The position numbers were made by a program, and so were the translations under genes. Positions 1 through 64,000 of a DNA stretch of 64,000 nucleotides are shown piece by piece. Every line of letters starts with the position of its first letter. Within the stretch, counting starts at the first letter, position 1. The notes beneath the pieces were generated by a model. The model was not told the origin of the DNA and did no database searches. It saw only the letters and a program-made list of their open reading frames with translations. Origin of the DNA: Patescibacteria group bacterium (lineage in GTDB: Bacteria; Patescibacteriota; Saccharimonadia; CAILAD01; BJGX01); assembly GCA_026397045.1 (NCBI GenBank), contig JAPLVO010000012.1, positions 10,654 to 74,653 on the forward strand, in the 5' to 3' direction.

Positions 1-380
1 CTATCTCTGCCTCTATGGGCGGGCCAGGCGAATATTTTATCGGCTTGTCATTCGTTAGCCAGGAGGTTATCCAAAAGATGAACAATAGTTATGCAGGGAA
101 TAATTACCCCACAGATGTTCTTAGCTTCGACTACTCTGATTCCGTCAAAGGTGGGGCAATAGGAGATATAGCTGTCTGTACACAGCTAGCCAAGGCCCAA
201 GCAAAAGAGTATGATACTTCACTCGAAGCCGAATTAAGCCTGTTGGTTGTGCATGGCGCTCTACATATTCTAGGAGAAGACCACCAGACAAATGCCGAAA
301 TCACTAGCCTAGACCAGCTCCAGAGTGATATTATGAGTACTATGAACTATAAATATAGAGATTTCAAATGGTCTCATTAG
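1..380 (+). CDS. ybeY: Endoribonuclease YbeY (rRNA maturation factor). The 5' end is truncated by the window edge.
   Basis: The translation contains the HGALHILGEDH zinc-binding H-x3-H-x5-H motif typical of YbeY. The ORF is open to position 1. Confidence 0.85.
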   Translation, partial: ISASMGGPGEYFIGLSFVSQEVIQKMNNSYAGNNYPTDVLSFDYSDSVKGGAIGDIAVCTQLAKAQAKEYDTSLEAELSLLVVHGALHILGEDHQTNAEITSLDQLQSDIMSTMNYKYRDFKWSH

Positions 381-736
381 CTAGCTTTAAATATGCAGCC
401 AGAGGGCTTAAGGAAGTTATTAGCTCTGAGCGTAATGCCAAGATCCACCTCTTTTTTGCAGTTTTAGCGATTATTCTTTCGATTGTGCTGAGAATAGGCA
501 AACTAGAGTTCTTATTTGTTTTCTTGTCCATAGTACTGGTGTTTTTTGCCGAGATAATTAACACTGCAATGGAGAAGTCATTGGATCTTATTAGCCAAGA
601 GAATAATCACTTGGTTCAACAGACTAAAGACATGATGGCCGCTGCTGTGCTAGTTACAGCGATCGGTTCTTTGGTGGTTGCTGCGGCGGTTTTCGCCCCC
701 TATATCTGGGAATTAATAATCTCGATCAAGAAATGA
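368..736 (+). CDS. dgkA: Diacylglycerol kinase / undecaprenol kinase family membrane protein
   Basis: A 122-aa protein with 3 transmembrane segments and a DgkA-like N-terminus (FKYAARGL...HLFFAVLAI). The ybeY-dgkA adjacency is common. Confidence 0.7.
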   Translation: MVSLASFKYAARGLKEVISSERNAKIHLFFAVLAIILSIVLRIGKLEFLFVFLSIVLVFFAEIINTAMEKSLDLISQENNHLVQQTKDMMAAAVLVTAIGSLVVAAAVFAPYIWELIISIKK

Positions 737-1278
737 AGAAGCTACTTGTGGTAATAGGCTTACCCGGGTCTGGCAAGGATACCCAGATAGCCTTGTTATC
801 TGAAAGGCGCCCCGTTGAAGTTATTAGGGTTGGAGAAATGACCCGATTAGTAGGACAGAAAGATCCTTTAGTTGCCCAGGCTTTAAAAGACGGCGATCTA
901 GCTGATGATGATATCGTGAACTCTTTAATATTGAACCGTATCAGCAATGTAGTAGACGGTGGTTACCTGGTATCGAATGGCTTCCCTCGCAGCATCAGCC
1001 AGGCTAAGTGGCTAGATCAACTTGTCTCTGATCGAGTTTTGCAGATAGATAAAGTAATTCTAATATCCATTAGTGATAATGAGGCGCTTATTAGGCTGCG
1101 TAAACGAGGCAGGGGCGATGACGATGAAAAGACTATCAAGCACAGGGTAGCTGTGTATCATGAATTCACTGATCAAGTACTAGATTACTACAAGTCGGTT
1201 GGCAAGCTAATTATTGTGGATGGCGGCGGAAGCCCAGATGAAGTCTCGAAAATAGTATCTTCGAGGTTAGGTTGGTAG
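733..1278 (+). CDS. adk: Adenylate kinase
   Basis: P-loop GLPGSGKDTQ and a LID region R-x-RGR-x-DD-x-E with C-terminal VYHEFTDQVLDYY. Followed by map, as in the secY-adk-map arrangement. Confidence 0.8.
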   Translation: MKKLLVVIGLPGSGKDTQIALLSERRPVEVIRVGEMTRLVGQKDPLVAQALKDGDLADDDIVNSLILNRISNVVDGGYLVSNGFPRSISQAKWLDQLVSDRVLQIDKVILISISDNEALIRLRKRGRGDDDEKTIKHRVAVYHEFTDQVLDYYKSVGKLIIVDGGGSPDEVSKIVSSRLGW

Positions 1279-2021
1279 TAACTAAGATAAAATCTGCCGA
1301 AGAGGTTGATAATATGAGACAGAGCGGAAAGATACTGACTATGGTTCTAGACAAGCTTGTAGAATCGGCTAGACCAGGTGTGACACCCAAGGACCTAGAT
1401 GCAATCGCCCGTAAAGAAACCAAAAGACTCGGTGGGTTGCCGGCATTTTTAGGCTACCAGGGTTTTCCCGCAACCGTTTGTGTTTCTGTAAACAATGAAA
1501 TAGTCCATGCCATACCCAACCTCCGAGAGCTAAAAATGGGCGACTTAGTTGGGATAGACTATGGGGTTAGCTATCGAGGTATGATCACAGATGCAGCTCG
1601 TACTATCTCTATTGGTAAGCCCAACAAGTATTCTAAGATCCTGATTGCTGGCTGCTATGAGGCCCTCCAAGAAGCAATATCAATATTGCGAAATGGTGTT
1701 AAGGTAGGCGATGTCAGTTCCATTATCGAGAAAACTCTAGCAAAGCATGGTGTTCGCCCAATATATAGCCTTACAGGGCATGGCGTTGGGCACGAATTAC
1801 ATGAAGACCCTGTAATTCCTAATTATGGGACTGAAGGGTCGGGCGAGGTCTTAAAGACCGGCATGACAGTGGCTATAGAGCCAATCGCATCGACCAGCAC
1901 TAATGATCTGTATTTAGCAGATGATGGCTGGACTTACATGACTAGAGACGGCTCCCTTAGTGCTCAATTTGAGAACACTCTCTTGATTACAGACGAAGGT
2001 TGTGAGGTGCTAGCTAGCTAG
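1272..2021 (+). CDS. map: Methionine aminopeptidase type I
   Basis: Motifs GHGVGHELHEDP and AIEP, and an N-terminus aligning to IKTxEEIExMRxAG. TTG start overlaps the adk stop. Confidence 0.9.
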   Translation: MVVTKIKSAEEVDNMRQSGKILTMVLDKLVESARPGVTPKDLDAIARKETKRLGGLPAFLGYQGFPATVCVSVNNEIVHAIPNLRELKMGDLVGIDYGVSYRGMITDAARTISIGKPNKYSKILIAGCYEALQEAISILRNGVKVGDVSSIIEKTLAKHGVRPIYSLTGHGVGHELHEDPVIPNYGTEGSGEVLKTGMTVAIEPIASTSTNDLYLADDGWTYMTRDGSLSAQFENTLLITDEGCEVLAS

Positions 2022-2066
2022 CTATTTGCAACTGAGGCCAATGGCCGAGTATAATAGTAATAGATT

Positions 2067-3302
2067 ATGACAGCAAAAAATGAACAAACCTTCGTAGGCT
2101 TAGATATTGGTTCTAGCAGAGTCATCTGTGTAGTTGGTCTTTACCAGCAGGATTCTCCTACCCCTAGCATTATTGGCCTTGGGGAGTCGCCAACTTCTGG
2201 ATTACGCCGTGGGTTAGTGGTTGATGTTGAGGAGACAGTGAGCTCCATAACTGCCGCCCTAGAGGGAGCAGAGAGAATGAGTGGGATAGCCATCGAGCGA
2301 GCCACGGTATCAATTGACGGACATCATATACGCAGCCTTAACTCTCGAGCAGTTATTGCTGTGTCTAGAGCTGATAGGGAAATTACCAAGGAAGAATTGG
2401 CTCGGGCAGAGCAGTCTGCGACATCGGTTCCCTTAGATGCGAACAGACAAGTACTTCAAGTGCTACCTAGAAGCTACAGTGTTGACGGCCAAAAAGGGGT
2501 TGCAGATCCCGTAGGAATGAACGGGATTAGGCTGGAGGCCGACATGCACATCATTACTGGCTCTACCCCAGCTCTGAAAAATCTTCATAATGCAGTGTTT
2601 CGGTCGGGTATTCAAATCAATAGTCAGTTAATAGTTCCCTTGGCTGCAGCCAAGACGGTGATCACAAAAAAGCAAATGGAACTCGGAGTAGTGTTAATAC
2701 ATATTGGGGCTGAAACTACTGGGGTCGCCGTGTACAAGGAAGGGCAGCTTTTTTACACTGCAATATTTCCATTTGGCTCTAGTAATATTACCAGAGATAT
2801 TGTCTATGGGCTCAGGACAAGTATGGAGATAGCCGAAAAGGTTAAATTAAAATACGCCAAGGCCCACCGGCCTAACCAAAAGCACCAGCATAAAATAGAT
2901 CTCAGTGAATTTGGCGGCAAAGGTATAGTCAACAGTTATGATCTAGATAGAATAGTATATGCTAGGTGCAATGAAATGTTTAATATAATTGCTAATCAGA
3001 TCGACAAGGTAGATGCAAAAAAACAATTAGCTGCAGGGGTAGTTATTTCTGGTGGAGGAGCCAATATGGATGGCATGGTAGATTTTATATCAGAGCAACT
3101 AAAACTCCCCACAGCTATCGGCGTGTCGCATAAGTACACTGGCGTTACTGACAAAATCACTGATCCAGGCTACGCCGCAGCTATAGGGCTGATGCTACAA
3201 GACATGGATAGCCCTATAATCCCAAGTACCAACCCCCTTGAAGGAATAATTGGCAACATAGGTTCTAAGCTAAAATCAATATTTAAAAGTCTCACACCCT
3301 AA
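2067..3302 (+). CDS. ftsA: Cell division protein FtsA
   Basis: Actin-fold N-terminus GLDIGSSRVICVVG and ISGGGANMDG near the C-terminus. Located immediately upstream of ftsZ. Confidence 0.9.
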   Translation: MTAKNEQTFVGLDIGSSRVICVVGLYQQDSPTPSIIGLGESPTSGLRRGLVVDVEETVSSITAALEGAERMSGIAIERATVSIDGHHIRSLNSRAVIAVSRADREITKEELARAEQSATSVPLDANRQVLQVLPRSYSVDGQKGVADPVGMNGIRLEADMHIITGSTPALKNLHNAVFRSGIQINSQLIVPLAAAKTVITKKQMELGVVLIHIGAETTGVAVYKEGQLFYTAIFPFGSSNITRDIVYGLRTSMEIAEKVKLKYAKAHRPNQKHQHKIDLSEFGGKGIVNSYDLDRIVYARCNEMFNIIANQIDKVDAKKQLAAGVVISGGGANMDGMVDFISEQLKLPTAIGVSHKYTGVTDKITDPGYAAAIGLMLQDMDSPIIPSTNPLEGIIGNIGSKLKSIFKSLTP

Positions 3303-3593
3303 TCCTGTAACTCATTTATTAAAATAGCTGGTATGCTTCATCAGACTCTTATTGCTGGTGTAATCCCGGCGCTATATTTTTAGACGAATAAATTATTAAA
3401 TGTAATGAACACATTTTTTACAGGTGTAGTATTCATAAAAAAGTCGAACAAATATGTTGCATAAGCCTGATACTTTAGGTATACTAAATGTATCTTTTGT
3501 GGTGGTACGCAATTGATATGTGGTAAGGCAGAATGTATCTGGAGGGCTCGAGAAGCCTTCCCAAGCAATTATCAAATAGTGAGGATTAATATC

Positions 3594-5036
3594 ATGGCAG
3601 AAATCTTACCCGAAATTGAAACATTTGCACGCATCAAAGTTGTTGGTGTGGGTGGCGGCGGAGGTAACGCCTTGAATAGAATGGTTCAATCCAAATTAAG
3701 AGGCATCGACTTTGTCGGTATTAACACAGACGCCCAAGCACTACATTATTCTCAGGCCAACACCAAAGTCCATATTGGTAAAGAAGCCACAAGAGGCTTG
3801 GGCGCAGGTGCTAATCCTGAGGTTGGTCGTCAGGCTGCAGAAGAGAGTGAAGAGGCTATATATAATTCTCTAAAGCACTCGGAGATGGTGTTTATTACAG
3901 CTGGCTATGGAGGAGGTACTGGTTCGGGTGCAGCCCCCGTAGTGGCCAGGATAGCCAAGGAAATAGGGGCCCTTACTGTAGCGATTGTAACCAAGCCATT
4001 TAGTTTTGAAGGGGATCGTAGGCGAAAGATAGCTGAGGCAGGAATCGAGGAGCTCCGCGACAAAGTCGATACACTTATAATTATCCCTAACGATCGCATC
4101 CTTCAACTAGTTGATCGTAAAACAACTCTGCTTGATGCTTTTGGAACTGTCGATGATGTCTTAAAACAAGGCGTCCAGGGCATAGCAGACCTTATCACCG
4201 TAAACGGCCTCGTGAATCTTGATTTCGCAGATGTTAAATCTATTATGAGCAATGCTGGGTCAGCCTTGATGGGCATCGGACAGGGCTCTGGTGATACCCG
4301 TGCCATAGACGCTGTTAAGTTCGCAATGGACTCTCCGCTGCTTGAGGTTTCTATACAAGGGGCTAAGGGCGTACTGATCAACTTTACCGGTGGCCGCGAT
4401 ATGGGCATGCATGAAATCGAAGAAGCAGCAAAACTAATTCACGATTCTGTCGACCCAGAAGCTAACATTATTTGGGGCACAGTTCTTGATGAAAATATGA
4501 CAGGCGAAATAAGGGTCACTCTAGTTGCGACAGGGTTTGATGCAGATCGTAACTCTCATAGTCCATACATGGTTAAGTCTCATTCATCAGATAATATGGA
4601 TTTAGGTAGTGACACTAGTAGCGATATTTTTGGGACCCCAGAGGCAAATTCCGACGAGGAGCAAGGTATCGGGGCATCATTATCGACGCCTTTTTTAAGA
4701 TCTCACGGTTCTCGCCCCGTATTTCATGACGAACCTGAGCCTATGGTAAAGCCTACTATTGAACCCAAAGACGCTACAGAAACCACTAACGAGCAAAAAC
4801 TTGAAGAAGATCTAATAGGCTTTGATTTCGAAGGTCATGAATTTGAAAAGGAATCGTCTCCTAAGGATTTTCCACAAGAACCAATTATAGAAACAATACC
4901 ATCCAGCTTTGACCAAGACGATATGGACGGTGATGATATGGATCTACCATCATACAAAAGAGATGGGGTGGAGATAGATGAGCCAAAGTCGCCAGATGAC
5001 GACGACATACCAAGCTTCGTAAAGAAGAAGCTCTAG
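3594..5036 (+). CDS. ftsZ: Cell division protein FtsZ, with a long acidic disordered linker and a conserved C-terminal peptide
   Basis: [13 protein letters not shown] and [17 protein letters not shown] tubulin motifs. C-terminal [13 protein letters not shown] resembles the FtsA/ZipA-binding tail. Start chosen at the ATG at 3594 preceded by GTGAGGA; the ORF track begins earlier at 3513. Confidence 0.93.
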
Positions 5037-5043
5037 CAATATA

Positions 5044-5502
5044 ATGAAGTGTCCCGTCTGCATGAAGCAAGCTAGCCGGGTGCTAGAGTCGCGCGATGTT
5101 GAGGAATCTGGTGCTATTCGTCGAAGGAGAGAATGTACAGACTGCCTGCATCGCTTTACGACCTATGAAAGGCTGGAGGTCCCTAACTTAATGATTGTAA
5201 AGAAAAATGGAGATAGAGAGTTATTTGATCGCCATAAGTTATCCAGGGGCATTTATAAGGCGCTTGAAAAGCGCCCAGTCAAATCTGATAAAATTGAGCT
5301 TGTAATATCTGAGATTGAGCGACGCTGCCGTGGCCTCGGTAAGGTCGAGATACCCTCCAGAAAGATAGGGCAAGTTGTCATGGAGGAGCTATTATCAACA
5401 GACGATGTGGCTTATGTGCGCTTTGCCAGTGTGTATAGAAGTTTTACTACTCTTGATAGCTTCGAAAAGGAGTTGGAGAAAATCCGAAAGCTACATAGTT
5501 AG
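5044..5502 (+). CDS. nrdR: Transcriptional repressor NrdR
   Basis: N-terminal zinc ribbon MKCPVC...C..C followed by an ATP-cone. Begins 8 nt after ftsZ, so probably co-transcribed. Confidence 0.9.
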   Translation: MKCPVCMKQASRVLESRDVEESGAIRRRRECTDCLHRFTTYERLEVPNLMIVKKNGDRELFDRHKLSRGIYKALEKRPVKSDKIELVISEIERRCRGLGKVEIPSRKIGQVVMEELLSTDDVAYVRFASVYRSFTTLDSFEKELEKIRKLHS

Positions 5503-5507
5503 TTGTT

Positions 5508-5792
5508 GTGCTAAAATATACAATAATGAAAGTAATATTATTCACTAATGGAAAAATATCTAGCACCAACGACTATAAGCTGCGGCAGCTAGACGCAGTT
5601 TTTAAATCTAGTAAAATATCACTCGAGACCATCGATACCCAGACTAAGTTAGGCGGAGACATGGCTAGCAGCTATGGGATAATGGATTATCCCTCTCTCG
5701 TAATAGTGCGTGAAGATGGCGGGGTACAAGGTTTTTGGCAGGCTGATTTACCCAGCCGAGATCAGCTTAGCCAAGCTATTGGTTATCTGTAG
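5508..5792 (+). CDS. Hypothetical small protein, possibly thioredoxin-like fold without CxxC
   Basis: A 94-aa ORF directly downstream of nrdR. No recognisable catalytic motif. Confidence 0.4.
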   Translation: MLKYTIMKVILFTNGKISSTNDYKLRQLDAVFKSSKISLETIDTQTKLGGDMASSYGIMDYPSLVIVREDGGVQGFWQADLPSRDQLSQAIGYL

Positions 5793-5855
5793 CCAAGTTA
5801 TTATTGAATCAAGCAATCGTCTCTATCCTATTCTACCTGGCAACCAAGACAGATA

Positions 5856-6130
5856 TTGAATATCAGCAGCTATTGAAGTATAATTTAATCGTTGAAATAG
5901 CAATAAAAAGCGTCTTGCCAATTCCACCGGCAATAAAGTGGTTATCAGCCACATAGCTACAGAAAGAACCGCTCAAAACTGTTTTGAAGCCTAGTAGAGT
6001 CTGTCGCAGTCACCTGCGTTGTTAAAGTGAAATTAAGAGCCACACCCTATGGAAGCAGGATGGTACCGTCTCGAGTCATTCGAGATTCCTGCATAGTCTA
6101 TGGGGTTTTGTTATAAATAAGGAGCTCAAA
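5856..6130 (+). promoter_or_regulatory. Promoter plus a long leader upstream of ileS, containing a candidate Ile-specific T-box riboswitch
   Basis: TTGAAT (5856-5861), a 17-nt spacer and TATAAT (5879-5884) are followed by a leader of about 240 nt. An ATC-A triplet at 5944-5947 sits in a loop-like context. A short hairpin CGCAG/CTGCG lies at 6005-6018. An antiterminator-shaped element at 6055-6092 consists of helix GCAGGA/TCCTGC enclosing a 7-nt bulge UGGUACC and an inner helix GUCUCG/CGAGAU. It fits the T-box consensus AGGGUGGNACCGCG in 11 of 14 positions. Confidence 0.4.
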
Positions 6131-9031
6131 ATGAAAAAACTAGCCAGCTATAATCAAAAAAATATCGAGCACAGCATTCTAGATTTCTGGAACAAAAATG
6201 ATATTTTTGAAAAATCACTTGAAAAAACAAAAGGCGGAGAAAGATTTAGCTTTTACGATGGGCCACCTTTTGCAAACGGCCTTCCTCATTTTGGGCATAG
6301 CTTGGTCACTAGTATCAAAGATTCAATAGGTCGCTATCAAACCATGCGTGGTCGTTATGTGGAGCGCCAAAATGGCTGGGATTGTCATGGGCTACCAGTT
6401 GAGTTTGCTATCGAGAAGCAATTTGGAGTATCGGGTAAACAGCAAATTACAGAGCTGGGAATTGAAAAATTCAATCAAGCCTGCCGCGACTCCGTTTTCA
6501 CTTACAAAAAAGACTGGGAACAGTTTTTTGAGCGCATGGGTCGCTGGTCAGACACCAAAAACGCCTATGCCACAATAGACACTAGCTATACCGAATCAGT
6601 ATGGTGGGTGATGTCGCAAATTCACAAAAAAGGCCTACTCTACAAGGGCTACAAGTGTATGCCTTACTGCCCAAGATGCGCCACGCCACTTAGTAATTTT
6701 GAGGTAAATGAGGGCTATAAAGATGATGTAGAAGACCCCAGCCTGTATGTTAAGTTTAAGCTCAAGGGTGAAGATGTCAGTTTGATTGCATGGACAACAA
6801 CCCCATGGAGCCTTCCTGGTAATGCCGCCCTTGCAGTTAACCAAGATGCTGAATATGTAAAGCTTCAGCTTAGTGATGACTCTGGCAATACTGAACAAGT
6901 GATTGTCGCCAAAAACAGAGTAGAAGCCCTCAACAGTGAAAGCTATCAAGTGATAGATCAGTTTTTGGGCAAAGAGCTGGTAGGAAAATCATATTTGCCT
7001 GTTTTTGAGCTTGAAGATTTAGCGCCCTCAGAAAATCTCTACAAGATTTGGTCTGCAGACTTTGTTAGCATAGAAGACGGTACCGGTATTTTGCATGTGG
7101 CTCCAGCTTTTGGTGAAGATGATCTTAGCTTGTCTGTTGAAAAGCAAATACCCGTTCTGCAAACCGTTAGTGCCGAAGGTAAAATAAAACCGGGCACTGG
7201 GCTAGCAGAAGTAGATGGTAAGTTTTTCAAGGGGGCAGATAAGATTATAATAGCCCACCTCACAGAACTTGGGCTAGTTTACGGCGCTGAAACATTTAAG
7301 CATACTTATCCTTTTTGCTATCGTTGTGACACGCCGCTACTATACTACGCAATTGACACTTGGTTTGTGTCGGTTTCAAAAATAAAAGACCAGCTAGCCG
7401 AGTCAGCCAAAGATATTACCTGGCACCCAGATCATATTAAAGACGGCCGATTCGGTAAATGGCTAGAAGGAGCTCGGGATTGGGCAGTGAGCCGTAACCG
7501 ATACTGGGGTGCACCAATGCCAATCTGGGTAAATACCCAAGACGAATCTGACTATCTAGTTATAGAGAGTATTGAGCAGCTCAAATCTCTGGCCGTGGGT
7601 GATCCAAAACTCACTGATTTGCACCGACCCTTCATAGACGATGTAATTATCGAAAAAGAAGGCAAAACTTATAAGCGCATAGAAGAAGTGATAGATTGCT
7701 GGTTTGAATCTGGCTCAATGCCGTACGCCAAAGGCCACTATCCTTTTGAGAATGCTGATCAATTTGGACAGTCATTTGGGGCCGACTACATAGGTGAAGG
7801 CCTAGACCAAACCCGCCTGTGGTTTTATGTCTTGCATGTAATTTCTACGATCGTGTCAGATAAGCCAGCCTACAAAAATGTTTTGGTAAATGGCATGATT
7901 ATGGCAGCAGACGGCAGAAAGTTATCAAAGAGCCTCAAGAACTATCCACCTATTGAAGATGTACTAGATGACGAGGGAGCCGACAGCCTACGCTTTTATC
8001 TGCTCTCTAGCGATCCAGCCATGTCTGGAGACTACATGCGCTTTGATAGGGCTGGGCTTAAGGATGTTCAGCGTAATTTATTTATGACAATCAACAATAG
8101 CGTGTCTTTTTTGGGAATGTACGCAGAAATTGACGGCTGGAAACCAAGCTCACTGGGCACACCGCAAAAACTCACCAACCCTCTAGACATCTGGCTAGTT
8201 GAGATGGTCAAGCAGGCATCTAGTATTGCTACAAAATCTGCCGACAGCTTTGAGATATCTAAGGCCACCTGGCAGGTATATGAGCTAACTCAGGAGCTTT
8301 CTAATTGGTACATTCGCCGCAGCAGAAGGCGCTTCTGGAAAAGTGAAGATGATAGCGATAAGAAAGACGCTTATCGCACTCTACATTGGGCACTGGTAAG
8401 CATTTGCCAAATGTTAGCACCCTGGTCGCCGTTTATTAGCGACTATTACTATAAGTACCTGACAGATGGTATGCAAGACGCCGAAGAGTCGGTGCATTTG
8501 AGTAAATGGCCTAGCTTTGATCAGGCTGATCAGTCAGTACTTGCCAGTATGGTGAGTGTGCGGCAAGCTGTAAACGACGGATTGGCCGAAAGAGCCAAGG
8601 CTGGCATAAAGGTTCGCCAGCCACTTGCTAGCGCAGTAATAAACTCACCAAACAGCATAAGTAAAGACCTTGAGCAAATAATCGCCGAAGAGCTGAACAC
8701 TAAAAAGATTGTTGTAAAAAGCGCTGAGGAACTTTCGGTGGTCTTGGACACAAATATTACTCAAACCCTCAAAAATGAAGGCATTGCTAGGGATATTATT
8801 CGCAACATACAGCAGGCCCGCAAAGATGCAGGCTTACAGATAGAAAATCGTATTAAATTAAGTCTTTTTAGCCCATCTGGAGGACTCAATATGGCTATAA
8901 ATGAGTTCACTAATATCATTTCAAAAGAGACCCTTTCTGTGGAGTTTTATGCCACCCCGAAGGCTTACGGCTATACCAAAACAGCCATAGTAGATGGCCA
9001 GGAATTGATAATTGAACTAGAAGCTAAATGA
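6131..9031 (+). CDS. ileS: Isoleucyl-tRNA synthetase
   Basis: PPFANGLPHFGHSL (HIGH region) and KLSKSLKN (KMSKS), with a CP1 editing domain. 966 aa. Confidence 0.9.
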   Translation: MKKLASYNQKNIEHSILDFWNKNDIFEKSLEKTKGGERFSFYDGPPFANGLPHFGHSLVTSIKDSIGRYQTMRGRYVERQNGWDCHGLPVEFAIEKQFGVSGKQQITELGIEKFNQACRDSVFTYKKDWEQFFERMGRWSDTKNAYATIDTSYTESVWWVMSQIHKKGLLYKGYKCMPYCPRCATPLSNFEVNEGYKDDVEDPSLYVKFKLKGEDVSLIAWTTTPWSLPGNAALAVNQDAEYVKLQLSDDSGNTEQVIVAKNRVEALNSESYQVIDQFLGKELVGKSYLPVFELEDLAPSENLYKIWSADFVSIEDGTGILHVAPAFGEDDLSLSVEKQIPVLQTVSAEGKIKPGTGLAEVDGKFFKGADKIIIAHLTELGLVYGAETFKHTYPFCYRCDTPLLYYAIDTWFVSVSKIKDQLAESAKDITWHPDHIKDGRFGKWLEGARDWAVSRNRYWGAPMPIWVNTQDESDYLVIESIEQLKSLAVGDPKLTDLHRPFIDDVIIEKEGKTYKRIEEVIDCWFESGSMPYAKGHYPFENADQFGQSFGADYIGEGLDQTRLWFYVLHVISTIVSDKPAYKNVLVNGMIMAADGRKLSKSLKNYPPIEDVLDDEGADSLRFYLLSSDPAMSGDYMRFDRAGLKDVQRNLFMTINNSVSFLGMYAEIDGWKPSSLGTPQKLTNPLDIWLVEMVKQASSIATKSADSFEISKATWQVYELTQELSNWYIRRSRRRFWKSEDDSDKKDAYRTLHWALVSICQMLAPWSPFISDYYYKYLTDGMQDAEESVHLSKWPSFDQADQSVLASMVSVRQAVNDGLAERAKAGIKVRQPLASAVINSPNSISKDLEQIIAEELNTKKIVVKSAEELSVVLDTNITQTLKNEGIARDIIRNIQQARKDAGLQIENRIKLSLFSPSGGLNMAINEFTNIISKETLSVEFYATPKAYGYTKTAIVDGQELIIELEAK

Positions 9032-10155
9032 AAAAAAGGCCGATTTGGAAGCTAGGTAGTTACGATAATTTGCTGCTAGCTGCCAGTACGCTACTAGTTA
9101 TATTGGGCCTTATAGTGTTGTATTCACTGGGAGTACGGGCCAAGCAAGTATCAAACCAGTTAGATACGACAAGACAAATTGTTTACGCTCTGGTTGGTCT
9201 GCTATTAATGGTCGTAGCATCCAGGAATGATTATAAGATTCTTAAAAGCTATAGTGGAGTTTTGTATATTTTTATGATAGCTACCTTGCTGGCTGTGGAG
9301 TTTTTTGGCGCAACTCGCCTAGGTGCGACGCGCTGGATCGCGATTGGCCCCTTCCAGTTTCAGCCCTCAGAACTTTCAAAATTAATTCTCATAGTGGTCC
9401 TTGCTAAATTTTATTCACAAAATTACGACTTTACAGACCAACTTAGGAACTTAGTTAAGTCTTTAGTATATACTTTACCAGCTGTATTCCTCGTTCTCGT
9501 CCAGCCGGACTTAGGTACTGCGATCGTACTTGGGTTTATCTGGCTTGCTATGACACTAGCAACAAGAGTAAAAAAGAAATATATCTTAGCGATGATTGTG
9601 GGCATTATTGTCCTTTTCCCAGTTATATATCCGAACCTCAAGACCTACCAAAGACAAAGGGTAAATACATTTCTTCAGCCAGCCTCCGATCCAAGCGGCA
9701 CCGGCTATAATGTCAATCAAGCGATTATAGCTGTAGGCTCAGGTGGCGTATCAGGGCAGGGCTTAGCAAGCGGCGGCCAGACTCAAGGTAATTTCTTGCC
9801 AAGTTCACATACCGACTTTATTTTTGCAGTTTTGGCAGAGAAGTTGGGCTTCGTCGGCGCGCTTGTTTGTATTCTACTATTCGCTGCAGTAATTGCCAGG
9901 ATAGTGATGGACGCTAGCCTTAGCCAGGATAGGTTCGGTAGCTTGCTTTGCATTGGCATCGCGGCGATGTTTATTATTCATGTTTTTGTAAATATCGGTA
10001 TGAACCTCGGTATAATGCCTGTCACTGGGATACCTCTACCTTTTATATCTGCGGGCGGTACTAGCATGATGGCGAGTTTATTTTCAGTAGGTATCGTACA
10101 AAGTGTTTATTCTAGGCGCAGAGGCCGAGAGCTAAAGGATACGGAGTTAGTGTGA
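9028..10155 (+). CDS. SEDS-family peptidoglycan glycosyltransferase (FtsW/RodA)
   Basis: A 375-aa polytopic membrane protein with SEDS-like motifs (PDLGTA, GxxGxxGQG...FIFAV). ATG overlaps the ileS stop. Confidence 0.85.
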   Translation: MKKRPIWKLGSYDNLLLAASTLLVILGLIVLYSLGVRAKQVSNQLDTTRQIVYALVGLLLMVVASRNDYKILKSYSGVLYIFMIATLLAVEFFGATRLGATRWIAIGPFQFQPSELSKLILIVVLAKFYSQNYDFTDQLRNLVKSLVYTLPAVFLVLVQPDLGTAIVLGFIWLAMTLATRVKKKYILAMIVGIIVLFPVIYPNLKTYQRQRVNTFLQPASDPSGTGYNVNQAIIAVGSGGVSGQGLASGGQTQGNFLPSSHTDFIFAVLAEKLGFVGALVCILLFAAVIARIVMDASLSQDRFGSLLCIGIAAMFIIHVFVNIGMNLGIMPVTGIPLPFISAGGTSMMASLFSVGIVQSVYSRRRGRELKDTELV

Positions 10156-10682
10156 AGCACAATAAAAAACTTATCATATTTGGGGCTGGATTGCTGGTGT
10201 TAGGCTGGAGCTTGGCGTTTGGCAGGCCAAATAAGGGCACTGTCGCAGCCCAGGACGAATATGAGGTAAAAAATGTCATAGATGGCGACACATTGGAGAT
10301 AGTAAGATTTGGGAAAAATGAGAAAGTAAGATTTATAGGCATTGATACGCCCGAAACTTTGGACCCAAGAAAGCCAGTTCAATGCTTCGGAGAGCAGGCT
10401 TCCCAAAAGTCAAAGGATCGGCTATCGGGCAAAGTAGTTAGGATTGAGTTTGACCCAGTTGTAGGGGAAAGAGATAAGTATAATAGGCTACTGGCATATG
10501 TCTGGGTAAATGGCACAGAGCTATATAACCTTGAATTGCTTGAGCAAGGTTTTGCTCATGAGTATACCTATAGATCCCAAAGCTATAAGTACCAGAGCGC
10601 ATTTAAGCAAGCTGAAATGTCAGCTAAAAGTTCAGGCTTAGGGCTGTGGAGTAGTGATACCTGTTCGGGTATTACAAAATAG
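10152..10682 (+). CDS. Secreted thermonuclease (staphylococcal-nuclease-like, SNase fold)
   Basis: Signal peptide, then DGDTLEIV...VRFIGIDTPE matching the SNase active-site region. GTG start overlaps the upstream stop. Confidence 0.8.
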   Translation: MKHNKKLIIFGAGLLVLGWSLAFGRPNKGTVAAQDEYEVKNVIDGDTLEIVRFGKNEKVRFIGIDTPETLDPRKPVQCFGEQASQKSKDRLSGKVVRIEFDPVVGERDKYNRLLAYVWVNGTELYNLELLEQGFAHEYTYRSQSYKYQSAFKQAEMSAKSSGLGLWSSDTCSGITK

Positions 10683-10698
10683 CTGTATACTAGTAGTC

Positions 10699-11181
10699 AT
10701 GGAACAAGTTCTAGACCCCGTAAAAAAGCAACGCGAGCGAGACTTAATAGAGCAGTTTATTAGCATCTGTCCTAAGTATTCGGGCTGGGCTTTCGAGTCG
10801 TATTCCGAAAACCCTGATATGATTTACACAAAGGGCTCCAATAGAATCGGCTTTGATAGCGTAATAATATCTGACGACCAGGCATCTGTTCAGTGTGTCT
10901 ATAGTCCAGAGCTATGTCAGATATCGCTGCCTGGCAATATTAGTCGTAGTGAAAGACTAAATAAGATTGAGACATTTTTTGCCAATAAGCTCTTTACTCA
11001 TCTCAGGAAGTATAGTGTGCCGACTGTTTTGGTTTTCACATTAGTCGATACCCAAGAAACTTCATTTGCAGATATAATTAATATAGCCAAGAAGTTCAAA
11101 CTCCCTAAGCTCGAGGTATTCAACATTCAGTCCTACTACCTTTGCGATAATTCGCAGTATGTGAAAATTGCCTCGACCTGA
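10699..11181 (+). CDS. Hypothetical protein
   Basis: The ORF track gives 10654-11181. The ATG at 10699 avoids overlap with the nuclease gene. No recognisable motifs. Confidence 0.4.
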   Translation: MEQVLDPVKKQRERDLIEQFISICPKYSGWAFESYSENPDMIYTKGSNRIGFDSVIISDDQASVQCVYSPELCQISLPGNISRSERLNKIETFFANKLFTHLRKYSVPTVLVFTLVDTQETSFADIINIAKKFKLPKLEVFNIQSYYLCDNSQYVKIAST

Positions 11182-11244
11182 AGTATGGTATATAGTATAG
11201 GCATAAGTACTTTGCAGTAATTAAATAAATATATTAAGGAGACC

Positions 11245-12027
11245 ATGTCTAAGAAAAAAAAGATAACTATTGAGGGCTTAAGGAAATTTAACATTTTCAT
11301 GTTTTTCTTTTTTGCCCTGCAAGCTGGAATATTGTTACTCATTGCCAGCCAAAAAGTAAAATTTCCAATAACTACCAACTATTTAACTTTCGATTTAGCT
11401 ACCGAGACCTTAGTATCATCTAGTAAAACGCTGTTTGACTTGCCCTTGGTTTGGCCAGTCATAGCCTTTGTTCTAATATGTATGTTGTCGCACCTGCTGA
11501 TTTCTACAATATGGTTTAGGGGCTACAAAAAAGACCTTAAGGCTGGCATGAACCGGGCTCGCTGGATAGAATATAGTTTTTCTGCCAGCATAATGATTGT
11601 GGCTATATCTCTGCTTACTGGTATATATGACCTATCAAGCTTAATAATGCTATTTGCGCTGGTTATGGTAATGAACTTGTGTGGCTTAATAATGGAAATA
11701 CACAACCAGACAACAGCAAAAACTAATTGGATTAGCTATATTGTGGGCTGTATTGCCGGCATAGTTCCCTGGGCAGTGATTGCTATTTACTTCTGGGCTA
11801 GTGCCTCTAGTGCCACTGGCGGCGCCCAAATACCGGCCTTTGTTTACTGGATATTTATAACCATCTTTATTTTCTTCAATTGCTTCGCCATAAACATGTT
11901 CTTGCAGTACAAAAAATGGGGGCCCTGGAGCAACTACCTGTATGGCGAGAGAGTGTATATTATTCTTAGCTTGGTAGCCAAAACAGCTCTTGTATGGCAA
12001 GTATTTGCCGGCACCCTTAGACCCTAA
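11245..12027 (+). CDS. Heliorhodopsin (7-TM retinal protein with inverted topology)
   Basis: From memory of heliorhodopsin sequences (48C12, TaHeR), the 260-aa 7-TM protein has RWIEYSFSASIMIV, GCIAGIVPW, WSNYLYGERVYIILSLVAKTALVWQVF. These include the TM7 Schiff-base Lys and the TM3 Glu counterion. Strong SD AAGGAGA 6 nt upstream. Confidence 0.8.
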   Translation: MSKKKKITIEGLRKFNIFMFFFFALQAGILLLIASQKVKFPITTNYLTFDLATETLVSSSKTLFDLPLVWPVIAFVLICMLSHLLISTIWFRGYKKDLKAGMNRARWIEYSFSASIMIVAISLLTGIYDLSSLIMLFALVMVMNLCGLIMEIHNQTTAKTNWISYIVGCIAGIVPWAVIAIYFWASASSATGGAQIPAFVYWIFITIFIFFNCFAINMFLQYKKWGPWSNYLYGERVYIILSLVAKTALVWQVFAGTLRP

Positions 12028-12029
12028 AA

Positions 12030-13247
12030 ATGGCCCGCCGGTACAAGCTTAAGCGTACACTCGGTATATTCTTAGTAACTATTTATGGCCTAGGCAACAT
12101 AGTCGGAGCTGGCATATATGCTTTAGTAGGAAAAGTTGCAGGCGAAGCTGGAACAGCTACTCCATTGGCTTTTTTATTGGCATCTATCGTGGCTGGTTTT
12201 AGTGCATTATCTTTTGCAGAATTATCTAGCAGAAAACCATATAGCGAAGGTGTCTCGGCTTATGTGCATAACGCATTTCGCCGAAAGCCAGTTTCGATAG
12301 CCGTCGGCGCACTAATGGCAATCGCAACGGTTGTCTCGGCTGCCGCACTGGCTAGAGCTTTTGGAGGTTATCTTTACCAGTACACTGGTATATTTATCCC
12401 GCTTGGTGCAGCTCTTATAATTATCACTTTTGGATTGCTTTCGGCTTGGGGCATAGAAGAGTCAGCTAAGTTAGCAGCTGTACTAACGGTTATCGAGGTT
12501 CTTGGTCTGGGTGTTATTATCTGGCTAGGAAGGGGAAGTATAGTCGCTAGCGCTCAGACTCCAGCCAACTTTTTTGATATCAGTAGCGTAGGTATCACCG
12601 GCGTTTTGTCGGCAGTATTTTTGGCCTTTTATGCTTATATTGGCGTAGAGGACATTGTGCATTTGTCTGAAGAAACAAAAAAACCCAGGCTCACGGTTCC
12701 ATTCGCTATTATCGGAGCTGTAACAATAGCTACAGTTCTCTACACTCTGGTTTCAATAGTAGCCATAGATGCCGTTCCACTTGCCGAGCTTAACAAATCG
12801 GCTGCTCCCGTTGGTTTGATCTTTACTACATTATCGAGTACGCCGGGCTGGGCGATCGCTATTATTGCTCTTGCGGCTACAGCCGGAGGGGTGCTGGCAC
12901 ATATCATCAGTGGTTCGCGATTGCTTTTTGGTATGGCTGAGGCTGGTTGGCTTCACAAAAGACTGGCAATTGTACATGAGACACGCAAGACTCCAACCGT
13001 AACAATCGCGGTGGTTGTTGCTGTATCTATAGTTTTATCGACCTTCGCCGAGGTAAAGACTCTAGCGCTGGTTACTAGCTACCTTATACTAATTATATTT
13101 TCGCTGGTCGATACATCGCTTATAATTATCAAAATCAGAGACAAAAACACTAAAAAGCCAATCTTTTCTGTCAGTATGATAGTGCCTATTTTGGGTCTAG
13201 TATCTAGTATTTTACTGCTGGTGGTGCAGACCAGCATTTTGCTTTAG
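12030..13247 (+). CDS. APC-superfamily amino-acid / polyamine permease
   Basis: A 405-aa protein with about 12 TM segments and an APC-like N-terminal GxxxG region. Start is 3 nt after the heliorhodopsin stop, so translationally coupled. Confidence 0.75.
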   Translation: MARRYKLKRTLGIFLVTIYGLGNIVGAGIYALVGKVAGEAGTATPLAFLLASIVAGFSALSFAELSSRKPYSEGVSAYVHNAFRRKPVSIAVGALMAIATVVSAAALARAFGGYLYQYTGIFIPLGAALIIITFGLLSAWGIEESAKLAAVLTVIEVLGLGVIIWLGRGSIVASAQTPANFFDISSVGITGVLSAVFLAFYAYIGVEDIVHLSEETKKPRLTVPFAIIGAVTIATVLYTLVSIVAIDAVPLAELNKSAAPVGLIFTTLSSTPGWAIAIIALAATAGGVLAHIISGSRLLFGMAEAGWLHKRLAIVHETRKTPTVTIAVVVAVSIVLSTFAEVKTLALVTSYLILIIFSLVDTSLIIIKIRDKNTKKPIFSVSMIVPILGLVSSILLLVVQTSILL

Positions 13248-13255
13248 CAAATCCG

Positions 13256-14431
13256 CTAATTACCAATAATATATAGCTCTTGTTCGGCCCTGGTGACCGC
13301 GGTATACAGCCAGCGTTGCCATTCGTCTTGGCTCATTTTTGGAAAGCGTTCCTCAAAAACCAACACCCGCTTGGCCTGCGAGCCTTGAGCCTTATGAACA
13401 GTCAGGCCATAGCCGAAATCAAACAGACCGACAGAGTCCTTCTGAGGCCTTTTAGGCACAGACTTAAGTGTAGTGGGGGCACCAAATTGTTCCCTCGGTG
13501 CAAAGCCCTCAAATTTAATCCCATCAAAATCGGCCGTAATGTCCCACCATAATTCTTCATCATCATGAGCGGCTGGAGTGATTTGTTCGATAAGGCCTAT
13601 TTGCCCGTTGCTGAGGCCTGATTCGCGGCTATTTTTTAGGCAAACAATAATATCATTACGCTGTGGGTCTGGGCCCTCCATCCCTTTAAGTAGCCTCACA
13701 TGGGCATTGAGTTTTTGACGCGTGCTGTTATAGCCACAGAGTATTAGTGTGTCGGTATTGTGACTTTGCAGTATCTCTTCAATCAGATCGCCAGTAAGAG
13801 GGTCGGCATTATCTAGCTTGGCCACTCCTTCACCATAGCTCATTATTGGTATTTGATTGCCATTTCTTGCTAGTGCTGAAATCGCTATAATAGGGCTTTC
13901 AGCAGCTTGTCGCCATATTCTATCTAGCGTTAGATCCGGCTCTAGCATTAGATTAAAGCTGCTGCCAATTGGCGGCAGCTGGCCATGGTCTCCAACTGCC
14001 AGAACTGGCTTGCCAAAACTGAGGAGGTCAGCCCATATCTCCTCGCTGACCATACTAGCCTCATCGACCACCACCAAATCGACTCTCAAGAAATCGCGCT
14101 TTCGCCATTTTGGCGCATCCCCCTTACTGGACTCAGAATAATACATCAGGCCATGCAGTGTAGATATAGAATCGCCAGGCTGCAAGATATTATCAGCCAC
14201 TAATTTGCGTTTTAGCACTAGTGTTGCCTTGCCAGTATAGGCAGCAAAGCCAACCTTCATGCTCGGGATGTTAGTTTGCAAGACTCTACGCAAAGCAGCT
14301 AGCAGAGTGGTTTTGCCAGTACCAGCATAGCCACCTAGGGTAAGGTATTGTTTACCACCGCCCTTGGCGATTTTTAGCCAAGCCCCAATAGCACTTAAAG
14401 CTACGCCCTGCTGATTGGTAAGTTTTTGCAT
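13256..14431 (-). CDS. Compact SF1 helicase (RecD/Pif1/TraA-like, AAA_30 family)
   Basis: Walker A GGYAGTGKTTLL, Walker B VVVDEASMV, motif V/VI LTVHKAQGSQ and YTAVTRAEQELYIIG. Only 391 aa. Confidence 0.7.
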   Translation of the reverse strand: MQKLTNQQGVALSAIGAWLKIAKGGGKQYLTLGGYAGTGKTTLLAALRRVLQTNIPSMKVGFAAYTGKATLVLKRKLVADNILQPGDSISTLHGLMYYSESSKGDAPKWRKRDFLRVDLVVVDEASMVSEEIWADLLSFGKPVLAVGDHGQLPPIGSSFNLMLEPDLTLDRIWRQAAESPIIAISALARNGNQIPIMSYGEGVAKLDNADPLTGDLIEEILQSHNTDTLILCGYNSTRQKLNAHVRLLKGMEGPDPQRNDIIVCLKNSRESGLSNGQIGLIEQITPAAHDDEELWWDITADFDGIKFEGFAPREQFGAPTTLKSVPKRPQKDSVGLFDFGYGLTVHKAQGSQAKRVLVFEERFPKMSQDEWQRWLYTAVTRAEQELYIIGN

Positions 14432-14523
14432 CTACAGTATTGTATCAGTAATTATACTTTAGTATCACTGCAAAAAAGAATTATTATATAATTAACAACA
14501 AAATAGTTTTTATTTGCTATAAT

Positions 14524-15468
14524 ATGGTCAATATGACTAAAGAATTAAAAACTAAAAAATATGATTTGATCATTATTGGTGCTGGCCCTGCGGGCTACAC
14601 TGCCGCCATATACGCAGCTAGGGCTAGTCTTAAAGTACTTATGATTTCAGGTACCACCCCCGGAGGTCAGCTACTACTTACCAGCGAAGTAGAGAACTTT
14701 CCGGGCTTTAAGGACGGCATCAAGGGCCCTGAGCTGATGGATGAAATGAAAGCCCAGGCACTCCGTTTCGGGGCTACGATCGTCCAGGAGATAGCCACAA
14801 AAGTAGAGCTCGGTGGCCAGCCTAAAAAGGTCTGGGTTGGCAAATCTCAATTTCACGCCAAATCCATAATAATTTCTACTGGCGCAAGTGCTAACTGGCT
14901 CGGGCTAGATAACGAGCAGCGCTTGATGGGCAATGGCATATCGTCTTGTGCTACCTGCGATGCGTTCTTTTATCAGGATAAGCATGTAGTGGTGGTTGGC
15001 GGTGGCGATAGCGCAATGGAAGAAGCCCTGACACTAGCAAAATTTGCCAGTAAGGTCACAATAGTGCATCGTCGTAGTGAGTTTCGGGCTAGCAAAATAA
15101 TGCAAGAAAGAGTACTAAGTAATGAAAAGATTACGGTCAAGTGGAATAAAACCGTAGTAGATGTATTGGGCCGAGACAGAGTTGAGGGTGTAAAGCTCAA
15201 GGACCTAGTGACCTCCAAGGAGTCTAGCCTAAAGTGCGATGGTATGTTTGTCGCAATCGGCCATACTCCAGCCACAGAGCTATTCAAGGGCACTCTCGAA
15301 ACCGACTCCAAAGGCTATCTTGCGACCAAGGATAATGTCAAGACAGCTTTGTCTGGAGTATTTGCAGCCGGGGATGTAACAGACCCTCACTATAGGCAGG
15401 CCATAACAGCTGCCGGCGACGGCTGCAGGGCCGCGCTAGAAGCTGAGCGCTATATTGAATCCAGCTAG
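14524..15468 (+). CDS. trxB: Thioredoxin-disulfide reductase
   Basis: FAD site GAGPAGYTAA, redox-active CATCD, NADPH site GGGDSAMEEA. The alternative ATG at 14533 would give a leaderless transcript from the TATAAT at 14518-14523. Confidence 0.9.
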   Translation: MVNMTKELKTKKYDLIIIGAGPAGYTAAIYAARASLKVLMISGTTPGGQLLLTSEVENFPGFKDGIKGPELMDEMKAQALRFGATIVQEIATKVELGGQPKKVWVGKSQFHAKSIIISTGASANWLGLDNEQRLMGNGISSCATCDAFFYQDKHVVVVGGGDSAMEEALTLAKFASKVTIVHRRSEFRASKIMQERVLSNEKITVKWNKTVVDVLGRDRVEGVKLKDLVTSKESSLKCDGMFVAIGHTPATELFKGTLETDSKGYLATKDNVKTALSGVFAAGDVTDPHYRQAITAAGDGCRAALEAERYIESS

Positions 15469-15533
15469 GCCAAGTTCATTAATTCATTCTAAATTTAGCC
15501 TCTCTTATATCAGACTGATGATTACACCTAGCA

Positions 15534-15560
15534 AAAAACGCCCTTGAAGAGGGGCGTTTG
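15534..15560 (-). terminator. Rho-independent terminator downstream of rplU
   Basis: AAACGCCC/GGGCGTTT stem with an 8-nt loop, followed on the minus strand by TTTTTT. Confidence 0.75.
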
Positions 15561-15577
15561 TACTTATATTTACTAGT

Positions 15578-15889
15578 TTACTTAGTGTTTATAGCTGTAA
15601 TCTCTAATATAGTGTGTCGCTGACGGTGGCCAGTGAGAGTTTTTTGACGCTTCTTGGCCTTATATTTTAGGATCTTAACTTTATCGGCCTTAACATCGGC
15701 TTCCACGACCTTAGCTACTACAGTGGCGTTTTCAATAACAGGCTTGCCGACCTGGATATTGTCACCATCTATCAGCAATAGGGCTTGGAACTCAATCACA
15801 TCTTTGTCGGAGTGTAAAAGCTCGGCCTCAATAATGTGGCCTTTTTCTACCATAAACTGCTTTGAACCTGATTCTATTACTGCTATCAT
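15578..15889 (-). CDS. rplU: 50S ribosomal protein L21
   Basis: MIAVIESGSKQFMVEKG...GHRQRHTILEI matches the L21 family. Confidence 0.85.
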   Translation of the reverse strand: MIAVIESGSKQFMVEKGHIIEAELLHSDKDVIEFQALLLIDGDNIQVGKPVIENATVVAKVVEADVKADKVKILKYKAKKRQKTLTGHRQRHTILEITAINTK

Positions 15890-15999
15890 TTTGAGTTTCC
15901 TTTCTATGCCAGTTATTAAAAGACAATTTAAAATTGTAGCACAAAAGTAGCCTATCTGTAAAGAATTAATTTAAGAGCAAATACTGCTATAATATTAAT

Positions 16000-16767
16000 A
16001 TGCACGGAGACAGCAAAATAATAATAGTTGCCAATCAAAAAGGCGGCGTTGGAAAGACTACCACAGCAATTAATTGCGCCGCGTACTTGGCTAAATCTGC
16101 TCGTAATGTCTTACTAGTAGATTTAGACCCCCAGGGCAATAGTACCAGCGGCTTAGCGGTCGATAAGAACAGTCTTAAACATAGCGTTTATGATGTCTTG
16201 ATCAATTCAGTTCCGGCGACCGATTGCATTGTTGCAACAACAGTGCCGAATCTCCATCTTTTACCATCTAATTCAATTTTGGCAGCAGCAGAGGTTGAAC
16301 TCAGTGCTGTTGATGGCAGGGAATACATCCTGGCCAATGCTCTATCCGAACTGAAATATGATGTAATTATCATCGACAGCCCTCCATCTCTGGGGCTACT
16401 AACCCTAAATGGTTTTGTGGCAAGTGATTTTGTGCTAATCCCCGTACAAAGCGAATACTATGCCCTAGAGGGGCTCTCGGAATTATTAAATACTATTAAG
16501 CGTGTCAGGGTTGGGCTTAATAAGCAGCTGCAAATACTTGGTGTGGTTGTTACCATGCACAACAAACGCACCAGCCTAGGCGAACAGGTATTAGCTGAAT
16601 TGCGTAAGCACTTTCCGGAGAAGCTATTTGACACAGTAGTGCCACGCAATATACGCTTAGCAGAAGCTCCCAGCCATGGTCGCCCTATTTACGAATACGA
16701 CCGTTTCAGCAAGGGGGCACTGGCCTATAAGAAGTTATCTAAAGAAATCGAAGGGAGGTTGTTTTAA
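16000..16767 (+). CDS. parA: Chromosome partitioning ATPase ParA/Soj
   Basis: Deviant Walker A NQKGGVGKTTT. TATAAT at 15988-15993 lies 6 nt before the ATG, so likely leaderless. Confidence 0.9.
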   Translation: MHGDSKIIIVANQKGGVGKTTTAINCAAYLAKSARNVLLVDLDPQGNSTSGLAVDKNSLKHSVYDVLINSVPATDCIVATTVPNLHLLPSNSILAAAEVELSAVDGREYILANALSELKYDVIIIDSPPSLGLLTLNGFVASDFVLIPVQSEYYALEGLSELLNTIKRVRVGLNKQLQILGVVVTMHNKRTSLGEQVLAELRKHFPEKLFDTVVPRNIRLAEAPSHGRPIYEYDRFSKGALAYKKLSKEIEGRLF

Positions 16768-17660
16768 TGGCTACTAAGAATAGATTAGGCAGAGGACTAG
16801 ATGCGCTAATCCCTGTTAATATGGATGAGTTTGTGGCCGATAGCTTACCCGACGGTCTTAAGGATAATTCCAACGATGTTGCTACGATCGCTATCGATAA
16901 GATATCCCCCAACCCCCACCAACCTCGCTCTGAATTTTTAGAAAGTGATCTCAAGGATTTAGCTAGTAGTATTAAGCTGCATGGCGTAATTCAGCCCTTG
17001 GTCGTTATTAAAACCAAGCCTGGGTATTTTCAGCTAGTTGCCGGCGAGCGTCGTATGAGGGCATCTAAGCTAGCAGGCCTAAGCACCGTACCAGCAATTG
17101 TGAGAACTTTTAGTGAGCAAGAGCAGCTGGAGTTAGCCGTCATAGAAAACATTCAGAGGGCTGATCTCAAACCACTAGAAGTCGCTATCGCCTACAATAA
17201 ATTAGTCGATCAATTCAACTTAACGCACCTTCAGATCTCTAAGCGAGTCGGTAAGGGTGCCTCGACAGTTTCAAATGCCATAAGGCTGGTTAATTTGCCT
17301 CATCCCGCCAAGTTAGCTCTACAAAAGGGCCAGATATCAGAGGGCCACGCCAGAGCGATACTATCCTTAAACGAAACTGCCGATCAGCTTCAGCTATTAG
17401 AAACAATCATTAAATCTAGGCTGACAGTGCGTGAAGCAGAGGAAGCCGTTCGCCGATATAAAGACGGCAATGTGGATTCTAAGCCGCCTAAAGCCGTAAA
17501 GATTAGATCTGAACATGCGGTACTTATAAATAGTATCGGGAAATATCTTGCGACAAAGGTAACTATCCATAAGACAGCCAAGGGTGGTAGGCTTCAGATA
17601 GAGTACTACTCAGATGAAGAGCTTGAGAGAATAGCCGAACAGATAAAGGGCCAAAACTAG
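16767..17660 (+). CDS. parB: Chromosome partitioning protein ParB/Spo0J
   Basis: ParB box GERRMRAS and an HTH region. Overlaps the parA stop. Confidence 0.85.
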   Translation: MATKNRLGRGLDALIPVNMDEFVADSLPDGLKDNSNDVATIAIDKISPNPHQPRSEFLESDLKDLASSIKLHGVIQPLVVIKTKPGYFQLVAGERRMRASKLAGLSTVPAIVRTFSEQEQLELAVIENIQRADLKPLEVAIAYNKLVDQFNLTHLQISKRVGKGASTVSNAIRLVNLPHPAKLALQKGQISEGHARAILSLNETADQLQLLETIIKSRLTVREAEEAVRRYKDGNVDSKPPKAVKIRSEHAVLINSIGKYLATKVTIHKTAKGGRLQIEYYSDEELERIAEQIKGQN

Positions 17661-17664
17661 CTTA

Positions 17665-18528
17665 TTATTTATATTCCGCTGGCCCTAAAAATCCAATATC
17701 ATTTAAAGGTAGAAGCCTGAAGAAGGCGTTGCCAGATATGTTCTTCTGAGGCAGTTGGCCCCAGAATCTAGAGTCATAGCTACCGCCAGGGGATCTGTTG
17801 TCCCCGACAGTAAAGACATTCCCAGGTGCTATTATTTCGTCAACTTCACCCTCCGAAATGTATGCAGGATCTATGTAGGGCTCTTTTAGTATGAAGCCAT
17901 TAGGGCTTTCTTTATTATATATTTTGAATACACCATTTTTTAATGTGATTCGCTCGCCAGGGAGGGCGATGACTCTTTTAACATAAAACAGCTCAGCGTT
18001 TTCTGGTGGCCTAAAAACTAGTACATCGCCACGCTTAATGTCCATGCCTTTTTTGTTACCCCAAATGGCCGATACATTATTTAGCGAGGATGCTAGCTTA
18101 TTTATTAAAATGTAGTCGCCGTCATTATAGCCGGGGTTCATACTGCTGCCACTAACATAGTAGGCCTGAAAAACAAAAGTATTGATAAATATCACCACTG
18201 CAGCGGCAATTAGAAGGGTTTTGAGAAGCTCCCAGGCAACATGAAGTATGCCTTTTTTTGGTTCAACCTCGGTTTCCTGGTGAGTGCGAGTCTGAGATTC
18301 TGCGAAATCATTAAATTCAACAACATCCCGATTGAGATCATGGGGCTCCTTGGCGGCAGCTGGGCTATTGTTGCCGGCTATTTGATTCTTGGTTGGACTG
18401 TTGGGCGCGATCACGCTACCTGGCTTTAGGAGGTCGGATTCGTCTAGTCTTGCCGTAAGGTCGACCGGTTCGTTATTGTTATTATCCATTATCATAATTA
18501 TAGCAGCTTGAAAGTGGATATTAAGCAC
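17665..18528 (-). CDS. lepB: Signal peptidase I, with an N-terminal disordered extension
   Basis: SGSSMNP (Ser box), GDNRSPGGSYDSRFWG (box E), and an N-terminal TM anchor. Confidence 0.85.
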   Translation of the reverse strand: MLNIHFQAAIIMIMDNNNNEPVDLTARLDESDLLKPGSVIAPNSPTKNQIAGNNSPAAAKEPHDLNRDVVEFNDFAESQTRTHQETEVEPKKGILHVAWELLKTLLIAAAVVIFINTFVFQAYYVSGSSMNPGYNDGDYILINKLASSLNNVSAIWGNKKGMDIKRGDVLVFRPPENAELFYVKRVIALPGERITLKNGVFKIYNKESPNGFILKEPYIDPAYISEGEVDEIIAPGNVFTVGDNRSPGGSYDSRFWGQLPQKNISGNAFFRLLPLNDIGFLGPAEYK

Positions 18529-18582
18529 TTTGCCTATAATTGTTTCCTACTAAGCCCTTATGGCATATAATAGGTTATATAC

Positions 18583-19977
18583 ATGAAGTCCAAAAAACAG
18601 CACAAGGATAGCCAGACTTCTACTATCCAAAAAGATTTGACCAAACCAATAAAGACCAAGAAAAAGTACCGCTGGGGCTTAAGGTTAATTGTTGCGGTTA
18701 TAATTTTAGTTATACTTGCAGTAGGTGCTATAGCCGTAAGATCGTTAACATCTTTAAATAAGGTTCTGCAAAAAAGAACTGGTATCGCCGCCGCCGGCCT
18801 AAAAGGAGACCTAGAGCTAAGTAAACTTAAGGGCGAGGGAGAGGGTAGGGTAAATATTTTATTATTAGGAACTGGTGACGCTGGCCATGCGGGCGAAGGC
18901 TTAACCGATACTATGATTGTAGCTAGCATAGACCCTAAATCGAAGGATGTAGCGATGCTTGGTATTCCTAGGGACTTATATGTCAAGATCCCAGGCTTTG
19001 GCTGGGACAAGGTTAACTCGGCACATGCCCTAGCCGAGCAGGAGAATCCTGGGTCAGGCCCTGAACTAGCCAAGAAGACAATTAGTGAGTTTATTGGCCA
19101 GCCAATACACTACTTTGTTCGACTGGATTTCACTGGCTTGAAATCAGCGGTGGACTCCCTAGGGGGTGTAGATATTTATAATTCCTCATACCTAAGCGAC
19201 ACCGAGTACCCCTGCGACACGAGTGAATCAAAATCTTGCGGGTTCAAGCTAAACTCCGGCTATTACCATATGGATGGAGCCTTGGCCCTAAAGTATGCGA
19301 GATGCCGCAAGGGTACTTGCGGCGATGATTATGGACGCGCAAGGCGACAGCAATCAGTGGTAGTGGGCATGCGAGATCAGGCATTACGGCTTGGTAATAT
19401 CTTGAACCCTGCTAAGGTCGCTGATCTTATCGGAATCGCTGGGGATCACTTGAAGACAGACATAAGTATCGATGAGTTAAAGCGTTTAGCCGATCTAGCC
19501 AGTAAGGTCAACTCCAACAAAATAGCTAATAAGGTGCTTGATTCGGAAAATGAAGGCCTGGTAGTTAACAGTAGTGTCGGTGAAGCCAGTGTTGTCGTGC
19601 CCGCGGCGGGAATCGGCAAATATGGCGGGATAAAGTCTTTCGTAAGAAGTATTTTTATTGATGGCTATGTCAAAAGCGAGTTGGCTAAGGTAGAAATAAA
19701 GAACTCAAATGCTAAGCCAGGAGCAGTGTATGCCCTATCCTCAATATTGAAATCTCTCGGCTATAATGTTATAAATACTTCAGCCGTTCAAGATAAAGGC
19801 AACGGTAACGGTAACACTCAGATCTTAGATTATACTAATGGGTCTAGTCCCTATACTCTAAAGTACCTGGAGAACAGATTGAAGCAGCCAGTTTCGAAAG
19901 CTGAAAAGCCCGCTGGTAGCCAGGCCGATATAGTAATTATTTTAGGAGCAGAATATGAACCTCAAGGCAACATTTAA
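18583..19977 (+). CDS. LytR-CpsA-Psr (LCP) family cell-envelope phosphotransferase
   Basis: TM anchor then the LCP core LLLGTGDAGHAGEGLTDTMIVASID...GIPRDLYVKIPG...KVNSAHA. Confidence 0.85.
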   Translation: MKSKKQHKDSQTSTIQKDLTKPIKTKKKYRWGLRLIVAVIILVILAVGAIAVRSLTSLNKVLQKRTGIAAAGLKGDLELSKLKGEGEGRVNILLLGTGDAGHAGEGLTDTMIVASIDPKSKDVAMLGIPRDLYVKIPGFGWDKVNSAHALAEQENPGSGPELAKKTISEFIGQPIHYFVRLDFTGLKSAVDSLGGVDIYNSSYLSDTEYPCDTSESKSCGFKLNSGYYHMDGALALKYARCRKGTCGDDYGRARRQQSVVVGMRDQALRLGNILNPAKVADLIGIAGDHLKTDISIDELKRLADLASKVNSNKIANKVLDSENEGLVVNSSVGEASVVVPAAGIGKYGGIKSFVRSIFIDGYVKSELAKVEIKNSNAKPGAVYALSSILKSLGYNVINTSAVQDKGNGNGNTQILDYTNGSSPYTLKYLENRLKQPVSKAEKPAGSQADIVIILGAEYEPQGNI

Positions 19978-20764
19978 AAGATTTAATTTGTTTACTCAGG
20001 GCCAGAGGCTGATTGTTATTATTAGCGTCTGCGCGGCTCTTGTGTCGATGATGATTTTATATTACACACCGTCGCCGCTATTGCTGGTGCCAATTATTGT
20101 GGCTCTTAACTATGGGTTATTTAGGCGCCTACTGGTAACTAAAAAAATCAGGATGATAATCGCTAAATCTCTCCGGCCATTTATTTGGCTATCTGTAAGT
20201 TTATTTTATTTTTATAGCATCTATAGCATAAATTCTACCCCGGCGTATATATTTATAATTTGTTTGTCGGGCTGCTCTGCAGTATATGGGCTACTTAGCT
20301 ATATCGAGATCCAGCAAGAAACTAATTTGATGCTTAACAACTCTCTGACGCTAGTATTTATACTTATCACGACATCTCTCTCAAGCCTATTGGTATCTTA
20401 TTGGAACTGGCCTGTGCCACTTGTTATGGTTGGCCTCTGGCTTGTTAACTTCCTGATTGGCCTGTGGTGGTTACTGGACTTTACCAACAAACCACAGCTA
20501 CTAGCCGCACTCTGGGGTTTTGTAGTGGTAGAATTGGCCTGGCTGGCTTCACGCTGGACGGTACTATACCAGATCCCTAATCTGCCGCTGATAGTGTCTC
20601 AATTCTCTGCGATTGTCACTTCGTTGGCATATGGTTGGGGAGGGATATACTTTCACTACAAGCACCGTAGCCTCAAAAAAGCCATAGTATTTGAATATTT
20701 AGGTGTCACGATTGTGGTTTTTGCTGCGTTAATATTATTGAATCGCTGGACTAGTCTCGGCTAA
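19955..20764 (+). CDS. Hypothetical polytopic membrane protein
   Basis: A 269-aa protein with 6 or more hydrophobic segments and no recognisable motif. Confidence 0.45.
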   Translation: MNLKATFKRFNLFTQGQRLIVIISVCAALVSMMILYYTPSPLLLVPIIVALNYGLFRRLLVTKKIRMIIAKSLRPFIWLSVSLFYFYSIYSINSTPAYIFIICLSGCSAVYGLLSYIEIQQETNLMLNNSLTLVFILITTSLSSLLVSYWNWPVPLVMVGLWLVNFLIGLWWLLDFTNKPQLLAALWGFVVVELAWLASRWTVLYQIPNLPLIVSQFSAIVTSLAYGWGGIYFHYKHRSLKKAIVFEYLGVTIVVFAALILLNRWTSLG

Positions 20765-20785
20765 ATAATATTTAAAGGAGGTAAT

Positions 20786-21910
20786 TTGAAAGAAAACAGT
20801 TTAAGGGGAAACGCCAAGATATACATATTGGCGGCCTCACTAGCTTTGTTAGCAGGCTTTCTGGGGTCATTGGTCGGTAATTTCGTAATCCGCAAGCTGC
20901 CTAGCACAGTTATAAACCAAAGTAGACAAGTCGTTATCGATGAGCAGACAGCGGTCGTAAATGTCGCCAAGAAGGTTAGCCCTTCAGTGGTTAGTATTGT
21001 GTCCTCAGCAGCTCAGCAGGACCCCTATACTGGTAGCAGTAGTTTGGCTAAAACTGGAGCTGGCACTGGGATTATTATTAGCGCTGAGGGTTTGATAATA
21101 ACTAATAAGCATGTGGTGGAGGGCAGCGATAGTTTTACAGTTTTTATAAGCGATAACACCGAATACAAAAATGCAAAAGTTATTGCTACAGACCCCTTCA
21201 ATGATATCGCATTTATAAAAGTCGATGCCAAGGGATTAAAGCCGGCCGAGCTGGCTGATTCCGATAAGGTAGAGGTTGGCCAAAGTGTGGTGGCTATCGG
21301 TAATGCGCTGGGGCAGTTTCAGAACACCGTTACCACTGGCGTTATTTCTGGTAAATCTCGACCCATCACAGCTAGCAGCGGTGAAGGCGATTCGGAAAGC
21401 CTAACCAACTTATTCCAAACAGATGCCGCAATCAATCCCGGCAACTCCGGCGGGCCGCTCGTTAATATTGAGGGGCAGGTGATTGGTATAAATACTGCGG
21501 CTGCCGGAAGTGCCGAAAATATCGGCTTTGCAATACCTATAAATGATGCTAAAAGTGCTCTCGAATCCGTTATTAAAACTGGAAAAATAGCCCGCCCCTA
21601 TATTGGTGTCCGCTACATCGCCATTAACGATGGGATTGCAAAAGCCAATAACCTTGCTTCTAACACCGGAGCATTGATTTATGGCAAAGGCACTCAGCCG
21701 GCTGTCCTGCCTGGCAGCCCAGCAGATAAAGCAGGGCTACAAGAGGGCGATATTATTATTAAACTTGATGGCAAGGATATTAACGAATTAACTTCAATAA
21801 GCTCGGTGATTGGTAAGAAGAAGTCAGGCGACAAGATTGAAGTTGTGTATTTGCGAGATGGGAAACAAAATAAAGCTACTTTAGTCCTGGATGAGGCTCC
21901 AGCTAGCTAA
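20786..21910 (+). CDS. htrA: HtrA/DegP-family serine protease with a PDZ domain
   Basis: GNSGGPLVN catalytic Ser, the His/Asp triad context, and a C-terminal PDZ. TTG start 6 nt after AAGGAGG. Confidence 0.9.
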   Translation: MKENSLRGNAKIYILAASLALLAGFLGSLVGNFVIRKLPSTVINQSRQVVIDEQTAVVNVAKKVSPSVVSIVSSAAQQDPYTGSSSLAKTGAGTGIIISAEGLIITNKHVVEGSDSFTVFISDNTEYKNAKVIATDPFNDIAFIKVDAKGLKPAELADSDKVEVGQSVVAIGNALGQFQNTVTTGVISGKSRPITASSGEGDSESLTNLFQTDAAINPGNSGGPLVNIEGQVIGINTAAAGSAENIGFAIPINDAKSALESVIKTGKIARPYIGVRYIAINDGIAKANNLASNTGALIYGKGTQPAVLPGSPADKAGLQEGDIIIKLDGKDINELTSISSVIGKKKSGDKIEVVYLRDGKQNKATLVLDEAPAS

Positions 21911-22731
21911 GCTCCTTTTGAAAAGCCAAGTATTAAGTATTCCTCGAGCAGCAATTTAAGTCCTTGCTTTGAGGCTAGTTTCTTTAAGCCACTGTGCTGC
22001 CAGGGGTCTGATTCGTGATAGACAATACTACCAGGCACTAAATGCTCTGAAATTTCGCTGTAAAATTTACGATACAAATCTAGGCCGTCACCTTTGCCGC
22101 CAAAAAGTGCAATAGATGGCTCTTTTTGAACCTCAGGCTTCATATTTGGCTTGTAGTCTTCTGAGACATACGGAAGATTGGTGACAATTGTTTCAAATTT
22201 ACCTTCAATGCCTTTCCAGACATCAGCCTCGACAAAATTTATTTTATTATGGCTGCCTAGTAGGTTTTTGGCGTTAAGTTTGGCCACTTGCATAGCTAGG
22301 GGAGAAACTTCTGTAGCGGTAATTGTGAGGTCTGGGCGGTGCTTGGCAATGGCTATAGCCAGCGCGCCACTCCCGGTGCCTATATCGATTAGCCTTGAGT
22401 TTCTGGGAGCATTACTAATGGCTTGTTCGGCAATAAGCTCGGTTTCAACTCTTGGGCTCAAGACTCTGTTATCAACAAAAAAGTCTATGCCATAAAACTC
22501 TAGTTTGTTGGTGATATAGCATACTGGCTCGCGGTCCACACGGCGTGCTAATGCCTTATTAAATTCTAATCTACTATCTTCATCTAGCTCGTCATTATCG
22601 TGGGCTATAAGCCACTCTTTGGGCTCGCCAAGAGTATTTGCTAGTAGCAGTTCTGAATCTAGCTTGGGGTTGCTTACATCTGCCTCAATAAGCTGCTCTC
22701 TGGCTTTCTGCAGTGCTACTTTGATGATCAT
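21907..22731 (-). CDS. prmC: Release-factor glutamine N5-methyltransferase
   Basis: SAM site IDIGTGSGALAIA and a variant substrate-binding TNLPY (canonical NPPY). Immediately downstream of prfA. Confidence 0.75.
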   Translation of the reverse strand: MIIKVALQKAREQLIEADVSNPKLDSELLLANTLGEPKEWLIAHDNDELDEDSRLEFNKALARRVDREPVCYITNKLEFYGIDFFVDNRVLSPRVETELIAEQAISNAPRNSRLIDIGTGSGALAIAIAKHRPDLTITATEVSPLAMQVAKLNAKNLLGSHNKINFVEADVWKGIEGKFETIVTNLPYVSEDYKPNMKPEVQKEPSIALFGGKGDGLDLYRKFYSEISEHLVPGSIVYHESDPWQHSGLKKLASKQGLKLLLEEYLILGFSKGA

Positions 22732-23795
22732 GATGAACTAGAGACGGCTTTATCTGTGGCGGCATCTCTTAGTGCTTTAAGTAGTTCTTGGATGCCCCCA
22801 TCCATTACCTTGGCTAGATTATGAGCCGTGTAGCCAATGCGGTGGTCTGTGACACGGTCTTGAGGGTAGTTGTAAGTACGAATTTTTTCACTTCTATCGC
22901 CAGTACCTATTTGCCCTCGGCGAGTATCGCCCATCTCCTGGGCCTCTTTTTGGGCCTGTGCATCTAGCAGCCTAGCTCTAAGCACACCCATAGCCTTAAG
23001 CTTATTTTTGAGTTGCGATTTTTCGTCCTGGCAAGTCACCACAATGCCACTAGGCAAGTGAGTGATTCGAACGGCGCTATCGGTGGTATTTACGCTCTGG
23101 CCACCATTGCCACTAGACCTGTACACATCCACCCTGAGTTCATTTTGGTTAATCTCGATGTCTTGCTGGTCGGCCTCTGGCAGTACTGCTACAGTTGCGG
23201 TAGAAGTGTGGATTCTTCCAGCACTTTCGGTGACAGGCACCCTCTGCACCCTATGCACACCAGATTCATATTTTAGAGTGCCATAAGGAGAATCACCACT
23301 AATTTGGGCAATTACTTCCTTGTAGCCACCTGCTGGGTTGGGGCTCTCACTTAGGAGGCTCAGTTTTAAGCTATTGTCTTCGCAGAACCTCGCATACATT
23401 CGTAGCAAATCGCCTGCAAAAATACTGCTTTCATCGCCACCTGCTCCAGCACGAATTTCAATAATTGCATTTTTGGAATCATTAGGGTCGATCGGTATTA
23501 GAGCTATTCTTATCTCCGACTGTAATGATTCTATTAGAGGCTCTAGCCTGGCTACTTCTTCAGTCGCGAAGTCTTTCATATCTGCATCTGAGAGCATTTC
23601 GGTAGCAGCAACAAGGTCGGCCTCAGCATCACTCACTTGCTGGTACAGACTCAGCCTTTCGCTAAGCTGTCTTTGTCGGTTCACTAATTTGCCCGATTCG
23701 GCACTTGCGTATATTTTAGGATCAGCTAATTTAGCCTCAATTAATTCAAGCTCATGTCTCGTATTGGTAATGGTGGTTTGGTTAATAGTGCTCAT
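22728..23795 (-). CDS. prfA: Peptide chain release factor 1
   Basis: GGQ motif (SSGNGGQSVNTTDSAVRITHLPSG) and the RF1-specific PVT tripeptide. Confidence 0.95.
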   Translation of the reverse strand: MSTINQTTITNTRHELELIEAKLADPKIYASAESGKLVNRQRQLSERLSLYQQVSDAEADLVAATEMLSDADMKDFATEEVARLEPLIESLQSEIRIALIPIDPNDSKNAIIEIRAGAGGDESSIFAGDLLRMYARFCEDNSLKLSLLSESPNPAGGYKEVIAQISGDSPYGTLKYESGVHRVQRVPVTESAGRIHTSTATVAVLPEADQQDIEINQNELRVDVYRSSGNGGQSVNTTDSAVRITHLPSGIVVTCQDEKSQLKNKLKAMGVLRARLLDAQAQKEAQEMGDTRRGQIGTGDRSEKIRTYNYPQDRVTDHRIGYTAHNLAKVMDGGIQELLKALRDAATDKAVSSSS

Positions 23796-23845
23796 ACATA
23801 CAAATAATACCCTAATTATAGGGTATTATCGTGTTTATTTATTAT

Positions 23846-24208
23846 TTATTGTTCGTTTGGCTGCTCTAATGGGCTTGGCTTCTGGTTTAGCTTAGGCTTC
23901 GGCTTAGAGGTGCTTGCGGCTGCTGTGGGCGTGGTTTTGGAAATCTTGGCCTGCTTGCGTTTAGCCTCTTTAATGGCTTTTTTGCCTAGGTCATCTCGGC
24001 GAGATTTGGCAGCCTCAGATCTTGCTCGGAACCTATCGACTCTTCCGGCAGTATCGACTAGCTTTTGTTTGCCAGTATAGAATGGGTGACACTGGCTACA
24101 AACATCTACTGTAATATCATCGACCGTAGAGGTCGATTCAAAGGTAGTGCCGCAGCCCAGGCAGGCAACTTTAGTTTTCTTTATTTCGGGGTGTATACCA
24201 GCTCTCAT
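23846..24208 (-). CDS. rpmE: 50S ribosomal protein L31 with a basic C-terminal extension of about 50 aa
   Basis: [11 protein letters not shown]...CLGCG...[12 protein letters not shown] zinc-ribbon L31 core. 120 aa versus the usual ~70. Confidence 0.85.
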
Positions 24209-24251
24209 AATTTTACAATAATATCAGATTATGCCCCCAAGGTCAAACCTA

Positions 24252-24635
24252 TTAACTTGATGTAGCCTTGCCGAGCTTGGCGGAAAGTAAAAGTTGCCGA
24301 GTATCGCCGGTACCATCCGTTATCTCTGTTTTTTGAGTTTCATCGTAGTAGCTCACTAAGTAGTGGCTCATTATCTCTTGCAGATCCTTCTGTTTGAGTT
24401 TTTCGTCGTCTAAGTCGGCATTGATCTTCTGAAAATCTTTATCAGCCAAAAGTAGCTTTTTAGCTTCTGCCCGCTTGGTGCTAAGCTCTTTTATTTCTTC
24501 CTCTAGCTTACGATATTCATCGTTTTGCTCCATCACATCTTTTAACTGCTCTCTTATTGTTCTTATTTTTTCTTTAGACTCTGTAATCTCTGGCATTAAT
24601 CTGTGTATCGACTCGAGCGGTGTTTTGTCTTCCAT
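24252..24635 (-). CDS. Hypothetical coiled-coil protein
   Basis: A 127-aa, charged, heptad-rich protein. Lies in the rpmE-prfA gene string. Confidence 0.4.
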   Translation of the reverse strand: MEDKTPLESIHRLMPEITESKEKIRTIREQLKDVMEQNDEYRKLEEEIKELSTKRAEAKKLLLADKDFQKINADLDDEKLKQKDLQEIMSHYLVSYYDETQKTEITDGTGDTRQLLLSAKLGKATSS

Positions 24636-24698
24636 ATTTCTCCTTATTCAAATAACTATTATAACGCCTGAGCTTGGATTGCCAAGAGTATTTTTAAA

Positions 24699-25397
24699 TT
24701 ATTTGCGAGCTTGAGCATTACGAGCAATCTGCATAATAGTTTCTTCATCATCTGTAATCGTATATAGGCCCATGTCAGCCGCGTCGATAGTCCCGGTTGG
24801 CAGCATCAGGCTGCGATGCATATGTTCATTTAGAGTCTCCCAGAAATAGGCGCCAACACATACTATTGGTACGCGATTTATCTTGGCTGTTTGCACTAGC
24901 GTCAATATTTCATAAAATTCATCCATGGTGCCAAAGCCACCCGGGAAATAAATATACATTCGGGCTGCAAAAGCCAGTACAACTTTGCGCGTAAAAAAGT
25001 ATTGAAAGGGTATTTCTTGAGTGATGTATTCATTTGTAACCTGTTTGTGCGGGATTTTTATGGTGGCAGCTACAGATTTGCCTCCTGCTTCGAATGCCCC
25101 CCGACTGGCAGCCTCCATGATACCCCCACCGCCACCTGTTACTACGGTGTAGTCAAGCTCTTCGGAGAGCCGCCGGGCAAGCTGGCGAGCCTTAATGTAG
25201 TCGGGGTGGTTTTCATCGAAGCGGGCAGAACCAAAGAAAGTCACCTTTTTGGGGTATCGACTCATCAGTTCAAGGCCCTGAGTTATTTCTTCGTTTATTC
25301 GGCAGACTCGCTGGGCATTGTTATCGCCAGGCTCTGTGACAAGGCAGGCCTTCTGGATCTCTTCTAGCGAAAGCGGTTTTATTTTAGATTCGCTCAT
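24699..25397 (-). CDS. LOG-family (TIGR00730) Rossmann-fold nucleotide-binding protein / cytokinin riboside 5'-monophosphate phosphoribohydrolase-like
   Basis: LOG motifs VTGGGGGIMEAASRGA and PGGFGTMDE. Confidence 0.8.
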   Translation of the reverse strand: MSESKIKPLSLEEIQKACLVTEPGDNNAQRVCRINEEITQGLELMSRYPKKVTFFGSARFDENHPDYIKARQLARRLSEELDYTVVTGGGGGIMEAASRGAFEAGGKSVAATIKIPHKQVTNEYITQEIPFQYFFTRKVVLAFAARMYIYFPGGFGTMDEFYEILTLVQTAKINRVPIVCVGAYFWETLNEHMHRSLMLPTGTIDAADMGLYTITDDEETIMQIARNAQARK

Positions 25398-25594
25398 GCA
25401 TATTATTTTAACTGGTTATGATTAATTAGTCCAAAGTATTTTAGATATATTATCTAAAACCCACTATTATCCCCTTAGTATTTCAGTTTGTTTGCTAGCT
25501 GTTCGTATTATCAGCTATAATACCGATGCCTCTAGCACCTAGTGGGTTTTTGCTAGCACCACATTTAGCGCTTTAAAAAGTATGCCAAACACTA

Positions 25595-25623
25595 TTTACA
25601 AACCAATTATGCTTCGGTAATAT
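25595..25623 (+). promoter_or_regulatory. Sigma70-like promoter for the small peptide ORF
   Basis: TTTACA, a 17-nt spacer, then TAATAT. Confidence 0.45.
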
Positions 25624-25668
25624 AGATATCAGTTGATACATATTTAAACAAACAGGAGGGTTAGTGAT

Positions 25669-25779
25669 ATGCCAGAAAAAGCCAAAACCACAGGCACAAT
25701 TAAAGATGACGACTGGGACAAGCCAATGACCTGCCCAATCGATCCAAAAGAGCTCGCTGAGTGCGAAGCTTGCCAGTAG
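25669..25779 (+). CDS. Small 36-aa Cys-containing peptide (MPEKAKTTGTIKDDDWDKPMTCPIDPKELAECEACQ)
   Basis: Strong SD AGGAGGG 8 nt upstream, the promoter above, and a hairpin terminator below. Absent from the ORF track because it is under 60 aa. Confidence 0.45.
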   Translation: MPEKAKTTGTIKDDDWDKPMTCPIDPKELAECEACQ

Positions 25780-25842
25780 CAAAAGTAGCAAAATTCTAGC
25801 TGCACTCATGTGAGGCTTTTGCATATAAAATTAAATAACACA

Positions 25843-25877
25843 AAACCCCCACTAATAAATAGCGGGGGTTTTGATTT
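25843..25877. terminator. Hairpin terminator between the small peptide gene (+) and the rpf-like gene (-)
   Basis: CCCCC...GGGGG stem with T-runs on both strands. Confidence 0.5.
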
Positions 25878-25902
25878 ATGGCTTGTGCTAGCTAGCTTAG
25901 GC

Positions 25903-26502
25903 TTATAAAAGACCTAATCTACGAGCACATGATGGCCATGGAGACCAGCCACGTCGGGACTGAGTTTCGCGAGCCTTGGCATCCTGAACTTCAGGAGGAG
26001 CAAGGTCGGGGCGGGCATAGCCGCCATAATTGGCCCAAGTACTCATATCGTACTGGTAGGCACCATAGTAGCCGTTACCTGTGTTGGTGTTGTAGTTACC
26101 ACCAGCTTCACAGAATCTAAGCTTGGCAAAGGCGTCATCGCCACCAATTACAAGCTTAGTAGCATTGGCCGCAGGGCCTGCCTTAGCAATAGACTTAAGC
26201 TGTTGTGCCTTTAGGGCAGCTTCAGCGTCAGCCTTGGCCTTGGCTTCCTGTGAGGCCTTAAGGGGCTTTACGACAGCATCGATAAAAGTAGGACGCTTGT
26301 CTTTGACTGAAAGGGACAGGGTGTTTGTGTTAAGGTTCAAATCGTAGTCTTGCTTGGCTGTACTCTCAGCCTGGCTGATAGCCAGTGCTGGCTCGGCGAC
26401 AGTAACTTGTACGGGGTTGATCGCCTGTTGTAGTAGCACCAATACGGTGAATACTGCTATATATAAGTTACGCATAGGTTTGATAGATGGCTTGCTGGGC
26501 AA
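25903..26502 (-). CDS. Secreted Rpf-like (resuscitation-promoting factor) transglycosylase-domain protein
   Basis: Signal peptide. The C-terminal FCEAGGNYNTNTGNGYYGAYQYDMSTWANYGG...GWSPWPSCA matches the Rpf core CESGGNW..NTGNGYYGGLQF..TW..YGG...W..WP.C. TTG start with AGGTGG SD, or alternatively the ATG at 26475. Confidence 0.7.
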   Translation of the reverse strand: MPSKPSIKPMRNLYIAVFTVLVLLQQAINPVQVTVAEPALAISQAESTAKQDYDLNLNTNTLSLSVKDKRPTFIDAVVKPLKASQEAKAKADAEAALKAQQLKSIAKAGPAANATKLVIGGDDAFAKLRFCEAGGNYNTNTGNGYYGAYQYDMSTWANYGGYARPDLAPPEVQDAKARETQSRRGWSPWPSCARRLGLL

Positions 26503-26822
26503 TACCCACCTAGTTAAACTTCCTCGTTTAATGTTGTTTTGCCAAGAACGATTTCGACCTCAAAATATGAGTTCGTTCTTATGTCTACTGCTCAACTGAA
26601 AAGAGACCTTAATTAGGGTCTCTCAATTGAACAGACGATATTATACCAAGCATAAGCGTATTTGTCAAGGGTATTAGTGGCCTGGGCTAATTCCAACAGG
26701 TTAAAACAGCATTTGCGCTCATGCTTGACAGCTATTGGGCAGGACTATTATTGATGCCTATGAGCTATTTACCAAAATAAAAGGATATGGTATAAATAGA
26801 GGCCACCCTAAAAGGAGAAAAT

Positions 26823-27278
26823 ATGGCTATTGCCTATATTGGTATGGGCTTGCCTGGTGCAGGCAAGACTACTTACCTAGTTAAGCTAGCGCAATTGATT
26901 GATGCCCAATATATCTGTGCTGATGAAATAAGGGCAGAGCTTTACGGCTCAGCAGAAATCCAAGGTGATCCCCCAGAAGTATGGAGAATTGTTCACGAAA
27001 GAGCCAGTGCTGCACTTGATAGTGGCAAGGATGTCATTATAGACGGCACCCATGCTAAAAAAGCCGACAGAAGGGCTACGATAGAAAGCTGTAAGACCGC
27101 AATCAAAATCCACTTAATATGGTTTAAGACGCCATACCATGAGTGCTTGAAGCGGAATTCGCTACGAGACAGGGTTGTACCAAAGCAAGATATCGATGAG
27201 ATGAAATGGCAGCTAGAACAACAGCCACCGCTCAATTCGGAAGGTTTTAATGAGCTGGAGATAATATACAGCCGATAA
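26823..27278 (+). CDS. P-loop kinase (AAA_33-like; polynucleotide kinase / zeta-toxin-like fold)
   Basis: Walker A GMGLPGAGKTTY in a 151-aa protein. Confidence 0.5.
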   Translation: MAIAYIGMGLPGAGKTTYLVKLAQLIDAQYICADEIRAELYGSAEIQGDPPEVWRIVHERASAALDSGKDVIIDGTHAKKADRRATIESCKTAIKIHLIWFKTPYHECLKRNSLRDRVVPKQDIDEMKWQLEQQPPLNSEGFNELEIIYSR

Positions 27279-27305
27279 AATGATCTAAAAAAGCACCTTT
27301 TAATT

Positions 27306-27329
27306 AAGCCGCCCCAGTAGGGGCGGCTT
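27306..27329. terminator. GC-rich hairpin between convergent genes (kinase + and typA -)
   Basis: Perfect 10-bp stem AAGCCGCCCC/GGGGCGGCTT with a 4-nt loop. A/T-rich flanks but no immediate U-tract. Confidence 0.5.
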
Positions 27330-27334
27330 AAAAA

Positions 27335-29161
27335 TTACCTGTTATTATTTGATTTCTTTCTTTCATGAGGTGAAAGGTATTTTTTGCGTATTCTTATGGT
27401 CTCTGGAGTCACCTCGAGGAGCTCATCGGCCTCGATAAAGTCGATAGCCTGTTCTAGGCTGAGGTTAGTGAAGGGGGAAAGCTTGGTGGCATCATCCGAA
27501 CCAGATGCCCGTACATTAGTCAGCTTCTTTTCTTTGGCAACATTTATTTCCATATCATCACTACGGGAATTTAAGCCAATAACCATTCCGCCGTATACTT
27601 TTGTGCCAGGACCGATATAGGCTGTGCCTCGAGCCTCGACTGTTTGCAGGCTGTAAGGTGTGGCTGTACCAGTTTCGGCTGCAATCAGAGCACCCTTGCG
27701 AAGCTGCTGGAGCCCAGCAGTAGCCGGTGCATAGCCAATGGAAAGCGAATTCATAATTACCGTACCTTTTGTGGCAGTCAGAAGGATATTGCGTAGTCCT
27801 AGCAATGTTCTGGTGGGAAGTTCATAAATGAGTTCAGTGGTGTTCTTGGTAGTGGCCCTTTGATCCTTAATTAGCGCCTTGCGCTGTCCTAGCTCTCTTT
27901 GAATAGTTCCTGAGTATTCATCAGGTACTTCAACGGTAAGTTCTTCGATTGGCTCCATAGTTTGGCCGTCTTCTTGCTTGGTTATAACCTGCGGTCGTCC
28001 TACTTCTAGTTCAAACCCTTCGCGCCGCATCGTCTCTATGAGCACTGAAAGGTGCAGCTCGCCCCTTCCAGAGACAAGAAACTGCGTATCTCGCTCGTCG
28101 ACTAAAAGCCCGACATTGGTTTCGAGTTCTTTGTGGAGTCTAGCGGCAATCTGTCGAGATGTCGTAAGCGATCCCTCTTGCCCAGCAAATGGTGAAGTAT
28201 TGGGGCCTATGCCAATTTGCAAAGTCGGCGGAGCTATTTCCATAACAGGAAGAGCTTCGGGGTTGGTAGGATCGGCGAGTGTTTCTCCGATAGATGCAGA
28301 ATCTATACCTGTAAAAGAAACAATATCACCCGCTCGGACTTCTGGAACTTCCTTGCGGTCCAGGCCTTCATTAACGAAGACTTTTTCGATCTTAGATTTG
28401 ATATGGTTACCTTTTGCGTCAATCACCACCACGGCTTGGCCTGGCTTAGCACTGCCTCTGCGAATTCGACCGATGCAGTATTTGCCCTGGTAGCTGTCCC
28501 AATCTAGGGCTGTAACAAGCATCTGGAAGGGGGCATCTAGATCGGCCTGAGGAGCCGGAATATGGTTGAGTATAGCCTCAAAGATAGGCGTTAGGTCGGC
28601 AGTAATTGTCATGTCTTCGGGAATTTCACTCCACGAAACGCCATCTCGGCCAATTGCATAATAAATAGGGAAGTCCAGCTGATCCTCTTCAGTTGCAAGG
28701 TCTAAAAATAAGTTACTTATTTCGTCCTCGACATCTTTAATTCGGGCATCACGCTTGTCTATTTTGTTAATTACAACGACCGGCTTTAGCCCTAGCTGGA
28801 GGGCCTTTTGTAGTACAAATTTGGTCTGAGGCATTGGGCCTTCTTGAGCATCAACTATAAGCAAAACACCATCAGCCATATTGAGTGTACGCTCAACTTC
28901 GCCAGAAAAGTCGGCGTGCCCAGGAGTATCGATGATATTTATTTTGGTGTCACCGTACTGAACAGCAGTTTGCTTAGCGGAAATAGTAATACCGCGTTCG
29001 CGCTCTAAATCGCCAGTATCTAAGATAGTAGTTTGGCTCATTTCAGCTTGGTTGTCGCGGAATGAGTTGGATTGCTTTAAAAGACCATCAACCAAGGTGG
29101 TTTTGCCATGGTCTACATGGGCAATGATTGCAATATTTCGGATGTTATCTGGATTTGTCAT
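27335..29161 (-). CDS. typA: Translational GTPase TypA/BipA
   Basis: [20 protein letters not shown]1 motif, 608 aa, EF-G-like domains. Confidence 0.9.
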
Positions 29162-29351
29162 AGTTATAATTAAAAATAAAAAGCCCCACTTAGGGCTTAC
29201 CTAGTAATTGACTTAAGACTATATCATAAAAACTATGCGGTGTCGAGCTATTAAAGACTTCAGCTTAGGCAGTTTTCTTGATCAAGGGCTCAATATGTGT
29301 AATAATTATTACCCAGTTGGTTACCTTTGAAACTATGTACCTAGGGGGGAA

Positions 29352-29513
29352 ATGTACGGTTTAGTAGATGGAGAATGGCAGTTAGCAATCTTTTTAGTGG
29401 TAGCATCCGTGGCGTTACTCGTCATGGCTCACCTTATTCCTGGAAAATCCACAAAATCCGCCCAACAGAGCGAGATTTTACAGAAGGAACGAAGTGCTAA
29501 CAAGCCGGAATAG
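29352..29513 (+). CDS. Possible small single-TM protein (53 aa)
   Basis: An ORF in the 445-bp intergenic region, with a purine-rich stretch upstream and a hairpin at 29527-29560 downstream. Weak. Confidence 0.2.
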   Translation: MYGLVDGEWQLAIFLVVASVALLVMAHLIPGKSTKSAQQSEILQKERSANKPE

Positions 29514-29605
29514 ACTTAATTAAAAGATAACAGGGCTCTCGTTAATTCGAGAGCCCTGAAACATTTTTGTAGTAAAAAGCCTAATAATTGCTACAATAAT
29601 TAAAT

Positions 29606-31390
29606 ATGAAAGAAATTATCAGAATAATTGGTTACTCAGCAAGCCTGTGGCGTTATTACCTCACAATTAGCTTCTTCGTGGTTGTACTTTCGTTATTAAA
29701 TCTAGCATCTCCTTTTATCACCAAAGGCTTAATCGATGGCCTGACGACAAAGTATTCGGGTGGCGCCGTGAGCTTTGGGTATTTTATGGTATTGCTTGGG
29801 CTGATGCTACTAGCTAATATCACCATCACACTACTCTCAAACATAAATGGCTTTATAGGCGATAACATGGCCGTAAAGCTCAATAGCCTATTGTCCCGTA
29901 GGTATTTTGAGCACCTCATGAAGCTACCAATGAGCTATTTTGATAATGAATTAACCGGTAAAATCACCGCCCGATTAGAGCGCTCAATTACTACAATTAG
30001 TATCCTAATGCAAACGCTTGGCAATAATTTCGTGCAGTTCTTCTTGACTACCGCTATAACGCTAATTGTAATTGCATTCTACTCTTGGCAGGTGGCGGTG
30101 CTACTCGTAATAATATTCCCTACATACATATGGATTACTCATCTTTCGAGTAAGTCGTGGCAGAAAACTCAAGAGGGTATCAATAAGGACTTAGATAGCG
30201 CTAACGGCCGCTTTGTCGAGAGTATTGCACAGGTTCGGGTGGTAAAATCATTTGTTAGCGAAAACCGCGAAGTAGGCTTTTTTGGTCTTAAACGAAAATC
30301 TATCGAAGGCCAAACGAAGCTACAGTCCGCGCACTGGCACAAGTATGATGTTATGCGCAGGGTTATTCTAAATATTGTATTTTTTGCCATTTATGTAGTC
30401 ATCATATGGCAAGGCTACCAAGGAGCTTATGGCTTAGGTACGGTGGTGCTTTTAATTACCCTAGTCATCCAGGCCGAGTTCCCGCTATTTGCTAGTAGCT
30501 TTATTATAGATGCCCTGCAAAGGGCCAGCGCTGGTAGCAAGGATTACTTTGAGGTCATGAATACCGAGCCTAGTATTACCGACAAGTCTGATTCTAAAAT
30601 ATTTAAAGTCAAAAAAGGCAAAGTGGAGTATCGAAAGGTTGATTTTGGCTATGAAGGCGGCGCTAGTGTACTAAAGGATGTCAGCTTTACGCTGGAGCCA
30701 GGCAGTAAGCTAGCCTTAGTGGGGGAATCGGGTGAGGGCAAAAGCACCATCGCGAACTTGCTTTTGCGCTTCTATGAAGTAAATGCTGGGTCAATATTTA
30801 TTGATGGTCAGGATGTTAGGGATGTATCGCAAAAAAGCCTCAGGGCTAGTGTCGGGGTGGTATTCCAGGAGCCGTTGCTATTTTCTGGAACAGTCCGAGA
30901 AAACATTGCCTACTCCGAACCAAAGGCTAAATTATCGGTAATTATAGCCGCCGCAAAAGCCGCCAACGCCTATGGTTTTATCAGTAAATTACCCAAGGGC
31001 CTTGATACTGAGATTGGCGAACGAGGAGTAAAGCTAAGTGGCGGTCAAAAGCAACGCATTGCCATAGCTCGGGCAATTGTTAAGGATCCAGCGATATTAA
31101 TTCTCGATGAGGCCACCAGCAGCCTTGATAGTAAAGCCGAGCACGAAGTCCAGCAGGCACTAGAGCGGCTAATGGAAAATCGCACCACGCTTATTATTGC
31201 TCATCGTCTGAGTACGATAGCTAATGTCGATACTATTGTTGGGCTTCGCAAAGGCCGAGTGATAGAACAGGGCTCACCAGCTGAGCTCAAAGATGGTAAT
31301 GGTATCTATGCCGAGCTACTAAAGCTTCAGACTCTCGGCCAAACGGAAGTCGGCCAAGCCAAACTCAAGAAATACGATATTTCGAGCTAA
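29606..31390 (+). CDS. ABC exporter, fused permease-ATPase (MsbA-like)
   Basis: 6-TM N-terminal domain; Walker A GESGEGKST, signature LSGGQKQRIAIARA, Walker B ILILDEATS. Confidence 0.85.
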   Translation: MKEIIRIIGYSASLWRYYLTISFFVVVLSLLNLASPFITKGLIDGLTTKYSGGAVSFGYFMVLLGLMLLANITITLLSNINGFIGDNMAVKLNSLLSRRYFEHLMKLPMSYFDNELTGKITARLERSITTISILMQTLGNNFVQFFLTTAITLIVIAFYSWQVAVLLVIIFPTYIWITHLSSKSWQKTQEGINKDLDSANGRFVESIAQVRVVKSFVSENREVGFFGLKRKSIEGQTKLQSAHWHKYDVMRRVILNIVFFAIYVVIIWQGYQGAYGLGTVVLLITLVIQAEFPLFASSFIIDALQRASAGSKDYFEVMNTEPSITDKSDSKIFKVKKGKVEYRKVDFGYEGGASVLKDVSFTLEPGSKLALVGESGEGKSTIANLLLRFYEVNAGSIFIDGQDVRDVSQKSLRASVGVVFQEPLLFSGTVRENIAYSEPKAKLSVIIAAAKAANAYGFISKLPKGLDTEIGERGVKLSGGQKQRIAIARAIVKDPAILILDEATSSLDSKAEHEVQQALERLMENRTTLIIAHRLSTIANVDTIVGLRKGRVIEQGSPAELKDGNGIYAELLKLQTLGQTEVGQAKLKKYDISS

Positions 31391-31410
31391 GACAGACAAA
31401 TTATCAACTT

Positions 31411-32253
31411 ATGAACACAGCTAAGCCATATAAATTTTATAATCTGATATCTAAAGGCAAGCCCTCGCTGAATCAGCAATTTGAATTTGGCTTTGGCAAA
31501 AAAATAGTATTTCTGCACGGTCTTGGCTCATCTGGTCGTTACTGGTCCGAGACATCACGCCTTTTGGCGGGCCATTACCGCACTTTTAGCTTCGATCTAC
31601 TAGGCTTTGGCGAATCCCCAAAGCCTAACGAACTCGACTACTTTCTATGGCAACAAGCCGATGCTCTTAGGCAGGGTCTGTGGGATAGACGAATATGGGG
31701 TAGGGTTAATATCGTCGGCCATTCACTCGGCGGTTTGGTGGCATTAGAATTTGCCAAGCGTTATCCAAAAAAAGTTTCTTGTTTGGTGCTGTCGAATATA
31801 CCGGTCATATTACAAAGATCAGAACATCAGCGTGTCGAGAAAAACTATGCACTGATTTACGAGCTATTAAAAAATGAGCTACATCGCAAGGGGCTCAAGA
31901 CCGTCCGTAGCTCAAAAGTTATTCAGCATAAGATACTACCGCGCTACGCCAAAACGAAGCTTGCCCAGAAGGTCTTCTCAGACTACGATCTGGATCATAT
32001 CAGCCGATATGCCTACAACCAGTCGATCAAAAACTCAATCGAGAGTCAGCAGACAATGCAGGGTTTAGATAAGATTAAGGCACCAGTCTATATTGTTAGA
32101 GCAAGCAAAGACCGCGCGGTTATAAAAGGCAATGTTTCTAAGCTAGCCAGCCATGTAGCTAATTCGAAAATAATTGATGTTGTGGGTGGACACCAGTATC
32201 CGATTCAGCACGCTGGGGGGTTTGCCAAGATAATCATTGATAATTTGCACTAA
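31411..32253 (+). CDS. Alpha/beta-fold hydrolase
   Basis: Nucleophile elbow GHSLGG; HGLGSSG oxyanion region. Confidence 0.7.
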   Translation: MNTAKPYKFYNLISKGKPSLNQQFEFGFGKKIVFLHGLGSSGRYWSETSRLLAGHYRTFSFDLLGFGESPKPNELDYFLWQQADALRQGLWDRRIWGRVNIVGHSLGGLVALEFAKRYPKKVSCLVLSNIPVILQRSEHQRVEKNYALIYELLKNELHRKGLKTVRSSKVIQHKILPRYAKTKLAQKVFSDYDLDHISRYAYNQSIKNSIESQQTMQGLDKIKAPVYIVRASKDRAVIKGNVSKLASHVANSKIIDVVGGHQYPIQHAGGFAKIIIDNLH

Positions 32254-32371
32254 ACTACATAAATACCAATATCCTAGCTCTAGTTTGCCACATAAAGCTA
32301 TTGACATAGCAGGCTTAAAGATGTAGAGTCTGGCGTATCCGAACCGAACATTACGATTTTTAGGAGGTGTA

Positions 32372-32611
32372 ATGAAACTCGGGTACTTTACCCCCAGCCA
32401 AGCCCTCCAGGAGCTAGAAAGAATTCTAGCCGATGGAAGGGTGGTAGAGGTACAAATGAGGGGCTCAGAAGCCCACCTTTGCTCTTCTGCTCCAAATGCT
32501 GAATTGGCAAAACTCATTTCTGGACATAGCTCTTATGAGTTTTGTTCTGAGGCTACTATCTCCGAAAACGGAGAAAATAAACTAGTCCTAACCATTATCC
32601 CGGTCAATTGA
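32372..32611 (+). CDS. Hypothetical small protein
   Basis: A 79-aa ORF with a TTGACA-17-TAGAGT promoter-like sequence upstream and a GC hairpin (32611-32639) right after the stop. Confidence 0.35.
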   Translation: MKLGYFTPSQALQELERILADGRVVEVQMRGSEAHLCSSAPNAELAKLISGHSSYEFCSEATISENGENKLVLTIIPVN

Positions 32612-32767
32612 TCCCGCCCCTGTAATTTGGGGGCGGGATTAAACTTGAAAAATCAGTTTTGTTCTGCTATTATTATCACGCAAAAGTAATTTAACGAAAC
32701 ATATTGATTATTAGCTCCTCCCGCTTGGGAAAATCAATAGATGCAAATTAAGGAGATTTACACAATT

Positions 32768-33565
32768 ATGGCAAAGACAACACAGGCTGATCCAAAAAAG
32801 CCTATCAAAGAATCTATTAAGGCTGATGATACATTATTGAAACAGCTTCTAGAGGCAGGCGCTCATTTTGGGCACCGGCAGGATCGCTGGAACCCTAAGA
32901 TGAAACCTTATATCTACGGAGCCAGGGGCGGAGTACATATAATTGACCTTACAAAGACCCACGACCAGCTGTTGATAGCCGAGAAGTTCATTGAAGACAC
33001 CACTAAAATAGGCGGCACAATCTTATTTGTTAGCACCAAGCGCCAAGCTCGCCCAATTATTCAAAAGGCCGCCAGCGACACAGCGATGCCCTTCGTAATC
33101 AATCGATGGCTAGGTGGGATGCTGACTAATTTAGAAACAATCCAGACACGAGTTACTAAGCTCAAGAAGCTCCAGGAGGAATCGAGTGAGGGGAGCTTGG
33201 TGGGCACTAAAAAAGAACGCGCTGATCAAGAGCGCGAGATGGAAAAACTAAGTAAGGTGTTCACAGGAATATCCGAGATGCAAAATTTGCCATCGGCAGT
33301 ATTTATCGTGGATATAATGCGCGACGACATCGCTGTTTCTGAGGCCAATAAGCTAGGGATCCCAATTGTTGCAATTTGCGATACCAATACCAATCCCGAA
33401 CTAATAACATACCCCGTAGCTGCTAACGATGATGCCGTAAAGACTATAAGCCTGATCGTTTCAAGAATAACAGCGGCGGCTCTGCGAGGCAGTGAGCTTT
33501 ATAAAGCCAAAACAGCTGAGTCCGCCCAAAAGGAAGCAGCCAAGAATAATCAGGAGGAAAAGTAA
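32768..33565 (+). CDS. rpsB: 30S ribosomal protein S2
   Basis: LEAGAHFGHRQDRWNPKMKPYIYGARGGVHIIDL. The ORF track begins at 32741; the ATG at 32768 follows AAGGAG. Confidence 0.9.
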   Translation: MAKTTQADPKKPIKESIKADDTLLKQLLEAGAHFGHRQDRWNPKMKPYIYGARGGVHIIDLTKTHDQLLIAEKFIEDTTKIGGTILFVSTKRQARPIIQKAASDTAMPFVINRWLGGMLTNLETIQTRVTKLKKLQEESSEGSLVGTKKERADQEREMEKLSKVFTGISEMQNLPSAVFIVDIMRDDIAVSEANKLGIPIVAICDTNTNPELITYPVAANDDAVKTISLIVSRITAAALRGSELYKAKTAESAQKEAAKNNQEEK

Positions 33566-34156
33566 TTGAACATAGACGATATTAAAAAACTGCGTGAATC
33601 TACCGGGGCTGGCATGATGGACGCCAAGTCGGCACTTGAAGAGGCTAAGGGGGATTTTGATAAAGCCGTAGTGGTGTTGCGCAAAAAAGGCCTCGCCAAG
33701 GCTGCTAAGAAAGCCGAGCGTACAGCTGCGGTCGGAGTAGTAGAGAGCTATGTACATAGCGATAAGATTGGCGTTCTGGTGGAGGTTAATTGCGAGACCG
33801 ACTTCGTAGCACGCACCGATGATTTTAAGTTATTTACCAAGGATATTGCCATGCATATTGCTGCCGCCAACCCTACCTATCTCCTGCCCAGTGATATTTC
33901 GCAAAATGATCTAGACAAAGAGAAAGAAATATTCGCAGATGAGCTTAAGGCTAGCGGCAAGCCAGCCGAGCATGCTGAAAAGATTATAGAAGGCAAATTG
34001 GCTAAGTGGTATGAGGATGTCTGCCTTATGAACCAACCTTTCATAAAGGACCCCAGCCAGACTATAGAGCAGCTCAGGCAAGCTCTTGTTGGAAAGCTCG
34101 GCGAGAATATCATAATTCGAAGGTTTAGCCGTATTGAAGTGGGTGGCTTAGAATAG
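33566..34156 (+). CDS. tsf: Elongation factor Ts
   Basis: KLRESTGAGMMDAKSAL...VVVLRKKG. TTG start 8 nt after AGGAGG, abutting the rpsB stop. Confidence 0.9.
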   Translation: MNIDDIKKLRESTGAGMMDAKSALEEAKGDFDKAVVVLRKKGLAKAAKKAERTAAVGVVESYVHSDKIGVLVEVNCETDFVARTDDFKLFTKDIAMHIAAANPTYLLPSDISQNDLDKEKEIFADELKASGKPAEHAEKIIEGKLAKWYEDVCLMNQPFIKDPSQTIEQLRQALVGKLGENIIIRRFSRIEVGGLE

Positions 34157-34179
34157 CCTTCTCGGCTATACTATAACTC

Positions 34180-34740
34180 ATGGAAACTCAACTACTAAAG
34201 TCGGCCGAGGCTAAATTCAAAGCCACCCTAGAACACTTCGAGAGTGAGCTGACGGGTGTAAGGACTGGCCGAGCTAGTGCAGGGTTGGTAGACACTATTC
34301 GAGTCGAAGTTTACGGCCAGTCGATGCCCTTAAAAACAATCGCAACCATCTCAACCCCAGATGCCAAAACCATTCAAATCCAACCCTGGGATCAGTCTAA
34401 TTTATCATTTATCGAAAAGGCTATTAGCGAAAATCCAAATCTCGGCCTCAACCCCAGTAACGACGGTAGAGTAATTCGAATTGCTGTCCCTGCTTTATCT
34501 GAAGAGACCAGAATCCAACTCATTAAGCTAGTCAAGGAAAAGGCCGAATTGGCTAATGTTAGTTTGCGCAACGGTAGGCATGAAGCCCTTAACACAGCCA
34601 AAACCAAAGAAAAAGCTAAAGTGCTTACCCAGGATCAAGTAACTAAGCTCCAAAAGGCGATAGATAGCCTTATTGATACCTACAATAAGAGTGTTCAAGC
34701 TATAGTCGTTAAAAAAGAACAGGAACTGATGTCGGTTTAA
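34180..34740 (+). CDS. frr: Ribosome recycling factor
   Basis: A 186-aa RRF family member. pyrH is not interposed between tsf and frr. Confidence 0.9.
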   Translation: METQLLKSAEAKFKATLEHFESELTGVRTGRASAGLVDTIRVEVYGQSMPLKTIATISTPDAKTIQIQPWDQSNLSFIEKAISENPNLGLNPSNDGRVIRIAVPALSEETRIQLIKLVKEKAELANVSLRNGRHEALNTAKTKEKAKVLTQDQVTKLQKAIDSLIDTYNKSVQAIVVKKEQELMSV

Positions 34741-35447
34741 TGGCCATCCAAGCACACCACAATGCTGGATTACCTCGCCATATTGGGTTTATTTTAGATG
34801 GGAATCGTCGGTGGGCGAAAGAAAAAGGGCTACCCAAACTAGTAGGGCACAAAAAGGGCTATGAGAACCTTAAGACGATATCTCAGGCCTGTTTTGACAA
34901 AGGAATCGAGGTCGTATCAGCCTATATATTTTCCACTGAAAACTGGAATAGGGAGGCCGATGAAGTAGATTATTTGATGGGGCTAGCTCTTAAGCTATTT
35001 AAGACCGACCTAGAAGAGTTGATGCAGAAAAACATCAAGGTGGTAGTTTCTGGTTCTAGGGATAAGCTTGCCGCCAATATCCTGGAGGCCATGGACGAAA
35101 CTATTTCAAAGACCAAAGATAACACCTCGGGTATTATTAATGTCTGTTTCAATTATGGTGGCCAGGCAGATATTGTATCTGCAGTTGCTGCAATTATTAA
35201 AAATAAAGTAGACCCAAGCAAGATAACCCCTCAGCTTATTCGATCTGAGCTGAGCCACCCAGAGCTACCGCCGGTCGATTATATAGTTAGAACTTCTGGC
35301 GAACAGCGACTAAGCAACTTTTTGCTCTGGGATAGTGCCTATGCCGAGCTAGAATTTGTCGATGTCCACTGGCCGGGGTTTAAGCTACAAGACCTCGAAG
35401 CTGTTCTGGACGAATATAAATCCCGTAAAAGGCGATTTGGCAGCTGA
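34740..35447 (+). CDS. uppS: Undecaprenyl-diphosphate synthase (cis-prenyltransferase)
   Basis: GFILDGNRRWA motif; FSTENWNR. Confidence 0.9.
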   Translation: MAIQAHHNAGLPRHIGFILDGNRRWAKEKGLPKLVGHKKGYENLKTISQACFDKGIEVVSAYIFSTENWNREADEVDYLMGLALKLFKTDLEELMQKNIKVVVSGSRDKLAANILEAMDETISKTKDNTSGIINVCFNYGGQADIVSAVAAIIKNKVDPSKITPQLIRSELSHPELPPVDYIVRTSGEQRLSNFLLWDSAYAELEFVDVHWPGFKLQDLEAVLDEYKSRKRRFGS

Positions 35448-36520
35448 TGATTAATATATTATTTATAATTATAATATTTTCATTGCTTGTTATCGCGCAC
35501 GAATTAGGCCATTTTATAGCCGCTAGGCGTAACGGCGTGGCTGTCGATGAATTCGGCATTGGCTTTCCGCCAAAATTATTCGGGCTCAAGAAGCGAGGCA
35601 CGCTTTATAGTATAAATCTGCTACCAATCGGTGGATTTGTTAGGCTCAAGGGAGAAGATGACCAAGTAGTAGGTAAGGATAGCTTTTCGGCTCAACCCTA
35701 TAAGGCCAAGACCAAAATAATATTAGCAGGTGTAGCTGTAAACCTAGCCATCGCGTATGCCATACTGCTAATTTTGATGGTAGCTGGCTTGCCAGCAATA
35801 CTGCCTAATGGCTTTGTTAATGTTGGGCCTATTAAGCCCGCCAGCATCGAAAAATCTGCTCTTTTGACAGTTTCAGTGGCTAAGGGCTCGGCCGCAGAGA
35901 AAGCTGGTTTGAAGCCAGGCACCGAAATTATCCAGCTCAATAGTACTCCGGTTCTTAGCTTTGATCAGCTCAGAGACTTTACTCAAGCCAACGCTGGCCA
36001 AGAGGTTTTGATAACTACTCGTAAAAACGGCGAGACCAAGCAGGTGCAGGTTCAGCTCGGCAATGATCCCGAGGCTGGCTATCTAGGGCTAGTTGCTCAG
36101 CCAATCGAAATTGCACGATATTCTCCCATTACTGCGATTTTTGCCGCTGCCATCGGAGTAGTCCAGCTGGCACTGGCCACCTTAGCTGCCTTCGGAAGTT
36201 TTATAGCTGGGCTATTTACTAAGGCTCAAGTAAGTAGTAGCGTGGCAGGCCCAGTAGGCATAGTGGGCCTATTTACAGGCGTGATGCAATTTGGTTGGCG
36301 TCATGTACTGGCCTTCATCGCTTCAATATCTTTAAGCCTAGCAGTTATCAATAGCCTGCCAATACCAGGCCTGGACGGCGGCAGATTTGCCTTAATAACT
36401 CTAGCTAGGCTAGGCTTTAAAATAACTCCCAAAAACGAGGCCCTGGTTCATTACTTTGGCTTCGGGTTTTTGATTATTTTGATAGTAATTGTAACAATCT
36501 CGGATATATCGCGACTTTAG
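35447..36520 (+). CDS. rseP: Site-2 protease RseP (M50 family with PDZ)
   Basis: HELGHF zinc site, a PDZ segment, and the C-terminal LDGG motif. Confidence 0.85.
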   Translation: MINILFIIIIFSLLVIAHELGHFIAARRNGVAVDEFGIGFPPKLFGLKKRGTLYSINLLPIGGFVRLKGEDDQVVGKDSFSAQPYKAKTKIILAGVAVNLAIAYAILLILMVAGLPAILPNGFVNVGPIKPASIEKSALLTVSVAKGSAAEKAGLKPGTEIIQLNSTPVLSFDQLRDFTQANAGQEVLITTRKNGETKQVQVQLGNDPEAGYLGLVAQPIEIARYSPITAIFAAAIGVVQLALATLAAFGSFIAGLFTKAQVSSSVAGPVGIVGLFTGVMQFGWRHVLAFIASISLSLAVINSLPIPGLDGGRFALITLARLGFKITPKNEALVHYFGFGFLIILIVIVTISDISRL

Positions 36521-36559
36521 CTCTGGTCAGTACTCTACTAGCTTGGTAGACTAGTATCT

Positions 36560-37612
36560 ATGATAGATTCAATTTTGGGTAAATTTTCGCACGATATCGG
36601 CATAGACCTAGGTACTGCCAATACCTTAGTTTATGTCCGCGGGAAAGGCATAGTCGTAAATGAGCCTTCGGTGGTCGCGATTAATACCAAGAACCGCCAG
36701 ATCCTGGCAATAGGCGATGAAGCTAAGCGAATGGTCGGCAAAACCCCAGCCAATATCGTGGCCACAAGGCCTCTTGTAGATGGAGTTGTTAGTGATTTTG
36801 AAATTACAGAACAGATGCTGCGATATTTCATCGAGAAGGTCCATCGTGAAAGCTTCGTACTATTCCCTAGACCTCGAGTAGTAATTGGTATTCCATCGGG
36901 TGTTACTGAAGTCGAACGGCGCGCCGTTGAGGACGCCGCCACCAATGCAGGTGCTAGGCAAGCTTTTTTGATAGAAGAGCCTATGGCCGCCGCGATTGGT
37001 AGCGGGCTATCTATCCATGATGCGGCCGGCAGTATGGTGGTTGATATTGGCGGCGGAACTAGCGAGGTGGCGGTTATTAGCCTCGGGGGGATAGTAGCCA
37101 GCCGATCCATAAGAATTGCAGGTGATGAGCTGACAGAGGATATAATTAGCTATTGCAAAGAGGAGTTTAGCCTCCACATAGGGGAAAGAACAGCCGAGAG
37201 CATTAAAATAAATATTGGCTCAGCGGTGAAGCTTAATAAGATTCTGGAGGCTCCAGTCAGAGGCCGAGACATGGTAACGGGCCTGCCCAAGGAAATAATT
37301 GTAAATTCTAATCAAGTGCGCCAGGCTCTAGCTAAAAGCGTACGATCCATTGTCGATGCTGTTAAATACACTATCGAGGAGACCCCACCCGAACTGCTGG
37401 CCGACATCATGGACAAGGGAGTATACCTGGCTGGCGGCGGCGCACTATTAAGAGGCCTCGATGCCCTGCTTGCCCAGCAAACTAAGATGCCCGTGCACAT
37501 TGCAGCCGATCCTTTAACCTCAGTCGCCAGAGGAACTGGAATGGTCCTGGAGGACCTGGATAGCCTTAAGGATGTGCTGGTCTCAACTCAGTACGAGAAG
37601 GCACCCTACTAG
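36560..37612 (+). CDS. mreB: Rod shape-determining protein MreB
   Basis: DIGIDLGTANTLVYV and the rest of the actin-fold motif set. Confidence 0.95.
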   Translation: MIDSILGKFSHDIGIDLGTANTLVYVRGKGIVVNEPSVVAINTKNRQILAIGDEAKRMVGKTPANIVATRPLVDGVVSDFEITEQMLRYFIEKVHRESFVLFPRPRVVIGIPSGVTEVERRAVEDAATNAGARQAFLIEEPMAAAIGSGLSIHDAAGSMVVDIGGGTSEVAVISLGGIVASRSIRIAGDELTEDIISYCKEEFSLHIGERTAESIKINIGSAVKLNKILEAPVRGRDMVTGLPKEIIVNSNQVRQALAKSVRSIVDAVKYTIEETPPELLADIMDKGVYLAGGGALLRGLDALLAQQTKMPVHIAADPLTSVARGTGMVLEDLDSLKDVLVSTQYEKAPY

Positions 37613-37620
37613 GAGCCCTC

Positions 37621-38418
37621 ATGAAGCAAAGATACTCCGTTACAGTAGTTGTAATATGCCTAGTGGCATTGTTGGTAATAGCCCTACGCTACGCTGGCGG
37701 ATTCTGGCCCTTTAGGATTATTAATGACCAAATCATCAACCCTATTGGGGCCGGGATTAGCCAGGCCGGTCGTGGACTTAGGGATAATATAGAATTAATC
37801 ACCAGGGCATCGGAGCTATCGCAGATTAGTAAAAACCAGGATGCAGAAATATTAGAGCTCAAAAACCAGCTCTCCAGCCTTAAGGAAATCGCTAATGAAA
37901 ACGAACAGCTCCGAGGCCAGCTAAAGTTTAATGAACGATTGTCGTTAAATCTTACGGCCGCGCGAGTAGTGTCTAGCGAAGGCACTAGTCTGCGTAAGTA
38001 CATCACCATAGATCGTGGCAAAAACAGCGGCCTGGCCAGCGGCATGGCGGTGCTTTCGTCGGGCGTGTTAGTAGGTACTATAGATCGAGTTGAGGACTTT
38101 AGCTCGACGGTGTTTCTGACCTCCGATCCAGAGTTTAGGATTAGAGCAATAGGCCAGGATGGCAGAGCCCAGGGGATAGTGCGTGGCCAGCTCGGCCAAG
38201 GCTATCTATTCGAAAAGATCACCCAGGCCGAATCTATAACCATCTCCGAACAAATCGTGTCGTCAGGCTCAGGGCTAGTACCCAAGGGGATCTTGATAGG
38301 TCAAGTGGAGTCTATCTCGAAGAGTGATAATGCCGTATTCCAGTCGGCCCAGCTCAAGCCGCTGGTCGACCTGTCTAGGCTCGAGGTGGTATTTGTAGTA
38401 ACGGGTCTCAAGCAATGA
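37621..38418 (+). CDS. mreC: Rod shape-determining protein MreC
   Basis: N-terminal TM, then a coiled coil and a beta-rich domain, directly after mreB. Confidence 0.75.
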   Translation: MKQRYSVTVVVICLVALLVIALRYAGGFWPFRIINDQIINPIGAGISQAGRGLRDNIELITRASELSQISKNQDAEILELKNQLSSLKEIANENEQLRGQLKFNERLSLNLTAARVVSSEGTSLRKYITIDRGKNSGLASGMAVLSSGVLVGTIDRVEDFSSTVFLTSDPEFRIRAIGQDGRAQGIVRGQLGQGYLFEKITQAESITISEQIVSSGSGLVPKGILIGQVESISKSDNAVFQSAQLKPLVDLSRLEVVFVVTGLKQ

Positions 38419-38921
38419 AGACAGTATTATTAGCCATCGCCCTAGTTATCAGTATTTTGCTACAATTATTTTTCCTACAAAGCTGGCAAGCAGATGGTAT
38501 TTCAGCCAATGTCGTGTTGGCATATTTGGCCATAATTAGTATTTATACCAGCACCGAGCAAATGCTCTGGATGTCGCTCTTTGCCGGGCTATCGAGCGAT
38601 ATTTATTCTTCAGGAGACTTTGGATTCTACTTAGGCTTTTATCTATTAGTAGCAGTTGCTTGTAAGTACTTGTTTAAGTTTGGAAGCCAGGAGCATTCCT
38701 GGTGGAAGCCGATATTTTTTTTAGCTTTCGCGGCTAGCGCCCAGAGCCTAGTGGTTAGCCTGCCTCTTTACAGTTCCAGCCCTGCCTGGCAAGTGACACA
38801 ACAAGCCCTGACCTTCGTTATATTAACTGTAGGGGTGGGGGTTTTGTGGTATTTACTATTAAGCCAACTACTCGAGATGGCAAATAGAATTAAACTGCCA
38901 GGAATATTAAATATCAAATGA
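38415..38921 (+). CDS. mreD: Rod shape-determining protein MreD (probable)
   Basis: Small polytopic membrane protein in the mreBCD position. Confidence 0.6.
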   Translation: MKTVLLAIALVISILLQLFFLQSWQADGISANVVLAYLAIISIYTSTEQMLWMSLFAGLSSDIYSSGDFGFYLGFYLLVAVACKYLFKFGSQEHSWWKPIFFLAFAASAQSLVVSLPLYSSSPAWQVTQQALTFVILTVGVGVLWYLLLSQLLEMANRIKLPGILNIK

Positions 38922-40885
38922 GTATATTCGGAGAATTCTACCAAAAACCCATAAAGTTCAAACGGAACAAAAAAGAACTTATAGTGTCTCAAAGCGAGGA
39001 CTGGAGTGCAGCCATCTTATCTGGGTCAAGCGAACTTACAGCCAGCGAATCGACGGTGCCAAGATATATTTATTTAGGCCTGGCGATAGTTTTAACCTTG
39101 GCCACGAGCCTACTACTGTGGAGACTGTTCTCGATCCAGATCGTGCAGGGCCAGCGAAATACGCTGCTGGCTAATGGCAATAGAATAAGGACCACCACAA
39201 TACCAGCCCCAAGGGGCGCAATATATGATCGAAACGGCACGCTCTTGGCAAGAAATAGCGCCCTCTACGACTTGGTAGCCACACCTTCTCAGCTACCCAA
39301 GGCCGATAGCGATATTTCACAAATAGCGGCAGACTTGGCCGTTGTCTTGGGCTCCAGCCAGACCGAGCTTTATCAGAGCCTCATAAATATACAAAAAAGC
39401 GATCAGCCAGAAGTGGTGTTGGCCGCAAATATCGATCGTGAGAAGTCGCTGCAGGTAGAGGAAAAGAGTCGTCTTTTGCAGGGGCTATCGCTGGAAACAA
39501 CACCTCAAAGGGAGTACCTAGATAAAGGCTTGCTTGCTCATTTTTTAGGTTATATAGGTAGGATCTCGCAGGAAGAATGGAAGGAAAATCCCGAATATCG
39601 ACCTGTTGATGTTATCGGGAAGAGCGGAATAGAGAAGAACTATGAGTCAGAGCTCAGAGGTATTGCAGGTAAAGAGCAAGTTGAGGTCGATGCATCTGGG
39701 CGCCCAATAAGGTTTTTAGCCAGAATCGAACCTGTTGCTGGTAAAAATATCAATCTAAGCATCGATTGGGAGCTCCAGCAGCAGATGTATAATTCCGTTA
39801 AATCGGCAGCCGAAAAAGCTGGTTCTAAAGCTGGGTCGGCTGTTTCGCTGGATCCCCAGACGGGAGAAGTTTTAGCAGCAGTCAATTACCCCACCTATGA
39901 TGGCAATTTGTTCGCCAAAGGCATTAGCCAGGCCGATTATAATAATTTGCTCAATGACGAATCAAAGCCTTTGAATAATCGACTCAGCTCTGGTAGCTAT
40001 CCAATCGGTTCGGTGGTAAAGCCCTTTATATCGGCCGCAGCCTTACAGGAAAATGTAATCAATTCTGGCACCTCGGTGGTCGATAAGGGTAAGCTCGAAG
40101 TACCCAACATCTACAATCCCTCAGTGGTCTACACTTTCAAGGGCTGGAAGCCTGAAGGTCTGGGAACTGTCAATGTCGTAAAAGCAATTCAGATGAGCTC
40201 CGATATATTCTTCTATCAGGTGGGCGGCGGCTTCCAGAGCTTTCAGGGCCTCGGGGAGAAACGATTGCTGGATTGGTATTCTAGGTTTGGATTCGGCTCT
40301 AAGACAGGCATTGATATAGGCGAGGAAAGCTCTGGATCGCTACCAAGCCCTGAGCAGAAGAAAAAACAAACCAACGAAGCCTGGTATGTAGGCGATACCT
40401 ATAATATATCTATTGGCCAAGGCGATATGAGAGCCACGCCGTTACAGGTGGCAGTCGCTAATGCTGCAATCGCCAATGGCGGCAAGATAATCAAGCCACA
40501 TTTGCTCCGTAGTACCTCTCAATATGGAGTAGGGCTAAATAATGTTGGCGTGAGTATTGTAAGGTCGAACTTTGTATCCGAGGCCAACTTGCGGCTTATC
40601 CAGCAGGGCATGGAAGATGCCGTAAATGGGGGAACGGCTTGTTGCAGTATCAAATCAGAGGTACCCGTGCAAGTAGCAGGTAAGACCGGCACAGCAGAAA
40701 CCTCATCTGAGGGCTTTGATGGCAAAAATCCCCGAACCAAGCCCCATGCCTGGTTTAGTTCCTACGCACCAGCCATCAATCCCAGAATAGCCACCGTGGT
40801 GATGATCGAAAACTCAGGCGAAGGATCCGAATTCGCAGTGCCCGCAAGCAAGGATATACTCAAGTGGTACTTCGCTAACAGATGA
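38918..40885 (+). CDS. mrdA: Penicillin-binding protein 2 (class B transpeptidase)
   Basis: SVVKPF (SxxK), SSD-like and KTGTAE motifs, and an N-terminal TM. Confidence 0.85.
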   Translation: MSIFGEFYQKPIKFKRNKKELIVSQSEDWSAAILSGSSELTASESTVPRYIYLGLAIVLTLATSLLLWRLFSIQIVQGQRNTLLANGNRIRTTTIPAPRGAIYDRNGTLLARNSALYDLVATPSQLPKADSDISQIAADLAVVLGSSQTELYQSLINIQKSDQPEVVLAANIDREKSLQVEEKSRLLQGLSLETTPQREYLDKGLLAHFLGYIGRISQEEWKENPEYRPVDVIGKSGIEKNYESELRGIAGKEQVEVDASGRPIRFLARIEPVAGKNINLSIDWELQQQMYNSVKSAAEKAGSKAGSAVSLDPQTGEVLAAVNYPTYDGNLFAKGISQADYNNLLNDESKPLNNRLSSGSYPIGSVVKPFISAAALQENVINSGTSVVDKGKLEVPNIYNPSVVYTFKGWKPEGLGTVNVVKAIQMSSDIFFYQVGGGFQSFQGLGEKRLLDWYSRFGFGSKTGIDIGEESSGSLPSPEQKKKQTNEAWYVGDTYNISIGQGDMRATPLQVAVANAAIANGGKIIKPHLLRSTSQYGVGLNNVGVSIVRSNFVSEANLRLIQQGMEDAVNGGTACCSIKSEVPVQVAGKTGTAETSSEGFDGKNPRTKPHAWFSSYAPAINPRIATVVMIENSGEGSEFAVPASKDILKWYFANR

Positions 40886-40906
40886 AATAATAATAGGTAG
40901 CGAGGT

Positions 40907-41010
40907 TTGACAGCGGGTCTGATATTTGCGATAATAAAAACAAACAACTAAGAATTATGGTTGATTTGCCCTAGATTTAAATCACGCCTCATGGCGAGTT
41001 TTTCTTTTTA
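40907..41010 (+). promoter_or_regulatory. greA leader: promoter followed by a short terminator-like hairpin plus U-tract (GraL-like arrangement)
   Basis: TTGACA (40907-12), 17 nt, GATAAT (40930-35). Then a CGCC/GGCG hairpin at 40985-40996 followed by TTTTTCTTTTT, upstream of the greA ATG at 41045. Confidence 0.35.
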
Positions 41011-41044
41011 GAGGCTAGTATATTTAGAGAGGTACACCAATACA

Positions 41045-41509
41045 ATGTCCAAACAAAATGATTTTTATTTAACTAAAGAAGGCCTTGCAGAGCTTCAGGC
41101 CGAGCTTGATAACCTTAAAACTACCAAGCGCAAAGAAGTTGCTAATGCCCTTAAAGAGGCTAAAGAATTCGGCGACCTCAGCGAAAATACTGATTGGGAT
41201 GATGCCAAATCTCGGCAGCTCTTTATCGAAGGCCGTATTTCGGAGCTTGATAATATTCTAAAGCACGCTAAAGTAATAGAAAAATCTAACACTAGCTCCG
41301 TGGTTGTAGGCTCTACCGTAGAGGTAGAACTCGAAAATGATCACCATACATTCAGGATTGTCGGCTCCACAGAGGCCAATCCAGATAAGGGTAAGATTTC
41401 CGACGAGTCTCCTATCGGTAAGGCCCTTATGGGCAAGAAAATAGGCGAACACGCAGAGGTCCAAATTCCTGCTGGCTCAATCACCTACCGAATACTAGAT
41501 GTCAAATAG
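41045..41509 (+). CDS. greA: Transcription elongation factor GreA
   Basis: N-terminal coiled-coil LTKEGLAELQAELDNL...GDLSENTDWDDAK and a C-terminal FKBP-like domain. Confidence 0.9.
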   Translation: MSKQNDFYLTKEGLAELQAELDNLKTTKRKEVANALKEAKEFGDLSENTDWDDAKSRQLFIEGRISELDNILKHAKVIEKSNTSSVVVGSTVEVELENDHHTFRIVGSTEANPDKGKISDESPIGKALMGKKIGEHAEVQIPAGSITYRILDVK

Positions 41510-41559
41510 GTTCCTGGCGCCTTAGCTTGTTGGCCCATAGTCGGGTATAATTAAAAACT

Positions 41560-43119
41560 ATGAACGATAATAACCAGAGTAACTATTGGCTAGATATATT
41601 AATATCAAGGATAATCACGGCCCACCCAACAGGCGAGCTGATTGTATCTAGTGGTATATCTCCATCGGGTCCGTATCATGTTGGTCATGGCCGAGAGATA
41701 CTCACAGCCGACTCAATTTATCGCGGGTTGCGCGAGGCTGGAAGGCAAGTCCGGCACTTGCACTTCGTGGACGCCCACGATACCCTGCGCAAACGCTACC
41801 CATATCTCCCAGAATCATACGAACAAGAAGCCGGCAAGCCACTATACAAAGTCCCGGCACCAGATGGTAAATCTGAAAATTATGCTAAGCAGTACTTTTC
41901 AGATTATCAAAAGAGCGCTAAAAAGCTGGGGATTGAAATGGAGATAATCTGGACCAACGAACTCTATGAATCTGGTGTATTTTCAGATGCCATTGGGCTT
42001 TGCCTTAGAAAGCGCGACGAAATCGCCAAGATTCTTTTTGATATTAGTGGTCGGGAAGTATCAGAAGATTGGCAGCCTATTCAGATTCTCGATCAATCAA
42101 CAGGCAAGCTCAATACCGCTAAGTTTATAGGTTACGACCATGACACCCAAAAAGCTCATTACTTAGGGGAAGATCAAAATGAATATTTCGCAGATGCCAG
42201 CAAGGGCCAGATTAAGCTGGATTGGCGGCTAGATTGGACAGCTCGCTGGAAACTCTATGGCGTTATGATCGAGGGTTTTGGAAGGGAGCATGCCACTAAA
42301 GGGGGAAGCTATGATACTGGGGTGGTTTTAGCCAAAGAAATATTTGCTATCGATGCGCCAATACCCGTGCCCTATGACACAATCAACCTCAAAGGGGAGT
42401 CTAAAAAGATGAGCTCCTCTCTTGGTAATTTAGTAAGCCTGATAGATTCTCTAGAAATTATTCCGCCAGAGGTGCTCAGATACTTCACTTTCAAGAGCCG
42501 CCCCGAAAAGCAGCTTGGCTTCGACCCCGGGCTGGGCCTCTATACATTAATGGATGAATACGCCAAAACTGAATCAGCCACCTTAGCAGGCGAAGAGCCA
42601 GCTTTTAAGCGAGCCTGGCAGATAGCCAGCTTATCTGGCGATCAGCATGTTGTTAGCACTGTGCCCTTCTCTCATATCGTGACCCTCTACCAGACTGCCA
42701 GAGGAGAAGCTGTTGTTATTCTGGAGATGCTCGAGCGCACTGGCCATAAGGCTGCCGTACAGACCCAATCTGAATCCATACTGCGCGAATTAAAGTATGT
42801 CAAGAATTGGATAGATCGTTATGCCCCGGAAAATATTAAATTTGAAATACAAAAGAAGCTGCCAGAACTTGAAATTAGTAAGGCTCAACATCAGTTCTTG
42901 GCTGGGTTACTCGATAAAATTAAGCCTTCATCCATGCAGGCCGATGAAATCCACAAGGCAGTTTATGACAGCGCTATGGCATCTGATTTGAAGCCAGCTG
43001 AAGCATTTAAGCTTATTTATAGGCTATTTTTAAATAAAGACCAGGGGCCGAAAGTTGGCTTTTTCCTTTCTAGCCTAGACAAAGACTTCGTATTAAATAG
43101 AATTGCACTAAAAGGGTAG
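41560..43119 (+). CDS. lysS: Lysyl-tRNA synthetase, class I (archaeal/spirochaete type)
   Basis: SGISPSGPYHVGHGREI (class-I HIGH region) and KMSSSLGN (KMSKS). About 520 aa, as in class I LysRS. Confidence 0.8.
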   Translation: MNDNNQSNYWLDILISRIITAHPTGELIVSSGISPSGPYHVGHGREILTADSIYRGLREAGRQVRHLHFVDAHDTLRKRYPYLPESYEQEAGKPLYKVPAPDGKSENYAKQYFSDYQKSAKKLGIEMEIIWTNELYESGVFSDAIGLCLRKRDEIAKILFDISGREVSEDWQPIQILDQSTGKLNTAKFIGYDHDTQKAHYLGEDQNEYFADASKGQIKLDWRLDWTARWKLYGVMIEGFGREHATKGGSYDTGVVLAKEIFAIDAPIPVPYDTINLKGESKKMSSSLGNLVSLIDSLEIIPPEVLRYFTFKSRPEKQLGFDPGLGLYTLMDEYAKTESATLAGEEPAFKRAWQIASLSGDQHVVSTVPFSHIVTLYQTARGEAVVILEMLERTGHKAAVQTQSESILRELKYVKNWIDRYAPENIKFEIQKKLPELEISKAQHQFLAGLLDKIKPSSMQADEIHKAVYDSAMASDLKPAEAFKLIYRLFLNKDQGPKVGFFLSSLDKDFVLNRIALKG

Positions 43120-43131
43120 TATAATTAAGCT

Positions 43132-44418
43132 ATGTTAGACATACGATTTATCAGAAAAGATCCAGAGGCCGTTAAGCAAAATGCAATAAATAAGGGCTAC
43201 GAAATCGATATTGCGTCCATCCTTGATTTGGATGAGAACCGTCGAGATCTTATTCTTAAAACCGAAACTCTGCGCGAGCGGCGCAACGACTTGTCTAAAT
43301 CTAAAGACCAAACTTCAGATACAATCTCTGAAGCCAAGGCTATTCGAACAGAATTGGCTGGGTTAGAGAGCGAATTGGCCGTCATCGAGGAAAAATTGAA
43401 CTTAAAGCTCAGAGTAGTACCAAATATGGCGCTCAAAGAAGTCCCTATCGGAAAATCAGAAAACGATAATGTCGTCCTAAAGACAGTCGGGACTAAGCCT
43501 GAATTTGATTTCAAGCCTAAAAGCGATGAAGAGCTTGGCGAATTACACGGCTTTATTGACAAGCAGAGGGCTGCAAAAGTGGCTGGGGCCAGATTCGCCT
43601 ATCTAAAAGGTAAAATTGTTCGGTTGCAGTTTTCCCTCATCGAAATGGTGATGGATATACTAACCGACGAAATAGTCATTAAAGAAATAATCAAAACGCA
43701 GGGCCTTAATATAAAGCCCACTCCATTTGTACCAGTGCTGCCACCATACTTAATAAAAACCGAGCCATATATGGCATCCGGAAGGCTCGATAGCGAAGAA
43801 GTCACCTATAAGCTAGAAAACGACGAACTTTGGCTAAATGCAAGTGCTGAGCATAGCTTGTGTACTATGTATATGAATGAAAAAATCTCTCATAAGGATC
43901 TGCCCATAAGAATGCTTGGCTATTCCACTAGCTTCCGGCGCGAAGCCGGCAGCTATGGTAAAGACAGTGAAGGGCTATTTAGGATGCATCAATTCGATAA
44001 GCTCGAAATGGAAATATTTTCAACAGCTGACACCGGCCAAGAAGAACATAAGCTTCTGGTAGCGCTTCAAGAGTATTTATTGCAGCAATTGGAATTGCCT
44101 TATCAGGTAATACAAAAATGTTCAGCCGATATTGGTAGGCCAAATGCCCAAGGGGTTGATATCGATACCTGGGTCCCTACCCAAAACAAATATCGCGAAA
44201 CTCACACTGCTGACTACATGACAGACTACCAGGCAAGGAGCTTGAATACCAAAGTGAAGCTCGAAAGCGGCGAGTCCGAGTTCGTTCACACCAACGATGC
44301 CACGGCCTTTGCAATGGGCCGGATATTAAAAGCTATCCTGGAGAACTTCCAACAGGCTGATGGTAGAATCAAATTACCAAAAGCCTTGGCGAAGTATTTT
44401 GGAGCCAATGAACTTTAA
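43132..44418 (+). CDS. serS: Seryl-tRNA synthetase
   Basis: N-terminal coiled-coil arm and class II motifs. TATAAT 6 nt upstream of the ATG, so likely leaderless. Confidence 0.9.
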   Translation: MLDIRFIRKDPEAVKQNAINKGYEIDIASILDLDENRRDLILKTETLRERRNDLSKSKDQTSDTISEAKAIRTELAGLESELAVIEEKLNLKLRVVPNMALKEVPIGKSENDNVVLKTVGTKPEFDFKPKSDEELGELHGFIDKQRAAKVAGARFAYLKGKIVRLQFSLIEMVMDILTDEIVIKEIIKTQGLNIKPTPFVPVLPPYLIKTEPYMASGRLDSEEVTYKLENDELWLNASAEHSLCTMYMNEKISHKDLPIRMLGYSTSFRREAGSYGKDSEGLFRMHQFDKLEMEIFSTADTGQEEHKLLVALQEYLLQQLELPYQVIQKCSADIGRPNAQGVDIDTWVPTQNKYRETHTADYMTDYQARSLNTKVKLESGESEFVHTNDATAFAMGRILKAILENFQQADGRIKLPKALAKYFGANEL

Positions 44419-44436
44419 TTAATAAAGGAGGTCCTC

Positions 44437-44793
44437 ATGATAAAGATCCAGCTAACAGGGCGTAAATTTGAGATTGAACCAGAAATCAAGAAGTATGTCG
44501 AGCGAAAGCTCGGAGGATTAGATAAATATTTGCCTCGCGGCCATATCAACCAGGGCATGAGCGTAGAAATATTAAAGGACCCATCAGGCAAGGAAGATAA
44601 TCGCTATAAGGTCATCGCCGTTCTAAAAGTGCAGGGGCCAGATCTAGTGGCCGAGACTGCCACCATAAACCCACATTCGGCCATTGATATCGTGGAACAA
44701 AAGTTAAAAATCCAAATACGGAAGTATAAGGAAAAGCAAAAACCTCGTCGCATCGGCATTAAAGAGCTGTTTGATAAAATCAGATCGCACTAA
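44437..44793 (+). CDS. hpf: Ribosome hibernation promoting factor (short HPF/RaiA)
   Basis: MIKIQLTGRKFEIEPEIKKYVERKL... Confidence 0.85.
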   Translation: MIKIQLTGRKFEIEPEIKKYVERKLGGLDKYLPRGHINQGMSVEILKDPSGKEDNRYKVIAVLKVQGPDLVAETATINPHSAIDIVEQKLKIQIRKYKEKQKPRRIGIKELFDKIRSH

Positions 44794-44820
44794 CCAAGCG
44801 ACTCCTGTATAATATAAATT

Positions 44821-47415
44821 ATGTCATTTATAACCAAAATATTTGGTGACCCAAACGAGCGGGAAATCAAAAAAGATCGATTAATAGTCGATAAGATTAA
44901 TGCCTTAGAAGCTAATACCAAAGCCCTGACTGATAAGCAGCTAACAGCCAAGACGGCTGAGTTTAAAAAGAGGCTTGGCAAACAGGAAACTCTGGATGAT
45001 ATCCTACCAGAAGCCTTTGCTGTAGTTCGTGAGGCTTCAAGGCGCCGGCTAGGCCAAAGACACTTCGATGTACAGCTCATCGGCGGGATTGTTTTGCATG
45101 AAGGTAAAATCGCCGAAATGCGTACTGGAGAGGGCAAGACCTTGGTTGCAACGCTAGCTTTGTATCTAAATGCCCTGGAAGGCAAGGGCGCTCATTTGGT
45201 TACCGTTAACGACTATTTGGCCAGGATCGGTGTAGGCTGGATGGGTGAAATATATCATTCTTTGGGGCTTTCTTCGGCCGTTGTTTTGCCACAGGGAGCA
45301 TTTTTGTTCGATCCAGACTTCAGCGACGAGTCCCACCACGATCCACGCCTATGGCACCTTAGGCCTATCACCAAGCAAGAGGCTTATCGAGCCGATATCA
45401 CTTATGGCACAAATAACGAGTATGGTTTTGATTACTTGCGCGATAATATGGTTTCGGATTTAGATCAATGTTCACAGCGAAAGCTAAACTATGCGATAGT
45501 CGACGAAGTAGATTCTATCTTGATAGATGAAGCCCGTACGCCACTTATTATTTCTCAGCCCGCAGGCAAAAGCACTGAGCGATATCAGTCTTTCGCTAAG
45601 CTCGCTACCAAACTCAAGCGGGATACAGATTACACCGTAGATGAAAAACAGAAGGCCGTGAGCCTAACCCCCAAAGGCATCACCCAGATAGAAGTCGATC
45701 TAGGTGTGGAAAATGTCTACGATGCCGAGCACATCGAATATGTACACCACATCGAGCAGAGTCTTAAGGCCGAGGCTTTATTCGTGAAAGACAAAGATTA
45801 TGTGGTTAGTGAGGGCGAGATAGTTATTGTCGATGAGTTCACCGGTAGGCTATTGGCAGGCCGTCGCTACTCGGAGGGTCTACACCAGGCTATTGAAGCC
45901 AAAGAAGGCGTGATTGTCCAGGCAGAATCCCAGACCTTAGCCACGATCACCTTCCAGAATTACTTCAGGCTTTACGGTAAGCTATCTGGGATGACAGGTA
46001 CTGCCCAGACCGAGGCCGAAGAGTTCGCAAAAATATACAAGCTCGAAGTTACCCGAATTCCTACCCATAGGACCATGATAAGAACCGACCTCAAAGACCG
46101 TATTTATAAATCCGAGGCTACCAAGTTTGCTGCTGTAGTTGAGGAAGTCAGGGTTAGGATCGCTAAAGGTCAGCCCGTACTGCTGGGTACTTCTAGTATT
46201 GAAAAGAACGAAATAATGAGCCAGCTACTATCTAAGGCGGGTATCGCCCATGAGCTACTAAATGCCAAAAACAATGAGAGAGAAGCCGAAATTGTGGCTT
46301 TGGCGGGCCAGCAAAAGTCTGTCACCTTGGCCACCAACATCGCAGGCCGCGGGACCGATATAGTGCTAGGCGAAGGAGTCAAGGAGCTAGGTGGGCTGCA
46401 TGTAATAGGCACAGAGCGCCATGAATCTAGGCGCATTGATAATCAGCTCCGGGGTAGGGCTGGGCGGCAGGGCGATCCAGGATCGAGCCAGTTTTTTGTT
46501 AGTGTTGAGGATGATCTTATGCGAATATTTGGTGGAGAACGAATTGGCTCACTGATGTCAGGCTTGAATTTGCCAGACGACATGCCAATAGAGAATAGTG
46601 TTATATCTAAGTCGCTCGAAACAGCTCAAAAACGAGTTGAGGGCCAGAACTTCGATGCCCGTAAGCATTTGGTGGAATACGATGATGTAATGAACTCCCA
46701 GCGCGAGATCATCTATGCCAAGCGCCGCAAGTACCTGGAGGGCAAGGACCTCAGAGCCGAAGCAGAGTCCATGTACTCGCAGGAGTTTGGCGATATCGTG
46801 AGCGCTAACACCAATCCCAAGACAGGCTCTGTGGATCTGGTTCAAGTTCAGGCATCGGCAGCTATGATTAGCCCCTTGCCAGACGATTGGTCCAGCAAAA
46901 TTGATACCAAAGTCCCGGATCTGATCACCAAAGACCTTGTGGCGAGAGTCGGAAATATCCTCGATCAGCGCGGAAAGGATGTCGGTGAAGATGTCCTGGC
47001 AGTTATCCTTAGGCTAGTTTTTTTAAGAACCATCGACAGTGCTTGGCTCGATCACCTCGAGACAATGGATCATCTGCGCGAGGGAATTGGTTTGCGCGGC
47101 TACGGCCAGCGCGACCCTCTTGTCGAATACAAGGCAGAGGCATTTGGGCTATTTACCAGGCTCCAGGCCTCGATTATTTCTGAAGTAGTTACCACTTTGC
47201 CGAAGGTAGATATACGCAAGCAGCCGGAGCATGCCGAGGCCGTTGATACCGAAATAACCTCAGGAGCCGAGATGGCTAATGCCAACATGGAGAGTTCCAT
47301 TAAAAAACAATCTCAAGCGGGTAATGTCAGGACTCAAATAAAGCGCCCCATCAGGCAGCCCGAATTAAAGCCTATGCGTAAAAAATCTAAAAACAAGAAA
47401 AAAAGGCGTAAATAG
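44821..47415 (+). CDS. secA: Preprotein translocase ATPase SecA; the C-terminus is basic and lacks the usual zinc-finger
   Basis: Full motor domains (DEAD-like NBDs, preprotein cross-linking domain). 864 aa ending in a KKSKNKKKRRK tail. Confidence 0.95.
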   Translation: MSFITKIFGDPNEREIKKDRLIVDKINALEANTKALTDKQLTAKTAEFKKRLGKQETLDDILPEAFAVVREASRRRLGQRHFDVQLIGGIVLHEGKIAEMRTGEGKTLVATLALYLNALEGKGAHLVTVNDYLARIGVGWMGEIYHSLGLSSAVVLPQGAFLFDPDFSDESHHDPRLWHLRPITKQEAYRADITYGTNNEYGFDYLRDNMVSDLDQCSQRKLNYAIVDEVDSILIDEARTPLIISQPAGKSTERYQSFAKLATKLKRDTDYTVDEKQKAVSLTPKGITQIEVDLGVENVYDAEHIEYVHHIEQSLKAEALFVKDKDYVVSEGEIVIVDEFTGRLLAGRRYSEGLHQAIEAKEGVIVQAESQTLATITFQNYFRLYGKLSGMTGTAQTEAEEFAKIYKLEVTRIPTHRTMIRTDLKDRIYKSEATKFAAVVEEVRVRIAKGQPVLLGTSSIEKNEIMSQLLSKAGIAHELLNAKNNEREAEIVALAGQQKSVTLATNIAGRGTDIVLGEGVKELGGLHVIGTERHESRRIDNQLRGRAGRQGDPGSSQFFVSVEDDLMRIFGGERIGSLMSGLNLPDDMPIENSVISKSLETAQKRVEGQNFDARKHLVEYDDVMNSQREIIYAKRRKYLEGKDLRAEAESMYSQEFGDIVSANTNPKTGSVDLVQVQASAAMISPLPDDWSSKIDTKVPDLITKDLVARVGNILDQRGKDVGEDVLAVILRLVFLRTIDSAWLDHLETMDHLREGIGLRGYGQRDPLVEYKAEAFGLFTRLQASIISEVVTTLPKVDIRKQPEHAEAVDTEITSGAEMANANMESSIKKQSQAGNVRTQIKRPIRQPELKPMRKKSKNKKKRRK

Positions 47416-47428
47416 CTCCTGATAGCTA

Positions 47429-47457
47429 TTGATTATTTATAAGGTATTTAGTATTAT
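47429..47457 (+). promoter_or_regulatory. Sigma70-like promoter of the accessory locus
   Basis: TTGATT, a 17-nt spacer, then TATTAT. Followed by SD AAGGAGGG before the 47483 ORF. Confidence 0.5.
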
Positions 47458-47482
47458 AAACATAACTACTTAAGGAGGGTTA

Positions 47483-47809
47483 ATGAAAGATAAAACTAAG
47501 GATAGGGTAAGTTCGGTTCAGCTCGAGATCTTCGCAGAAAACTTACTCGAAGAAAAGCCCCTCTATAATATCGACGAAGAAACTATTGTCCAGATGAGAG
47601 AGGACCTGGTAGATAGACTTGTCCAGGTTACCAATAAAACCATAGTCGAAAACATCCCTGCCGAAAAACTATTTGATTTTGAGAAGCTTATCGATTCCTC
47701 ACCCAAACCTTCCGAAATCCAGGCTTTTATCGAAGATAATGTTCCAGAGTTGGCACCAAAACTCACTGAAGCCTACTTTAATTTCCGTAAAATATACTTA
47801 GGTTTGTAA
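47483..47809 (+). CDS. Small acidic protein (108 aa) immediately upstream of the giant ORF. Chaperone-like by size and charge only.
   Basis: Strong SD and an acidic composition. The stop lies 12 nt before the giant ORF start. Confidence 0.5.
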   Translation: MKDKTKDRVSSVQLEIFAENLLEEKPLYNIDEETIVQMREDLVDRLVQVTNKTIVENIPAEKLFDFEKLIDSSPKPSEIQAFIEDNVPELAPKLTEAYFNFRKIYLGL

Positions 47810-47821
47810 GGTATAAGTATT

Positions 47822-50800
47822 TTGCCTAATAAACTCTCATCCCCCAGCCCCTCATATTCCAGCCCCTTATCTCCAAGTCCTTATGAGGGTCTCACCGGAA
47901 AATCTAAAGTTGGCAGCACGCCTTCACTTGACGGTATTACCCCTACAGCTCTGGGCAATCCCGACGGCAGCGATCTTGCAGGATCAACATCAGAAAAGCG
48001 ACCAGGGAGGCCACGGAAAGAACCAGCGAGGAGTTCTGATATAAAACGAATGCCCGAATGGAAGAATACCAACAAGTCCTCTACAGCCAGCCGTTCTTCT
48101 GCAGACGAACCCACGCCTCAGCGCAGTAAGCCAGAAGCTCCTGCACCTCAACCCAAAAAGCAAGAAGCTCTTGCACCCGAACCTGCCCCTGCACCCAGCC
48201 AGCCAGAAGCTCCCGCCCAGGCCGAACAGTCAGCTTCACCGCAGCTCCAAGCGCTGACGGAGCCAAGCCCAAGGGCTGATGAGACGATAGATGATTATTA
48301 CCAGCGGCTATTCGGCTTGAGTTTTGAAGAGGCCCAGGACCGTAAAGGGGATACAAATCTTTTGAGCCCGCAGCAGAAGGGTGCCTTGACAAGAGAACGC
48401 AACAGGCTCGATAAACATCTCCGCAGCCTAGACTCACAAGACAGCGATCTACCAGCTGCGGAAACCAAAAGGCTGCAAGACCTTAATTTCGTGCTGGAAA
48501 ATGCGCAGCCATTTGAACCTGGGAACAACGATGATCCGAATCTCAGATGGCGACTCCCCAGCCTCGCATCCGATAAAATGACGGTTCCTGATGCAACCTC
48601 CGAAACTAACGCCCCGACGCCAACTATCCTTGATCCGCTTACAGTAGCTGACGCTCTAGAAAGCCCGTATACAAGCCTCATAGAATCACTTAGCTTAGAG
48701 CTCGACAGCAGTGAAACCGTCGTCATTGCGGGCCAATCATACAATAAAGGCGATACCGTGTTCTATACTTCAGGTGCAGGCAATGAGGGTGAATATTTCG
48801 TTTTGACAAATACGATTGCAGACCCCCCAGGGTTGGTTTTGCAAAATGTGGAAACGGAACTTGTTTTTGCAATTTCTGGCGATACGGACCCTGCTATGCT
48901 CCGCCCCGGCTCGATTGCTAGTCCTGCTGTAGCGCCCACAGGCGAACCTGCGCTAAATTTCAGGCCATACGACGAAACCGATCCGGTCCTGGGTGGCGGC
49001 ATGGATTCGGAAACCTATAGATTTGATGATATCAAAGATCCAGCCAAGCCTCCTACTGAGGGCCCCATCGATAATCCTCCACAGGAACCAGTTGAAGAGC
49101 CTGAGCCTCCTTCGCCGTCCCCAGACCAAGGGCCTATCATATTGTACTCATTGGACACCACTGAAACAGACAAGGCCTTGTCCTTATTGAAAGCAGATGA
49201 GCAGGTAGATAAAGAGCTTCAGGAAATTCGAAAGGAACTGTTTGAGCCAAAAAACCCATCAGACAGCAGATTCGCAAGGCTGGTTCAGACAGCAGCAAAA
49301 GGGGTTAGATCGACATTTCGTCATCCAATTAAGGCTTTTAAATATATAGCCAGAAGCACAGTAACCAGAGAAGCCACCCGGCAGAGATACGCGAAAGGGC
49401 ACCTAGAAGCCTCCGAAGGAGTCGATTTCCACGACGCTTTAGCTGGGGATGTGGCTAAGCGATTAGACCTTGGGGAGGACTTCTTGCAAAATGGCGAAAG
49501 ACTGCTCGGCGAAGACAACTCTGAAGTCAGAGCAGTTAAGGACGCTTTGAATGTAGTTTTTCAGCAGGGTATTGAAGGAACTACAGACAGGGATTCCACA
49601 CTCAATGACGCCAGGCGTATATTGGCAGAAGCCCCCTGGCTAAAAGGAGGTTCCGATCAAGAAGTCCACATGCTTAAAAATCTTGAAGAGATGTACGATA
49701 GGATAACCATCGCCGTCGAGCACGAATCTGGGCTTGCCGCTATCGATGCCGCCTATCAGCTTAAAGGTGGCGAAGTCACACTTGGCGTAAACTCCGAAGC
49801 CCACAAGACAGCCACAGATAGAATTATGGAAAAACTCACCAATAGTCGGTTCAAAGCCTTGATAGTAAATGAGGCAACAATAGCTATAGCAGTAGGAGTA
49901 GTTGTTAATACGGCAGGTTACCTGGCTCGTAGCAAAGGATCTAGGTATGTCGCGGGGGCGCTGGTAGGTGGTCCTGTCGGTATCGCCTTAGTTGCAGGCT
50001 CAGCTGGTTTGTTTGCCGCGGCGAGAGAACGCACCACCTTGCGCCAAGAGCGGGCCTTAAGAATGTATCAGATAGCCTCGGGCCAATCCGAAGTAGCCAA
50101 TGACAGCGATACGGCTCCTCGATCTACCGAAGTCGATGCCTCACTCTACGAAATGGTATCTGCCAGAGATGTACTCGATGACTTCTCCAGATTAACACCG
50201 GATGATCCGGCGACCTTATCATCATCCGAGGCCAGAGAAATTCTAGCAAGTTTGGTTGCCCTCAGAACCAATCAGAGTATCGGCGACGAATCTTCGATAG
50301 ATCTAATAAAGTATTCCTCCGAGGACATGATTGAGTCCGAAAAGTCGTTATTGATGGTGGCTAGAGCCGAAGCTGAAATATTACTCAGAAATTACTATTC
50401 CAACCATCCAGATGAATTGCCAAATATTGCAGGCAGAAATTTTGATGAAAAAATCGCTGCACTTACGGAACTATCCAAGGCGGACTTAAGCTCTAATGAG
50501 ATAACCGACAGAGACAAAGTTTTCGGTAAGCTAACCAGGAAGCGGGCATTTATGAGGGGTCTTGCTACTGCTGGCTTCGCAGGTGCTGGTAGCTATATAT
50601 CGGCACAGATGAGCGAGCATTTTAGCCATCAAATTGATGGTAAAACTGTTACAGCAGGCAATCTGGCCAATGACCCCACCACCTATAGTTTTAAGGGGGA
50701 CACAATAAATATGCCTAAAGGGTATACGATACAAGGCACCTCGATTCTGGATGGAAATGGCAAACATATTGTGGACGGGCTAGTGCCGAAGGCCGATGGC

Positions 50801-53029
50801 GGGTTATCGCCAGAAAGTATCGCGCTACTAGATGCTAAGGGAATAGGGGTCGAGCAAACAGTCGTGATGCATGATTTTGTATCTACCAGAGAGGTGTCTT
50901 ACGATGAGTTTGTTAGGCTTAAACCCGAAAGGTTCCAGCAAATTTCAAGAGAAGTATGGAAAAATAACGACACAACTAGATTTGATCTTAATGAGCTTAG
51001 GGGGGATTTCAAACTTTCCGAAAATGGCGATATAGTTGTAGCCACCAACCGGCTCACCGACACGGGCTCGTTTGGCCAGGGCGAAAGCGTGGCGGCACAT
51101 TCCGAGCAGCTAGCGGGGCGGCTTAAAATATTAATGACACCAGATAAGGGCAACCAGAGCTCGGCAGTTGTCCTAGATGTCTCCCCCGATGGTACAACCG
51201 TAATACCTAAGGGTTCGGATCTTTATAACTTATTTAAGGTAGATCCAACTGCCACTGGTATTGGTCAAGTTAAGCTGGATTCGGGGTTTTTAGAAATAGC
51301 AACCCCGGGTGGACCAACCGCCGATGGATCCCAAAGCTTTCAAATACTTGCTACTCAGGTCGGTAATAACCCTCCTGGCACTGTATTAATAACAGAAAAT
51401 ATCAGTACGCCAGTGTACCAAACTACTCTGCTTGTTCCAAAAGAGACCTATATTCCAGGCAGCGACTTCCGAGCGCCTTTTATACCTATCGCAGCGCCAT
51501 TGCCTCGTAGGCCATTAGACGAAGTTATCCCTCGTGGTGTCCATGAACCATATTTGGAGTCTCCATATTTTGGATATCAGTCTGGCGAGTTTAGCCCTGA
51601 AGACGAAGATCGGATACATAGGCGTTTCTCAGAACGGTTACGCAATAATCCCGATGCTGTACTTGATCCTCGAGAGGAGATTGAGGGCTATTTAGCTGGT
51701 ATGGATCCGGAGCGCAGAGAAGCGCTGGAAGATTTAGCCGAGCAGACCGAGGCTATGAGTAATACTTGCGAAATAGCTGTAGCAATCCCGGTTAATGGTG
51801 CTCAGGAAGGTAAGAATATTTACAAAACATTACAATGGTATTCTAAACAACTAGATACAGAAGGTAACCCTCTAGATCCTGGGAAATTTGAGATTGTGTT
51901 GTTTGTAAATAAGCCTACCGACTTAGAGTGGGATGAAACATTAAGCGAAATTGAAAGATTTAAGTCCCAATATCCGAATGTTCCGATCAGGGTGATTCAA
52001 CGAGAGTATCCACCCGAGCAAGCAAGAATAGGTAGAATTAGGAGAGACATGACCGACTTAACACTCTTGCGCCAGAGTAGACGCACGGTCGATCAGGATT
52101 TAGTCGTGGTTAGTAACGATGCTGATTGCAAAGGTTTGGGCGCTTCCTACATAGCAACAATACTAGAACAAACCGAGGTACAGGCCGCCGATGGTCTGTC
52201 GGGGCGCTTAGAATGGGACCCCACTACAAATATAGAGTCCCCGTTGTATCATATGGGCGTTAAGTTCATGCAGATGCTCGATCTTATCGATAGACATCCG
52301 TCGCCAGGCTCGGGGAGGCAGGCTAGGTATCGTTACCCTGGCGCTAACTTCGCATTTAAAGCTTCAATGTATGCTGGCGTTGGTGGATACGATGAGGGTA
52401 GCGTTAAGGCCGAAGATGTCGTGCTTGGGAGGACAATTAAGATGGCCCGCCGTGGCTCTGATAAGTTTACTGGAGTTGGATTTTATGGAGGGGACAATGT
52501 TGTTTATACTGATTCCAGACGAGGTATAACTGTTTTCAACCAGGGATATCCGCCAGCAGCTCAATGGTCGAAGCTCAGCTTTGGACCTAAGGATGCCGCT
52601 CGCGAAGGAGCGGAGATAGAGGATGGTATAAATTACGATCTACTTTTAAGCGAAGAGCCCAGGCTGATTAATAAAACTCGCCAAAAAAGAGCACGAAGGC
52701 TATTTGAAGCTGAGCTATCGAGGTTTATAGAACAAACACTTGAGGAGTATCGCATTATATCCGACAACACCACCTACCATGAAGGCATGCGTATGCCAAC
52801 TGATGTAGAAATAGCTGGTAGGGCGGTGGAGGCCATGCGAATAGATGCGACTATAGAGGTTTCGAACGGTGAAGTAAGAGTTTCAGTTGTTGATGCTTCT
52901 AAGCTATATAGCTACCTCCGCGGTTATCGTAAATCTGGATTGCGCAATTATATGGCCCGAACTGATCTCGGAAGAGTTTTTTCTGGCGGAATCAATGAAG
53001 TCTTCCCCGATCTTGAAGCTGCGGCTTAA
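47822..53029 (+). CDS. Giant (1735 aa) multi-domain protein: disordered Pro/Ser/Ala-rich N-terminus, two central TM helices, C-terminal GT-A-like glycosyltransferase domain
   Basis: Uninterrupted 5.2-kb ORF with a TTG start. The N-terminal ~330 aa are low-complexity (SPSPSYSSPLSPSP, PEAPAPQP repeats, GRPRK). A hydrophobic pair lies at about residues 690-735 (IAIAVGVVVNTAGYL ... ALVGGPVGIALVAGSAGLFAAA). The C-terminal region has a GT-A pattern: IAVAIPVNG ... FEIVLFVNK ... IRVIQRE ... DLVVVSNDADC. Confidence 0.65.
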   Translation: MPNKLSSPSPSYSSPLSPSPYEGLTGKSKVGSTPSLDGITPTALGNPDGSDLAGSTSEKRPGRPRKEPARSSDIKRMPEWKNTNKSSTASRSSADEPTPQRSKPEAPAPQPKKQEALAPEPAPAPSQPEAPAQAEQSASPQLQALTEPSPRADETIDDYYQRLFGLSFEEAQDRKGDTNLLSPQQKGALTRERNRLDKHLRSLDSQDSDLPAAETKRLQDLNFVLENAQPFEPGNNDDPNLRWRLPSLASDKMTVPDATSETNAPTPTILDPLTVADALESPYTSLIESLSLELDSSETVVIAGQSYNKGDTVFYTSGAGNEGEYFVLTNTIADPPGLVLQNVETELVFAISGDTDPAMLRPGSIASPAVAPTGEPALNFRPYDETDPVLGGGMDSETYRFDDIKDPAKPPTEGPIDNPPQEPVEEPEPPSPSPDQGPIILYSLDTTETDKALSLLKADEQVDKELQEIRKELFEPKNPSDSRFARLVQTAAKGVRSTFRHPIKAFKYIARSTVTREATRQRYAKGHLEASEGVDFHDALAGDVAKRLDLGEDFLQNGERLLGEDNSEVRAVKDALNVVFQQGIEGTTDRDSTLNDARRILAEAPWLKGGSDQEVHMLKNLEEMYDRITIAVEHESGLAAIDAAYQLKGGEVTLGVNSEAHKTATDRIMEKLTNSRFKALIVNEATIAIAVGVVVNTAGYLARSKGSRYVAGALVGGPVGIALVAGSAGLFAAARERTTLRQERALRMYQIASGQSEVANDSDTAPRSTEVDASLYEMVSARDVLDDFSRLTPDDPATLSSSEAREILASLVALRTNQSIGDESSIDLIKYSSEDMIESEKSLLMVARAEAEILLRNYYSNHPDELPNIAGRNFDEKIAALTELSKADLSSNEITDRDKVFGKLTRKRAFMRGLATAGFAGAGSYISAQMSEHFSHQIDGKTVTAGNLANDPTTYSFKGDTINMPKGYTIQGTSILDGNGKHIVDGLVPKADGGLSPESIALLDAKGIGVEQTVVMHDFVSTREVSYDEFVRLKPERFQQISREVWKNNDTTRFDLNELRGDFKLSENGDIVVATNRLTDTGSFGQGESVAAHSEQLAGRLKILMTPDKGNQSSAVVLDVSPDGTTVIPKGSDLYNLFKVDPTATGIGQVKLDSGFLEIATPGGPTADGSQSFQILATQVGNNPPGTVLITENISTPVYQTTLLVPKETYIPGSDFRAPFIPIAAPLPRRPLDEVIPRGVHEPYLESPYFGYQSGEFSPEDEDRIHRRFSERLRNNPDAVLDPREEIEGYLAGMDPERREALEDLAEQTEAMSNTCEIAVAIPVNGAQEGKNIYKTLQWYSKQLDTEGNPLDPGKFEIVLFVNKPTDLEWDETLSEIERFKSQYPNVPIRVIQREYPPEQARIGRIRRDMTDLTLLRQSRRTVDQDLVVVSNDADCKGLGASYIATILEQTEVQAADGLSGRLEWDPTTNIESPLYHMGVKFMQMLDLIDRHPSPGSGRQARYRYPGANFAFKASMYAGVGGYDEGSVKAEDVVLGRTIKMARRGSDKFTGVGFYGGDNVVYTDSRRGITVFNQGYPPAAQWSKLSFGPKDAAREGAEIEDGINYDLLLSEEPRLINKTRQKRARRLFEAELSRFIEQTLEEYRIISDNTTYHEGMRMPTDVEIAGRAVEAMRIDATIEVSNGEVRVSVVDASKLYSYLRGYRKSGLRNYMARTDLGRVFSGGINEVFPDLEAAA

Positions 53030-53055
53030 ACACAAGCTTTATCCTAACAAAACTA

Positions 53056-53084
53056 TTGACAAAATGCTTATTTTATAGTATCTT
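53056..53084 (+). promoter_or_regulatory. Sigma70-like promoter at the left edge of the GC-rich island
   Basis: TTGACA, a 17-nt spacer, then TATCTT. Followed by SD AAAGGAGGG. Confidence 0.45.
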
Positions 53085-53141
53085 TGCAAATGATTCCCGT
53101 AAATCGCGGGAGTAGTAGTTTTTTAGAAAGGAGGGCCAGTG

Positions 53142-53729
53142 ATGGCCCGTACGTCAAAAGAAGTCGATGCTCTCCTAGGAGAGCTAGAAGACGCGGCAGC
53201 GCGTCATCATAGTGCACTGCTTGCGCAGTGCGCCGTGGACGACGAGGTTGAAAGGAGGTTCGACCGAGTTTTGAGTCTCTACGAGAGGCTCACCGCTAGG
53301 ATCGGGGGGCTGGCCGACCAGCACGATGCCACCGTACAGCGTGTTAACCGGCTTGAAAAAAGGGTTGACACGCTCAGCAACCCTCTTTTTACGCTGCTGA
53401 TTGGGGTGGCGGCTGTGGCTGGCTGGCTTTTCCTCAGCCTGTGGATCAAGTCCACAGTTGGCAACAACGCCCGGGTGTGGATGGACGGCCAAGAAATTCT
53501 TTGGCGGGACCACCCGCAGTTTGATGCATTAACGGGCAATATCATCGGTGGAGGCGTAGCCTTCATAGTTGGTATGACCGTAGTTTGCTTGATCATCGAT
53601 TTGATGAGTAACAGCAATCCGCAACCAAAACGCCAAAACCCGCCTGCCGTGGCGGTGGAGGAAGAACAGGTTCAACAGCCTGTCCGGGCCTTGCCCAGTC
53701 CGGCCAACGCCGGCCAGCTTAACCCGTGA
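53142..53729 (+). CDS. GC-rich island gene 1: membrane protein with a cytoplasmic coiled-coil N-terminus and two TM helices
   Basis: High-GC codon usage contrasting with its neighbours. An ATG 6 nt after the SD (the ORF track starts at the GTG at 53139). Followed by a GGTGCGTGC/GCACGCACC hairpin at 53737-53771. Confidence 0.55.
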   Translation: MARTSKEVDALLGELEDAAARHHSALLAQCAVDDEVERRFDRVLSLYERLTARIGGLADQHDATVQRVNRLEKRVDTLSNPLFTLLIGVAAVAGWLFLSLWIKSTVGNNARVWMDGQEILWRDHPQFDALTGNIIGGGVAFIVGMTVVCLIIDLMSNSNPQPKRQNPPAVAVEEEQVQQPVRALPSPANAGQLNP

Positions 53730-53888
53730 ACGGCACTGGTGCGTGCAGGGGGATTTATCCCTCCGCACGCACCACAACTTTTTGAACCAACTGCATTGTT
53801 ATCAGGTCTATAGGACAACCTGGTGGCAAGTAGGTGTTTCTAAAACACATTTTCCAATGTCCCCTTGCTCTCGAAAGGAGCTAGTACC

Positions 53889-54893
53889 ATGACATCAAAG
53901 AAGAGAACCCTGTTTGGGGTTATGGGTGGTTTTATCTTCGTTTTGTTTTTCCTGTTGTTCCTTTTAGGGGGCAATGGGCAGGCAACGCCTACAACAACCA
54001 CCACCACAACGGTATTGCCGGGGGAGTGCACCAGCCAGGTGCATTACTTCCGGCACGACTTGCCAGCCGAAGTGAACCATTTCGGCCCGGCTGCGCCGGA
54101 CGGTGATGTCCAGCAGGTCCTTGCGGACCTACACAACCGGATCTGCGTCGATCCGGCGCTGACGATGGCACTCCGTCAGTACTCTGATCGCCAGTATACC
54201 TCTCCGGAGGAACGACTGGCGATCACTGAAGGGCTCGTAGCCAACCGAGAGGCTTGGGCATTAAATGTCCTTGCTATCGAGGGCCGCCAGGCCACGGCCG
54301 TGAAGGTGGAGATTGTGAAGATGAGCGAGCCTTACCGCACGCTCTACATGGTCAACACCCCTATCCCCGGTATCTACCAAGATGCCGTGGACCGGCCGGA
54401 GTATCGTGTGCTTAGATTCACCTACGCCGATGGTTATGTCGATAACTACAAGCTCGATTGCGGGTATCAACCCGTCGAGCCTGTTTTTGCCGGCATTCCA
54501 GGCCCGCCGCCGACAACGGCGCCAGGAAAAGGTGGAAAGGTCACGCCAAGTGGCCCAAACCCACCACCGCCTGGCCCGCCACCGACAACGGCACCGCCGA
54601 CCACGGCACCACCGACCACTTGCCCGCCCACGGTGTGCAAAGGGCCGGATACCGCCCCCGCAGCCTGCATCGACAATGTCGGTGTAAGCTGTACTGGGAT
54701 TCCGGGGTCAGGTGGCTCCCCCGGCAACGGTGGAGCAATCAACCACGGAAATGATGGCTATTCGCCATCAGATCCGCCGCCGCCCACCTGGGTGGCACCG
54801 GCGCCGGTGCCAACTTCGGTGGTGGCTCTGCCATCGACAACGGCACCGCCACCACCGACCCAGAACCTCAGTCCGGGAGATATCCCGGGCTGA
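53889..54893 (+). CDS. GC-rich island gene 2: secreted or anchored Pro/Thr-rich, Cys-containing protein
   Basis: SD AAGGAG 10 nt before the ATG at 53889 (the ORF track starts at 53865). N-terminal hydrophobic segment, a poly-Thr run, PPTTAPPTTAPPTTCPPTVC repeats, and GC-rich third codon positions. Confidence 0.55.
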   Translation: MTSKKRTLFGVMGGFIFVLFFLLFLLGGNGQATPTTTTTTTVLPGECTSQVHYFRHDLPAEVNHFGPAAPDGDVQQVLADLHNRICVDPALTMALRQYSDRQYTSPEERLAITEGLVANREAWALNVLAIEGRQATAVKVEIVKMSEPYRTLYMVNTPIPGIYQDAVDRPEYRVLRFTYADGYVDNYKLDCGYQPVEPVFAGIPGPPPTTAPGKGGKVTPSGPNPPPPGPPPTTAPPTTAPPTTCPPTVCKGPDTAPAACIDNVGVSCTGIPGSGGSPGNGGAINHGNDGYSPSDPPPPTWVAPAPVPTSVVALPSTTAPPPPTQNLSPGDIPG

Positions 54894-54896
54894 GAA

Positions 54897-54928
54897 CCCG
54901 GTGGCTGAGGGGTAAAACCCTCAGCCAC
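54897..54928 (+). terminator. Perfect 12-bp inverted repeat hairpin closing the GC-rich island (I-shaped, no U-tract)
   Basis: GGTGGCTGAGGG-GTAAAA-CCCTCAGCCACC, followed by two further small hairpins. Confidence 0.5.
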
Positions 54929-55016
54929 CAACCCAAATTTCAAACTTGAACTCAGCTTGAGGGCTATCTGAGTTCAGGGTTGAATCCCTGCTAAAAAGCT
55001 AATGGTATAAATAGTA

Positions 55017-55045
55017 TTGACATATCTAACAAAAAGTGGTATTAT
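55017..55045 (+). promoter_or_regulatory. Sigma70-like promoter upstream of the LPXTG protein gene
   Basis: TTGACA, a 17-nt spacer, then TATTAT. Confidence 0.45.
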
Positions 55046-55163
55046 TCATTACCGTACATAGCCTTTGATCATTGAAAGCCAAATATCGCTAGAACTATCA
55101 TTCCTGACAGAACCGTCCCTATAAATATTATTTAATTAATCTTGTTTTAAAAGGAGTAAACTT

Positions 55164-56888
55164 ATGAAACTTAAAGCATTTGCAAAATTGGCAATACTTT
55201 CCGCAGCTATAGTGGCTGCTGTAATTGCGCCAATAACCGCAATAGCTGGATATGAGCCTGCCAACAGGCCCACTAAGACCTACGCTGGTCCTAGTACTCC
55301 AGCTTTTGACTACCCAGTATTTAATTCTTGGGTTAACACACCAAATTATGGTGATGAGCGAGCATTTTTTGACGCTGGCAATCAGACAAGCGGACCTTAT
55401 AAAGATCAGCTTGCTGTAGCTCCGGGCCAAGAAATCACCTTGCGTATGTATATTCACAACGGTGCGGCCCCAGGGCTTAATGGCACCAATTTAAATGGTC
55501 CAGGTGTTGCTAAGAACGCCCGTGTGCAAGTGTTCTTGCCTACTGCGACCTCGACTCAGCTTAGAAGCTTTGGCTATATCGTCGCCGATAATACCAACCC
55601 AGGCTGGGTAGCTGATTCAGTTGATTTCAACTCAGCTGTCCCCGTAAACATGGAATTTGTTAAGGGCTCAGCTCGATTAGCAAATGGCGCCAACCCTAAC
55701 GGTGTTGTGCTTCCAGATAGCATCGTGAATACCAACAACCAATTTAATGCCAACAGCCCTTCGGCTCCAATTGGCTATCAGACCATGAACGGTCTATTCC
55801 CAGGATGTTTCGAATTTGATGCCTTCGTAACCTTGAAGGTTAAGATCAACGGCCCTAGTCTTGCAGTTCAGAAAAAGGTAACCACTCCTGGCTCAACAAA
55901 CTGGCAAGAAAACCTTGATGTTAATTTCAACGATTCGAGTTCTACCCCTACCACTAGTTGGTTGGTGGAGTACAAGAATACCGGAACAACCATGATCACT
56001 AATGGTGTGGTACGAGACACCTTGCCTGCTAATTTGAAATTAGTTCCAGGCTCAGTGATGAACTTCGATGGTAACCACCCGCAAGGTATTGCAGTCGCCG
56101 ATAATGGCCTGTTTGCAGGCGGTGTGGGCGTGGGTAATATCGCTGCAGGCTCTAACGGCTTCTTCCGATTTAGAACAACCGTAGCAACCCCTTTTACCCC
56201 GAAAGAATGTGGAACCAAGAAGATAGTAAACACTGCACAGGCCGAAGCATCGGGTGTGGCAGTTATAAATGACACTGCTAGCGTAACAGCCACTAAAGAT
56301 ACTAACTGCGAAGTGCCTTCGGGCTTAATTTGTAAGAATCTTGATGTGACACTTTCGCCAGCAGATGCGATACTACCAAATAAGCCTACTTTTGTAGGCA
56401 CATCCGAGAAATCTGGTGCCGGTGCAATCAGCCCTTCAAAATATGAATATCATATTTCTAAGGTTACTGGCGAAACTGCAGTACCAATGCCTAATAGCCC
56501 AGTAGTGAGTGAATCTACCGAATTGACAAACACTGTCAAGGAAGCATATACATTCACTGAGGCTGGCGACTATAGGGTAGAGCTGAAGGTATTTGACAAG
56601 GAAGGTAAGCAGATCCAATCTGCCCCAGCTTGTAGCAAGAACTTTACATTAAGTGATGTTCCAGTACCTCCAGTACCTCCAGTACCTCCAGAACCACCAG
56701 TTCCTCCAGTTCCTCCAGTACCTTCAGTGAATCCGACTACTCCTGCTGTGGCTACTTTGCCAGAGACAGGTGTCGAGGCCGGTCTTGTAGGTGTGATAGG
56801 TTCTAGCGCGATGGCTATCGGTGCTCTAAAGTATCGAAAAAGCAGGAAGGATGTCATTGACGCCCTTTCCAAGGCTAGTAAACGCTAA
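55164..56888 (+). CDS. LPXTG-anchored cell-wall surface protein with DUF11-type repeat domains and a (PVP)n stalk
   Basis: N-terminal signal peptide; DUF11-like segments (V..DTLPANLKLVPGSV, LVEYKNTGTT); a C-terminal PVPPVPPVPPEPPVPPVPPVPS stalk; then LPETG, a hydrophobic stretch and a KYRKSRK sorting signal. Confidence 0.8.
   Translation: MKLKAFAKLAILSAAIVAAVIAPITAIAGYEPANRPTKTYAGPSTPAFDYPVFNSWVNTPNYGDERAFFDAGNQTSGPYKDQLAVAPGQEITLRMYIHNGAAPGLNGTNLNGPGVAKNARVQVFLPTATSTQLRSFGYIVADNTNPGWVADSVDFNSAVPVNMEFVKGSARLANGANPNGVVLPDSIVNTNNQFNANSPSAPIGYQTMNGLFPGCFEFDAFVTLKVKINGPSLAVQKKVTTPGSTNWQENLDVNFNDSSSTPTTSWLVEYKNTGTTMITNGVVRDTLPANLKLVPGSVMNFDGNHPQGIAVADNGLFAGGVGVGNIAAGSNGFFRFRTTVATPFTPKECGTKKIVNTAQAEASGVAVINDTASVTATKDTNCEVPSGLICKNLDVTLSPADAILPNKPTFVGTSEKSGAGAISPSKYEYHISKVTGETAVPMPNSPVVSESTELTNTVKEAYTFTEAGDYRVELKVFDKEGKQIQSAPACSKNFTLSDVPVPPVPPVPPEPPVPPVPPVPSVNPTTPAVATLPETGVEAGLVGVIGSSAMAIGALKYRKSRKDVIDALSKASKR
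56661..56723 (+). repeat. Seven tandem copies of a 9-bp unit (CCAGTACCT and variants) encoding the (PVP)n stalk
   Basis: Direct tandem repeat visible in the sequence, inside the LPXTG protein gene. Confidence 0.8.
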
Positions 56889-56900
56889 AAACTAAATAAT

Positions 56901-56930
56901 AAAAAAGACCTCTCAGGAGGTCTTTTTTAT
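56901..56930 (+). terminator. Rho-independent terminator after the LPXTG gene
   Basis: AGACCTC-TCAG-GAGGTCT stem-loop followed by TTTTTT. Confidence 0.85.
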
Positions 56931-56959
56931 TATCTGGCAATAAAGGCTATAATAGAATA

Positions 56960-58045
56960 ATGAAACAAATCTACGAACAATTATTAGAGCTGCAAAGCAA
57001 AATCGATGAAGCAATTAGCAAGCTTGGCTTGGATCAAGATAGGCTTAAGCTAGCTGAATTAGAAAAAGATATGTCTGATCCGAATCTGTGGAATGATCAA
57101 TCTAGGGCCGAAACTATAACCAAACAATCGGCTGGGCTAAAGCAGTATTTGGCTAGCTGGGATGATATCAGTAGTGATATCAAAACCACCATTGAATTGC
57201 TGGAGGTCTCAGACGATAGCGAGCAGGCCGAATACCAGGCCATAGCAGACGATATATCAAGACGAGCCGAAAAGCTACTTATCACAGTAAAGCTAAGCGG
57301 AAAGCACGATAAGTATCCTGCCATCATGCAGCTCTCGGCTGGGGTTGGAGGAACAGATGCCGCCGACTGGACAGCGATGCTAGAGCGAATGTACTTGAGA
57401 TTCGCTGAAGTATCTGGGCTGAGTGCCGAATTACTAGACGAAAGCGTGGGGGATGAGGCTGGCATAAAAAGCGCTACTATTCGCTTTAGTGGGCCGTTTG
57501 CTTATGGTAAGTTGCGATCCGAGAAGGGCGTTCACCGGCTAGTTAGGCTAAGTCCGTTTAATTCGGGCAACTTGCGTCAGACTTCCTTTGCTTTGGTTGA
57601 TGTAATACCCGAGCTTGCCGAATCAGAAGTTAAAATCGCAGATAAAGACCTCAAGATTGATACCTACCGTAGTAGCGGGAATGGCGGCCAGAGTGTTAAC
57701 ACCACCGATAGTGCGGTGCGCATAACGCACATTCCCACAGGCACTGTGGTGGCGATTCAAAACGAGCGTTCGCAATTAAAAAACAAACAGCGGGCCATGA
57801 GTATTTTGGCTAGTCGTCTGGCCGAGCTAGCCCGCGTACAACGGCTTGATGACATTAGCCTGCTGAAGGGCTCAAACAAGTCGGCCGATTGGGGTAGCCA
57901 GATCCGATCCTATGTATTGCACCCTTATCAGAAGGTCAAAGACCATCGCAGCGGCTACGAGACCAGCGATACCCAATCGGTGCTGGACGGTAATATTGAG
58001 GCATTGATAGAAGCATATTTGGTTAGCCAGGTAGGTAAGGATTAG
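56960..58045 (+). CDS. prfB: Peptide chain release factor 2, encoded in a single frame with no programmed +1 frameshift
   Basis: SPF tripeptide and the GGQ motif. The region homologous to the E. coli frameshift site (KLGLDQD) is in frame with no UGA. TATAAT 10 nt before the ATG. Confidence 0.9.
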   Translation: MKQIYEQLLELQSKIDEAISKLGLDQDRLKLAELEKDMSDPNLWNDQSRAETITKQSAGLKQYLASWDDISSDIKTTIELLEVSDDSEQAEYQAIADDISRRAEKLLITVKLSGKHDKYPAIMQLSAGVGGTDAADWTAMLERMYLRFAEVSGLSAELLDESVGDEAGIKSATIRFSGPFAYGKLRSEKGVHRLVRLSPFNSGNLRQTSFALVDVIPELAESEVKIADKDLKIDTYRSSGNGGQSVNTTDSAVRITHIPTGTVVAIQNERSQLKNKQRAMSILASRLAELARVQRLDDISLLKGSNKSADWGSQIRSYVLHPYQKVKDHRSGYETSDTQSVLDGNIEALIEAYLVSQVGKD

Positions 58046-58084
58046 CTTTATTAATGTTAGTTTTTTTGTTATTATAGATATTAT

Positions 58085-58765
58085 ATGATTTTACTCGACC
58101 GAGTTACCGTCATCTATCCAAATAAAACGGTGGCGCTGTCAGGCGCTTCACTACACATTCAGCCAAAAGAATTTGTTACTATCGTTGGGCCATCAGGTGC
58201 TGGCAAAAGCACGCTTATAAGGCTCCTCATCAAAGAGGAAGTGCCAACTTCTGGCAAGATAATTGTTGGTAGTATTGATTACGACACCATAGATAGATCC
58301 AATATTCCTCATTTGCGTCGTCGCATCGGAGTTGTGTTCCAGGATTTTAAGTTATTGCCCAATCTTACTGTTTATGAAAATGTATCGTTCGCGCTAGAGG
58401 TGTCGGGAGTGCGTAGCAGCGAGATAAAACGCGCTGTGCCAAAGATCCTACAGCTGGTCGGCTTGAGTGAAAAAGCCCATCACTACCCAGGCGAGATTTC
58501 TGGGGGCGAGAAACAGCGAACTGCAATTGCTCGTGCCTTGGTGCGCAATCCCAAGATTCTAATCGCCGATGAGCCGACAGGCAATCTTGATCCCAAAAAC
58601 TCCTGGGATATCATAGAGCTTTTGCTGAAGATCAATCGATTCGGTACGACCGTAGTTTTGACAACTCATAACAAAGAAATAGTCGACGCCCTTAAAAAAC
58701 GAGTCATAACCATCAATAGGGGCCGAGTGGTTAAGGATGAAAAAGTTGGGAAGTACAGCTTATGA
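58085..58765 (+). CDS. ftsE: Cell-division ABC ATPase FtsE
   Basis: Walker A GPSGAGKST, signature ISGGEKQRTAIARA, Walker B ILIADEPT. Adjacent to ftsX. Confidence 0.9.
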   Translation: MILLDRVTVIYPNKTVALSGASLHIQPKEFVTIVGPSGAGKSTLIRLLIKEEVPTSGKIIVGSIDYDTIDRSNIPHLRRRIGVVFQDFKLLPNLTVYENVSFALEVSGVRSSEIKRAVPKILQLVGLSEKAHHYPGEISGGEKQRTAIARALVRNPKILIADEPTGNLDPKNSWDIIELLLKINRFGTTVVLTTHNKEIVDALKKRVITINRGRVVKDEKVGKYSL

Positions 58766-59676
58766 TTACATTTTGGAGGGTATTAAAGAGCGGTTTTAGA
58801 AACACTTTCAGAAATGCCTGGCTAAGTAGCGCAGCCACATTGGTGATGGCAGTAACCCTGCTTATCATGATCTTCTTCACATTTTCCATATTTTTTGTGC
58901 AAACTCAGCTCAAGGAGGTTCGCCAAAAAATCGACCTAACTCTATTTATAGCCGATGAAGCCAACGAGGATCAGATCCTATCCCTGCAGAATAAAGTTCT
59001 TCAGACCCAAGGCGTTAGCTCTGTCGAGTTTGTATCTAAAGCCGATGCCCTCAAAAAGCTCGAAAACAGCAGTGAGGAAGGTAAGAAACTCGCCAAGTCG
59101 GCTCTCGAGATAGGCAATCCCTTGCCTTCTTCCCTGGAAGTCAAATTGAATCAGCTCGATAACATCGCCGAAGTCAATAAAACAATTCGCAGCCTTCCCG
59201 AGGCCAAGATAATTAGCGAAACCAGCCTCGATAGCAGGGACGAGAATCGCCAGGGAGTGATAGAGAGTGTAATCCGTATCAGCAACGGGGTTACGCGTGT
59301 CGGCGCAGTGCTTAGTGCCGTGTTTTTACTAATCGCCTTAATGATAATATTTAACACCGTCAGAATGGCCATATTCACTCGTAGAGAAGAAATCGAAATT
59401 ATGAAGTTGGTTGGTGCCACCAAGTGGTTTATTAGGGGTCCATTTATTGTTGAGGGTTCGATGTATGGGGTGTTTGGGGCAACAGTAGCAGCTATTTCCA
59501 TTATCCCCATCAGCCGAGCAGCATCGCAGTTCTTAGTGGAAAAGTTCAACGCCGCCTCGACAGTAACATATTTTGGCAATAACTTCCTCTTAATTATTCT
59601 AGCAATGTACGGCCTCGGCATACTAATAGGGGCAATATCTAGCTGGCTGGCAATATCGAGGCATCTGAAACTCTAA
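58762..59676 (+). CDS. ftsX: Cell-division permease FtsX
   Basis: 4-TM topology with a large first extracellular loop and a C-terminal FtsX domain. Overlaps the ftsE stop. Confidence 0.85.
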   Translation: MITFWRVLKSGFRNTFRNAWLSSAATLVMAVTLLIMIFFTFSIFFVQTQLKEVRQKIDLTLFIADEANEDQILSLQNKVLQTQGVSSVEFVSKADALKKLENSSEEGKKLAKSALEIGNPLPSSLEVKLNQLDNIAEVNKTIRSLPEAKIISETSLDSRDENRQGVIESVIRISNGVTRVGAVLSAVFLLIALMIIFNTVRMAIFTRREEIEIMKLVGATKWFIRGPFIVEGSMYGVFGATVAAISIIPISRAASQFLVEKFNAASTVTYFGNNFLLIILAMYGLGILIGAISSWLAISRHLKL

Positions 59677-59732
59677 AAGCTCTCGTATTTTTCAATATTA
59701 TGTGCTATAATAGTTATGTTTTAAGGAGGGTG

Positions 59733-60836
59733 ATGAAAGCAAATAAAATCAAAATAAGTATTGGTGCCTGTCTCACAATTTTTGCCTTTATGGCCTCATC
59801 ATTTGTGATACTTTCGCCACTAGTCGCCAAGGCTAGTCCTATAGATGAACAAATCGCAGCCCTCAATAAAAAGGTCCAAGAAGCCTCTGCCGTCGCGGAC
59901 AGTAAAAAATCCGAAGCCGACACCTTAAAAGGCAAGCTAGCTAGTATTGAAGCCGAAATCAGCGCGGCCCAGGAGCAGCTTAATTTGACTGCTCTGGAAA
60001 TAAAGCGCACCCAAGCCAATATCGATGAGTCTAATCGCGAAATGGAAAAGCAAAAACTTATCCTCCGCGATAATCTTAGAATGATCTACAAGAGCGGCAG
60101 TATATCGCCGATCGAAGTGGTGGCTTCCAGCAAAAACCTCAGCGACTTCGTGGCACAGCAGCAGTATTTGGACGCCATAAAGCGCAAAGTTGATGACAAC
60201 CTAAACAAAATAGAGCAACTTAAAAAAGATCTAGATGCCAAAAAGGGCCAGCTCACTGCTCAGTCTAGCGAGCAAGAGCGGACTGTAGCTGGGATTGCAG
60301 CAAAGCGATCTGAGCAACAGAGCTTGCTGGATAGGACCCAAGGCGAGGAGTCTAACTTCCGTAAAGTTATCGCCGAGGATACCGAAAAGATCAAGGGCTT
60401 AAGGCGCCAGCAGGCCGCCATAATATCCTCGTATTCGACCAATGTCCGCTATGGTGGCACTGGCGACTACAAATGGGCAAATGCGCCTTGGCCTAATGAA
60501 ACTGCTGACGACTATGGTATGTTTCGTCGCCAATGTGTTAGCTACACAGCCTGGAAGGTAGATAACTCCGGAAGCAATATGCCCAGATGGGGTGGCAGGG
60601 GCAATGCAAATCAGTGGGATGATAACGCCCGCGCAGCTGGAATACCAGTCGATGGTAATCCTAGGGTTGGCGATGTGGCCATTAATGACTCTGGGTACTA
60701 TGGGCATGCCATGTATGTCGAAGCTATTCTGGGCAATGGTAAAGTGCGAGTTAGCCAATATAATGCTGGCAACGACGGAAATTATAGCGAAAGCGATGTC
60801 GGTATTAGCAACCTACAGTTTATACACTTTCCGTAA
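59733..60836 (+). CDS. Secreted coiled-coil plus CHAP-domain peptidoglycan hydrolase (PcsB-like, FtsEX-associated)
   Basis: Signal peptide, a coiled coil of about 200 aa, and a C-terminal CHAP with catalytic Cys (RRQCVSYTAWKV) and His (GHAMYVE). Start chosen at the ATG after SD AAGGAGGG (the ORF track starts at 59700). Confidence 0.75.
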   Translation: MKANKIKISIGACLTIFAFMASSFVILSPLVAKASPIDEQIAALNKKVQEASAVADSKKSEADTLKGKLASIEAEISAAQEQLNLTALEIKRTQANIDESNREMEKQKLILRDNLRMIYKSGSISPIEVVASSKNLSDFVAQQQYLDAIKRKVDDNLNKIEQLKKDLDAKKGQLTAQSSEQERTVAGIAAKRSEQQSLLDRTQGEESNFRKVIAEDTEKIKGLRRQQAAIISSYSTNVRYGGTGDYKWANAPWPNETADDYGMFRRQCVSYTAWKVDNSGSNMPRWGGRGNANQWDDNARAAGIPVDGNPRVGDVAINDSGYYGHAMYVEAILGNGKVRVSQYNAGNDGNYSESDVGISNLQFIHFP

Positions 60837-60855
60837 TTGAATTAGGTAATATAAG

Positions 60856-62097
60856 ATGATAAAAAAAACTCACCCAAAACCCAACTCAGGCTCTGATAAA
60901 AAAAATGCACCTAAAATTAGCAAGCGACTAATCGCAACGGCCTTAATTAGCTTTGGGCTGGGTGCGGTCGTTTTCTGGGGTGGTAGTCAAATACTGTCCA
61001 GAACTCCTATAGGCAAATCCCAGCTTGATACATCGTTGCTTTTTAAAGTAGAGTCGATACTTAGGCAAAAATATAATGGCGATATTGATTATCAGAAGCA
61101 GTCCGAAGGGGCTGCTGCCGGGGCAGTGGCTGCCTTGGGGGATCCCTACACTGTGTTTCTAGACAAGGAATCCAACAAGGAGCTATCAAACGACCTAAAG
61201 GGGGAGCTGTCTGGTATTGGCGTAGAGGTTGGCCAAAAAAACAATCGGCTTACTATTATTGCGCCCTTTGATGGCACTCCTGCAGATGCAGCTGGGCTGA
61301 GATCCGGCGATATTATAATTGGGATTAACGACGAAGACACCGCCAACCTTGCAGTGGATCAGGCTGTTTCGAAAATCCGAGGTGAAGCGGGTACCAAGGT
61401 AAAGCTTACTATCCTGCGCGGTAACGAGCCCCCCAAAGATTTTGAAATTACTAGAGAGCTAATTAATATTCCCAGCGTCACAAGTGAGATGAAAGATAAT
61501 AATATAGGCTATATCAAAATTAGACGCTTTGGCGAGGATACCTCAGAACAAGTTAAGATCGCAGGCAATAATCTTAAGGCTCAGGGCGCAAAAGTAATAG
61601 TCCTAGATGTTAGGGATAACCCTGGTGGCTACCTGCAATCATCTGTCGAGGTAGCTTCAGAATTTTATAGCGATGGAGTGGTTGTGGAGGAAAGATCCCG
61701 CAACTCCAAGCCCAAGATAGATAGTGCCCTGCCTGGCGGCACGCTAACCAAACTTCCCGTCATAGTACTCATTAACGGCGGGAGTGCCTCGGCTTCCGAA
61801 ATTCTTGCTGGCGCTCTAAATGATAATGACAGAGCGACTTTAGTAGGGGAAAAGACTTATGGCAAAGGTAGTGTACAGGAGGTTATTTGCCTGAATAGTC
61901 TGTTTTTATCCAGCGATTGTGATGGCCCATCACTTAAGGTCACGGTTGCCAACTGGTTCACACCAGCAGGAATTAATATCAGCAAGGAAGGGATTAAGCC
62001 CGAAGTGGAAGTCAAGCTCACCAGCGAAGACGCTAATGCAGGCCGCGATCCCCAGCTTCAAAAAGCACTAGAGCTAGCCAAACAAGCCCTAAATTAA
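60856..62097 (+). CDS. ctpA: C-terminal processing (S41) peptidase with a PDZ domain
   Basis: PDZ segment plus the S41 core (VLDVRDNPGGYL, GSASASEILAGAL, KTYGKGSVQ). Confidence 0.85.
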   Translation: MIKKTHPKPNSGSDKKNAPKISKRLIATALISFGLGAVVFWGGSQILSRTPIGKSQLDTSLLFKVESILRQKYNGDIDYQKQSEGAAAGAVAALGDPYTVFLDKESNKELSNDLKGELSGIGVEVGQKNNRLTIIAPFDGTPADAAGLRSGDIIIGINDEDTANLAVDQAVSKIRGEAGTKVKLTILRGNEPPKDFEITRELINIPSVTSEMKDNNIGYIKIRRFGEDTSEQVKIAGNNLKAQGAKVIVLDVRDNPGGYLQSSVEVASEFYSDGVVVEERSRNSKPKIDSALPGGTLTKLPVIVLINGGSASASEILAGALNDNDRATLVGEKTYGKGSVQEVICLNSLFLSSDCDGPSLKVTVANWFTPAGINISKEGIKPEVEVKLTSEDANAGRDPQLQKALELAKQALN

Positions 62098-62169
62098 AAA
62101 TTATTATTGACCCCACAATAGCGTAGGCGGTATGATAGTAGTAAGAATCTAATGTGAGGGGGTTATTTT

Positions 62170-63807
62170 ATGAAAACAAAACCTAAAACAAAGTATATAT
62201 TTGTTACAGGCGGCGTTATATCGGGGTTGGGTAAAGGTATTACTGCTGCATCTCTAGGCAAGTTACTCACGGCTCGGGGTCTAAAAGTAACTATGCAGAA
62301 GTGTGATCCTTATTTGAATATGGACGCCGGCACGCTAAACCCAGCAGAACATGGCGAGGTTTTCGTAACCAGCGACGGAGGAGAAACAGACCTAGATTTG
62401 GGTCACTACGAAAGATTTATCGATAGAGAATTAACTCGAAAATCCTCCACAATGAGCGGTAGGGTGTATTCTAAGGTGATAGCCGATGAGCGCAAGGGTA
62501 TGTTTTTGGGTAAAACTATTCAGATTATCCCCCATATAACTAACGAAATCATGAACCAAATAATATCATCTGGCGAGGGCAGTGATGTTCATATTGCCGA
62601 GGTTGGTGGCACGGTAGGAGATTACGAGGCGATGGCTTGGATTGAGTCGATCAGGCAGATGAAGCGTCGAGTAGGAGAAAAAAATGTTTTATATGCCCAT
62701 GTGGTGTATGTACCGTATTTGGCTGTCAGCCATGAGTTCAAGACGAAGCCAGCTCAAAACTCCGTCAGAGATCTTCGCGAGGCCGGCGTTCAGCCAGACA
62801 TTCTTTGTATACGGTCCGACGAGCCTATTAATGCAGAGGCTTTTGAAAAGATGAGCCTATATTGCGATGTCGATAAAGACGCCATAGTGGCCCTTCCAAA
62901 CGCCAAGACAGTATACGAAGTGCCACTGCGCATGGAGGAGACCGGAATTGGTAATTATATTTGCTCCCGGCTATTACTGAGCTGCATCAAGCCCAACCTT
63001 AAGGATTGGCATAAGCTGGTAGATAAAATTAAATCAAAAAAGCCACATATAAATATTGGTGTGGTCGCAAAGTACATGACCAATGAGGATACTTATCTAA
63101 GTGTATTTGAGGCAGTTCGTTCGGCAGGCTGGCACCATAACTTGGATGTAAATATTATATGGGTCGACGCCGAAAAGCTAACAGCCAGCACCAAGCCATT
63201 GGACGGTCTCGATGGTATTGTTGTGCCTGGGGGTTTTGGGAGTCGAGGGGTAGAGGGTAAAATTGCCGCCGCTCGATACGCTCGTGTTAATAGCGTGCCT
63301 TATTTGGGCCTCTGCCTTGGGATGCAAGTAGCTGTAATTGAGTTTGCAAGGCAAGTGCTAGAGGACGAGGCGGCCAACAGTAGCGAGATAGATCCAAATG
63401 CCACAAACCAAGTTATCCATATCATGCCCAACCAAGTTGGTGTTGAGCTAGGCGGCACAATGAGGCTAGGAGATTACCAGGCCAGAATCGATAAAAACTC
63501 ACGCTCTTTCTTGGCCTATGGTACCAATATTATTACCGAGCGACATCGGCATCGCTATGAGTTTAACAATCAATATTCCGACCAGCTTAAAAAGGCTGGC
63601 CTAGTTATTGCCGCGACATCCCCAGATGGCAAGCTGGTAGAAATAATAGAGCATCAAAACCATCCATTTTTTGTGGCTTCGCAGTTTCACCCAGAATATA
63701 AATCTCGACCAAATCGCCCCCATCCACTATTTAGAGACTTCGTTCAAGCTATCAAACACAATAATGCTAATAAATTAAACTTAAGCTATGCCAATAAAAA
63801 AGCCTAG
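62170..63807 (+). CDS. pyrG: CTP synthase
   Basis: YIFVTGGVISGLGKGITAASLG and the C-terminal glutamine amidotransferase GLCLGMQ. Confidence 0.95.
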   Translation: MKTKPKTKYIFVTGGVISGLGKGITAASLGKLLTARGLKVTMQKCDPYLNMDAGTLNPAEHGEVFVTSDGGETDLDLGHYERFIDRELTRKSSTMSGRVYSKVIADERKGMFLGKTIQIIPHITNEIMNQIISSGEGSDVHIAEVGGTVGDYEAMAWIESIRQMKRRVGEKNVLYAHVVYVPYLAVSHEFKTKPAQNSVRDLREAGVQPDILCIRSDEPINAEAFEKMSLYCDVDKDAIVALPNAKTVYEVPLRMEETGIGNYICSRLLLSCIKPNLKDWHKLVDKIKSKKPHINIGVVAKYMTNEDTYLSVFEAVRSAGWHHNLDVNIIWVDAEKLTASTKPLDGLDGIVVPGGFGSRGVEGKIAAARYARVNSVPYLGLCLGMQVAVIEFARQVLEDEAANSSEIDPNATNQVIHIMPNQVGVELGGTMRLGDYQARIDKNSRSFLAYGTNIITERHRHRYEFNNQYSDQLKKAGLVIAATSPDGKLVEIIEHQNHPFFVASQFHPEYKSRPNRPHPLFRDFVQAIKHNNANKLNLSYANKKA

Positions 63808-64000
63808 AGTCGCTATTGTTGATGGCCACCACGAACTATCGCTAGCCTATAAAAGTAGGCTAGCGATAGAGGGGTACGACTCAATTATTTTCAATACTGG
63901 CGAAAGCGCCCTAAGCTATGTCCGAGATGTACCAGTCGAGCTAGTGTTAATGGAGATAGATCTGGTTGATATGTCTGGCCTGGATGTTATAGATATATTC
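63788..64000 (+). CDS. Response-regulator receiver domain protein. The 3' end is truncated by the window edge.
   Basis: VAIVDG...ELVLMEIDLVDMSGLDVI receiver-domain pattern. Start overlaps the pyrG stop. Confidence 0.6.
   Translation, partial: MPIKKPRVAIVDGHHELSLAYKSRLAIEGYDSIIFNTGESALSYVRDVPVELVLMEIDLVDMSGLDVIDIF

Follow-up and report, generated by a model that had tools for sequence, protein, structure and literature searches.

A conserved gene pair of Patescibacteria joins a small DUF5663 protein to a giant protein with a predicted, strain-exchanged GT2-like glycosyltransferase domain

In the 64,000-nucleotide stretch of Patescibacteria DNA analysed here ('the window'), a small DUF5663 gene and the gene for a protein of 1735 residues form a two-gene unit that is conserved across Patescibacteria (CPR), which are ultra-small bacteria, and the C-terminal glycosyltransferase (GT) module of the larger protein is swapped by recombination among closely related strains. 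We prefer, at a probability of roughly 45%, to read the giant protein as an enzyme anchored in the membrane, its catalytic end facing the cytoplasm and its sugar specificity varying from strain to strain, with a probable role in envelope glycosylation. The features of the locus are these:

47429..47457, forward strand: promoter-like site TTGATT-17-TATTAT upstream of the small ORF (weak evidence)
47483..47809, forward strand: 108-residue acidic partner ORF, a divergent member of Pfam DUF5663, 12 nt upstream of the giant ORF
47822..53029, forward strand: giant ORF, 1735 open codons from a TTG start that lies 12 nt past the partner's stop codon
47822..49171, forward strand: residues 1-450, variable Pro/Ser/Thr-rich N-terminal extension (composition, family coverage)
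49172..49849, forward strand: residues 451-676, conserved helical region ahead of the membrane hairpin (helices modelled at pLDDT 54-90)
49850..50023, forward strand: residues 677-734, Gly/Ala-rich hydrophobic helical hairpin (TM1 677-699, TM2 709-734)
50534..50617, forward strand: residues 905-932, third conserved hydrophobic helix (hydropathy and model)
50642..51481, forward strand: residues 941-1220, conserved beta-rich domain with the family motif W-Y-D-N-D-T-P ... N-E-L
51520..52975, forward strand: residues ~1234-1718, recombined cassette of GT module and tail domain (DNA identity to contig L054)
51659..52741, forward strand: residues 1280-1640, predicted GT-A fold, GT2-like glycosyltransferase domain (AlphaFold, Foldseek, alignment)
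52118..52126, forward strand: codons of the DxD motif D1433-A1434-D1435 (invariant columns D154 and D156 of alignment A1)
52742..53026, forward strand: residues 1641-1735, C-terminal tail domain without a kinase (consensus ...ITD..L..LK.YQ..G)
53093..53113, forward strand: terminator-like hairpin and T-run, 64 nt past the giant ORF's stop (weak evidence)

The first-pass annotation of this DNA had described a 5.2-kb frame with a TTG start and no internal stop, preceded at a distance of 12 nt by a small acidic ORF, and both descriptions hold (the small protein has a pI of 4.57). The ATG of the small ORF is preceded by AAGGAGG, and an SD-like AAGG lies about 10 nt ahead of the TTG of the giant ORF. 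The position of the promoter-like site is compatible with a two-gene operon; neither such sites nor terminator-like hairpins are more numerous in the region than in shuffled sequence. The giant gene is not a pseudogene, an outcome that the same annotation had raised, because both genes are intact on a syntenic contig of 98-99% identity (L054) from a related strain. The view that the giant ORF is non-functional or mis-called (a pseudogene, an assembly chimera or a wrong start) could appeal to its TTG start codon and to the lack of a curated family match for the full protein; it is scarcely credible, however, given that this second copy was assembled independently, that the architecture is collinear in more than 1000 homolog clusters, that the catalytic residues are invariant and the structure model confident, and that NCBI calls the identical 1735-residue product ('hypothetical protein NT111_02490 [Patescibacteria group bacterium]').

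The small partner belongs to an acidic family of about 100 residues with a conserved C-terminal FR..YLG. In a Pfam profile search, 31 of 32 orthologs match PF18908 (DUF5663; best E 3.5e-12), whereas the window copy falls under the gathering score (E 0.084, 13.9 bits against a cut-off of 23.7) and the ortholog on L054 is likewise flagged through a weak match. Weak matches to the all-helical domains MgtE_N and FliG suggest that the protein is probably helical. In at least 36 of 53 loci, taken from distant CPR lineages, a DUF5663 gene lies immediately 5' of the giant gene on the same strand, most often 2-20 nt away from it, and this conserved position supports the small ORF as a true functional partner. 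The literature searched makes no mention of DUF5663, and its fixed pairing with a giant GT gene appears to be previously undescribed. A chaperone for the giant protein as cargo, suggested at first pass, is one possible reading of the partner's role.

Structural modelling supports a genuine GT-A, GT2-like glycosyltransferase domain with a conserved DxD near the C-terminus of the giant protein, much as had been proposed from motif reading with the advice to apply HHpred, Foldseek or AlphaFold. The AlphaFold model of the domain has a pLDDT of 92.8 and a pTM of 0.90, and the best 50 Foldseek matches listed from the PDB are all glycosyltransferases, nearly all of them GT2 and headed by 6yv7 (E 1.3e-9, probability 1.00); most of those listed are membrane-associated or membrane-integrated (PcManGT and the hyaluronan, chitin and cellulose synthases), joined by the soluble chondroitin polymerase K4CP. 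The DxD, the acid of the ED motif and two arginines are invariant across 40 relatives (alignment A1), and in the window protein the motifs run IPVNGAQEG-NIY (1321-1334), SNDAD (1431-1435), PGANFAFK...Y..VGGY (1506-1523), AEDVVLG (1530-1536), TDSRR (1563-1567) and AQW (1580-1582). Relatives match the Pfam GT2 models (best E 2e-7), whereas the window protein scores 16.7 bits, under the threshold of 27, and has alanine for a near-invariant histidine (IPVAGHQEG becoming IPVNGAQEG). The tail domain that follows is the counterpart of a linker that precedes a Ser/Thr kinase in about a quarter of the relatives sampled.

As a whole, the giant protein has an architecture for which, as the first-pass annotation had supposed, no characterised counterpart was found. 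The N-terminal region is indeed rich in proline and serine (13.6% Pro, with threonine also abundant), yet it extends over about 450 residues rather than the ~330 originally given; the GRPRK motif is present, within RPGRPRKEP at residues 60-68. Sharing of this extension is limited to the closest relatives (residues 90-274 match two relatives, P0006 and P0009, at E 1e-18 to 1e-23), and an in-frame indel of 85 codons separates it from its counterpart in strain L054 around 48637-48886. Family coverage climbs from about residue 500, and the conserved core consists of three hydrophobic helices, the beta-rich domain and the GT domain. Two of those helices were recognised at first pass, and the third (~908-930) was overlooked. 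The hairpin is kept in 35-39 of 41 relatives, and its short basic loop (ARSKGSR) averages 2.5 K+R and 0.02 D+E across the family. The third helix, which ends a 64-residue helix (874-937) in the structure model, is weak in the window protein, with a hydropathy of 0.79; the family median is 1.55, and values above 1.5 occur in 26 of 41 relatives. The segment beyond this helix has a net negative charge and few Lys and Arg residues. No relative of the beta-rich domain was detectable among solved structures, and no N-terminal signal sequence was found in the giant protein; three conserved hydrophobic segments in a protein of this kind point to membrane anchoring.

The family to which the GT domain belongs is large and uncurated. 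Counted as clusters at 50% identity, its homologs number 1024 representatives at E<=1e-3 and 607 at E<=1e-10, nearly all of them giant proteins whose middle regions evolve fast (about 20-25% identity). A search confined to related epibiont genomes had been recommended; instead, the family is spread across Patescibacteria (Saccharibacteria, Paceibacterota, Uhr-, Magasanik-, Davies-, Levyi-, Peri- and Nomurabacteria, among others). A C-terminal extension is common to 39 of 153 relatives, and 21 of the 30 scanned among those that carry it score as Pkinase (best E 2.8e-27); the fused kinases lie nearer to protein kinases (PknB, StkP, PrkC) than to sugar kinases, their closest solved structures being S. 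aureus PknB, StkP and M. tuberculosis PknB. No kinase domain was found in the window protein. The pair in the window follows mreBC, PBP2 and then secA, and precedes ftsEX and a pcsB-like gene; this division and envelope setting is not kept in other lineages, where the flanking genes, like secA and prfB here, are unrelated housekeeping genes (RecG, FtsH, MetRS). Among conserved neighbours across the loci there is no flippase, polymerase, ABC exporter, sugar-nucleotide or other glycan-pathway gene.

The exchange of the catalytic cassette is visible directly in the DNA. Identity to L054 stands at 98.9% and 97.6% up to position 51519, drops below 70% in the cassette (44% identity at the protein level) and recovers to 85.8% from 52976, so that the exchanged segment is limited by a conserved PLPRRPL linker on one side and by the conserved final 17 residues on the other. 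From greA to 48636, the partner gene included, the two strains are 98.9% identical, and their GT modules differ. Comparison at the protein level gives a reciprocal mosaic with P0012: between P0001 and P0002 identity is 96% in the middle region and 44% in the GT module, whereas between P0001 and P0012 the two values are 51% and 73%. At surface-glycan loci, such as those for O-antigen and capsule, strains typically trade glycosyltransferase specificities.

The mechanism that we favour would have the hydrophobic hairpin and third helix anchor the giant protein in the cell's own membrane, with its C-terminal half (beta-rich domain, GT2-like domain and, in many relatives, kinase) facing the cytoplasm, where nucleotide-sugars and ATP would be available. 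The GT domain would be an active, metal-dependent GT-A enzyme that uses a nucleotide-sugar as donor and glycosylates an acceptor close to the membrane, which could be a lipid-linked glycan or the precursor of an envelope or surface protein. The product would become exposed to selection, and this would account for the exchange of the catalytic cassette among strains. The DUF5663 protein may be a stoichiometric partner, whether subunit, adaptor or assembly factor. Several observations sit against this: the number of hydrophobic helices, since three of them after a cytoplasmic N-terminus would leave the C-terminal half outside, the mixed charge pattern (a basic hairpin loop against a net acidic segment past helix 3), the sub-threshold GT2 score and lost histidine of the window protein, the lack of a conserved glycan-pathway neighbour, and kinase fusions that are no less compatible with protein modification or signalling than with a role in envelope glycans.

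Such a signalling role would make the giant protein a cytoplasmic scaffold whose GT attaches sugars to proteins on the cytoplasmic side of the membrane and which, together with or in place of a fused Hanks-type kinase, regulates envelope growth and division in the manner of PknB and StkP in Gram-positive bacteria. The kinship and frequency of the fused kinases and the division and envelope neighbourhood in the window speak for it, and GT2-type enzymes can glycosylate peptides, as glycocin S-glycosyltransferases do. We nonetheless regard it as fairly unlikely: that neighbourhood is not kept in other lineages, a kinase is missing from the window protein, the enzymes that match the fold best work on polysaccharides or lipid-linked acceptors, and swapping of the catalytic cassette between strains would be surprising in a regulatory enzyme. 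A giant surface protein, with its N-terminus inside, three membrane passes and the GT outside, where it would serve in adhesion or in the remodelling of surface or host glycans, is distinctly improbable. Three helices without a signal peptide and with a cytoplasmic N-terminus do formally place the C-terminal half outside, and the acidic segment and beta-rich domain directly after helix 3 agree with this, as do the surface-protein genes downstream in the window, which are not conserved neighbours. However, GT-A enzymes with a DxD use nucleotide-sugars, which are unavailable outside the cell, and the fusion of an ATP-dependent, PknB-type kinase after the GT in many relatives argues for a catalytic end in a cytoplasm, against the surface-protein idea of the first-pass annotation.

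That cytoplasm might in principle be a host's. The first-pass annotation saw a resemblance to effectors and toxins. On a reading of this kind the epibiont would pass the protein, or its C-terminal part, into the host bacterium, with the Gly/Ala-rich helices serving as a membrane-insertion or translocation device, DUF5663 as chaperone or export adaptor, and the GT (with the kinase in relatives) modifying host targets at the expense of host nucleotide-sugar and ATP. The conserved, glycine-zipper-like helices in a protein without a signal peptide, enzymatic domains that need cytoplasmic cofactors, the translationally close acidic partner, the fast-evolving middle region and the epibiont life described for cultured Patescibacteria, which live on host bacteria, are all compatible with it. 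TcdA/TcdB, LifA (lymphostatin) and Legionella Lgt and SetA are likewise very large multi-domain proteins in which a GT-A domain is paired with a hydrophobic region that may insert into membranes, and the giant protein too is made by an organism living on another cell. In the giant protein, though, the domain order is reversed, with the GT C-terminal; that GT is GT2-like rather than GT44- or GT88-like, the best 50 fold matches listed include neither a large clostridial toxin nor any other glycosylating toxin, and no cysteine or other protease domain, no receptor-binding repeat or domain and no secretion-system linkage was found, conserved secretion genes being absent near the family loci. The cassette itself recalls polymorphic toxin and CDI-type systems, with a sharp recombination boundary just before the C-terminal catalytic module of a giant gene that is otherwise near-identical between strains. 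Here, however, the alternatives are homologous GT domains (40-73% identical) rather than unrelated toxins, no conserved cognate immunity-like gene lies downstream, and the conserved partner lies upstream and does not vary with the cassette. With the family sitting among housekeeping genes in many Patescibacteria lineages, the effector idea is without direct support, and we hold it to be unlikely.

Membrane-associated GT2 enzymes of the GT-A fold are among the nearest known counterparts of the giant protein. PcManGT (PDB 6yv7), whose relatives we take to include the DPMS and GtrB-type polyprenyl-phosphate glycosyltransferases, is the best structural match and shares with the giant protein the D-A-D form of the DxD, a downstream acidic residue in an ED motif and a membrane tether; the conserved arginines after the catalytic acid could bind a phosphate-bearing acceptor. 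Enzymes of this type have 230-400 residues, with membrane helices C-terminal to the GT domain, whereas here the GT ends a 1735-residue protein, the membrane segments lie ~550 residues upstream with the beta-rich domain in between, and sequence similarity falls under curated thresholds. The processive GT2 synthases (BcsA, chitin synthase, hyaluronan synthase) are also high-ranking fold matches, and the intervals from DxD to ED (97 residues) and from ED to T-x-x-R-R (35 residues) presumably resemble those that separate the D,D,D,QxxRW residues in BcsA. They differ in that the giant protein has T-[SD]-x-R-R, without the tryptophan, in place of QxxRW, that its GT is not inserted between channel-forming transmembrane helices, and that its gene has no polymer-export partners. 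The Hanks-type kinases PknB and StkP begin with the kinase domain and continue with a transmembrane helix and PASTA repeats, whereas in relatives of the giant protein the kinase stands at the extreme C-terminus, after the GT; PknB, StkP and PrkC are nevertheless the best matches of these fused kinases and, like the giant proteins as we picture them, are membrane-tethered.

The giant gene and the small open reading frame that precedes it lie on the same strand, with 12 nt between the stop codon of the one and the TTG start of the other:

47483-47809 (+), small ORF of 108 codons, preceded by a strong Shine-Dalgarno sequence (AAGGAGG)
47822-53029 (+), giant gene of 1735 uninterrupted codons with a TTG start, with AAGG about 10 nt before the TTG

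The identical product is entered at NCBI as 'hypothetical protein NT111_02490 [Patescibacteria group bacterium]'. L054, an independently assembled 13 kb contig of a related strain, displays the same gene order (greA, secA, small ORF, giant ORF, next gene), and because both ORFs are intact there, the giant gene is neither a pseudogene nor an assembly artefact; the first-pass annotation's concern that the frame might prove to be broken can be set aside. The giant ORF is real and intact.

Recognition of the catalytic domain could not be achieved by direct comparison with curated families. The full protein returned no match to Pfam or NCBIfam anywhere along its length, and its isolated C-terminus reached Glyco_tranf_2_3 at E values of 0.014 and 0.0075 (the latter with 16.7 bits, below the cut-off of 27). 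Sequence and profile searches of PDB sequences with the glycosyltransferase (GT) domain, the middle region and the small protein gave nothing significant, GT2 appearing at E 0.53 in the profile search with the GT domain. GT2-clan Pfam models match 10 of 40 relatives (best E 2e-7), and profile-level support for GT2 membership of the window's own domain is transitive only, by way of those relatives. A word search with the whole protein had produced only four matches; it was the C-terminal domain alone, compared with cluster representatives, that opened up the family. With residues 1301-1735 as the query, HMMER recovered from 1.84 billion cluster representatives 1024 proteins at E<=1e-3 (607 at E<=1e-10 and 168 at E<=1e-30), almost all of them 1000-2900 aa long.

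An alignment of 40 GT-domain segments (A1) reveals the conserved motifs IPVAGHQEG.NIY, VSNDAD, SSGANFAFR..Y..VGGY, GEDV.LG, TS.RR and EQW. The D-A-D sequence singled out earlier as a DxD motif is located at residues 1433-1435, where it corresponds to the motif for metal and nucleotide-sugar binding, and both of its aspartates (D1433 and D1435) are invariant in the alignment. The downstream catalytic acid, of the ED/TED type, falls in A-E1531-D1532-VVLG (aspartate invariant, glutamate at least 90% conserved), and both arginines of the TS.RR motif, which reads T-D-S-R-R at 1563-1567 in the window protein, are likewise invariant. An AlphaFold2 model of residues 1280-1640, built from this alignment, has a pLDDT of 92.8 and a pTM of 0.90; Foldseek comparison with the PDB gave 70 matches at E<=1e-3, of which the best 50 are glycosyltransferases, nearly all GT2, at a probability of 1.00. 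PcManGT (6yv7, E 1.3e-9), the chondroitin polymerase K4CP and hyaluronan, chitin and cellulose synthases are among the matches listed, and model and matches agree in a single Rossmann-like alpha/beta/alpha GT-A fold. The GT-A assignment, originally made from motifs by eye, is therefore correct. Taking motifs and predicted structure together, we regard it as established that the last large domain of the protein is a GT-A domain of GT2-like type, whose catalytic motifs are intact and whose transfer activity is predicted. One substitution at a near-invariant position was also observed, where the histidine of IPVAGHQEG, present in at least 90% of relatives, is replaced by alanine both in the window protein (IPVNGAQEG) and in its sister allele, P0002 (IPVAGAQEG):

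51782-51799, residues 1321-1326, site of the His-to-Ala change in alignment A1

Beyond the catalytic domain, 153 sampled relatives mapped onto the window protein define a collinear conserved core at residues ~500-940 (including the hydrophobic hairpin), ~975-1190 and ~1250-1600, and the N-terminal ~450 residues are common to the closest relatives only (residues 90-274 match two of the relatives, P0006 and P0009, at E 1e-18 to 1e-23). The Pro/Ser-rich character attributed to this N-terminus is borne out by its composition (13.6% Pro and 18.4% Ser+Thr over residues 1-450), and the AT-hook-like GRPRK is indeed present, within RPGRPRKEP at residues 60-68. The two adjacent transmembrane helices previously noted correspond to hydrophobic helices at 677-699 and 709-734, connected by a short, basic loop essentially devoid of acidic residues; a third hydrophobic helix, at ~908-930, had been overlooked. 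All three are conserved family-wide, the third being weak in the window protein (hydropathy 0.79, versus a family median of 1.55). No hydrophobic segment was found elsewhere in the window protein beyond 677-734 and ~908-930, and none C-terminal of the GT domain. No fold match was obtained for residues 480-1275. The conservation of the hydrophobic segments, and a middle region without structural relatives, can be taken as established.

Comparison with the related strain divides the locus into blocks of very different identity.

DNA identity between the window and L054
40823-48636: 98.9%
48887-51519: 97.6%
51520-52975 (catalytic cassette, containing the GT module): below 70%
52976-53335: 85.8%
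53659-54069: 81%

The two high-identity blocks are separated by an in-frame indel of ~85 codons in the Pro-rich region (48637-48886), and the breaks at 51519 and 52976 coincide with a conserved PLPRRPL linker (residue ~1233) and with a point 17 residues before the C-terminus. The same discontinuity is seen between proteins.

Protein identity to P0001 (identical to the window protein)
P0002 (sister allele): middle region (residues 550-1200) 96%, GT module 44%
P0012 (another relative): middle region (residues 550-1200) 51%, GT module 73%

The GT module and the remainder of the protein have incongruent phylogenies. Compared with each other sampled module, that of P0002 shows 40-47% identity, and is therefore as distant from that of its sister strain as from those of distant relatives. 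These comparisons establish that strains have exchanged the GT module in one piece.

In many relatives the GT domain is not the end of the protein. At least 200 aa follow the GT core in 65 of the 153 relatives, 39 of these 65 extensions are mutually homologous, and Pfam Pkinase was passed in 21 of the 30 that were scanned (best E 2.8e-27), establishing that fusion to a kinase is a frequent feature of the family; the window protein itself ends with the short tail domain that leads into the kinase elsewhere. Public annotation of family members reads 'hypothetical protein' or, where the kinase is present, 'serine/threonine protein kinase'. An analogy to the glycan-capping kinase of WbdD was considered and rejected, because the nearest solved relatives are protein kinases (PknB of S. 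aureus and M. tuberculosis, StkP and PrkC, with the two PknB structures and StkP nearest to the extension). An ATP-dependent kinase fused behind a GT that depends on nucleotide-sugars speaks for a C-terminal half at work in a cytoplasm, be it that of the cell itself or that of a host.

When species-representative genomes were scanned with a single conserved peptide pattern, 53 loci emerged. Thirty are labelled as named CPR lineages (Saccharibacteria, Paceibacterota/Parcubacteria, Minisyncoccia, Uhr-, Magasanik-, Buchanan-, Davies-, Levyi-, Morani-, Peri-, Nomura- and Gribaldobacteria), seven have no lineage name, and 16 bear names from outside the CPR, most of them in a single series of third-party MAGs. 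Labels such as Gammaproteobacteria, Methanosarcinales, Woesearchaeota and Babeliales are attached to L004, L007, L008, L015, L020, L025, L030, L034, L035, L045, L047, L048, L049 and L053, all with the same giant GT gene and most with a DUF5663 gene upstream (none was seen in L004, L007, L008, L020, L025, L034 and L035); mislabelled or misbinned MAGs seem likely. Two further contigs titled 'uncultured Planctomycetales', again third-party MAGs (L001, 11821 nt; L042, 17440 nt), had suggested family members of 3940 and >=5813 aa, and were dropped as evidence because the stop-free frames (3940 and 5813 codons) span the whole contigs and hold, besides the GT, the unrelated domains MraZ, Sigma70_r4, HTH_8 and a methyltransferase; most other frames of these contigs contain ~100-350 stops, and one reverse frame of L001 contains 26. 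That the giant protein belongs to a very large, uncurated family in many Patescibacteria lineages is established.

The small acidic protein described upstream (108 aa, pI 4.57) is just that, and its orthologs are uniformly acidic (pI 4.1-5.2). In at least 36 of the 53 loci the giant gene directly follows, on the same strand, a gene for a homolog of ~100 aa, in most cases after a gap of 2-20 nt, and the loci that lack it are mostly cut off at the 5' end. The orthologs are related by tblastn (E down to 1e-18), and 31 of 32 match PF18908 (DUF5663; best E 3.5e-12), the window copy scoring 13.9 bits against a gathering threshold of 23.7 (E 0.084). A conserved partner, probably of the DUF5663 family in the window as well, is established. 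The resemblance to a chaperone-cargo pair holds for this recurrent arrangement; no secretion genes are conserved near the pair among the clustered neighbours of the family loci. Unbiased clustering for partners beyond DUF5663 returned only housekeeping genes, each in at most six loci (RecG, FtsH, MetRS and a histidine kinase are the few that recur); secA, prfB and the three ORFs downstream of the giant gene (orf196, orf342 and orf574) adjoin no family member in the other loci.

In several genomes the giant gene is directly followed by another, shorter gene that has the same GT domain (a Pfam scan of two of these shorter genes gave nothing), one encodes two GT domains in tandem, and some have extra, more divergent DUF5663-like genes on the opposite strand a short way upstream of the canonical pair:

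L025, 4329-7112, extra GT gene
L026, 12316-14322, extra GT gene
L036, 11333-13894, extra GT gene
L044, 11836-13218, extra GT gene
L006, 7421-12601, gene for a protein with two GT domains in tandem
L041, 434-868 (-), divergent DUF5663-like gene
L048, 276-704 (-), divergent DUF5663-like gene
L053, 2370-2708 (-), divergent DUF5663-like gene

The pair is found in the window within what is usually, in Gram-positive-type genomes, the run hpf-secA-prfB-ftsE-ftsX, here followed by a pcsB-like gene and split by ~9.5 kb and five genes between secA (end 47415) and prfB (start 56960):

47483-56888, inserted genes: DUF5663, the giant GT gene and three unknown envelope/surface proteins
53139-54893, orf196 (coiled-coil and two hydrophobic segments) and orf342 (N-terminal hydrophobic segment, Pro/Thr-rich)
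55164-56888, 574-aa protein with an N-terminal signal-like segment, a DUF11-type repeat (TIGR01451, E 5e-7) and a PVPP-repeat stalk

The 574-aa protein ends in an LPETG motif, a hydrophobic helix and a basic tail, and to judge from these features is a sortase-anchored surface protein. The giant gene was considered as a horizontally acquired island and set aside as such, its GC3 (0.40-0.46) not clearly differing from that of its neighbours (0.45-0.51). By composition only orf196 and orf342 stand out (GC 0.57 and 0.60, GC3 0.63, versus GC 0.44-0.48 around them); where L054 extends across orf196 and the start of orf342 (to 54069) it is 81-86% identical, versus 98-99% upstream, and this region looks like a strain-variable island.

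The most economical reading of the giant protein is that of a membrane-anchored enzyme, and envelope glycosylation, an ordinary explanation, is the most likely one. The protein would be anchored in the membrane with its catalytic end toward the cytoplasm, and would add a sugar to an acceptor that lies near the membrane and is bound for the envelope or surface; the glycosylated product would be under diversifying selection. We place the probability of this mechanism at roughly 45%; its main weaknesses are the three hydrophobic helices with their mixed charge signals as to topology, and the absence of linked glycan-pathway genes. Three rival readings are unlikely: a cytoplasmic protein-modifying or signalling enzyme ranks first among them and an externally exposed surface protein last.

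The host-directed effector first suggested for this gene draws circumstantial support from its polymorphic C-terminal module, its hydrophobic helices, its small acidic partner and the epibiotic lifestyle; however, those toxin-defining features that could be checked came out negative, and variation in the cassette is not accompanied by variation in the partner. This idea appears unlikely. A bolder and still more doubtful version would make the DUF5663-giant pair a Patescibacteria-wide host delivery system, in which the helices enter the host membrane and a swappable enzymatic warhead reaches the host cytoplasm, the GT2 domain (often with a Ser/Thr kinase) using host UDP-sugars and ATP to reprogram the host, and DUF5663 acting as its chaperone; the exchange of cassettes between strains would in that case follow host range.

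Much of bacterial diversity belongs to the Patescibacteria, and an activity has been assigned to very few of their lineage-specific proteins; this family provides a handle, in the form of an enzyme domain that is predicted with confidence and can be assayed, together with a fixed partner gene, DUF5663. If the membrane-anchored enzyme builds a surface glycoconjugate, the swap points to a strain-variable surface determinant, perhaps relevant to host or phage recognition; if the enzyme is instead delivered to hosts, it would be a first candidate effector shared widely among epibionts. Either outcome would define a role for DUF5663 and a new domain family.

The literature searched, including term look-ups in two Patescibacteria papers, nowhere describes the family, its architecture or DUF5663, and curated families likewise lack the overall arrangement, in which a DUF5663 partner accompanies a giant protein built of a variable N-terminus, a region of helices and hydrophobic segments, a beta-rich domain that has no fold match, and a GT2 domain with or without a Hanks kinase. 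The catalytic domain itself belongs, as a divergent member, to a known superfamily. The processive GT2 synthases (BcsA, chitin, hyaluronan) carry Q(Q/R)xRW and flank their GT with channel-forming transmembrane helices, whereas the giant protein has T-D-S-R-R (T-S-x-R-R in the family) with no tryptophan, and no helices after the GT. Large clostridial-type toxins have an N-terminal, GT44-type GT-A domain, in contrast to the C-terminal GT found here, and no toxin GT occurs among the best 50 of the 70 Foldseek matches; no counterpart of their autoprocessing cysteine protease and receptor-binding repeats was seen, Pfam and NCBIfam matching the protein nowhere and residues 480-1275 giving no fold match. 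Where those toxins have a hydrophobic insertion and delivery region, the giant protein has three conserved hydrophobic helices that may either anchor or translocate it. Polymorphic toxins place a co-varying immunity gene directly downstream, where the giant gene has no conserved cluster, yet their conserved N-terminal part and recombining C-terminal module form the same pattern as is seen here, just as the small acidic protein beside its cargo in chaperone-cargo pairs of the T3SS type reproduces the arrangement of the small ORF and the giant gene.
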